Source of the DNA: a bacterium
Lineage (GTDB): Bacteria; T1Sed10-126; CAZEBV01
Assembly (NCBI GenBank): GCA_042219765.1
Contig: JBDGPI010000089.1
Span: 25,119 to 59,356 of the forward strand
Direction: 5' to 3'
Length of the DNA: 34,238 nucleotides
A program made the translations under genes and the position numbers. The notes under the pieces are model-generated. The model did no database searches, had not been told where the DNA came from, and saw only the letters and a list, made by a program, of their open reading frames with translations. Below, piece by piece: positions 1-34,238 of this stretch; within the stretch, counting starts at the first letter, position 1; each line of letters starts with the position of its first letter.

Positions 1-21
1 ATAACTCGGCTTTGAGAGGGC

Positions 22-1326
22 TCAGGAGTCGGGTATGTCACACTCACCATGTTCCATGTGATACTCGAACTCCTCGCCCCAGTAGTCAAACATCTGTAGG
101 ACCGGCGTTGAAGCCGACGGCCCAAGGGGACAGAAACAATTTGCGTCGATGTTACTCGAAATACTTTTAATCTTCTCGTAGTCCTTCTCGGGGGCGATCC
201 CCTTCTCGATGTCGTCCAGCATATCCTCAAGCCAGGGGACTCCCTCACGGCAGGGGGTACACCAACCACATGATTCGTGCGCGTAGAAGTGGGCCAGCCG
301 GGTTGCCATCTGAGGCATGCAGACGGTCTCGTCAAACACAATGACACCGCCGGAACCCAGCCTGGAACCAACTTCCTGTATTGACTCGGAATCCATCTTA
401 ACGTCGATCTGGTCGCCCCGGATCGGGGGAGTCGACGAACCACCGGGGATAACGGCTTTGGTTTCCCGTCCCCGTTCAATGCCGCCACAGTAGTCCTCTA
501 TGAGGTCCTCCAGTGGTGTTCCAAGCGGAGCTTCGTAAACGCCGGGTCGCTTGACGCTACCGCATATCGAAAACAGACGGAACCCGGGGTCGTCTTCGGT
601 TCCCCACTGTCGGTACCAGTCGGCGCCGTTTTCCACTAACAGGGGGACATTACTTAGGGTTTCAACATTGTTGACCACCGTGGGTTGTCCGAAGAGGCCC
701 TCGACGGCCGGAAACGGTGGTTTCTTGCGGGGAACTCCACGCTTCCCTTCCAGACTGTTCAGCAGGGCCGTTTCCTCACCGACGATGTACGCTCCGGCGC
801 CACGGTTCAGGTGGAGATTAAAGTCAAAATCCGAACCGAAAACGTTACTCCCGAGGTAACCGGCCTTTTCGGCTTCTTCAATTGCACCCTTGAGCCTTTC
901 GTAAGCGGATCGATACTCACCTCGAATGTAGATAAAGCCTACGGTAGCGTCGAGGGCGTAAGCACTGAGTAGCATTCCCTCGAGCAGGAGGTGAGGTTTC
1001 TGTTCAAGGATGACTCGATCCTTAAAGGTGCCAGGTTCACTTTCGTCGGCGTTACAAACAAGGTATTTTTGCTGGTCGTTGTCCGGGACAAAGCTCCACT
1101 TCATCCCCGTTGGAAACCCGGCACCGCCCCGGCCTTTCAGGCCGCTTTCCTTAACGATCTCTTCTATCTCGTGGGGGGCAAGGTCACCGTTGAGAACGCG
1201 GCGGGCCTGCTCGTAGCCGCCGTTGTCCTCGTAAACGTCAAGCGTGTAGCTTTCCTCCAGTCCTGTAGTCGATAGTAACTTAGGCTCGAAAGGCTGCTCC
1301 CGGGGATGTTCGAGGTCCATTACCAT
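22..1326 (-). CDS. nuoF: NADH-quinone oxidoreductase subunit F (FMN/NADH-binding)
   Basis: SGLKGRGGAGFPTGMKW, CNADESEPGTFKDR and GAGAYIVGEETALLNSLEG motifs; N3 cluster ligands ESCGWCTPCREG...CFCPLG; follows nuoE. Confidence 0.97.
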   Translation of the reverse strand: MVMDLEHPREQPFEPKLLSTTGLEESYTLDVYEDNGGYEQARRVLNGDLAPHEIEEIVKESGLKGRGGAGFPTGMKWSFVPDNDQQKYLVCNADESEPGTFKDRVILEQKPHLLLEGMLLSAYALDATVGFIYIRGEYRSAYERLKGAIEEAEKAGYLGSNVFGSDFDFNLHLNRGAGAYIVGEETALLNSLEGKRGVPRKKPPFPAVEGLFGQPTVVNNVETLSNVPLLVENGADWYRQWGTEDDPGFRLFSICGSVKRPGVYEAPLGTPLEDLIEDYCGGIERGRETKAVIPGGSSTPPIRGDQIDVKMDSESIQEVGSRLGSGGVIVFDETVCMPQMATRLAHFYAHESCGWCTPCREGVPWLEDMLDDIEKGIAPEKDYEKIKSISSNIDANCFCPLGPSASTPVLQMFDYWGEEFEYHMEHGECDIPDS

Positions 1327-1368
1327 GAACGATCCCCCCGGGCCGATCCGGTGTCAGTGTTATGCATA

Positions 1369-1869
1369 TCAGGACTCAACTCTCTGGGCCTCTTCAACAC
1401 GGTCCCGTAACTCATCGAGTAGCTCGTCCACGTCGTCGGTGGACAGGTTCTCGTGGTACGGACCATCGTTAACCTGACAGAGCGGGCCCGTGCCACAGGA
1501 TCCGAGGCACTCGACCGTCTCCAGGGTAAACAGTTCGTCGGGGGTGGTTTCCCCTTCTTCAATGTTTAACCGGGACTCAAGGTGATCGACAATTTCCCCG
1601 GCACCTTCAACCAGGCACGGAAGGTTATCACAGACCTGAATCTTAAACTTTCCGACGGGTTCCTGGTTGATCATCGTGTAAAAGGACGCAACGGACCAGA
1701 TCTCGGTTGCATCAATGTCCATAACCGAAGCCATCTGTTCGACGTCGTCCTTTTCGATGTAGTTCTGTTCTTCCTGAGCGATAAAGAGAGCGTGGATGAT
1801 TCCCGTTCTCGGATTCGGGAACTTCTCCTGTTCTTCCTTGATTCGCTCAAGCTGAGAATCCGTAAGCAT
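1369..1869 (-). CDS. nuoE: NADH-quinone oxidoreductase subunit E (2Fe-2S)
   Basis: VASFYTM; CDNLPC...ECLGSCGTGP 2Fe-2S ligands; lies between nuoD and nuoF. Confidence 0.96.
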   Translation of the reverse strand: MLTDSQLERIKEEQEKFPNPRTGIIHALFIAQEEQNYIEKDDVEQMASVMDIDATEIWSVASFYTMINQEPVGKFKIQVCDNLPCLVEGAGEIVDHLESRLNIEEGETTPDELFTLETVECLGSCGTGPLCQVNDGPYHENLSTDDVDELLDELRDRVEEAQRVES

Positions 1870-2002
1870 TATAGACGCTCCGAGTGTCGTACGTTTGAAA
1901 AAATCAGTGTAATAATAACCCTAAGAGCTTCAGAAAACCTTAAATGGGGGATATAACAGAGGTAGATGGTTACCCGGAACTTGGACTGGCGACGAATGAA
2001 CG

Positions 2003-3217
2003 CTACCGGTCGGTTTCACCCATCATAATGTCGAGGCTACCGATGTTGGCAATAACGTCCGCCAGTGTTTCCCCCTCGCACAATGTGGACAGGGACTGTA
2101 GATTCACGAAGCAGGGCGGCCGAATTCGTACCCGATGGGGTTTGTTCGTCCCATCGCTGACCACGTACCAGCCCTGCTCTCCTTTATTGGATTCAATTGT
2201 GTGATAAACCTCACCTTCGGGCACTTTGAACCCTTCGGTGACGAGTTTGAAATGATGGATTAACCCCTCCATGGTAGTTTTCATTTTGCTTCTGGAGGGC
2301 AACGATATTTTGCCCCGTTCGGCGTTAATCGGGCCGTCGTCGGGCATCTTCTCCCGGCACTGCCGGAGAATTGAAAGACTCTGCCGTAATTCTTCAATTC
2401 GACAGAGGTATCGGTCAAAGACATCACCGTTGTCTCCAACGGGAACCTTGAAGTCAACCTCGTCGAACTTCAGGTATGGGTCCGTCTTTCGTATATCCCA
2501 GTTGACACCACAGGCCCTGAGGGAGGGACCCGTCAGACCCAGATCGATGGCCGTTTCGGCGTCGATCTGCCCGACACCTTTGGTGCGGTCAAGAAAAATA
2601 GGATTGTTGTTAAGGAGCTGTTCGTATTCGTCGATTCGTTCGGGCATGACTTCAATGAACTCGTCGAGGGTCTCAAAAAATTCATCGGGAATGTCGGCCC
2701 GCATACCGCCAACCCTGAAGAAAGTCGTATTGATCCTCATACCACTGATGATTTCCATCATGTCGTACGTCATTTCACGATCTCGCATAGCGTACATGAA
2801 AACCGACATGGCCCCAAGTTCCATGACGCTCGTTCCAAGCCATATGAAGTGGGCTCCCATTCGGAGTATCTCACTGATCATGGTCCGGATCCACTGACCC
2901 CGCTCGGGAACCTCGATGTCCAGTAATTTTTCGACGGCCATGGCGAATCCGAGGTTATTCATGTCGGACTCAAGGTAGTCAACCCGATCCAGCCAGGGAA
3001 AGACCTGCTGGTACTGCTTGTTCTCGGCCATTTTTTCGATACCACGGTGCAGGTATCCGATTTTTGGTTCCATGTTCGTGACGATTTCTCCGTCCAATTC
3101 AACTTTTAACCGGAGAACACCGTGGGTCGAGGGATGCTGAGGACCCAGGTTCAGGGTCATCGTCCGTTTTCCGTTCTTTTCCTCCTCGGATTCGACTTCA
3201 GCGCGGGTGATGGCCAA
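2003..3217 (-). CDS. nuoD: NADH-quinone oxidoreductase subunit D
   Basis: LNLGPQHPSTHGVLRL, GYLHRGIEK, DRVDY and C-terminal GSLDIMMGETDR. Start moved from 3250 to the in-frame TTG at 3217 (preceded by GGGGTGAGG, overlaps the nuoC end); start uncertain. Confidence 0.95.
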   Translation of the reverse strand: MAITRAEVESEEEKNGKRTMTLNLGPQHPSTHGVLRLKVELDGEIVTNMEPKIGYLHRGIEKMAENKQYQQVFPWLDRVDYLESDMNNLGFAMAVEKLLDIEVPERGQWIRTMISEILRMGAHFIWLGTSVMELGAMSVFMYAMRDREMTYDMMEIISGMRINTTFFRVGGMRADIPDEFFETLDEFIEVMPERIDEYEQLLNNNPIFLDRTKGVGQIDAETAIDLGLTGPSLRACGVNWDIRKTDPYLKFDEVDFKVPVGDNGDVFDRYLCRIEELRQSLSILRQCREKMPDDGPINAERGKISLPSRSKMKTTMEGLIHHFKLVTEGFKVPEGEVYHTIESNKGEQGWYVVSDGTNKPHRVRIRPPCFVNLQSLSTLCEGETLADVIANIGSLDIMMGETDR

Positions 3218-3770
3218 AATCCTCACCCCAATCCTCGGCTTCCTGAGCAACCTCAGGGCGCCGTTCCTGATAATTTTTCCTCGGTTGAAGCGGATAATCC
3301 TTCCGCAGGGGGTGTGACCGGGTCGCTTTCGGCATCAAGATACGCTCCAGATTGGGATGTCCGTCAAATTCGATTCCAAACATGTCGTAACACTCCCGCT
3401 CCAGCCAGTTGGCGGTGGACCAGAGAGTCGTCAGACTGGGCACGGATTCATCTTCGTCAACCTGTAGTTTTAATCGAATCCTCATGTTGAGTTTAAACGA
3501 GTAAAGCTGGTAAACCACGTCAAAGCGTGGACCCTCTCGGTCGGGATAGTCGACGGCGGTCACGTCCGAAAGGTGAAGGAAGTAGTACGGTTCCGTTTCC
3601 TTGAGAGCTCGGGTTACCGGAAGAAGATCCGATGGATCAAGAATGATGCGTGTTTCATCACGGAATTCCGACGCTTCAAAGCGGCCGTCCTCACTGACCG
3701 TCTCCTCGATAAGTGCGAGAACATCCCGCACATCGACGGACTCCGGATCCACTGACGAATCCTCCGACAC
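3198..3770 (-). CDS. nuoC: NADH-quinone oxidoreductase subunit C
   Basis: DVTAVDYP, RFDVVYQL, ANWLERECYDMFGIEFDGHPNLERILMP...HPLRKDYPL. Confidence 0.96.
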   Translation of the reverse strand: MSEDSSVDPESVDVRDVLALIEETVSEDGRFEASEFRDETRIILDPSDLLPVTRALKETEPYYFLHLSDVTAVDYPDREGPRFDVVYQLYSFKLNMRIRLKLQVDEDESVPSLTTLWSTANWLERECYDMFGIEFDGHPNLERILMPKATRSHPLRKDYPLQPRKNYQERRPEVAQEAEDWGEDFGHHPR

Positions 3771-3772
3771 GG

Positions 3773-4390
3773 TTAAGCCGTCCCGGTCCAGGGCAGGAAA
3801 TTATTGATTTTTCGCTTGATACTGGGAAGTAGTGCACGGGTGGGTTGTTCCCGTTCAATTTTATTCTGGAGAACCCTCAGACCGTACAGAAGCCCCTCCG
3901 GTGTCGGGGGACAACCGGGCACATGGACGTCAACGGGAACGAACTCATCCACCCCTTGAACAACGGAGTAGGTATTGAACATTCCTCCGGAAACAGTGCA
4001 CGCTCCCATGGCAATAACCCATTTAGGTTCGACCATCTGTTCGTAACATTTCCGCACGATAGGCGCCATTTTGTTGACGACCGTCCCTGCCGTAATCATA
4101 ACGTCAGCCTGACGGGGACTGGCCCGGAACACTTCCGCCCCCATGCGAGCAACGTCGTATTTCGGGGCCGTCATGGCCATCATTTCGATAGCACAACAGG
4201 ACAGCCCGAGGGTCAAAGGCCACAGTGAATTCTTTCGACCCCAGTTGATAACTTTATCGGTTGTGGTGGTCACAATCCCAAGATCCTCGAGATCATCGGG
4301 ATCCTGAACGTCAACGGAATCGAGATCGATGTCCATCTGCATCTTCTGTTCCTGACGTTCTCGTTTCCGCTGTTCGTTTTCTACCTCCAT
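3773..4390 (-). CDS. nuoB: NADH-quinone oxidoreductase subunit B
   Basis: [43 protein letters not shown]; start overlaps the nuoA stop. Confidence 0.97.
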
Positions 4391-4755
4391 TCGAAAACAC
4401 CCTGCTTCCAGGCGTAGAAATAACCCACAGCAAGAAGCCCCACGAAAACTCCAATTGAACTGAACCCAACCATCAGGTACTCACCGTTCACGAGCGTCAT
4501 GATCCAGGGGTAGAGAAATATAATTTCAATATCGAAAAGGATGAAAAGAACGGCAACTAAACCATAATGAATTGACACATTCTGTTGAGCGGCACCAACT
4601 GGTTCGTTCCCCGACTCGTAGGGCGACAGTTTGGAAAACAGCGGATTGTCCTCTCCGAGCAACTTGGACAGTAGAACATTTAGCGTAATGAACACAGTCG
4701 CTATGCCCGTGAGGATAAACACCGGTAGCCACTCAATTAACAGTTCTCTGGTCAT
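4381..4755 (-). CDS. nuoA: NADH-quinone oxidoreductase subunit A
   Basis: Three TM segments; [19 protein letters not shown] and [10 protein letters not shown] motifs. Start taken at ATG 4755 (GGAG SD upstream) rather than 4827. Confidence 0.94.
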
Positions 4756-4768
4756 TGTCGGACTCCGC

Positions 4769-4786
4769 TTGTGAATTTTTTCACAA
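4769..4786. promoter_or_regulatory. Rex operator (NADH/NAD+ redox-sensing repressor site) upstream of nuoA
   Basis: Perfect palindrome TTGTGAA-TTTT-TTCACAA matching the Rex consensus TTGTGAA-N4-TTCACAA; lies between the predicted -10 and the nuoA SD. Confidence 0.85.
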
Positions 4787-4797
4787 AGTTTGATTTG

Positions 4798-4827
4798 ATC
4801 ATACCATAATCCAAAAGAGTGAGTCAA
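4798..4827 (-). promoter_or_regulatory. Putative sigma70 promoter of the nuo operon
   Basis: Minus strand TTGACT (4827-4822), 18 nt spacer, TATGAT (4803-4798) with a TGn extended -10. Confidence 0.6.
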
Positions 4828-5172
4828 CGAAATAGCTGCACGGACATCCTCCGGACGGGAGGATTGATCGGTCCCCCTCGTCGATCCACGATCGTATGCT
4901 CCGCCGACAGTCCTTGATACTGTCAGCTATCGACGGCCAATGAATCGCCCGTGCTGGTCCCGAGAACCAATAAATTGATCATGGATCCAGCTGAGTCAAC
5001 GCCATAATCAGCTGGAGTAACGTACAATAAACGAAATGTGCTTGCAGGAAACAAGACCTATATTATTGTACCGCGGTCCCGGGCCGGTTATAAGGTCCAC
5101 TTCCAGTCGTAGTGTTTGACTTCGACTGAAAACCGTTCCGCAATAATCCCCTGACGGAAAGGACGAATACTC

Positions 5173-6207
5173 CTGAACTCCCGAAACGCGTTTCAGGCAG
5201 CCATCGACGGTGATTCTCGAAATTCTCCGACCCCGGTATGGTTCATGCGTCAGGCCGGTCGACTTTTTGACGAGTACCGGGCCATCCGGGAGGACCATGA
5301 CTTCAAGGAGGTCTGCCGTTCGGCGGAATTGAATGCTCGAGTCACCTGTATGCCCGTGGAGCGACTGAACGTGGACGCCGCTATTATTTTTGCCGACATC
5401 CTCTTACCCCTGGAAGGAATGGGATCAGGGTTTGAACTGGTTCCGGGCAAAGGGCCCGTCATAGACAATCCGGTCCGAACCCCCGATGACGTCGATCAAC
5501 TCAAAACGGGTACTCCACGCCAGGACCTGAGTTACGTTTACAACGCCATTGAAGCATCCATTGATAAACTGCCGGACGACGTTCCCCTCATCGGCTTTGC
5601 GGGGGCTCCATTCACCCTTGCCTCCTACCTGATAGAAGGAGGCAAATCCCGTTCGCACCACCGGACGCGTACCTTCATGCTCGATTACCCGAAGGCCTGG
5701 GACCAACTCATGTCGAAAATTGTCGACGCCACGGTCGAATACCTCAGGGGCCAAATAGACGCAGGGGCCGAATACGTGCAGTTGTTCGACAGCTGGGTCG
5801 GGCAGCTTAGCCCTCCCGTCTACCAGCGGCACGTCTCCGACCACAGCCGGGAAATCATTGAATCCATAAGATCCGTACCGATCATTCACTTTGGCACCAA
5901 AACCGCCGGCCTGCTCGGTTCCATTTCCAACCTTTCGCCGGACGTTGTGGGGCTCGACTGGCGAATTGAATTAGAGGAAGCCCAACAACAGCTCACCGAT
6001 AGGCCTGCGGTTCAGGGAAACCTGGATCCCGCCCTGTTCCTCACCTCCTTCGACACCGTTAAGTCCCACGTGGATACCATCCTCGAACAGGCCGAAACTT
6101 ATTCAGGACACATTTTCAACCTGGGTCACGGGATTTTACCCGACACCGAACCTGAGATCGTCCGACGAACCGTGGATTACGTTCACGAACGAACAGTGAA
6201 CGGCTGA
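5173..6207 (+). CDS. hemE: Uroporphyrinogen decarboxylase
   Basis: PVWFMRQAGR, DAAIIFADIL, LIGFAGAPFTLASYLIEGG, QLFDSW, HIFNLGHGI. Conserved N-terminal residues extend upstream of ATG 5245; proposed start is CTG 5173 with an AAGGA SD. Confidence 0.95.
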   Translation: MNSRNAFQAAIDGDSRNSPTPVWFMRQAGRLFDEYRAIREDHDFKEVCRSAELNARVTCMPVERLNVDAAIIFADILLPLEGMGSGFELVPGKGPVIDNPVRTPDDVDQLKTGTPRQDLSYVYNAIEASIDKLPDDVPLIGFAGAPFTLASYLIEGGKSRSHHRTRTFMLDYPKAWDQLMSKIVDATVEYLRGQIDAGAEYVQLFDSWVGQLSPPVYQRHVSDHSREIIESIRSVPIIHFGTKTAGLLGSISNLSPDVVGLDWRIELEEAQQQLTDRPAVQGNLDPALFLTSFDTVKSHVDTILEQAETYSGHIFNLGHGILPDTEPEIVRRTVDYVHERTVNG

Positions 6208-6359
6208 ACGCCACCGCTACCGCTCAAGACAACCTGGACCAGTCTCATCGCAATGGAACCATCGTCGTGTATAATTAGCTGCTCTTAGAATCAGTACAAT
6301 CACGTATCACCGACGCGAAAAAGACCTCTAAATCCTCTCTGGCAGGAACCCGGATAGCC

Positions 6360-7250
6360 ATGATATACATAACCACTCGTTACGGCCTGTACTGTTATTC
6401 CGAATCCCAGGACGAGCCCCGGCAACTGCTGGACAACAATGATTTAAGCACGACGTTCTCCCGCCAAAGCCGTGGTATTTTCGGTATATCCTGGCACGAC
6501 CCCAGCGACCGGTTGCTTTTTGCCTCCCAGGAACACCGTAAATTCCCCTGGTTCGGGCGCTGGAGCCGGAAACGTCGATTGCACTTTTACGATCCCACCT
6601 CCGACGCTTATAGCTTCGCCGCAACCGTCAACAACCTCTACGACGTGCATCAGATTACGTCCCACGACCAGGAAGTGTTTATTGCGGACGCCGTGGAAAA
6701 CCGGGTGGTTCGCTACGACCTGGATTCGAACAAACAGCAGGGCGAGCTTCACGTCGGTCCGGTTCGGCAGGACCTCCATCACGTGAACACAGTCCTGATA
6801 CACGACGGTCACTTCTGGATTGGACTTAACCAGAGTCCCGAGGGCCACAGCAAGATCATTAAGCTACCCCTCCAGGAGATCCTTGATAAAAAAGGAGAAA
6901 CCTACGACGTCCTCGAACACGGCGAAATTATCAACATACACGGAATCTCGGACACGCACGACCTGGTCCCCTTCAGGGACACGTTCCTGATTAGTGCCTC
7001 ACACGATAGTTACGTTTTTGACCTTAAAAATCAGGACAAACTACTCGAGGGAGCGGAATGGACCCGGGGCATAACACTTGAACGGGACAACATCTGGGTA
7101 GGATCAAGCGAACTGGCCAAACGGGAGGAACGACACCGTCGCAGTAACGGAAACATTTACTGCTTTTCGAGTGACTCCTTTGAATTAAAAGAAAAGCAGG
7201 TGCTACCGGGGTCCGGGCAGGTCTACGACATGATTACTGTAGAGGAATGA
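6360..7250 (+). CDS. Hypothetical beta-propeller-like protein with His-rich motifs
   Basis: 296 aa non-overlapping ORF; repeated short beta-strand blades; motifs DVHQI, DLHHVNTV, DTHDL, WTRGI, IWVGSS. Confidence 0.7.
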   Translation: MIYITTRYGLYCYSESQDEPRQLLDNNDLSTTFSRQSRGIFGISWHDPSDRLLFASQEHRKFPWFGRWSRKRRLHFYDPTSDAYSFAATVNNLYDVHQITSHDQEVFIADAVENRVVRYDLDSNKQQGELHVGPVRQDLHHVNTVLIHDGHFWIGLNQSPEGHSKIIKLPLQEILDKKGETYDVLEHGEIINIHGISDTHDLVPFRDTFLISASHDSYVFDLKNQDKLLEGAEWTRGITLERDNIWVGSSELAKREERHRRSNGNIYCFSSDSFELKEKQVLPGSGQVYDMITVEE

Positions 7251-7276
7251 TCAACGGTCGGGCCACGGTTGCTACG

Positions 7277-8338
7277 TCAGGACGGATCGGCGGGAGCGGC
7301 AAAATCCTCAATTTTCTGACCGTCAAGAATACCACTGGCCGAAAGCATTCGCAGGCCGATTGTTACCAGTGCTCCCGACCAGAAGACGTGAGCACTCCCC
7401 ACCAGGAATCCCAATCCCACGGAAAGTATAAGAGGTACCAACCAGAAATTTTTGAAGGTAGACGTATAAAAGTACGGAAAACGGTTCCGGAAAACAGGTA
7501 GGTAGTTCGTGATCAACACTGCAAGTAATCCGATACCACTTCCAAGCGAAAGTAACCGGCTGTACTCTCCCGATACTGGGGTAATTGACCAGAACGGAAT
7601 TGCGGATAACCCAGCCAGCAGGAAGAGACCACCACTGACGCCCCAGATTGGAGCTACCCCTCCACCGGATTCAAACTCCACATCCCGCAAAAACACCCAG
7701 CTGGCGATGAATCCAATGATAGTGGCCCGGCTGAAGAGTGATATGTTCAGGAAGGGGTTACCAAGCATGTAGAAATCAAGGAAAACTCCCAGCACAAAAA
7801 GATGGGAAAGCGTTCGCTTGAGTTCATTGTTCCACAAATAATCCGACCAGGTGAAAGTTTCATCGTGACCCCGGGGCTCCGTCGGGATGAGACGGACTCC
7901 CCATCGTGGGATCTTTTCCATGAATTGACGGTACTCGTCACCAAAGGCGTCCTCGAGAAACGATTCCTCCTCCAGCGCACAATTCCGATAGTAGCCAAAC
8001 ATACAGGGGAAATAGAGCAAATACCAGAACGGCAGTCCGGCCGTCAGAAAGAAACCAAGATCCATTAACATGTGGGAAAAATAATACGGGTGCCGGAAGT
8101 GCCGGTAGGGTCCTCTCAGGGTTAATTTCGTTTCTCGATCCGGCCGCCCGGCTCTCGCAAGGTACCCGGCGGCCCATCCGTGAATGAAGATCGCAGCCAG
8201 GACAACGGCCCCACCAAGGACAAGACTGAACCGGGAGGGACTTCCAAAAAGAAAGAGGAAAAGGTAGCCAATCCGCCGTACGTTGGTTTTTCCCTTGTTA
8301 AATGTCACGGTAGTTTCCGTTTCATTGTCTTGATTCAT
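7277..8338 (-). CDS. Isoprenylcysteine carboxyl methyltransferase / PEMT-family membrane methyltransferase with extra C-terminal TM region
   Basis: LTLRGPYRHFRHPYY and EEESFLEDAFGDEYRQFMEKIPRW family motifs; many TM helices. Confidence 0.78.
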   Translation of the reverse strand: MNQDNETETTVTFNKGKTNVRRIGYLFLFLFGSPSRFSLVLGGAVVLAAIFIHGWAAGYLARAGRPDRETKLTLRGPYRHFRHPYYFSHMLMDLGFFLTAGLPFWYLLYFPCMFGYYRNCALEEESFLEDAFGDEYRQFMEKIPRWGVRLIPTEPRGHDETFTWSDYLWNNELKRTLSHLFVLGVFLDFYMLGNPFLNISLFSRATIIGFIASWVFLRDVEFESGGGVAPIWGVSGGLFLLAGLSAIPFWSITPVSGEYSRLLSLGSGIGLLAVLITNYLPVFRNRFPYFYTSTFKNFWLVPLILSVGLGFLVGSAHVFWSGALVTIGLRMLSASGILDGQKIEDFAAPADPS

Positions 8339-8494
8339 CGGTAACTATCTCCAGTCTCCGTAGAAGTCATTATGCATCATTTCGCCGCGGTGGTTGTTGG
8401 GTGTTATTTAAAATTACGGACTTAATTGGAGCTAAAAAACTCTTTTTAAATGGTAAAAAAACCCCAGGTCATGTTCTTTTCAAAACACCTTAAA

Positions 8495-9373
8495 TCAGGA
8501 CCCATTTAAGCTGGAAAGGGGCACCGAACCTTTCCAGCGTTTGTGAAACCAGAAATACTGAGTGGGAAACTTGAGGATTTCACGCTCGAGCCATCGGTAG
8601 TATTCCTTGAGTAAATCCAATTCATCCCACTGATCCTTCGGTTTGAGCGACGTTTGAAGCGGCTCGTAAAGTTTGAATTGAATTAATCCACCCTCCCGAT
8701 GCGATGACATCGGAACAACCGGGGAATTGGTCTTCCGGGCCAGGTACGGAATAATTCTCGGAGTTCGTACGGCCCGCCCGAAGAAAGGGACGTAAACGTA
8801 ATTTTCACCGACCCGTTGATCTCCCATGACTCCGATGAAACCCCCGTCATTGAGGGTTTGCATCAGCTTCTTGACGCCGGAGAGGCCGGTTACAGTTTCA
8901 AGTCCATACTTTTCACGGTGCCGCTTGATCATATCGTTTGCGTGGGGATTGGTCTGTCGATCGGCGTAGGCACGAAAGCTATCGTACCGTTGCGCTACCA
9001 TGACGGCCGCCAGCTCCCAGTACCCGAAGTGACCGGAAACGACCACGGCTCCATTACCCTCGAACTGTTCCAGGTTCTCCCAGCCGACCTCTTCGACGGA
9101 TCTTTCCGATAATACCTCATCAATTTTAATCCAGTCTACTCCCGCCCGGGTGAAAAACCGGTAACTCCGACTGACGTAATCCTCGAGGTCCTCATCGGAG
9201 CACTCAGGAAGAGCCCTGCGGATATTCTCCTCAACGACGTCCTTTCGGACTTTCAAAACGCGATGTAAGAGCCAGGCAAGCCCGTCGGCGAACTTTCTGG
9301 CAAACGTCAGGGGTAAAATCCGAATAAACCAGATGATGGCGCTTACTATATAGTACCGTACTCTATCAGTCAC
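8495..9373 (-). CDS. lpxL: Lipid A biosynthesis late acyltransferase (LpxL/HtrB family)
   Basis: SGHFGYWE (HX4E), MGDQ, VPFFG and C-terminal PTQYFWFHKRWK; located in the LPS cluster. Confidence 0.82.
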   Translation of the reverse strand: MTDRVRYYIVSAIIWFIRILPLTFARKFADGLAWLLHRVLKVRKDVVEENIRRALPECSDEDLEDYVSRSYRFFTRAGVDWIKIDEVLSERSVEEVGWENLEQFEGNGAVVVSGHFGYWELAAVMVAQRYDSFRAYADRQTNPHANDMIKRHREKYGLETVTGLSGVKKLMQTLNDGGFIGVMGDQRVGENYVYVPFFGRAVRTPRIIPYLARKTNSPVVPMSSHREGGLIQFKLYEPLQTSLKPKDQWDELDLLKEYYRWLEREILKFPTQYFWFHKRWKGSVPLSSLNGS

Positions 9374-9546
9374 TAACTAAACCGTCCCTGTGATGATCCA
9401 GCGGGAGTTCCGGAGGTTCTAATCTTCAGCCGCTTTATTAAGGATTTCGACGGGATCTAAAGTAGTGTGGTTGGGTTATTAAGCTCATCGTTTGTCGGTG
9501 AAATTAGCGTTTGGATGCTGGTAGACGACAATTCGGAGGCCCGAAT

Positions 9547-9885
9547 TCAACCACTGCCCGACGTTTTGTAAGTAAGTAACGACGTTGAGTCTTCCAGCAG
9601 AATTAAATTGCGGACGTAAATAAAACATCCAGTGCTCTGGCCAAGCATGAAAACCGGATCAGTCTGATAGGTGGCGTAAACAAAAAGAATCAGCGATCCA
9701 CTGATAGAAAGATACCAAAATTCCAGAGGAATGACACTTCTGCCTTCGTATTCACTTACGACCCACTGGACTAAGAATCGGCAACCGAAGAGGATTTGCC
9801 CAAAAAAGCCGACCCCCAACCAGCTGAGTTCCCAGGTCGTTTTCGATTGATACCAGACCAAAAGACTCTCAATTAAGGACTCCAC
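9547..9885 (-). CDS. Lipid A biosynthesis N-terminal-domain (LAB_N) membrane protein
   Basis: GFFGQILFGCRFLVQWVVSE..SVIPLEFWYLSISGS..YA...DPVFMLGQ..G..IYVRNL signature; directly downstream of a GT2. Confidence 0.85.
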   Translation of the reverse strand: MESLIESLLVWYQSKTTWELSWLGVGFFGQILFGCRFLVQWVVSEYEGRSVIPLEFWYLSISGSLILFVYATYQTDPVFMLGQSTGCFIYVRNLILLEDSTSLLTYKTSGSG

Positions 9886-9911
9886 CCAAACTCACCTTCA
9901 GTACGTAAAAT

Positions 9912-10637
9912 TTACTCAAATTTATCGTCCACATGAGTTTCGATACTTCGTTCTTTAAGCCATGCCACCCCGATTAGGTCAAAGACTACCTGGCGCAGCC
10001 GTCCTGCTATGGAATATTTGGTTTCTCCCCAGGAACGGGGTCGATGGCTTGTGGCCACCTGGCTGTGCGAAAAGCCGTTCATCTGAACCAGCGAGGGAAA
10101 GAATCGATGCATTCCGTGAAAGACTGTGAAGGACTCAACCACTTCTCGGGTAAACAATTTCAGGGAACAGCCCGTGTCCTTAACGGCCTCCCCGAGCACC
10201 CAGTTTCGAAACCCGTTGGCAATGTAAGAACCAACCTTCTTCTTCAGGCTGTCCTGGCGTTGCTCCCGATACCCCAGGACACAATCCACTTCACTTGATT
10301 CCATCTCGTCAAGAAGGACGGGAATGTCCGCCGGATCATTCTGACGGTCACCGTCAATGGTTGCAACGAGAGGGTTGGAGGCCTCCTCGAAACCTGCCGC
10401 AAACGCAGCCGATTGACCTCGGTTCCGTTTAAAGTGAAGCGAAACAACTGAATCGCGGTTGCTGGCCAGCTCCCGCACTATTTTTGTCGTTCCGTCGGTA
10501 CTCCCATCATCAACAAAAATCACCGTGAAGTCCCGGGTCCCACTCAGACTCTCCGTTATTTCTTCCATGAGGGGTTTTACGTTTTTGCGTTCGTTGTAAA
10601 CCGGTATAACAATGTCCAGAGCTTTTTTGTCGGTCAT
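9912..10637 (-). CDS. GT2 glycosyltransferase (polyprenyl-phosphate/DPM1-like)
   Basis: IVIPVYNE, FVDDGSTDGT, NRGQSAA, TIDGDRQNDPADIP, DTGCSLK, GMHRFFP. Confidence 0.9.
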   Translation of the reverse strand: MTDKKALDIVIPVYNERKNVKPLMEEITESLSGTRDFTVIFVDDGSTDGTTKIVRELASNRDSVVSLHFKRNRGQSAAFAAGFEEASNPLVATIDGDRQNDPADIPVLLDEMESSEVDCVLGYREQRQDSLKKKVGSYIANGFRNWVLGEAVKDTGCSLKLFTREVVESFTVFHGMHRFFPSLVQMNGFSHSQVATSHRPRSWGETKYSIAGRLRQVVFDLIGVAWLKERSIETHVDDKFE

Positions 10638-10824
10638 TCAAATCCCCTACCTTTGACTGAAAGCCTCCCCGGATCGGAAAAGCATTCGTATCGTGTATTA
10701 TTTGATACCAGTTGGACGAAACAGTTAAGGATTGGACTTATTCAAGAAATAAAATCATGGAAACCAGCCAGGATTTTATCAATTCATCCACGCAGCGATA
10801 CCGTTTTGATTGAGCCGGTTGACT

Positions 10825-12660
10825 CTAACTGTCCACTTCCAGTATCGAATTGAAGGTTTCAAAGACTCTGTTCGCACTGATTTTTTCGAGGCATTTGTAA
10901 CGATTTTCGGAAAGAGGGCAGTGCGTCTCAAAACAGGGACTGCAGTCAACGCCTTCGTAAACGTAAGTACAATGAGTTCCTAGGGGTCTGGTCAGCCCTG
11001 GATCACTTGAACCGAATATTCCTATGGTCGGGGTATCAAGCGCGGCCGAGAGATGCATAATTCCGGAGTCGTTCGCCACGGTCCCATTGCTGGTCTGAAG
11101 GTACGCCATTGCCTCGTGAAGTGTGGTTTCACCGACACAGTTGATAATTCGATCACTATCCACCTCATCCAATATCGTTTCGGCCAGTGACCGTTCCTCC
11201 TCGACGCCAAGAGCCACTATCGACTCGTCTCGCTCCTGAAGGAGTCGACTGAGGAGGTCGGAAAATTGATCCGCCGGCCATCGCTTGGCGGGACCATAAG
11301 CACTTCCGGGATGAATCGTAAAGAACGATTCGGGCGTTTTCCGGTCAATGGATTCGAGGACGGAATCCGGTGCCGATAGATCAGGTGACGGAATTCGGTC
11401 CGGTATTTCCAGAAGGTCCTCCAGTAACCTCATGTAAAGTCGCGCATGGTGTTCACTTCGGTCCCGGTTCCGGAGAGGCACACGGTCCGTTAAAAACAGA
11501 CTTCTTCCCTGTGTGGCAAAGCCGATGCGACGTGGTATTCCTGACTGAAACGCCTGATAACCGGTCCGGAAGGACTTCGGTATAACCACGATACTCGAGT
11601 AACGTTCGCCGGAGATTGACTCCGGAAGCGTAAAGGATTTCTCGTCGGGCAATTCCCGGACGGTCCCAATTGCCTCATGGGCATGGTAAAGATCCGCAAT
11701 CGACGAGCGAACCGCAACATCGATATCACCGACGGCCTCACTCTCATTCATCCTTTCAATAAGCGGGAGGCTCATCACCGTATCACCGAGCCAATTGGGC
11801 GCCCGTATAAGGACCTTCTCTAAGTTAATCGGTTTGAGCTCACGGTCCTGGGTCCAGTAAATAAAATCACTAATGGAATTACTGAGTCCCTGAAAGGGCG
11901 CAATAAATTGTGACGAAAGGGATTCCTCGGTATCCGCCGAACCGTAGTAAGCGTCCTTGAAAACTGACGTATCGGCCGCCGGAAATCCGTACTTGCCGAG
12001 CGAACGGTTAAAGCGCCTGACACGAATATCCCGCCGAAACGAACTGAGCGGGCCGAAGGAGACTGGATCGAAGTCAGTAACAACTAAATCCCCCTCATCG
12101 TTCACGATCAAATTTTCGACGTGAAAATCCCGGTGATCGAGCCCGACATCGTGAAGCAGTGCCAGTGTTTCTCCGGCGTCCACCAGGAATGACTGGTTTT
12201 CACTATTCCGAAGTACCTTACTGAGCAGCCGGGATTCCTCCACGTATTTACTGACGTAAAACCCTTCGTATCCCTGATCGGTACTCCGTACCAGAAGACA
12301 TAGTGGCTCAGGGGTTTTTACACCTGATTCCCGGGCCATCAGGGTGGCTCTAAGTTCATCGACAAACCGAGAATAATCGGAGTAGACTACGTCCTCCTGT
12401 CCGGCTAACAGACCACCGTGATGATATTGCTTCAGAAACCAGTGATCAGTACCGGTGGGCGCTTGAACGACACAATTTCGATCTCCCCGCCCGGAGTCCG
12501 TATCCTTCCAGCGTCGGACCCGGTCATTGACCCACTCCAGAAAAGAGTCCGTCTCTTCACGCATAAATTCAGTATCATCCGGTGCGATCAGACACCAGTC
12601 GGGACCTTCTCGATAAGACCAACCGCGTTGTTGAAAATACTCTTCGTGACGTTTCTCCAT
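10825..12660 (-). CDS. waaF: Fusion: Kdo/LPS kinase (KdkA-like) N-terminal domain + GT9 heptosyltransferase (WaaF-like) C-terminal domain
   Basis: N-term KQYHHGGL, RFVDEL, TPEP, HRDFHVENL, TDFD, RFNRSL; from about aa 281 LIRAPNWLGDTVMSLP, HPGSAYGPAKRWP, ANDSGIMH, CSPCFETHCP; continuous frame. Confidence 0.85.
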   Translation of the reverse strand: MEKRHEEYFQQRGWSYREGPDWCLIAPDDTEFMREETDSFLEWVNDRVRRWKDTDSGRGDRNCVVQAPTGTDHWFLKQYHHGGLLAGQEDVVYSDYSRFVDELRATLMARESGVKTPEPLCLLVRSTDQGYEGFYVSKYVEESRLLSKVLRNSENQSFLVDAGETLALLHDVGLDHRDFHVENLIVNDEGDLVVTDFDPVSFGPLSSFRRDIRVRRFNRSLGKYGFPAADTSVFKDAYYGSADTEESLSSQFIAPFQGLSNSISDFIYWTQDRELKPINLEKVLIRAPNWLGDTVMSLPLIERMNESEAVGDIDVAVRSSIADLYHAHEAIGTVRELPDEKSFTLPESISGERYSSIVVIPKSFRTGYQAFQSGIPRRIGFATQGRSLFLTDRVPLRNRDRSEHHARLYMRLLEDLLEIPDRIPSPDLSAPDSVLESIDRKTPESFFTIHPGSAYGPAKRWPADQFSDLLSRLLQERDESIVALGVEEERSLAETILDEVDSDRIINCVGETTLHEAMAYLQTSNGTVANDSGIMHLSAALDTPTIGIFGSSDPGLTRPLGTHCTYVYEGVDCSPCFETHCPLSENRYKCLEKISANRVFETFNSILEVDS

Positions 12661-12666
12661 ACCGTT

Positions 12667-13911
12667 TTACTCCCTGGGTACCGACCATTCAAGCGTCTGT
12701 TTAAGTGCGTCTATGTACCGGGTGTGAACCGGCTTAATTGCACTTCGAAGCGTATCCGTCTTTGAGCGTAATTTCTTATTTGAGAGGGCGGTCGTTTGAT
12801 TTTGAATGGCCCGATCAAGTTCTTTCTCCGACACCACTTCGAGAAGTCCAGTTCCTTCGAGCAATTCAGCCATTTCACGGAAATTATCGATCCGGGGTCC
12901 GGTAATCACCGGCACACCGTACTGAGCGGCTTCAAGCAAGTTATGTCCCCCCGAGGTCCTCCAGCTACCACCTATAATTGCGAGGTCCGACCCCCGGTAT
13001 AATCCCTCGAGTAGACCGAATTCGTCCACGAGCAGAACGTCCAGGGACCTTCCTTGAGCCAATGGTAAATTTGACCAGTACTCCCAATTTAATCCCATGG
13101 AATTAAGCAGATCCTCAACCTCATCAAGGCGACTTAAATGTCTTGGGGCCAGGTTGACCGCAAAAGTTTCGTGGTCCACCGCATCAAGAACCATTTTCTC
13201 TTCACCAGGGTGAGTACTCGCAACAGTAAGGACTCGCCGATCCTCCCCATGCCAGGGGACTTCAACCTGTTCCTCGGGGGGATCCAGCGCCCGGGTCCAC
13301 TTCAGGTCCCCCGCGGTGCCTAGTTTTTTCGAATCGACCCCCAGCTCAAGGAAACGATCGTAATCCCTGTCCGAACGAGCGTACACGGACTGTGTGTGAT
13401 TCAAGGTTACGTTCAGGAGTGGACTTAACCAGCGGTAATAACGGTAGGTATCGTCCGAGATCCTGGCGTTCAAAAGGATAACTTTTCCCGAGTTTAACCG
13501 GTACAGGTTCGGCCAGATTTCAGTTTCAACAACGGCCAGGCAATCCGCGTCCAGTTCGTCACTTACCGGCCCGACAAGGGCAGGATAATCGGCCGGTAGC
13601 TGGAATTTACGGTTATGGTCAACGGACTCCAGTCCCGATTCGGTCTGAGTGGAAACAACGATTCGGTCGGTCTGAACGCCAATGTCCTGGGCCATAGCAA
13701 TCAATTGGTTAATGAGCCCGGCTTCCCCCACGGACGCACCGTGAAACCAGATATTGCAGGGACCCCGAAGGACGTCACTCGAAGGGGTACTAAATTTTGT
13801 AAGGGTCTGTTGATAGGGGTTACGATCAAGGAAGGCAAGGTAGGTTCCGGCGGCGGCCACCGGGAGGCCGAGATGAATGATACCGTTGTAAAGGTACTCT
13901 GGAAGTTTCAC
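12667..13911 (-). CDS. waaA: 3-deoxy-D-manno-octulosonic acid (Kdo) transferase
   Basis: IWFHGASVGE, ETEIWPNL, NARISD, GDLK, ASTHPGEE, APRH, GGHNLLEAA, GPRIDNF. Start moved to GTG 13911, just downstream of the lpxK stop and with an AGGGA SD. Confidence 0.92.
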   Translation of the reverse strand: MKLPEYLYNGIIHLGLPVAAAGTYLAFLDRNPYQQTLTKFSTPSSDVLRGPCNIWFHGASVGEAGLINQLIAMAQDIGVQTDRIVVSTQTESGLESVDHNRKFQLPADYPALVGPVSDELDADCLAVVETEIWPNLYRLNSGKVILLNARISDDTYRYYRWLSPLLNVTLNHTQSVYARSDRDYDRFLELGVDSKKLGTAGDLKWTRALDPPEEQVEVPWHGEDRRVLTVASTHPGEEKMVLDAVDHETFAVNLAPRHLSRLDEVEDLLNSMGLNWEYWSNLPLAQGRSLDVLLVDEFGLLEGLYRGSDLAIIGGSWRTSGGHNLLEAAQYGVPVITGPRIDNFREMAELLEGTGLLEVVSEKELDRAIQNQTTALSNKKLRSKTDTLRSAIKPVHTRYIDALKQTLEWSVPRE

Positions 13912-13936
13912 TGGAACTGTCCCTGGCTGAGTGGCT

Positions 13937-14989
13937 TCATAAATCGTCGAGCCATTTAAGTAGTCGGTCCCCCTGGTCAACCTCCAGCCGGCTTTGCACA
14001 ATTCCAACCTGCCCGCGTACTTCATCGGGAAGTTTTACGGCTTCCTTCTCCGTCATCAATATCGGCTGATCACCATGTTCGGATAGACCGGATAGCTCGG
14101 ACCGCAGGCTCCCGTGATCCGGCAGCGATCGATGGTGGTCAACCTGTACATGATTCTCCTCCAAAAAATCCTCGAGAGCGTCGGGCCTGGCTAATGTCGA
14201 AATCAACAAAACCGGCTGATTGCGGTAATCCTCAGTGACCTCCTCCTGGTTCTGGTAGATCCCCTGAAACCTGTACTGATGGGTCATCTTTTCAGGCGGA
14301 CGACTAATAGACCCTATGACACTGGAGTAGCGTTTTACGTCAGCCGCATTGTTCCTCGTCTTGAGAGACACAAAATCAGCTCGGCTCAACGACGACAACG
14401 ATTCCCGCAGCGGGCCGGCCGGGATCTGCCAGTTATCGGCCAGATCCCCCGGAGCAAGCAGTACGATGTCGACATCCCGATCCAGCTGGCGATACTGAAA
14501 GCCATCGTCCAGGAGTAGTAGATCAAGGTCAAACTGTCGATCCATGGTTCTGGCAAGTTCAACCCGATCAGACCCTACACCAACCGGGAGTTCAGGAAAG
14601 CGATACCGATAAAGGGCTGCTTCGTCACCGTAGTCCTGTGCCAGTTCGTAAACGGGTTCTTCCTTCGGAAGAATGCCTGACGAATCGCCTTCGCCTCGCT
14701 TCAGGACACCGAGCTGCAGTTTGCTTTGGCCCAACTGTTCTATCAACCAGATTGTAAACGCTGTTTTTCCGGTTCCACCCAGACTGATGTTACCGATGGA
14801 AACGACGGGCGTTTCAACACTCGTTCGGTTGAGGGAACGGTAGGCCTGGTGAATCGACCGGGCCGACGTATAAAGTGGAACCAGTGTGGATAATCCCAAA
14901 CGAAGCATCCTCTGCCCCGGCGACAGGTTATCCGTAAAATAAAAATCACGGAGCCCGTTGTAAAAATCGTGAAACAGAGAGGCGATCAT
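13937..14989 (-). CDS. lpxK: Tetraacyldisaccharide 4'-kinase (C-terminal part of ORF 13937..15697)
   Basis: PVVSIGNISLGGTGKT P-loop, GDEA, LLLDDGFQYRQLDRDVDIVL, PAGPLRES, PDH, MTEKEAVK; internal in-frame ATG at 14989 with an AGGGA SD. Confidence 0.9.
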   Translation of the reverse strand: MIASLFHDFYNGLRDFYFTDNLSPGQRMLRLGLSTLVPLYTSARSIHQAYRSLNRTSVETPVVSIGNISLGGTGKTAFTIWLIEQLGQSKLQLGVLKRGEGDSSGILPKEEPVYELAQDYGDEAALYRYRFPELPVGVGSDRVELARTMDRQFDLDLLLLDDGFQYRQLDRDVDIVLLAPGDLADNWQIPAGPLRESLSSLSRADFVSLKTRNNAADVKRYSSVIGSISRPPEKMTHQYRFQGIYQNQEEVTEDYRNQPVLLISTLARPDALEDFLEENHVQVDHHRSLPDHGSLRSELSGLSEHGDQPILMTEKEAVKLPDEVRGQVGIVQSRLEVDQGDRLLKWLDDL

Positions 14990-15697
14990 TGCTTGATCCC
15001 TGTCAGGAGCCGGGTACGTCAGGAAGGAAAGACAGGTAGCTGGACGGTTGCTTAAGGACACCAGCCACCGGCTGTTCAGTTTGTTCGTCATAGATTCGGT
15101 AGAACTACCATCCTCGGCGGTGTCAATTAAATCCCCGAAAACAACACGGACCGTCGAACAGGGATACGGCAGACAGAAATGATCCCAGCTGTCGAAAAAC
15201 TTTGCCCGAGATGGGAGGCCCGCCACGGGTAGTATCGGCAGATCCAGTTTTCGGCTGAGATCAACAATTTCCTCCTTTACTTGAAATGCGGGGCCAATTG
15301 GGCCATCCGGGGTTACAGCCAGGTTATTACCCTCCCGAACGACCCTCAGTGCCTCTTTCAGTGCGCCCAGACGCCGGTCCCGGAGGGACGTCCTGAGGGC
15401 GTTAATGCCGAGTCCGGACGCTGCACGAGTGATGTATTCACCGTCACGGTGCGGACTAATAAACGTGTAAAACCGTGACTGGTCGTAATCGGATCGAGTG
15501 AAGTAAAAAAGTACCGGGAGCATCTGTCCGTGCCAGAAAGCCAGCAGAAAGTTGGTCCGTCTCTCGGCAAGATCAAAAAGCTTATCCTCGTTGAGAACGT
15601 CGTAGGTCTGACTCCAGCTGAGTGCCCGCAGAATTCCTGGAGCAAGCGTTCCGGAAAGTGCTCCAAAAATTTTTCGGCGATAAGACTTCGGGATCAT
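14990..15697 (-). CDS. DUF374 / lysophospholipid acyltransferase-family protein (N-terminal part of ORF 13937..15697, in frame with lpxK as assembled)
   Basis: AFWHGQ, ISPHRDGE, AVTPDGPIGP, SWDHFCLPYP; this family is commonly found next to waaA/lpxK. Confidence 0.8.
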
Positions 15698-15711
15698 GGG
15701 GGAAACACCGC

Positions 15712-16839
15712 TTAGAAGTAAGAAAGAAGTCTCTTACCGACTTCAACCTCTGGCTCCAGACCCTCGAAGCGATCGGTTATGGTATCCAGTTGTTCGATTT
15801 GGTCTCGCCGTTTGACGTCATCGGCAAGATAATCGATGGCGTGCTCGGTAAGCCGGTCGGCCGTAAATTCGGATTGGATGAGTTCAGGGATCTTCACGTT
15901 CTCGGACATCAAGTTAGGCATTGCAAACTCCTGGGTGGAGACCAGAAGTTTACCAATCAGGTACGTCACCCAGGACGTCCGGTACCCGACAATCATGGGC
16001 GTTCCGGCGAACGTGGCTTCCATGGTTATTGTGCCGGAAGCAAGAATTGATAGGGCTGAATTTTTTAATAACGGATAGGATTGGCCGTTCCAGATTGGAA
16101 TTTTTTCCTTCATTTCATCAGTAAATATATCAAGAAATAGTTCCTGGTTTACCGTTGGCGCCGCACTTAATATTGGTTTGATACTCGAATCTTGATGGAC
16201 CAGGTTCAAGGCAGTTTGTGCCATCGGTTCCAGGTGGCGTTGGATTTCGTGGTCCCTGGAGCCGGGAAAGAACGACACAATTCGTTTTTCACGAGAAATA
16301 TCAAGTAGATCGTAGAGATCGTCCGTTGTGGTGTCCATCAACTCACGGTAGAGGGGATGACCGACAAATTCGGCGTCGGCACCGTGACTGCGGAGGAAAT
16401 CTTCCTCAAAGGGAAAAATCACGAAGAGTTTCTCGAAGTAAGTCTTTAATTTTTCAATTCGGTTTTGTCCCCAGGCCCAAACCTGTGGGGTGATGTAGTA
16501 AAAAAGCGGAATGTCTTTTTTGTAAGCTCTTTTGGCGAATCGCATATTGAATCCGGGGAAGTCCATTAAGACGATTCCCTGGATTGGTTTCTCGTCCAGC
16601 ATTCGATCGAGGCGACTCATCAAAGAAAAGAAAAACGGAAGGGATCCAACAACCTCGGTCAGGCCGACGACGGCCCGATCGACGAGATTTTCAACGAGGT
16701 TAGCTCCGGCACGCTCGGATTCCGGACCGGCGGCGGCATGTATTGTTCCGTCGAAACCCTGTTCCTTCAGATAAGTAATAAGGTTTGCGGCGTAACGATC
16801 CGAGGAGCTGTCGCCCGTTACGAGAAGCAGATCACCCAT
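15712..16839 (-). CDS. lpxB: Lipid-A-disaccharide synthase
   Basis: VTGDSSSD, VVGLTEV, DFPGFN, YYITPQVWAW, IFPFE, FVGHPL, FPGSRDHEI, ASGTITME, PELIQ. Confidence 0.95.
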   Translation of the reverse strand: MGDLLLVTGDSSSDRYAANLITYLKEQGFDGTIHAAAGPESERAGANLVENLVDRAVVGLTEVVGSLPFFFSLMSRLDRMLDEKPIQGIVLMDFPGFNMRFAKRAYKKDIPLFYYITPQVWAWGQNRIEKLKTYFEKLFVIFPFEEDFLRSHGADAEFVGHPLYRELMDTTTDDLYDLLDISREKRIVSFFPGSRDHEIQRHLEPMAQTALNLVHQDSSIKPILSAAPTVNQELFLDIFTDEMKEKIPIWNGQSYPLLKNSALSILASGTITMEATFAGTPMIVGYRTSWVTYLIGKLLVSTQEFAMPNLMSENVKIPELIQSEFTADRLTEHAIDYLADDVKRRDQIEQLDTITDRFEGLEPEVEVGKRLLSYF

Positions 16840-17854
16840 GGATGCCGTTGAGCTGATTTTCCTCTTTCATCGCCTCCACGACGTCCAGACCAACTTTTAT
16901 GGCGTCCTTCCCCTCTTCACTACCGACAACCGGTTCGCGCCCTTCTTCAATGCAATGAATAAAATGGGAAAGTTCTCGCCGTAAGCTTTCGTCGTTTTCG
17001 ACCGGGGGACGGTAAACTTCGACGTCTTCCATACTCCTGGCGTTACCGTTCTTAAGGCGCCAGACCTTTACGTCCTGATCCATGTAATCAAGACTCACGT
17101 AATTTTGATCCTGGAAGATCCTGATTTCCCGACGCGTTTCCATTGAAACTCGGCTTGCAGTGAGATTTGCCACACAGCCATTCTCAAACTCCAACCGTGT
17201 GTTAGTGAGGTCCTCAAAATCCGATAAAACCGAGACGCCAACGGACTTGATGTCTTTCAGGGGCGAATCGACGAGACTCAGAATAATATCAATATCATGA
17301 ATCATGAGATCAAGCACGACACCAATATCGACCGAGCGCTCAGTGAAGGGACCCAGACGATTGACCTCAATGTACCTGGGCTCATCGATGTACTTCCGGG
17401 CGGCGTTAAAGGCGGTATTAAAACGTTCTATGTGACCAACCTGCAATAGGACGTCGTTTTGTTTGGATAACGTGTACAGGCGTTCTGCTTCATCGAGTGT
17501 CTGAACCATCGGCTTTTCAATAAGGCAATCAACGTCATTCTCTATTAATTGTTTACCGACTTCAAAATGATGTTCCGTTGGAACAACCACACTGGCTGCG
17601 TCGAGTTTTGGAATTAAATCACTGAGCTCACGGTAATAATCAGTGGAGTGACGGTCACTTACCTTCTTTCCCTGTTCTTCATCAACGTCAACGATCCCGA
17701 CAAGTTCTACATTCTCGAGGCCTTCGTAAATTCTGGCGTGGTGTTGGCCGAGGTGACCAACACCCACAACGCCTACCTTCAAGGGTTTATTTGAGGAATC
17801 GTTTGATTTATGAGTTCCGTTGGTTTTAGGAACACCGTTAGTTGAAACATTCAT
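16832..17854 (-). CDS. Gfo/Idh/MocA-family oxidoreductase, GnnA-like (putative UDP-GlcNAc 3-dehydrogenase)
   Basis: GVVGVGHLGQHHAR Rossmann fold, EKP, QVGHIERFN, DLMIHDIDI, ANLTASRVS; overlaps the lpxB start by 8 nt. Confidence 0.85.
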   Translation of the reverse strand: MNVSTNGVPKTNGTHKSNDSSNKPLKVGVVGVGHLGQHHARIYEGLENVELVGIVDVDEEQGKKVSDRHSTDYYRELSDLIPKLDAASVVVPTEHHFEVGKQLIENDVDCLIEKPMVQTLDEAERLYTLSKQNDVLLQVGHIERFNTAFNAARKYIDEPRYIEVNRLGPFTERSVDIGVVLDLMIHDIDIILSLVDSPLKDIKSVGVSVLSDFEDLTNTRLEFENGCVANLTASRVSMETRREIRIFQDQNYVSLDYMDQDVKVWRLKNGNARSMEDVEVYRPPVENDESLRRELSHFIHCIEEGREPVVGSEEGKDAIKVGLDVVEAMKEENQLNGIHG

Positions 17855-18189
17855 GCCATCATCACCATCAGTGAGAGTTCGAAGGACCGATACACAAACA
17901 TAAAACGATCCTCCGAAGGACGTAATCAGGTAAAGAACGATAGAAAGTGGGAGGACTAAGGCAAGGAACCCTTATCCCCCAACAATAAAACCGAAATTGA
18001 GAAATTATAAAGTGGATTTGGATACTTTACAAGCTCACCGTAGACCAATGATGATTTTTTCCCAGTCGAAACGGGCCTCTTTGCTTGATTATCGGATAAA
18101 TTTGTGAGGGTTTAAAATTTTTTATCAAAATCGTTCCGTGACCAGGAGGCGATAAAACCAGTATCTGTAGCTACCCTAAATAGTTGAGC

Positions 18190-18208
18190 TTCCTGATAAC
18201 ATCAGGAA
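18190..18208. repeat. Perfect inverted repeat TTCCTGAT-AAC-ATCAGGAA in a 700 bp intergenic region
   Basis: 8-3-8 palindrome read directly from the sequence; function unknown. Confidence 0.5.
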
Positions 18209-18552
18209 AGAACCTATCGTTTTTAAGTATAGAAAAGCCTTCTAAGTCAGTCGGGATTGAATTCTCGGGTAATGAAAAATTTGGGATTAACCGAACGTAC
18301 AACCGCCATCATTTATCCTGAAGGATGACCGGATCGTTTAATGACCGGCCTAACGACTGAACGTAGATCTTCCATTGACTGGAAATTAGATGGTTATGTG
18401 AAGGATGTATGGTAAGAATCCGTCGATCCCGAATATAGTTTAAGGCCAAGGATTTACTTACGGCCCGGACAGGATCCAAAAACTATCCCGTGTACTATTT
18501 AACTTAATGCGGGAAACAGGATGCTTATTATTGGACGGTGGGTTACAGCATT

Positions 18553-21387
18553 TCACTCCAGAAAAAACACTTCTTCCAGTAACTCGTTGAGGGGTTTGCC
18601 AATCGGTTCGCTGAACAAATCCCTCATGAGATTCTTCCTGAAGTCATCACTCACCTTCTTCCGATTTATATCAAGGACGGGGGAATAAACGGATCCCTTA
18701 ATTCGGAACGGAATCTTCAATTGTTTGTCCCCGGACCTGAGACCAACCTGACGGTAGAGGTTGCCCAGTACATCCTGAAGGTATCGTTTTAGACTTCTCC
18801 CCCGCAGGGTGAGAGTCATATCCAGGCCTAACGTCCCGTTCAACCGTGCGGTTCCGGACGTATTCAGGTCTATTTGACCTGTCGTTAACAAGAAATCAGA
18901 AATCTGAATTTCACCCGACTCCACGGGGAACTTAAACTTAAATTGTTTTACTCGTAACCGCTTCTCAAACACGCTTGGACGTGCGACCTGCTGGATATCC
19001 TCGATCTTGGGAAAGTTGTCGAGAATAACGTTCCGACCACTACCGGCCAGATAACCATCGTAACTCTCAGGGTCGGTGGATTGACCCCGCAGGGTAACGC
19101 TCAAGTTCATTGTTCCATGGCTTTTTTTAGCCATCCAGCTTGCATCAGGGAAAATCCCCGGCAGCGAAAATTCGTTCAAACCCATCGTAACCACGGTTGT
19201 ATCACCAAAACTGTAATCAAAACTCCCGGAAAGATCCCCCTGATTCATCCGTCCCGATATATTCTCAAGGCTTAGCCGGTTGCTTTTAACGGTAACGTCA
19301 CCACTGATTTTTTTCGCCGACCAATCACGGAACTCTACAACGGAGTCCCTCAAAGGCCCTGCTAATTTTGGATCGTGGAGTTTCCCCGTCAGGGACAGAT
19401 CGGAGGTCAGGTTCATACGAAGGTGGTCACCGAGGTTAAGATAACGATTCGGATTGAGATTTTGCACGCGGATACCGAGATCCCATCGACCGCTTGCCCA
19501 GTTCTGAGTGTGCGTAAGCCGGCCGTTCATGGCAATAAGCCTGTCTTTTTCTGCTCCTATCTGAACCCGGTCGAAGTAAACGGTGTCGGAATTAACCGTA
19601 ATAGTTCCTTTTAAGGGACTCGTTGAAGGACTCGTGACACCGGAAAGAAGACTGGCGTTACTTAAATCAAACACGACCTCATATTGTGACTGAATATCCC
19701 GTAAATCCGATATGTTTCCGGAAACATCGAGATTTCGAAGACTGAAATCAGAAAGAAACGCCGGTTGGTACCGCCCCAGATTATCAGTAACGTAATCGAT
19801 TGATTCAAGGTTGCTCCGGAAGGATACTGGACCCGGTACCGTTCCTCTGAACCGCCACTGGTTCCCGCCGGGATCGATAAAGTTCCCTCTAATAATATCT
19901 CGTGATTCTGGTTGCGAGGATGCGGAGAGCAACATCTTTATTTTACGAATATTACCGTTTTCGGCCTCAATGATTCCGTCCTCAAGAATTACGTCTCCAG
20001 TAAACGCTGACCGAGAAAACGCAAAGGAAGTTTCAACCGGGATATTCGTTGATTTCAAGGACCCAAGAACCTTACCGAGTACAGGAATTTGAGTGTCAGT
20101 TGATGTTGGGGCCAACTCGGTTATTCGACCGGAAAATCTGCTCCGAACCGTTCCCTTCCGCAACCGCAGGCTTCCACTGTCAACTTGTAACGTCCCGTTC
20201 CCTTCACTCAAGGTACCAGTATCTATAGTAATACTTTTTCCACTAAGGGAACCCTGGGTGTGCTTGAACACAAAGGTTCTATTCGACCGAGGAGTCTTCA
20301 GTGTCACAGTCGTTTCAGGAACGGAAAAATCCCCTTTTACCTGGTAATCGGCCAAACTTCCATCAATTGACAGAGTTCCCTCCAGAGGGTCTTTTGAGGA
20401 AAGATTGAAACTGGTATTGATTCTGTCGGGAAAAAGCTTATTAATTTCTTCCTCCATCTTCAGTGTATACTGGCCCCGGATTGAAACTGAGTCCCCGGGG
20501 AGATTCATCCGTCCGGAAAGTCCCATGTCAAGATAATCGGATTGAACCATGAATTTTTCGAATTCAAGATCGCCGGCACTGTATTTAAGACTTGATTTGA
20601 TTTCCACCGGTGATAGCTGGCGATCCCCAACCCCCGCCGGCGTACCGGTCAAGGACAACTTCAATCGGTTTTCTCCCTCCGTACTGAAGGATCCCGTACC
20701 TCTCCACTGATCCCCCTGAAAGGTCCATATAGAATCGGGAAGCGACAAACTATTGATGTTGAAGTCAAGTGACAGCGGTTCCAGGGATGAAGCTCGGGCC
20801 CTGACCTCAACTCTCTTACCCTCAATTCGGTTGATCACAGTTTCAAACGGATGATTTACGGAATGGAATTTAGCCTTGCTTCCGGTAAAATTGAACAATC
20901 GTCTCCCGTTGCGTTCCAGTAATATCCTCCAGGTATCAATTTCAATAGGAATTTTCGGAAAATGCTTCGCTAATGTCTTCCCGCCACCGGCTTTACGATC
21001 ACTCCGCTCACTAAATCCTCCTACATCTATATTTGATATCATCCTAACGGAATCTACGTTTACACGACTTATATGATTATCAAGCCCCCAGACGTTTCCG
21101 TTAATCAAATTACTCCAGGCAATTACCAGCTCAATATCGGATACGTCGATTGTCACAGTCGGTTTGTCCGCGGGACTTTCTTTGGTAACTGTCAGCGATC
21201 GTACAGTTGGATTCAACTGCCAGTTTACGTAGAGGAAACTGATCTCGGCACGGTCAAAGGGTCCACGTTCAATCCGTTTAACAATTTGCTGTCTTAGCGG
21301 ACTAAAATTTAATAAAACATTGAAGGAAACGTATATAAATAGTGAGAAAACAACAAATAGAAGAAAGAAGTTTCTACTTCGTTTCAT
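18553..21387 (-). CDS. AsmA-like (AsmA/TamB/YhdP superfamily) periplasm-spanning protein
   Basis: Single N-terminal TM anchor, long beta-rich repeats, C-terminal GEIQISDFLL...SGTARLNGTLGL...IPFRIKGSVYSPVL typical of the AsmA-like C-terminus. Confidence 0.75.
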   Translation of the reverse strand: MKRSRNFFLLFVVFSLFIYVSFNVLLNFSPLRQQIVKRIERGPFDRAEISFLYVNWQLNPTVRSLTVTKESPADKPTVTIDVSDIELVIAWSNLINGNVWGLDNHISRVNVDSVRMISNIDVGGFSERSDRKAGGGKTLAKHFPKIPIEIDTWRILLERNGRRLFNFTGSKAKFHSVNHPFETVINRIEGKRVEVRARASSLEPLSLDFNINSLSLPDSIWTFQGDQWRGTGSFSTEGENRLKLSLTGTPAGVGDRQLSPVEIKSSLKYSAGDLEFEKFMVQSDYLDMGLSGRMNLPGDSVSIRGQYTLKMEEEINKLFPDRINTSFNLSSKDPLEGTLSIDGSLADYQVKGDFSVPETTVTLKTPRSNRTFVFKHTQGSLSGKSITIDTGTLSEGNGTLQVDSGSLRLRKGTVRSRFSGRITELAPTSTDTQIPVLGKVLGSLKSTNIPVETSFAFSRSAFTGDVILEDGIIEAENGNIRKIKMLLSASSQPESRDIIRGNFIDPGGNQWRFRGTVPGPVSFRSNLESIDYVTDNLGRYQPAFLSDFSLRNLDVSGNISDLRDIQSQYEVVFDLSNASLLSGVTSPSTSPLKGTITVNSDTVYFDRVQIGAEKDRLIAMNGRLTHTQNWASGRWDLGIRVQNLNPNRYLNLGDHLRMNLTSDLSLTGKLHDPKLAGPLRDSVVEFRDWSAKKISGDVTVKSNRLSLENISGRMNQGDLSGSFDYSFGDTTVVTMGLNEFSLPGIFPDASWMAKKSHGTMNLSVTLRGQSTDPESYDGYLAGSGRNVILDNFPKIEDIQQVARPSVFEKRLRVKQFKFKFPVESGEIQISDFLLTTGQIDLNTSGTARLNGTLGLDMTLTLRGRSLKRYLQDVLGNLYRQVGLRSGDKQLKIPFRIKGSVYSPVLDINRKKVSDDFRKNLMRDLFSEPIGKPLNELLEEVFFLE

Positions 21388-21467
21388 CTTATGGTCCAGG
21401 GAGAAGAGCGTTGTAGAAGTGACGTTACGGACGTGATATCAGATGGAAAACGACGATTGTTATTAAC

Positions 21468-21514
21468 AAAAAAAATAAATCCCGGGGTTCCCAGCAAAGG
21501 GGAACACCCGGGAT
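21468..21514 (-). terminator. Rho-independent terminator
   Basis: GC-rich hairpin ATCCCGGG-(T)-GTTCCC...GGGAAC-CCCGGGAT (21514-21479) followed by TTATTTTTTTT on the minus strand. Confidence 0.85.
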
Positions 21515-21600
21515 CTCGGGGGAAGGGGTATCTATTCAGTTTTGAGAAGCAGTCTGTCAAACCAGTACATAAACTAACCGAACCAGACTCACTGTTAGAG
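21468..21600 (-). ncRNA. Candidate ~130 nt small RNA (or long groES 3' UTR)
   Basis: Upstream TTGTCT-N18-TATACT promoter-like pair, internal hairpin AGTCTG...CAGACT with G-U pairs only on the minus strand, C-rich linker and a strong terminator. Confidence 0.35.
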
Positions 21601-21652
21601 CTAACAGTATAACCCTACCCGAAGGAATTAGACAAGATTACCTGTTGGGGGT

Positions 21653-21940
21653 TTATTGAATCTTGGCGAGAACATTCTCAGCATCGAGTACAAGGTACTC
21701 CTCGCCGGAAACTTCCACTTCCGTACCGGCGTATTTACTGTAGAGTACCGTGTCGCCGTCCGAGACCTCGGGCTCGATGGTCTCTCCGTTTTCCTGCTTG
21801 CCTGGACCGACGGCAATGACTTCTGCTTTCTGTGGTTCTTCCTGTGCGGTGTCGGGAATGACAATACCGGCTTCGGTGGTCTCCTCTTCGGGTTCTATCT
21901 GTTTTAGAACAACACGGTTACGCAGTGGTTGTAGATCCAT
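21653..21940 (-). CDS. groES: Co-chaperonin GroES
   Basis: LQPLRNRVV, TEAGIVIPDTAQEEPQ, VIAVGPG, GDTVLYSKYAGTEV; GGAGGT SD. Confidence 0.97.
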   Translation of the reverse strand: MDLQPLRNRVVLKQIEPEEETTEAGIVIPDTAQEEPQKAEVIAVGPGKQENGETIEPEVSDGDTVLYSKYAGTEVEVSGEEYLVLDAENVLAKIQ

Positions 21941-21996
21941 TGTTCATACCTCCGTAAAAAATTTGTGGATTGAAATGAAATTAGAAGAGAGCGTTA

Positions 21997-22024
21997 ATAA
22001 TATTTCAGTCATGACGTTTGTCAA
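21997..22024 (-). promoter_or_regulatory. Putative sigma70 promoter for groES
   Basis: Minus strand TTGACA (22024-22019), 16 nt spacer, TATTAT (22002-21997). Confidence 0.5.
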
Positions 22025-22030
22025 CAAAAA

Positions 22031-22789
22031 TCAACGGCTAGGATAACATCTGAGCAGCCCGTTGAGAACAAGATTTGGCCGGACGTGCGTGATGACATCA
22101 GTAAATTGAGTGAAGGATTGTGCTCCCCCACCAGTTGCAACAACAGCAGGGTCACCGTTAAAGTCAACGGTCTGCTGGAGCTCCTCCAGCAGCCGCTCCA
22201 CAGCTCCTGCTGTTCCGTAAAATAGTCCAGATTTCAAACCGGAACGGGTACTGGAATAGGTGAACGCCTCGGGTTCTTCCGGACTTATCCGGGGCAATTT
22301 AGCCGCCTCGGTTGAAAGGCCGATCGAGGACGCTTCGATCCCGGGGTAAATAACTCCCCCTTCGTAGGTACCGGAGTCACTTACGACATCTATTGTAGTA
22401 GCTGTTCCGAAATCCAGGATAAAGCCCCCTCCAAACTCAGCGAAAAGTTGTGCGGCCCCGGCAATACGATCGGACCCTACGGAGTGAGGATTCTCCGTTT
22501 CAACGCTAATGTCGGTCTCGTCCCACGGGGGCTGAAGAATCCATGGGGTACCCGATAGGTAACGGTCCCCAAGACGCTCTATTTCGGTGGTCAAGTCTGG
22601 AACCACACTGGCCGTTAGAAGTTCGATACCGGAACTCAGTGGTTCGTCAATAACCATTTTCCAGAAATGCCAGAGTTCGTCGGCCGTCGCACCGGTACGT
22701 GTTTCAACTCGTCGTCGCTTTACAAGTTCGTTATCCTGGATTAACCCCAGTACGGTATGCGTATTTCCCACGTCAACGACCAGCTTCAT
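22031..22789 (-). CDS. coaX: Type III pantothenate kinase
   Basis: VDVGNTHT, VGSDR, LDFGTATTID, GGVIYPG, VATGG, NLVLNGL; overlaps the birA end. Confidence 0.95.
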   Translation of the reverse strand: MKLVVDVGNTHTVLGLIQDNELVKRRRVETRTGATADELWHFWKMVIDEPLSSGIELLTASVVPDLTTEIERLGDRYLSGTPWILQPPWDETDISVETENPHSVGSDRIAGAAQLFAEFGGGFILDFGTATTIDVVSDSGTYEGGVIYPGIEASSIGLSTEAAKLPRISPEEPEAFTYSSTRSGLKSGLFYGTAGAVERLLEELQQTVDFNGDPAVVATGGGAQSFTQFTDVITHVRPNLVLNGLLRCYPSR

Positions 22790-23504
22790 TATTCAGTACC
22801 TCCACGTCGTCACCGGAATACACCGACAGAGCCTCTTCGTTCACCATTACTTTCAGTTCACCGTTCTCCCCCAGACCGATTGCTTGACCGGTTCCGTTTT
22901 CCAGGCGAATAGACTTACCAATGGTGGATAAGTGCTCCTCGATCCGGTCGGCATCAAATACCTCTCGCGAAGTCGTTGAAACAGCCTGTTGGAATCGGTT
23001 TGACCATCGGAGCAGTAATTCGGTTCGATCCTGATGGTCCCCCGTCAATTCAAGGAGACTCACGGGAGGTCGTCGAAGGTCCCCATCAGTTTCATCGAGT
23101 GGATTGTTAACGTTTATTCCAACTCCCACGTAAAACATACCGGAGTGTTTGTTCGCCAGAAATCCGCCCAGCTTTCTACCTTTGTGAAGTAGGTCATTGG
23201 GCCACTTCAAAGACAAATCAGTGGCTTCAGTCGGAAAGAGATCACTGAGAAGCCGCTTCCAGACAAGGGCAGCCCCTAGAGGAATCATTGGGTCGGCAGC
23301 AGTAGTGGTGTGCGTGGGAAATGCCAGACTGTAGTAAAGCCCCCCGGGAGGACTTACCCATTCACGTCCCCGTGTCCCGTGACCGGATCCTTGAGCATCG
23401 GACCAGATCAAAAACCAGCCCGATTCGATTGACTGAATTAATTCCTGGGTAGACTCACACTTTTTCAGGTGAAGGTACTTAATTGAATCATCCAGCCATT
23501 TCAG
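22773..23504 (-). CDS. birA: Biotin-[acetyl-CoA carboxylase] ligase (no HTH domain)
   Basis: QGSGHGTRGREWVSPPGGLYYS, LKWPNDL, KLGGFL, GVGINVN. Frame continues upstream of TTG 23411 through LHLKKCESTQE (STN-like motif); true start uncertain (CTG 23504, CTG 23495, or a frameshifted ATG 23499). Confidence 0.85.
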   Translation of the reverse strand: MKWLDDSIKYLHLKKCESTQELIQSIESGWFLIWSDAQGSGHGTRGREWVSPPGGLYYSLAFPTHTTTAADPMIPLGAALVWKRLLSDLFPTEATDLSLKWPNDLLHKGRKLGGFLANKHSGMFYVGVGINVNNPLDETDGDLRRPPVSLLELTGDHQDRTELLLRWSNRFQQAVSTTSREVFDADRIEEHLSTIGKSIRLENGTGQAIGLGENGELKVMVNEEALSVYSGDDVEVLNNEAGR

Positions 23505-23824
23505 AGAACGTTTTCAATCTCTTCTTTGATTCGCTCCTTGGGAACTGAACCAACAATCTGATCGACTTTTTCCCCTTCGTCAAACAGAAGGAGCGTGGGA
23601 ATACTACGAATTCCGAATTGGCCAGCCAACTCCTGGTTTTCGTCCACGTCAACTTTGACGAACTTGACCTCACCGTCGTATTCCTCGGCCAGTTCCTCGA
23701 TTCTGGGGGCAAGTTGCTTGCAGGGTCCACACCATTCGGCCCAGAAATCCACTAAGACGGGTTCGTCGGCCATCTCAACTTCATCCGTAAAATCATCCGT
23801 AGTTATGTCTTTAGGTTTGGCCAT
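23501..23824 (-). CDS. trxA: Thioredoxin
   Basis: PVLVDFWAEWCGPCK, GIRSIPTL; AGGAGG SD. Confidence 0.97.
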   Translation of the reverse strand: MAKPKDITTDDFTDEVEMADEPVLVDFWAEWCGPCKQLAPRIEELAEEYDGEVKFVKVDVDENQELAGQFGIRSIPTLLLFDEGEKVDQIVGSVPKERIKEEIENVL

Positions 23825-24088
23825 CGTAATTCCTCCTAAGAAATTGTTACGGAGAGATTATGTACCTACGTAGAACTCGATGGAGTGTTGGCTCCAGAAT
23901 TCGTTACTGTACGCTTGCGCTAATTCAACATGGCAGGATACGAAATTATGTTAGAAACAGACTGAAATTACAAGCAAAAACTACCTCTCTGTTACGGTAT
24001 CAATGACTGCGTCTCCCGCAGGACAGCGCGATCGCCGAAACAGCTTAGCCAAATAATGATAATCCCAAACAAGATTCCGGCTGCATCC

Positions 24089-24589
24089 CTAATCGTTCCC
24101 CAGCGTTTTCAGGCGGCTTACCCTTGGTGTATCAGCACATAGTATGTGAGCCTGGTCGGGAGCGTGGACCATAATAAGATGGTCGAAAGTAGGATTTATT
24201 TCATCGTAACTCACTGACGTGGTACTGGTTCCGGTCCCGGAATTTCCGGCAATAACCGGATTCAACTGTATCCCTCCGCCACCAGGTTCCGAACAGGACC
24301 CCTTGTGTAAGTGGGTATTGTAACGGGCGTCGGATTTTAATCCCTCAAGAGAGATTGACACCTCAAAAGTTCGTTCCAGTGCCCGGATGCTCGCAGTACC
24401 ATGGGCCGTGGACTCGTGCATTGCCGAAAAGTCGGAGCGAAACGTCTTCCCCGACCGAACAATCTTAGAGCTATTCTCCGGACGAGACTGATTCGATTCT
24501 TGAAACCAGACCAGGGAGCCCAGAAACACCGCGGCCAGAACAAGAAGGGCTGTTAAAGCCAAATTCTTGAGTGACATTCCCATCACCAT
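24089..24589 (-). CDS. Membrane-anchored Cu/Zn-SOD-like (or CHRD-like) protein
   Basis: N-terminal TM; GTASI...VSISLEGL...YNTHLHKGSC...LNPV..GNSGTGTSTT...HLIMVH...ILCAD follows the SOD beta-barrel pattern. Confidence 0.6.
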   Translation of the reverse strand: MVMGMSLKNLALTALLVLAAVFLGSLVWFQESNQSRPENSSKIVRSGKTFRSDFSAMHESTAHGTASIRALERTFEVSISLEGLKSDARYNTHLHKGSCSEPGGGGIQLNPVIAGNSGTGTSTTSVSYDEINPTFDHLIMVHAPDQAHILCADTPRVSRLKTLGND

Positions 24590-24829
24590 ACCGAACTGAG
24601 GACGTACGTATCATTTTGAAGGATGGTAAAATCATCTGTGCGGTTCAAACATAAAAACAGCAGAAAATATTCCTGATAGCAAGGACACGACTGGAAAGGT
24701 TACCATCACTGACGTTTGAGACTGAGCCGCTCTAAACCTCATCACGTAACATTCCAAACAATTAAATTCCCAGGCGAACTCATCTTACGCCATCAGTAAC
24801 CCCGGAGTCAACTCAGGGAGGATTATTGG

Positions 24830-25600
24830 ATGAAAAATATACTTCACTCGCTTTTAATTGTGTCACTTTTCCTCGGATTGCCCCTCCAAAGTAATGCGGT
24901 GGACCATACTTTGTTCGACTCCGTCCTGAACAAGTATACGGATGGAGGTTACTTCGACTACAGCTCCTATGTCGAAGACCCGGAGTCAAGACAACGATTA
25001 GACCGCTATCGCAGTCAAATGAGCCAGGTTCAACTTAAAGAACTCGACGGAAAGGAGAAACTCGCTTACTGGTTGAACCTCTATAATGCCTCAACAATTC
25101 ACCTGATCGCCAAAAATTATCCCCTGGAAAGTATCAAGGACCTCGGGGGCTGGTTCGGGTCGCCCTTCGACAAAAAATTTATTCCCACTACAAAGGGGGA
25201 ACTTTCACTTAACACAATTGAACACGACATTATCCGTCCCGACTTCAACGAACCACGTATTCACTTTGCACTCGTCTGTGCCGCTCGTAGTTGCCCTCCC
25301 CTGAGATTCGAAGCTTACACGGCCGAGAAGCTCGACGAACAACTTGAGAATCAAGCTCGCCAGTTTATCGCCAGTGACAAAAATCGGTTCGTCATTCAAA
25401 ACGACCAACTGACCCTGAAACTATCGAGTATTTTCTACTGGTACGGTGAGGATTTTGGAGGAGAGTCCGGTCTAGCCAACTACCTCAAGAAATATTTGGA
25501 CGATCGGGGCAAGACACTTATCGGTCAAGGTAATTACTCAATCTCTTACCTCGATTACGACTGGTCACTGAATCAAGCCCCCGGCCCCTACCAGCGGTGA
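24830..25600 (+). CDS. Secreted DUF547-domain protein
   Basis: Signal peptide; LAYWLNLYNA, SLNTIEHDIIR, EPRIHFALVCAARSCPPL, LSSIFYWYGEDF, YDWSLN; GGGAGG SD. Confidence 0.9.
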   Translation: MKNILHSLLIVSLFLGLPLQSNAVDHTLFDSVLNKYTDGGYFDYSSYVEDPESRQRLDRYRSQMSQVQLKELDGKEKLAYWLNLYNASTIHLIAKNYPLESIKDLGGWFGSPFDKKFIPTTKGELSLNTIEHDIIRPDFNEPRIHFALVCAARSCPPLRFEAYTAEKLDEQLENQARQFIASDKNRFVIQNDQLTLKLSSIFYWYGEDFGGESGLANYLKKYLDDRGKTLIGQGNYSISYLDYDWSLNQAPGPYQR

Positions 25601-25746
25601 AACTATACAAAACGGGTGATACATCGGTTGAATTCGGGCCGCCGGATAATTTTCCAAACCGGAGATTACTTTTGCGGATCACTTCTATTCGTTAACTTAT
25701 AAAAAGATCTTATTGCTATTAAATCCTCGGATAAGGAGGTCCCATC

Positions 25747-26214
25747 ATGGCCGATGACCTAGCCTATGAGTCAAACATTAAGGTCACACGGGAGTACGGA
25801 ACCATCAGAACGGCTGAGCTTCCAGCCGAAGATGACCCCATTACATTTGGTGTTCACTCCGAAATTGCCGAACATTACGGCGTCGATACGGACGAGGAAC
25901 CACCCCACGCCACAACGCTGGACTACCTGGTATCGGCGGCCGCTGGATGACTTACGGGGACCTTTGGAGGCGCGCTGGAGGCGCGTCAAATCGATGCAAG
26001 CGACGGTAAACTCTGGTCGGAAACCACCGGTGAAATAGAAAAAGAAGACGACGTGATGGTCATTAAGCGCATCAAAGTTACCTATCACCTTGAGGCCGAT
26101 GAATCCGATCGGGAGACAATTGAAAGAGTGCACGAGGTCCACGCGGAACATTGTCCGGTGGCCCAGTCAATCAAGGGGGCAATTGACGTCTCCACCGACC
26201 TAATTATTGAGTAG
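25747..26214 (+). CDS. OsmC/Ohr-family peroxiredoxin-like protein, probable selenoprotein (UGA68 = Sec), 155 aa
   Basis: TAAGGAGGT SD. After TGA 25948-25950 the frame stays open for 87 codons to TAG 26212-26214: ...DYLVSAAAG-U-LTGTFGGALEAR...VHAEHCPVAQSIKG...; the TGA falls at the first conserved OsmC Cys and HCPV supplies the second; SECIS-like hairpin follows. Confidence 0.88.
25963..25990 (+). promoter_or_regulatory. Putative bacterial SECIS element
   Basis: TTTG-GAG-GCGCGC-TGGAG-GCGCGT-CAAA: 6 bp upper stem, bulge, 4 bp lower stem; apical loop begins about 25 nt after the UGA with G near its 5' side. Confidence 0.65.
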
Positions 26215-26422
26215 CACTGGTCCTGTAGGAAAGTCACTATTGTTACTCTTACGGGACGTTCCTGTAGCTATTTCCGTAGTCCGATAGCCTAATTTCACCG
26301 ATGTAACAATTTAAGCCCCTCTGTCCCTACCGTATCTGTTTTCATCAAGTTTGTCTGAAATCGGGAGGGTTTGTCACATCCCCCGTTCTAATTCGGCATA
26401 CTCGGGAGTTTCTAAGGAACTT

Positions 26423-27205
26423 ATGTACCGACTGGTGGATTGGCGAGTCCTCCCCGTGATTCTCTTGCTAATCGGTGGCAGTTCCTACATCGTTGCGGAT
26501 CGGTACAATTTACTATCCGGTGTCAGTCATCAACCCCAGGATGATCGGGCCGTTACCAGAAAACAGTTTCAGGAAATGATGCGGTTTCACGTCAAACGGC
26601 ATGTTGATCGACTCAGCGGGGATACGGTAAACCAGACCGTAACGCCCGACAGCGACGTCTCGGTTTCCGGAAGCAGCTCCTCGAGCCAAATACCGAACCG
26701 TCTCAAAGATAAATTCGACACCAGATCCCTGAGCCTGCTAAAACAGCTGGACCTGACTTACAAAACCCCGGCAACCTCCGATACTCAATTTTTACTGACC
26801 TCCCTCGCCGGAGATACCCTCTCGCTAAGACACTGGTCCGGTCACTGGCGGCTGATTAACTTCTGGGCGAGCTGGTGTGCGCCCTGCCGGGATGAAATGC
26901 CGGCTTTCAATCGACTTCACGAACAGTTCTCCGGAAAACCCCTCACAATTGTGGCCGTGAACATCAAGGAATCACGGTCCGAGGTAAAAAAGTTCGCACG
27001 CCAGTATTCCCTGGACTTTCCAATTTTATTGGACCAAGCCGGGTCCCTTTCGAAACAGTACGGAACGTTTACGTTACCGGAAACCTGGATCATCACACCC
27101 TCAGGTCAGGTTCTCGGAGCCGTACAGGGACCCAGGAACTGGGATAAGGAACCAGCAAGCAAACTTTTCAAGCAACTTGTCGGCGATACAGGCATGAATC
27201 CCTAA
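26423..27205 (+). CDS. Membrane-anchored TlpA/ResA-family thiol-disulfide oxidoreductase with N-terminal extension
   Basis: LINFWASWCAPCRDEMP, VAVN, FPILLD, LPETWII; start taken at ATG 26423 (AAGGA SD), followed by a TM segment. Confidence 0.88.
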   Translation: MYRLVDWRVLPVILLLIGGSSYIVADRYNLLSGVSHQPQDDRAVTRKQFQEMMRFHVKRHVDRLSGDTVNQTVTPDSDVSVSGSSSSSQIPNRLKDKFDTRSLSLLKQLDLTYKTPATSDTQFLLTSLAGDTLSLRHWSGHWRLINFWASWCAPCRDEMPAFNRLHEQFSGKPLTIVAVNIKESRSEVKKFARQYSLDFPILLDQAGSLSKQYGTFTLPETWIITPSGQVLGAVQGPRNWDKEPASKLFKQLVGDTGMNP

Positions 27206-27206
27206 T

Positions 27207-27251
27207 CCGTTTAACCACTCTTCCTGGGTTATGACTGAAGAGTTTTAACGG
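27207..27251 (+). other. Intergenic stem-loop directly after the first tlpA-like gene
   Basis: CCGTT(T)AA..ACTCTTC / GAAGAGT..TTAACGG pairing; no clear U-tract. Confidence 0.4.
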
Positions 27252-27304
27252 TACCGTCAACAATTAGTTAAACTCCTGATGACGTAAATCCATTCTAATA
27301 AGGA

Positions 27305-28399
27305 ATGATTTTCGTGTTCGGATGGTCCTCTCTGCTTTCAATCCTGCTCGCGTGGATGCTTTCAGTCGGGCCCGTCAGCAGTAAAACCGTTGATTTTGGT
27401 GAGCTACAACAGGAAAAAAACTCCGGAAGTCTTCCGTCTCTATTAGACAATAAGGAACGTCTCTGGTCGGGCAAGGCCAAACAGCTTCACCTTGAGACAG
27501 GATTGTTCTCCGATGACCTCCTGGTGGTTTCGGCCACATCAAAAAAGCTTTTCGTTTCAACGGGTGGACCCATTGACCTATTATCCGGTTCCATAAGCAA
27601 ACGGTTACCGGGCCGAATTGTCAATCTGGATTTGAAAACGTCGTCCGGTTCAACCGAGGTAGCTCACGTCGCTGTCACTCTCGTCACGGGCAATACCCTG
27701 AAAACTAAAATTTTCGACCTGACCAAAACCAAGAAGGACAATTTAACCCTTACACAGGTGTTTCGGACAAACTGGGCACTTGTCCGTAATGTCGAGGACT
27801 CTTTTTATCGTCAGGAGTTTGATCCCCAATCCGGCTGGGTTGATGAAATCGTAAAGATTGATGTATCCCCATCAAGCGGCCCACTCCAAAGGACCTTGCG
27901 GATCCCAAAAACGTCCCGTCTAGACTCCCTGAGTCATATAGATGACAACCGATGGGTGTTCCTCGAGGGAAACGGTCATTTAGTCCTGGTAGTGGATGGT
28001 GAGCGAACTGCAGTGATCGAGGGCAATTTCGGGCGGTCGTCACGGACTCCGACCGTCGGGAATGGCCGGAGCAAACAATTTGACCCCGACAGGTTTTTGA
28101 GACTCGCACCAGTTTACCTAAAAAAGGATCATTTACTGGCGGTCGTAAATAACCCTTCCCCCGGACGTGGGATCATGAATATTTTTAGAGCCGGTGAGAC
28201 CCATTCCAGTATTGAATTATTCGAACTGTCAAACGATTCACTTAAAAAAATTGGATCCATTGGACCACAGGATGGCCGGGTCCTCGACGTCGATGTATCG
28301 GATGCAAATCCGAATCAATTGCTCTGGATTCAGCAATTGGACGACAAAACCGTAAGCCTGGAGATGATTGATTTCCGCAGTGTTGATACCCCCAGGTAG
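27305..28399 (+). CDS. Secreted hypothetical protein, paralogue 1 (beta-rich, possibly a propeller)
   Basis: Signal-peptide-like N-terminus (start may be GTG 27314); collinear similarity to 28585..29664. Confidence 0.8.
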   Translation: MIFVFGWSSLLSILLAWMLSVGPVSSKTVDFGELQQEKNSGSLPSLLDNKERLWSGKAKQLHLETGLFSDDLLVVSATSKKLFVSTGGPIDLLSGSISKRLPGRIVNLDLKTSSGSTEVAHVAVTLVTGNTLKTKIFDLTKTKKDNLTLTQVFRTNWALVRNVEDSFYRQEFDPQSGWVDEIVKIDVSPSSGPLQRTLRIPKTSRLDSLSHIDDNRWVFLEGNGHLVLVVDGERTAVIEGNFGRSSRTPTVGNGRSKQFDPDRFLRLAPVYLKKDHLLAVVNNPSPGRGIMNIFRAGETHSSIELFELSNDSLKKIGSIGPQDGRVLDVDVSDANPNQLLWIQQLDDKTVSLEMIDFRSVDTPR

Positions 28400-28584
28400 C
28401 ATTTTTTCGTTTCATAAATACTTGTGTCAAACATAAGGCTTTTTATTTAAACGGTCCATTTTCAGTCTCCGACGGTCTCCGTACAAACGGAAGTGTTTAG
28501 ACAGCTGGACTTAAGAACCCTCGCAGGTCTGATAGCCTTTATAAAAGATGTTTTTACTTCCAATCACACACGAGATGAAATTTA

Positions 28585-29664
28585 TTGGATAATCGATTCA
28601 TTGGTTCCCTCACCGGTTTTCTACTTGTTGTAGTCCTCACCTCCACAAGTCTTTACGCTGGCAGTTTCGATCCCGACCCGACAGCCGAACAGTCCAAAAT
28701 TACGGAACAATTCAACAAGAACCGTAAGGAACTCTGGAGGGGACGTACAGCGTCCCTCTATTTTGAAATGGGAACCTTAAATGCTGAATTGCTGTCGGTT
28801 TCAGCCACTCCGAGGCGATTGTACATCAGCACCGGCAAGCCCTATAAACTCCTTCAAGGACAGCTCGTGAAACGATTACCCGGCGGGGTAGTCCACCTCG
28901 ATCTTCACAGTGTGCCCCAGCGATCAAATTTCGCTGCTATTAGTTTGACCTACTTTGCCCGCTCAAAATTCAAGTCAGCTGTCCTATCACTTTACAGGCA
29001 CGTCAATGGAACGCTTGAACTCAACACGCTGTATCAGGGTGACTGGCAACTTGTCCGCCCCCTGGGAAATCAGTTTTACCGACAGACCTACAGCCCTTCC
29101 GGTTCCTGGGAAAATCCATTCGAGAGGCTTACCACGACCCAGTCGAGTTATGAAGTCAATGGCACCCTGAGTATCATGAAGGACGCGTTGTTATCGTCGA
29201 CGACCAAAATCGATGAGAACCTCTGGAGCACCATCACCTCCGGGGGAGAACTGGTGGTCGTTGATCATGGCCGGATTGCTTCACGAATTAACGGTAATTT
29301 CAATGCCTCAGTTCATCGAATCAAGCCCGGATCAAAAGACGATCAATCCAACAAAAGCGATCCTCTTCGCCTTCCAGCGGTGTATTTCGACGACCGGAAC
29401 CAACTGGTTGTGATTCGCAATCCAAAACCGTCGAGTGGTTACTTCAGCTGGCTATTTGGTGAGACCAAGCAGGCCACACTTGAGATGTTTGATTTCAAAA
29501 ATCCCCTCCAACATAAGGCACGAGTTGGCCCACTTCCCGGTAGGATTCTCGACTTTGAATCCAGTCGGAACGACGGATCAAAATTATTCTGGCTCCGTCG
29601 TGAGAACGAAAAAACTGTCATACTTGAGTCCGTGGACCTCTCGCCCGTCTCGAAAGGATCGTAA
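28585..29664 (+). CDS. Secreted hypothetical protein, paralogue 2
   Basis: TTG start, signal peptide ending ..TSLYA; collinear similarity to 27305..28399. Confidence 0.8.
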   Translation: MDNRFIGSLTGFLLVVVLTSTSLYAGSFDPDPTAEQSKITEQFNKNRKELWRGRTASLYFEMGTLNAELLSVSATPRRLYISTGKPYKLLQGQLVKRLPGGVVHLDLHSVPQRSNFAAISLTYFARSKFKSAVLSLYRHVNGTLELNTLYQGDWQLVRPLGNQFYRQTYSPSGSWENPFERLTTTQSSYEVNGTLSIMKDALLSSTTKIDENLWSTITSGGELVVVDHGRIASRINGNFNASVHRIKPGSKDDQSNKSDPLRLPAVYFDDRNQLVVIRNPKPSSGYFSWLFGETKQATLEMFDFKNPLQHKARVGPLPGRILDFESSRNDGSKLFWLRRENEKTVILESVDLSPVSKGS

Positions 29665-29796
29665 TTCAAAAAAATGTATACTCATCACAGGTCTCGGAAA
29701 AAGCGACCAACGACCGGAATTACATCTGTCTGAGATGACAACCGTCGATACTCCCATCGGCCTGCCCCGGACTCCGCTGGTTTTGACCGTTACTCC

Positions 29797-30336
29797 ATGA
29801 AGCAGTACTTTCGTGTCGTAACCGTAATATCAATCTGCGTTCTAATGTTTGGCTGTAGCATGGCCCATCACAAACGCTCCGGATCCCAGCACTCCCTAAT
29901 CGGCAAAAAAGCTCCACTCTTCACTCTTGGCACCATCAACGGAAACACAATCAAGCTATCCGACTACCTCGGACAAAAGTTCATGGTGCTGAATTTTTTC
30001 GGAACCTGGTGCCCACCCTGTCGAGCTGAATTACCGGCCCTTGAAGATCTTTACCGTAACAACCGTCAACAAGTCATTTTGATTGGAATTTCACTCAACG
30101 AGAAAGCAAGCTCCGTCCGGACGTTTATGGACGAAATCGATCTCAACTTTCCCGTGATAATGGATCCCAGCAACAATACAAGTTCAGTATCCACTCGGTA
30201 CAACGTCCCAACTTTACCTACAACGGTTCTGATTAACCCGCGGGGAAAGGTTATTTTCTACAAACCGGGTATGCTTCAGAATTATGATTTTGAACACCTT
30301 AAAACCCTCATAAACAAAGAGTCATTAGCCGGTTAG
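29797..30336 (+). CDS. TlpA/ResA-family thiol-disulfide oxidoreductase, probable lipoprotein
   Basis: Lipobox-like MFG-C20; APLFTL, VLNFFGTWCPPCRAELP, LPTTVLINPRGKV. Confidence 0.9.
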   Translation: MKQYFRVVTVISICVLMFGCSMAHHKRSGSQHSLIGKKAPLFTLGTINGNTIKLSDYLGQKFMVLNFFGTWCPPCRAELPALEDLYRNNRQQVILIGISLNEKASSVRTFMDEIDLNFPVIMDPSNNTSSVSTRYNVPTLPTTVLINPRGKVIFYKPGMLQNYDFEHLKTLINKESLAG

Positions 30337-30599
30337 CAACGGATCTAACTTGTAATGGGTTTCAAAAAGGTCTATGAACGAGGGAGTTACGATGGATATA
30401 GATCAAGTTAAATCCCTTATGGAGGTACTGATGGAGGTTATTACTCCCTGAAGCCATCCTTGAATCCCACTGAGTCATTTACAATACTCAAAGTTCTCAA
30501 AGTAAGCTTGGGGATACCATCGGATCCGTCGATGATTACATTGAATGCCGAAAGATTGACAACATCACCGATGATTTTTAGATCACGGAGTTAAACGCT

Positions 30600-31559
30600 A
30601 TGACCAATCAGCCAGAAGCACACCCTGTAACCGTCCCAAACGGTATTGACGAAGCATCCATCACCCAGCACAGCTTTACGACCAGGGATGACGTTGAACT
30701 TTATTATGAAATTGTGGGTGACGGAGACGCTACAATGGTGCTTGCCAACGGTCTGGGGGCTCGACTCTACTCATGGGGGCCGGTGCTCAGACATTTTAAG
30801 GACGAATTTCAATTTCTCATCTGGGATTACCGGGGACTTTTTGAATCCGGTGCGGAGGGTGAAATTCGTCGCCTCAACATTATGGAACACGCCGAGGACT
30901 TGAATGAATTACTGGAAACTGAAGGTGTGGATTCAGCCGTGGTCACCGGCTGGTCAATGGGTGTTCAGGTTGGGCTGGAATTCGCGTCACTGTATCCCGA
31001 ATCGGTCGAGGGACTGGTGTTGCTTAACGGTAGCTTCGGCCATATTTTTTACTCTGGTTTTCAACCGTTGCTTCCAATTCCCTACATGCACGGATTCCTT
31101 CACAAGCTTGTCGAATGGGCAAGGCAGCGAAAAAATCTTCTGAATAAAATTGGGCAACTCGTCCAGGACAACATGGATACGATAGTAAATCTTCAGCTTG
31201 CCCTCTCCCCCGGTTCCACCAATCGTGACGAAATGCGCCAGGCAATGCGCCAGTACGTTAAGGATATCTTTGGGACGGATCTGAAGAACTACCTTCGTCT
31301 CTTTCAGGAACTCGACGCTCACTCGGTTTACCATAAGTTACCTGAAATTAAGGCCCCCGCACTAGTCTTCAGTGGAGGCCTGGACGTGCTCACACCCACC
31401 TATGATTCAAAGAAAATACACCGACGGCTCCCTAACTCCCGGCACCGGCACCTCTGGTTGGCCAATCACTTCGCCATGCTGGAGTATCCGCAGAAGGTCG
31501 TCGAGCAAATGCGAGACTTCTTCAAGGATCACCAGTTACTCCCTCACAATAACCGATAA
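30600..31559 (+). CDS. Alpha/beta fold hydrolase
   Basis: ANGLG oxyanion region, WDYRGLFES, GWSMG nucleophile elbow, GGLDVLTP (Asp), ANHF (His). Confidence 0.9.
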   Translation: MTNQPEAHPVTVPNGIDEASITQHSFTTRDDVELYYEIVGDGDATMVLANGLGARLYSWGPVLRHFKDEFQFLIWDYRGLFESGAEGEIRRLNIMEHAEDLNELLETEGVDSAVVTGWSMGVQVGLEFASLYPESVEGLVLLNGSFGHIFYSGFQPLLPIPYMHGFLHKLVEWARQRKNLLNKIGQLVQDNMDTIVNLQLALSPGSTNRDEMRQAMRQYVKDIFGTDLKNYLRLFQELDAHSVYHKLPEIKAPALVFSGGLDVLTPTYDSKKIHRRLPNSRHRHLWLANHFAMLEYPQKVVEQMRDFFKDHQLLPHNNR

Positions 31560-31607
31560 TTCGTCCGTAAACCCCACGACTGAATCGTGCGCCGGCCGCA
31601 CTTCCCC

Positions 31608-32390
31608 TTATAAAAGCTTTTTTAAGGACTTAATGTTTTTGAACTTGGAAAAGTTATTAAAAAGACAATAAACTTTCTCGCACTTTTCCTCGAGGTCGTG
31701 CAATCGATCTCGCAGAATCTTTAACTCGGACTGGCTGTAATCGTAATCGTAGTCATAACGATCCTCGTTCAGTCCGTGTAAACGCACGTAAGCCACCGAA
31801 CCGAGGTGAGCCGGCTGACGCCGCATTAAATCCACCGTATGTGCTAAGTTTAGATCCTTGCAGATTGATCCGACGCGATCGGGTTGATCAAGCCATTTCC
31901 CCCGAGATTCCCAGGCAATAAACCGACCGTTTCGGTCAACCTCGGATAGTAGTGCGCGCATCTTGGCCTCATTCTCGTCGGTTGGTTCAAAACTGGCCGG
32001 ACACTGCAGGACAATTACTTCAGCATCCAGTCTCTTTGCACGTTCCATCGTTTCGGACCATGCAGTTTTCACGGTCTGATTCGGTCTCAGGTAGCCGATC
32101 TGCTCCCGCTGGACGTCCGTTAGTTGGTCGTCGTTTCCGCGCCAGGTTGGACTGTCAATTGTATGGGTCAATGCCTGCCAAGCCTTCAGGGTGAAGGTGA
32201 ATTCGGAATTGGCGTTTTCACGCCAACGCCGGCAGGTCTTCGGCTGAGGCAGATCGTAGAAGGTTTTCTGGACTTCCAACAACTCAAAATCGTGCGTGAA
32301 AGCCTGCAGTTTGGATTCGTACTTATCCTTCCACCCCTCCGGTGCATTGTAATAACCGTACCCACAGGCCCCAACTTGAATAGGTGACAA
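31608..32390 (-). CDS. DUF72-domain protein
   Basis: VGACGY, EVQKTFY, FTLKAWQALTH, LQCPASF, WESRG, YVRLHG, VYCLFNN; start taken at TTG 32390 (GGTGAG SD). Confidence 0.88.
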   Translation of the reverse strand: MSPIQVGACGYGYYNAPEGWKDKYESKLQAFTHDFELLEVQKTFYDLPQPKTCRRWRENANSEFTFTLKAWQALTHTIDSPTWRGNDDQLTDVQREQIGYLRPNQTVKTAWSETMERAKRLDAEVIVLQCPASFEPTDENEAKMRALLSEVDRNGRFIAWESRGKWLDQPDRVGSICKDLNLAHTVDLMRRQPAHLGSVAYVRLHGLNEDRYDYDYDYSQSELKILRDRLHDLEEKCEKVYCLFNNFSKFKNIKSLKKLL

Positions 32391-32476
32391 CGGTAACTCA
32401 CCGTTAATGAACTTACCGGGCTTCAACAACACTCAAAAAGTCAACGCTCGGGAGCAATACAAAACAAATAAGACAG

Positions 32477-33760
32477 CTAAATGTTGAAACGAACGAGAAC
32501 GGTTACGCCATCGTCATCAACGAGATCAACGGTACCATTGAGTTCGTATCCGGCCAGTGACTGAATCAAAAAGATCACGGTTGACGACGACGTATCCGGT
32601 GAAAAATCCTCCGGCATACCCCGTCCGTTATCGGAAATCTTTAGTTCCATGGTTTCATTGTCAATGGCTTGCATAACGACTTCGATCCGGTCGTCCGGCG
32701 ATCCGGAGAGGCCGTGCTGAAGTGAGTTACTCACGGCCTCATTAATAATCAGGCCACACGCTATGGCGCTGTCCATCTCCAGTTCGGTATCAACAATATC
32801 CAACTGTAGGTCAAGGTTTCCGTTCGAGCCGTAAATATCGATCAGATGATGTATCAGGTTTCTGACGTATTCGGGTAAATTGACTTTACTCAAATGTTCG
32901 GATTGATAGAGGGTCTCGTGAATAAGAGCCATGGATTTAACACGGTTAATAACTTCCCTGAACTGTTCACGGGCTCCTTTGGATCCACTCTCACGCATCT
33001 GCATGTTGAGTAGACTCGTTATGACCTGGAGATTGTTCTTGACTCGATGGTGTATCTCCTCGATCAACGTTTCCTTCTCGTCGAGTGATCGCTCAAGGCG
33101 GCGAGACTGAATAAAGGACCGTTTGTAAACATTGTGAATCACGTGACCCAGTAAGACTGACACAAGTCCAAAGAAGAAAATTAGTAGAATCGGCGTTCCG
33201 ACGTAAGGATTCGACAAATAACCGGGATGAAATCCAAAGTAAGCAAGCAGCGGAACCACAGCAATTCCCAGGTTGAGCAAGCAGCGTCGAACGAAATTCA
33301 GGTTAAAAAATATTAGACTCGTAAAGGGAAGGCTGTAAGCCGAGTAAAACCATGGTGTATCAAGCCCACCTAATTCTCCCATTGCGTAATAGATTGCGAA
33401 TACGACGATAAGAAGATGGCTTAAAAAAAGTTCGGTCATGTAACGGTCGGTGATCGAGGTTAAAATATCAACGGTAACTAAAAACCCAAAGACGGCAAGT
33501 GCGGTGACACGCCATATTCTGAGAGAGCTAATGATTCTGGGTTGATCCCCGTAGAAAAGGTAATCCGCCGGCCAGGTCAGGATCACCATCGCAATGAAAA
33601 AATGCACAAGTAAACGCATGATCGGCCGACCGACAGTCTGACAGTACTCCCGGAAGTCCTGTTTGTACTCTTCTTCGTAATCGGGGGCAAAATAGGTCCG
33701 ATAGAGCTCCAGGAGACCGAACTGTTCGGCAAACGCCAGGACGTAATTCGTCGAAGTCAC
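32477..33760 (-). CDS. Membrane sensor histidine kinase (HisKA_2 family)
   Basis: About six TM helices; EIHHRVKNNLQVITSLL H-box, MALIHETLY, GLIINEAVSNSLQHG N-box, DNGRG G1-box. Confidence 0.92.
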   Translation of the reverse strand: MTSTNYVLAFAEQFGLLELYRTYFAPDYEEEYKQDFREYCQTVGRPIMRLLVHFFIAMVILTWPADYLFYGDQPRIISSLRIWRVTALAVFGFLVTVDILTSITDRYMTELFLSHLLIVVFAIYYAMGELGGLDTPWFYSAYSLPFTSLIFFNLNFVRRCLLNLGIAVVPLLAYFGFHPGYLSNPYVGTPILLIFFFGLVSVLLGHVIHNVYKRSFIQSRRLERSLDEKETLIEEIHHRVKNNLQVITSLLNMQMRESGSKGAREQFREVINRVKSMALIHETLYQSEHLSKVNLPEYVRNLIHHLIDIYGSNGNLDLQLDIVDTELEMDSAIACGLIINEAVSNSLQHGLSGSPDDRIEVVMQAIDNETMELKISDNGRGMPEDFSPDTSSSTVIFLIQSLAGYELNGTVDLVDDDGVTVLVRFNI

Positions 33761-33963
33761 GAACCTCAGTTTAAAAAACTCCCGTATGCACTACTTAAAC
33801 TTCATCGTGCTTCACCGTTCACCTATTGTCCACGGAATTAGTACCGGTGAAAGTTGGTAATTGTTTTCGACGGAATGAAAGAACACCCCACGCATAGCGG
33901 TTTGCTCCAGAAGGATCGATGGGATCATTTCAAGGATAGGTTTCAAATATGGAACCGTCACCG

Positions 33964-34238
33964 TCATTGGTCATGACGATCAAGAAAAGTTCCCAGCAGA
34001 CAGCCAGCGGTTCCCAGTAGAAATCCCGGTACGATCTCGTAGAGTTCAAAGAGGTGACCGGATCCAAAATCCCACAATAACACCGTTATTCCTCCGGTGA
34101 TCATTCCAAGCAGGGCCCCACCCCTGTTCATTCTTTCCCAGTAAAGCGATAAAAGGATGACCGGTCCGAAGGCGGAACCAAATCCGGCCCAGGCATAAGC
34201 CACGAGGTTGAGAACCATGCTATTGGGATCGAGCGCTA
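33964..34238 (-). CDS. putP: Sodium/proline symporter, C-terminal fragment (gene runs off the window)
   Basis: [27 protein letters not shown]...[17 protein letters not shown]; frame open to the window edge. Confidence 0.88.

Follow-up and report, generated by a model that had tools for sequence, protein, structure and literature searches.

The window considered here (the whole 34,238-nt stretch of DNA that was analyzed) contains on its forward strand a gene of the OsmC family, predicted to encode a selenoprotein, whose reading frame includes a single TGA codon. Under translation table 11 the gene is called as a 67-aa ORF with the C-terminus ...DYLVSAAAG, starting with the ATG at 25747 and ending at the TGA in positions 25948-25950; a Shine-Dalgarno-like sequence, TAAGGAGGT, can be read 6 nt upstream of the ATG (25732-25740). 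This TGA, codon 68 and the proposed selenocysteine (Sec) codon, is the only one in the frame 25747-26214, which is otherwise open until the TAG codon at 26212-26214. With TGA translated as U, the full coding sequence yields 155 residues, including U68 and C136. The latter, the proposed resolving cysteine, is encoded by TGT at 26152-26154, belongs to a C-P-V motif and is invariant in all 121 aligned proteins. The short ORF with its Shine-Dalgarno sequence, the open frame beyond the TGA and the two residues had been described in the earlier note, and all of them are confirmed.

The flanking genes encode a DUF547 protein (24830-25600) and a TlpA-like redoxin (26351-27205). At homologous loci such neighbors are rare to absent (DUF547 in 0 of 194, the TlpA-like redoxin in 1 of 194), and the largest cluster of flanking ORFs comprises 9 loci. 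Since the neighbors are not conserved, neither an operon partner nor a reductant was inferred from them.

The OsmC domain (Pfam PF02566) covers residues 56-150 with the TGA inside it (57.5 bits against the gathering threshold of 27.5, E-value 1.9e-15). The AlphaFold2 model, built from 121 homologues, is a single domain with a mean pLDDT of 94.7, where residue 68 is placed midway along helix 57-79 and Cys136 at the start of helix 137-142. A Foldseek search with this model matches 63 PDB chains at E<=0.001, and the best-ranked ones listed are OsmC, Ohr and OsmC-like structures, with 2onf at the top (E 7e-10, TMq 0.77), followed by 1lql, 1qwi and 6ebg. At the sequence level, a search of the PDB with the single sequence returned zero matches, and a profile search returned marginal ones (E from 0.007 to 0.7).

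Both the Pfam domain and the confidently predicted single-domain fold span the TGA, and a stop at this codon would cut helix 57-79 in two. This is hard to reconcile with dominant termination at the UGA, in which case the product would be a 67-residue peptide, with or without a separate C-terminal piece, of a split or regulated gene. Several facts speak for such an arrangement, namely the table-11 ORF with its good Shine-Dalgarno sequence, a 53-aa ORF starting with GTG in the same frame (26053-26214), and the usually low efficiency of Sec insertion. Still, residues L69, G71, T72 and F73, directly 3' of the TGA, are 90-100% conserved in frame, and no conserved start or ribosome-binding site was found 3' of the TGA across homologues. 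We consider dominant termination highly improbable, and return below to the preferred reading, that is, Sec at UGA68.

The UGA codon in homologues and the selenocysteine machinery

All 160 fetched homologous loci, half of them from species-representative genomes (80) and half from metagenome contigs (80), have TGA as the codon in column 68. Four further loci were found in 41 relatives of the window's genome, each with exactly one TGA, again in column 68; a second copy of the gene in the same genome (contig C113) is counted among these four. In 251 Acidobacteriota genomes, searched with a catalogue protein that is printed with C in column 68, all 43 matches, coming from 39 genomes and going down to 35% identity, contain one TGA. 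The same query gave five matches in a sample of 201 Pyrinomonadaceae genomes, all five with TGA. No form with a Cys codon at the DNA level was observed among the matches in these 251 and 201 genomes. The earlier note had proposed asking whether homologues carry Cys or TGA at this position and conserve both halves of the protein; the halves are indeed both kept, TGA occupies column 68 (160 of 160 loci and 43 of 43 matches), and Cys forms are few and come from the catalogue.

According to record titles, carriers of the TGA-containing gene belong to Acidobacteriota, Chloroflexota, Desulfobacterales, Nitrospirota, Actinomycetota, Gemmatimonadota, NC10, Rokubacteria, Latescibacterota, Poribacteria, Binatia and Dormiibacterota, among others. 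One cultured carrier is Haloechinothrix halophila YIM 93223, where selA is also present; as this organism has both genes, the Sec prediction is directly testable. The habitats recorded for the clade are soil, sediment and saline ones.

The same data bear on the possibility of a nonsense pseudogene or an assembly error at 25948-25950. The window comes from a single MAG, and the near-identical public contig X1 (1360 nt, depth 4.4), which covers 25600-26015 with 0 differences, possibly derives from the very sample that was assembled and thus lends the TGA little weight by itself. X1 answers the concern of the earlier note about read support for the TGA insofar as it is identical, but falls short insofar as it may not be independent. 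Moreover, none of the public contigs aligned to the stretch has a variant at 25948-25950, the same column holds TGA in every one of over 200 independent homologous loci, and conservation continues at full strength 3' of it. The comparative data effectively refute a pseudogene or an assembly error.

In the protein catalogue, column 68 of the best 120 hits has W in 108 cases, C in 8, L in 2 and G in 2. No catalogue protein is exactly identical to a fetched locus, and near-identical pairs (92-98%) were compared instead. Since the W rows, as table 4 translations, match TGA-bearing loci at 92-98% identity, W in this column is, judging by these pairs, a TGA called under code 4 and not TGG. G probably reflects a code-25 reading of TGA, and some of the C entries may stand for U, since tools print U as C.

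The W and G entries, taken at face value, would favor insertion of another amino acid at UGA68 (Cys, Trp or Gly), whether through near-cognate or suppressor reading or a local change of the code, with the hairpin described below merely slowing the ribosome. There are also reports of UGA being decoded as Cys in certain settings, and these count for the same explanation. Against it stand the origin of the W entries in code-4 calls, the use of TGA as a regular stop codon in this genome, the distribution of carriers over many phyla with the standard code, and the co-occurrence of the gene with selA.

In particular, TGA ends 13 of the 26 open frames of at least 200 codons in the window, the upstream neighbor included, and 649 of the 1579 long frames genome-wide. 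There is no genome-wide reassignment of TGA, as the earlier note had stated on the basis of normally terminated genes.

The Sec machinery is present in the genome, a MAG of 251 contigs with 92% completeness and 8.1% estimated contamination. Genes selD (333 bits), selA (506 bits) and selB (260 bits), all above the curated cut-offs, lie side by side on contig C41, selD having one in-frame TGA of its own, and ARAGORN identified tRNA-Sec with anticodon TCA on contig C133. This agrees with the earlier note, in which selA, selB, selC and selD had been named as genes to search for. In this MAG with its 8.1% contamination both contigs are distinct from the one carrying the gene, C89, and similar to it in composition; the GC content is 0.525 for C41, 0.511 for C133 and 0.506 for C89, and the tetranucleotide correlation with C89 is 0.957 for C41 and 0.963 for C133 (median 0.937 over 130 contigs).

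Beyond this genome, 55 other TGA-bearing genomes were tested for selA, and 52 have it above the cut-off (47 of 50 and 5 of 5). In the set of 41 relatives, all four genomes bearing the TGA have selA, compared to 10 of the other 37.

A hairpin 3' of the UGA codon

The candidate SECIS element consists of an upper stem with the 5' arm GCGCGC (25970-25975) and the 3' arm GCGCGU (25981-25986), and the apical loop UGGAG (25976-25980; family consensus UGGAR), all on the forward strand. The 5' arm is delineated by pairing and synonymous-site conservation, the 3' arm by pairing, synonymous sites and folding. Counted from the U of UGA, positions 22-27 pair with 38-33 (GCGCGC/GCGCGY), the loop occupying positions 28-32. 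The distance from the UGA is 19 nt to the start of the stem and 25 nt to the apical loop (25951-25975).

Pairing was assessed in 182 unique 72-nt homologous segments. In the upper stem 97.1% of cells pair, and 166 of 182 segments retain all six pairs; at least one pair is broken in 16 segments, including three with no canonical stem. Most stem pairs are invariant, and covariation comes from six sequences only, that is, compensatory double changes to U25-A35 (two sequences) and A26-U34 (four sequences), each combining an Ala-to-Val change on one arm with a synonymous change on the other. RNAalifold on 150 segments retains four pairs with an almost nil covariation term, again because the stem is nearly invariant.

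As the stem hardly varies, conservation at synonymous sites is a stronger argument than covariation. Third-base entropy was calculated, over 187 coding sequences, for 43 columns of conserved four-fold codons. The four columns within the hairpin have values of 0.79 (G75), 0.26 (A76), 0.20 (L77) and 0.33 bits (A79), compared to 1.15-1.94 bits in the other 39. As six Ala and six Leu columns are among the latter, codon bias does not explain the conservation of the hairpin. In the loop, G at 25977 (position 29), the third base of the Leu codon CTN, is retained in 182 of 187 sequences, and GAA and GAG alternate freely as the Glu codon of the loop. On these comparative grounds the hairpin is demonstrably under selection at the nucleotide level.

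The encoded peptide G75-A76-L77-x-A79-R80 is kept in 107 of 108 TGA-type rows of the protein catalogue, where the Glu position is the sole variable one of the six, compared to 4 of 8 Cys-type rows; in four of the eight Cys-type rows, residues encoded by the stem are changed.

The 28-nt piece folds with -13.3 kcal/mol (z = -2.89; 2 of 200 shuffles fold as well), and longer pieces fold no better than shuffles (48 nt, z = -0.41; 71 nt, z = +1.05). As the longer pieces lack exceptional folding energy, the case for the hairpin is a comparative one. A scan of the whole window with Rfam at gathering thresholds gave no match, and a permissive scan of 25900-26060 gave only matches at chance level.

The published bSECIS model, as given in the legend to Fig. 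2 of PMC13188914, has an upper stem of 4-16 bp, an apical loop 3-9 nt long with G at one of its first two positions (pattern N1-G-[G/U]-N-N2), a UGA-to-loop distance of 16-37 nt and a minimum free energy of at most -7.5 kcal/mol. The hairpin in the window has 6 bp and a 5-nt loop, or, with the U-R pair of the loop formed and GGA remaining unpaired, 8 bp and a 3-nt loop; the loop reads U-G-G-A-R, which fits the pattern, and both the 25-nt spacing and the folding energy fall within the limits. A comparison with bSECIS rules, suggested in the earlier note, thus came out in favor of the element on all four constraints, with selection at synonymous sites in addition.

The earlier note had also included in the hairpin a lower stem TTTG/CAAA (25963-25966/25987-25990). 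The upper stem GCGCGC-TGGAG-GCGCGT stood up to the comparison, but the lower one, present in the window, is not a conserved element, as it pairs in 67.6% of cells in the 182 segments. Shifting the register by -1 gives 77.1% paired cells, above the value for TTTG/CAAA.

The conserved G at a synonymous site of the loop suits a loop bound by SelB rather than a simple roadblock for the ribosome, and this adds to the points against non-Sec decoding listed above; we regard reading of UGA68 as another amino acid as improbable. The TGA column, selection on the hairpin and the Sec machinery all support the interpretation proposed in the earlier note, and we conclude from the comparative data that UGA68 very probably encodes selenocysteine.

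With Sec as the decoded residue, the hairpin GCGCGC-UGGAG-GCGCGU in the mRNA would bind SelB carrying Sec-tRNA(Sec) during translation, and SelB would compete with release factor 2 in handing Sec to the ribosome. By analogy with OsmC/Ohr, Sec68 and Cys136 may act together as the redox-active pair in a hydroperoxide reductase. In this scheme Sec68 would attack the peroxide as a nucleophile, Cys136 would resolve the selenenic acid as a selenenyl-sulfide, and a thiol donor would then reduce the latter.

The putative redox pair and comparison with known families

C136-P137 is invariant or near-invariant in the 121 aligned rows, and Cys136 falls opposite the CP/CF-motif Cys of 2onf, 2bjo and 1ukk. 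Column 68 is opposite the Cys of Thermus OsmC 1ukk in a weak profile alignment (E 0.49), and also opposite the Cys of a remote OsmC-like gene. In the weak alignment to B. subtilis OhrB 2bjo (E 0.038), the Ohr Cys is opposite T72, four residues later, so that C-F-G-G-A-L is paired with T72-F-G-G-A-L, one helical turn off the 1ukk register. In either register, column 68 is the only Sec/Cys column of the helix. From the pair of catalytic residues suggested in the earlier note, Cys136 is borne out as the counterpart of the second Cys of OsmC/Ohr, but for U68 the weak alignments differ by one turn.

The modeled fold and the invariant C136-P137 identify the product as a predicted OsmC/Ohr-type redox enzyme. 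We propose, by analogy, that the nucleophile attacking the peroxide is Sec68 and that Cys136 has the resolving role, and lean moderately towards peroxidase as the function of the protein.

OsmC-like selenoproteins were reported in 2005 by Zhang, Fomenko and Gladyshev from the Sargasso Sea, with three sequences of COG1765/PF02566 and the motif UxxT (PMC1088965). The accessible parts of four papers print the same motif (PMC1088965, PMC2398784, PMC9312934, PMC13188914), and the GOS study and the reviews of 2022 and 2026 again treat OsmC-like proteins as one UxxT family there. The number of Sec-containing OsmC-like sequences given in these parts is 3-5, with Cys homologues more numerous; the 2026 review, in its accessible part, describes Cys homologues as generally far more abundant than Sec forms (PMC13188914).

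The published UxxT family appears to correspond to the NCBIfam model NF041052, 'OsmC-related (seleno)protein'. The window protein scores 26.8 bits with this model, the cut-off being 95, compared to 100-165 bits for genuine members in other genomes. TGA-bearing NF041052 members (131-165 bits) were found as separate genes in at least three genomes that also carry the window family; three members have the TGA in F-U-L-[LM]-T and hairpins different from those of the window family. The window protein reads U68-L-T70-G-T72, which is not UxxT. Membership in the published UxxT/NF041052 family is ruled out by the score (26.8 versus 95 bits) and the GULTGT motif. The models of OsmC (TIGR03562, 28.5 with the cut-off 85.8) and Ohr (TIGR03561, 16.6 with the cut-off 88.85) also score the protein below their cut-offs. 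The statement of the earlier note that Sec-containing OsmC-like proteins had been described holds for the superfamily, but the described ones constitute a different subfamily.

As judged from these scores and the alignments, the window family is a second predicted Sec-bearing OsmC lineage, where TGA forms are dominant and Cys forms are rare. No curated model or separate published description of the clade was found, and supplementary tables of 'OsmC-like' proteins might include its members. It is conceivable, and we suggest it tentatively, that this is a distinct undescribed OsmC clade (G-U-L-T-G-T-F-G-G-A-L-E-A-R), with Sec essentially fixed, a spread over at least 10 phyla and one almost invariant dual-coding SECIS.

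The family is present in hundreds of sampled genomes and metagenome contigs, and no NCBIfam model covers it. If the clade is indeed distinct, it may rank among the commonest unannotated bacterial selenoproteins, and public protein sets would systematically truncate it or write W or G. Since W stands in the putative Sec column in 108 of 120 best hits, selenoproteome censuses and redox annotations are expected to miss or mistranslate the family.

Decoding of UGA as Sec is itself a textbook mechanism; worth recording are the breadth of the clade, the predominance of Sec, the dual-coding SECIS and the mis-annotation. A thiol-peroxidase lineage with Sec as the norm would be a natural case for studying why Sec is retained. 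Moreover, 17 nucleotides both encode G-A-L-E-A-R and form the predicted SelB-binding hairpin, which makes a compact overlap of protein and RNA information, and the near-invariance of the hairpin across phyla could inform the rules of SECIS recognition or reveal transfer of the gene and its SECIS as a unit.

Compared to the bacterial SECIS consensus (bSECISearch; the classic example is E. coli fdhF), the element shares the position of the stem-loop, which lies directly 3' of the UGA within the coding sequence, and the small apical loop starting with G-G; the spacing and energy are within the model limits. The differences are that the upper stem of the window family is almost invariant and self-complementary (GCGCGC/GCGCGY) across many phyla, that it also encodes a conserved peptide, G-A-L-E-A-R, and that no conserved lower stem or bulged U was found in the homologous segments.

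The OsmC/Ohr thiol peroxidases (E. coli OsmC 1qwi/1nye, Thermus OsmC 1ukk, Ohr 1n2f/6ebg/2bjo) have the same fold as the model (Foldseek E from 1e-8 to 1e-6, TMq 0.63-0.72). They have a nucleophile in the long helix, the candidate for which is Sec68 in the window protein, and a C-P motif Cys about 64-68 residues further on. Unlike them, the window protein has a predicted Sec in place of Cys, and the sequence similarity is marginal.

With the NF041052/UxxT family the window family shares the superfamily PF02566, the second conserved Cys near the C-terminus and a bSECIS shortly 3' of the UGA. When aligned by eye, the Sec positions fall in the same helix column (LAYFGLAVGF-U-LLTQ in NF041052 and LDYLVSAAAG-U-LTGT in the window protein). 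On the other hand, the motif in the window protein is G-U-L-T-G-T (UxT/UxxxT), the window family, unlike NF041052, is extended at the N-terminus by a conserved stretch of about 55 residues (FGVHSEIAEHYG), and its hairpin has a different, nearly invariant sequence. Finally, in the accessible literature on the UxxT family Cys homologues are the more numerous ones, while TGA forms dominate the window clade.

The Sec column and the hairpin among homologues

In the 120 best catalogue matches of the OsmC-family gene (window 25747-26214, plus strand; predicted Sec at codon 68), column 68 is mostly occupied by Trp (108/120), with Gly in 2/120, while DNA near-identical to these proteins (P0002-P0121) reads TGA at this column. 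Because TGA stands in the DNA where the catalogue prints Trp or Gly, the comparison suggests that gene callers pick genetic code 4, probably also code 25, when contigs are short; if true, selenoprotein genes would be systematically misread in large protein sets. Two catalogue proteins, P0103 and P0059, have Leu in column 68 and retain GGALEAR and C136; these may truly have lost Sec or may have been miscalled, and one of them sits on a 5.86-Mb contig.

The gene is also present, with TGA, in the cultured actinomycete Haloechinothrix halophila YIM 93223 (NZ_KI632509.1), whose genome has selA at 430 bits. The stem here is GCGCGC/GCGCGC, and the loop is UCGAA, with C in place of the usual first G.

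A minority of TGA-bearing homologues (L146, L156, L164, L205, L208-L211 and L213) deviate from the canonical SECIS-like stem. In L208-L211 (GCG CTG GAG AAG CGA), a stem of 4 bp can form in a shifted register and close a GGAGA loop, and in L164 GUGCC can pair with GGCAC. The canonical stem is missing from L146 and L156, but both have a CCGCC-GCA-GGCGG hairpin further downstream.

Selenocysteine machinery and flanking genes

The MAG of the window carries selD on contig C41 (71543-72460, minus strand) with one in-frame TGA, and therefore its SelD is Sec-containing. Adjoining it are selA (C41:69721-71043) and selB (C41:68637-69683), the three genes apparently forming one cluster.

Upstream of the OsmC-family gene lies a DUF547 gene (window 24830-25600), and downstream a gene of a TlpA-like AhpC-TSA/Redoxin protein (window 26351-27205, plus strand), which contains a W-C-A-P-C motif and has a stretch of hydrophobic residues in its N-terminal part. 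These neighbours are not conserved beside the homologues (Redoxin in 1/194 loci, DUF547 in 0/194).

Other OsmC-type genes and the NF041052 family

A second copy of the selenoprotein gene, L029 (C113:2082-2537, minus strand; 63% identity), shares both the TGA in column 68 and the hairpin, and is matched by a contig in the public run X1. Since the tetranucleotide correlation of its 7-kb contig with that of the window gene is lower (0.863), L029 could be either a paralogue or a gene of a contaminant. Another OsmC-like gene of this MAG (C26:4038-4358, plus strand) is free of in-frame stops, and its score of 48 bits against NF041052 is under the cut-off; the GC content of its contig (0.569) is above the rest of the genome.

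Genuine OsmC-related selenoprotein genes of NF041052 (131-165 bits) were found in three genomes, G041 (L221, C293:2958-3380), G061 (L222, on C21) and G046 (L223, on C10), all of which carry the family studied here as well. In these NF041052 genes TGA lies within F-U-L-[LM]-T, and they have hairpins of their own.
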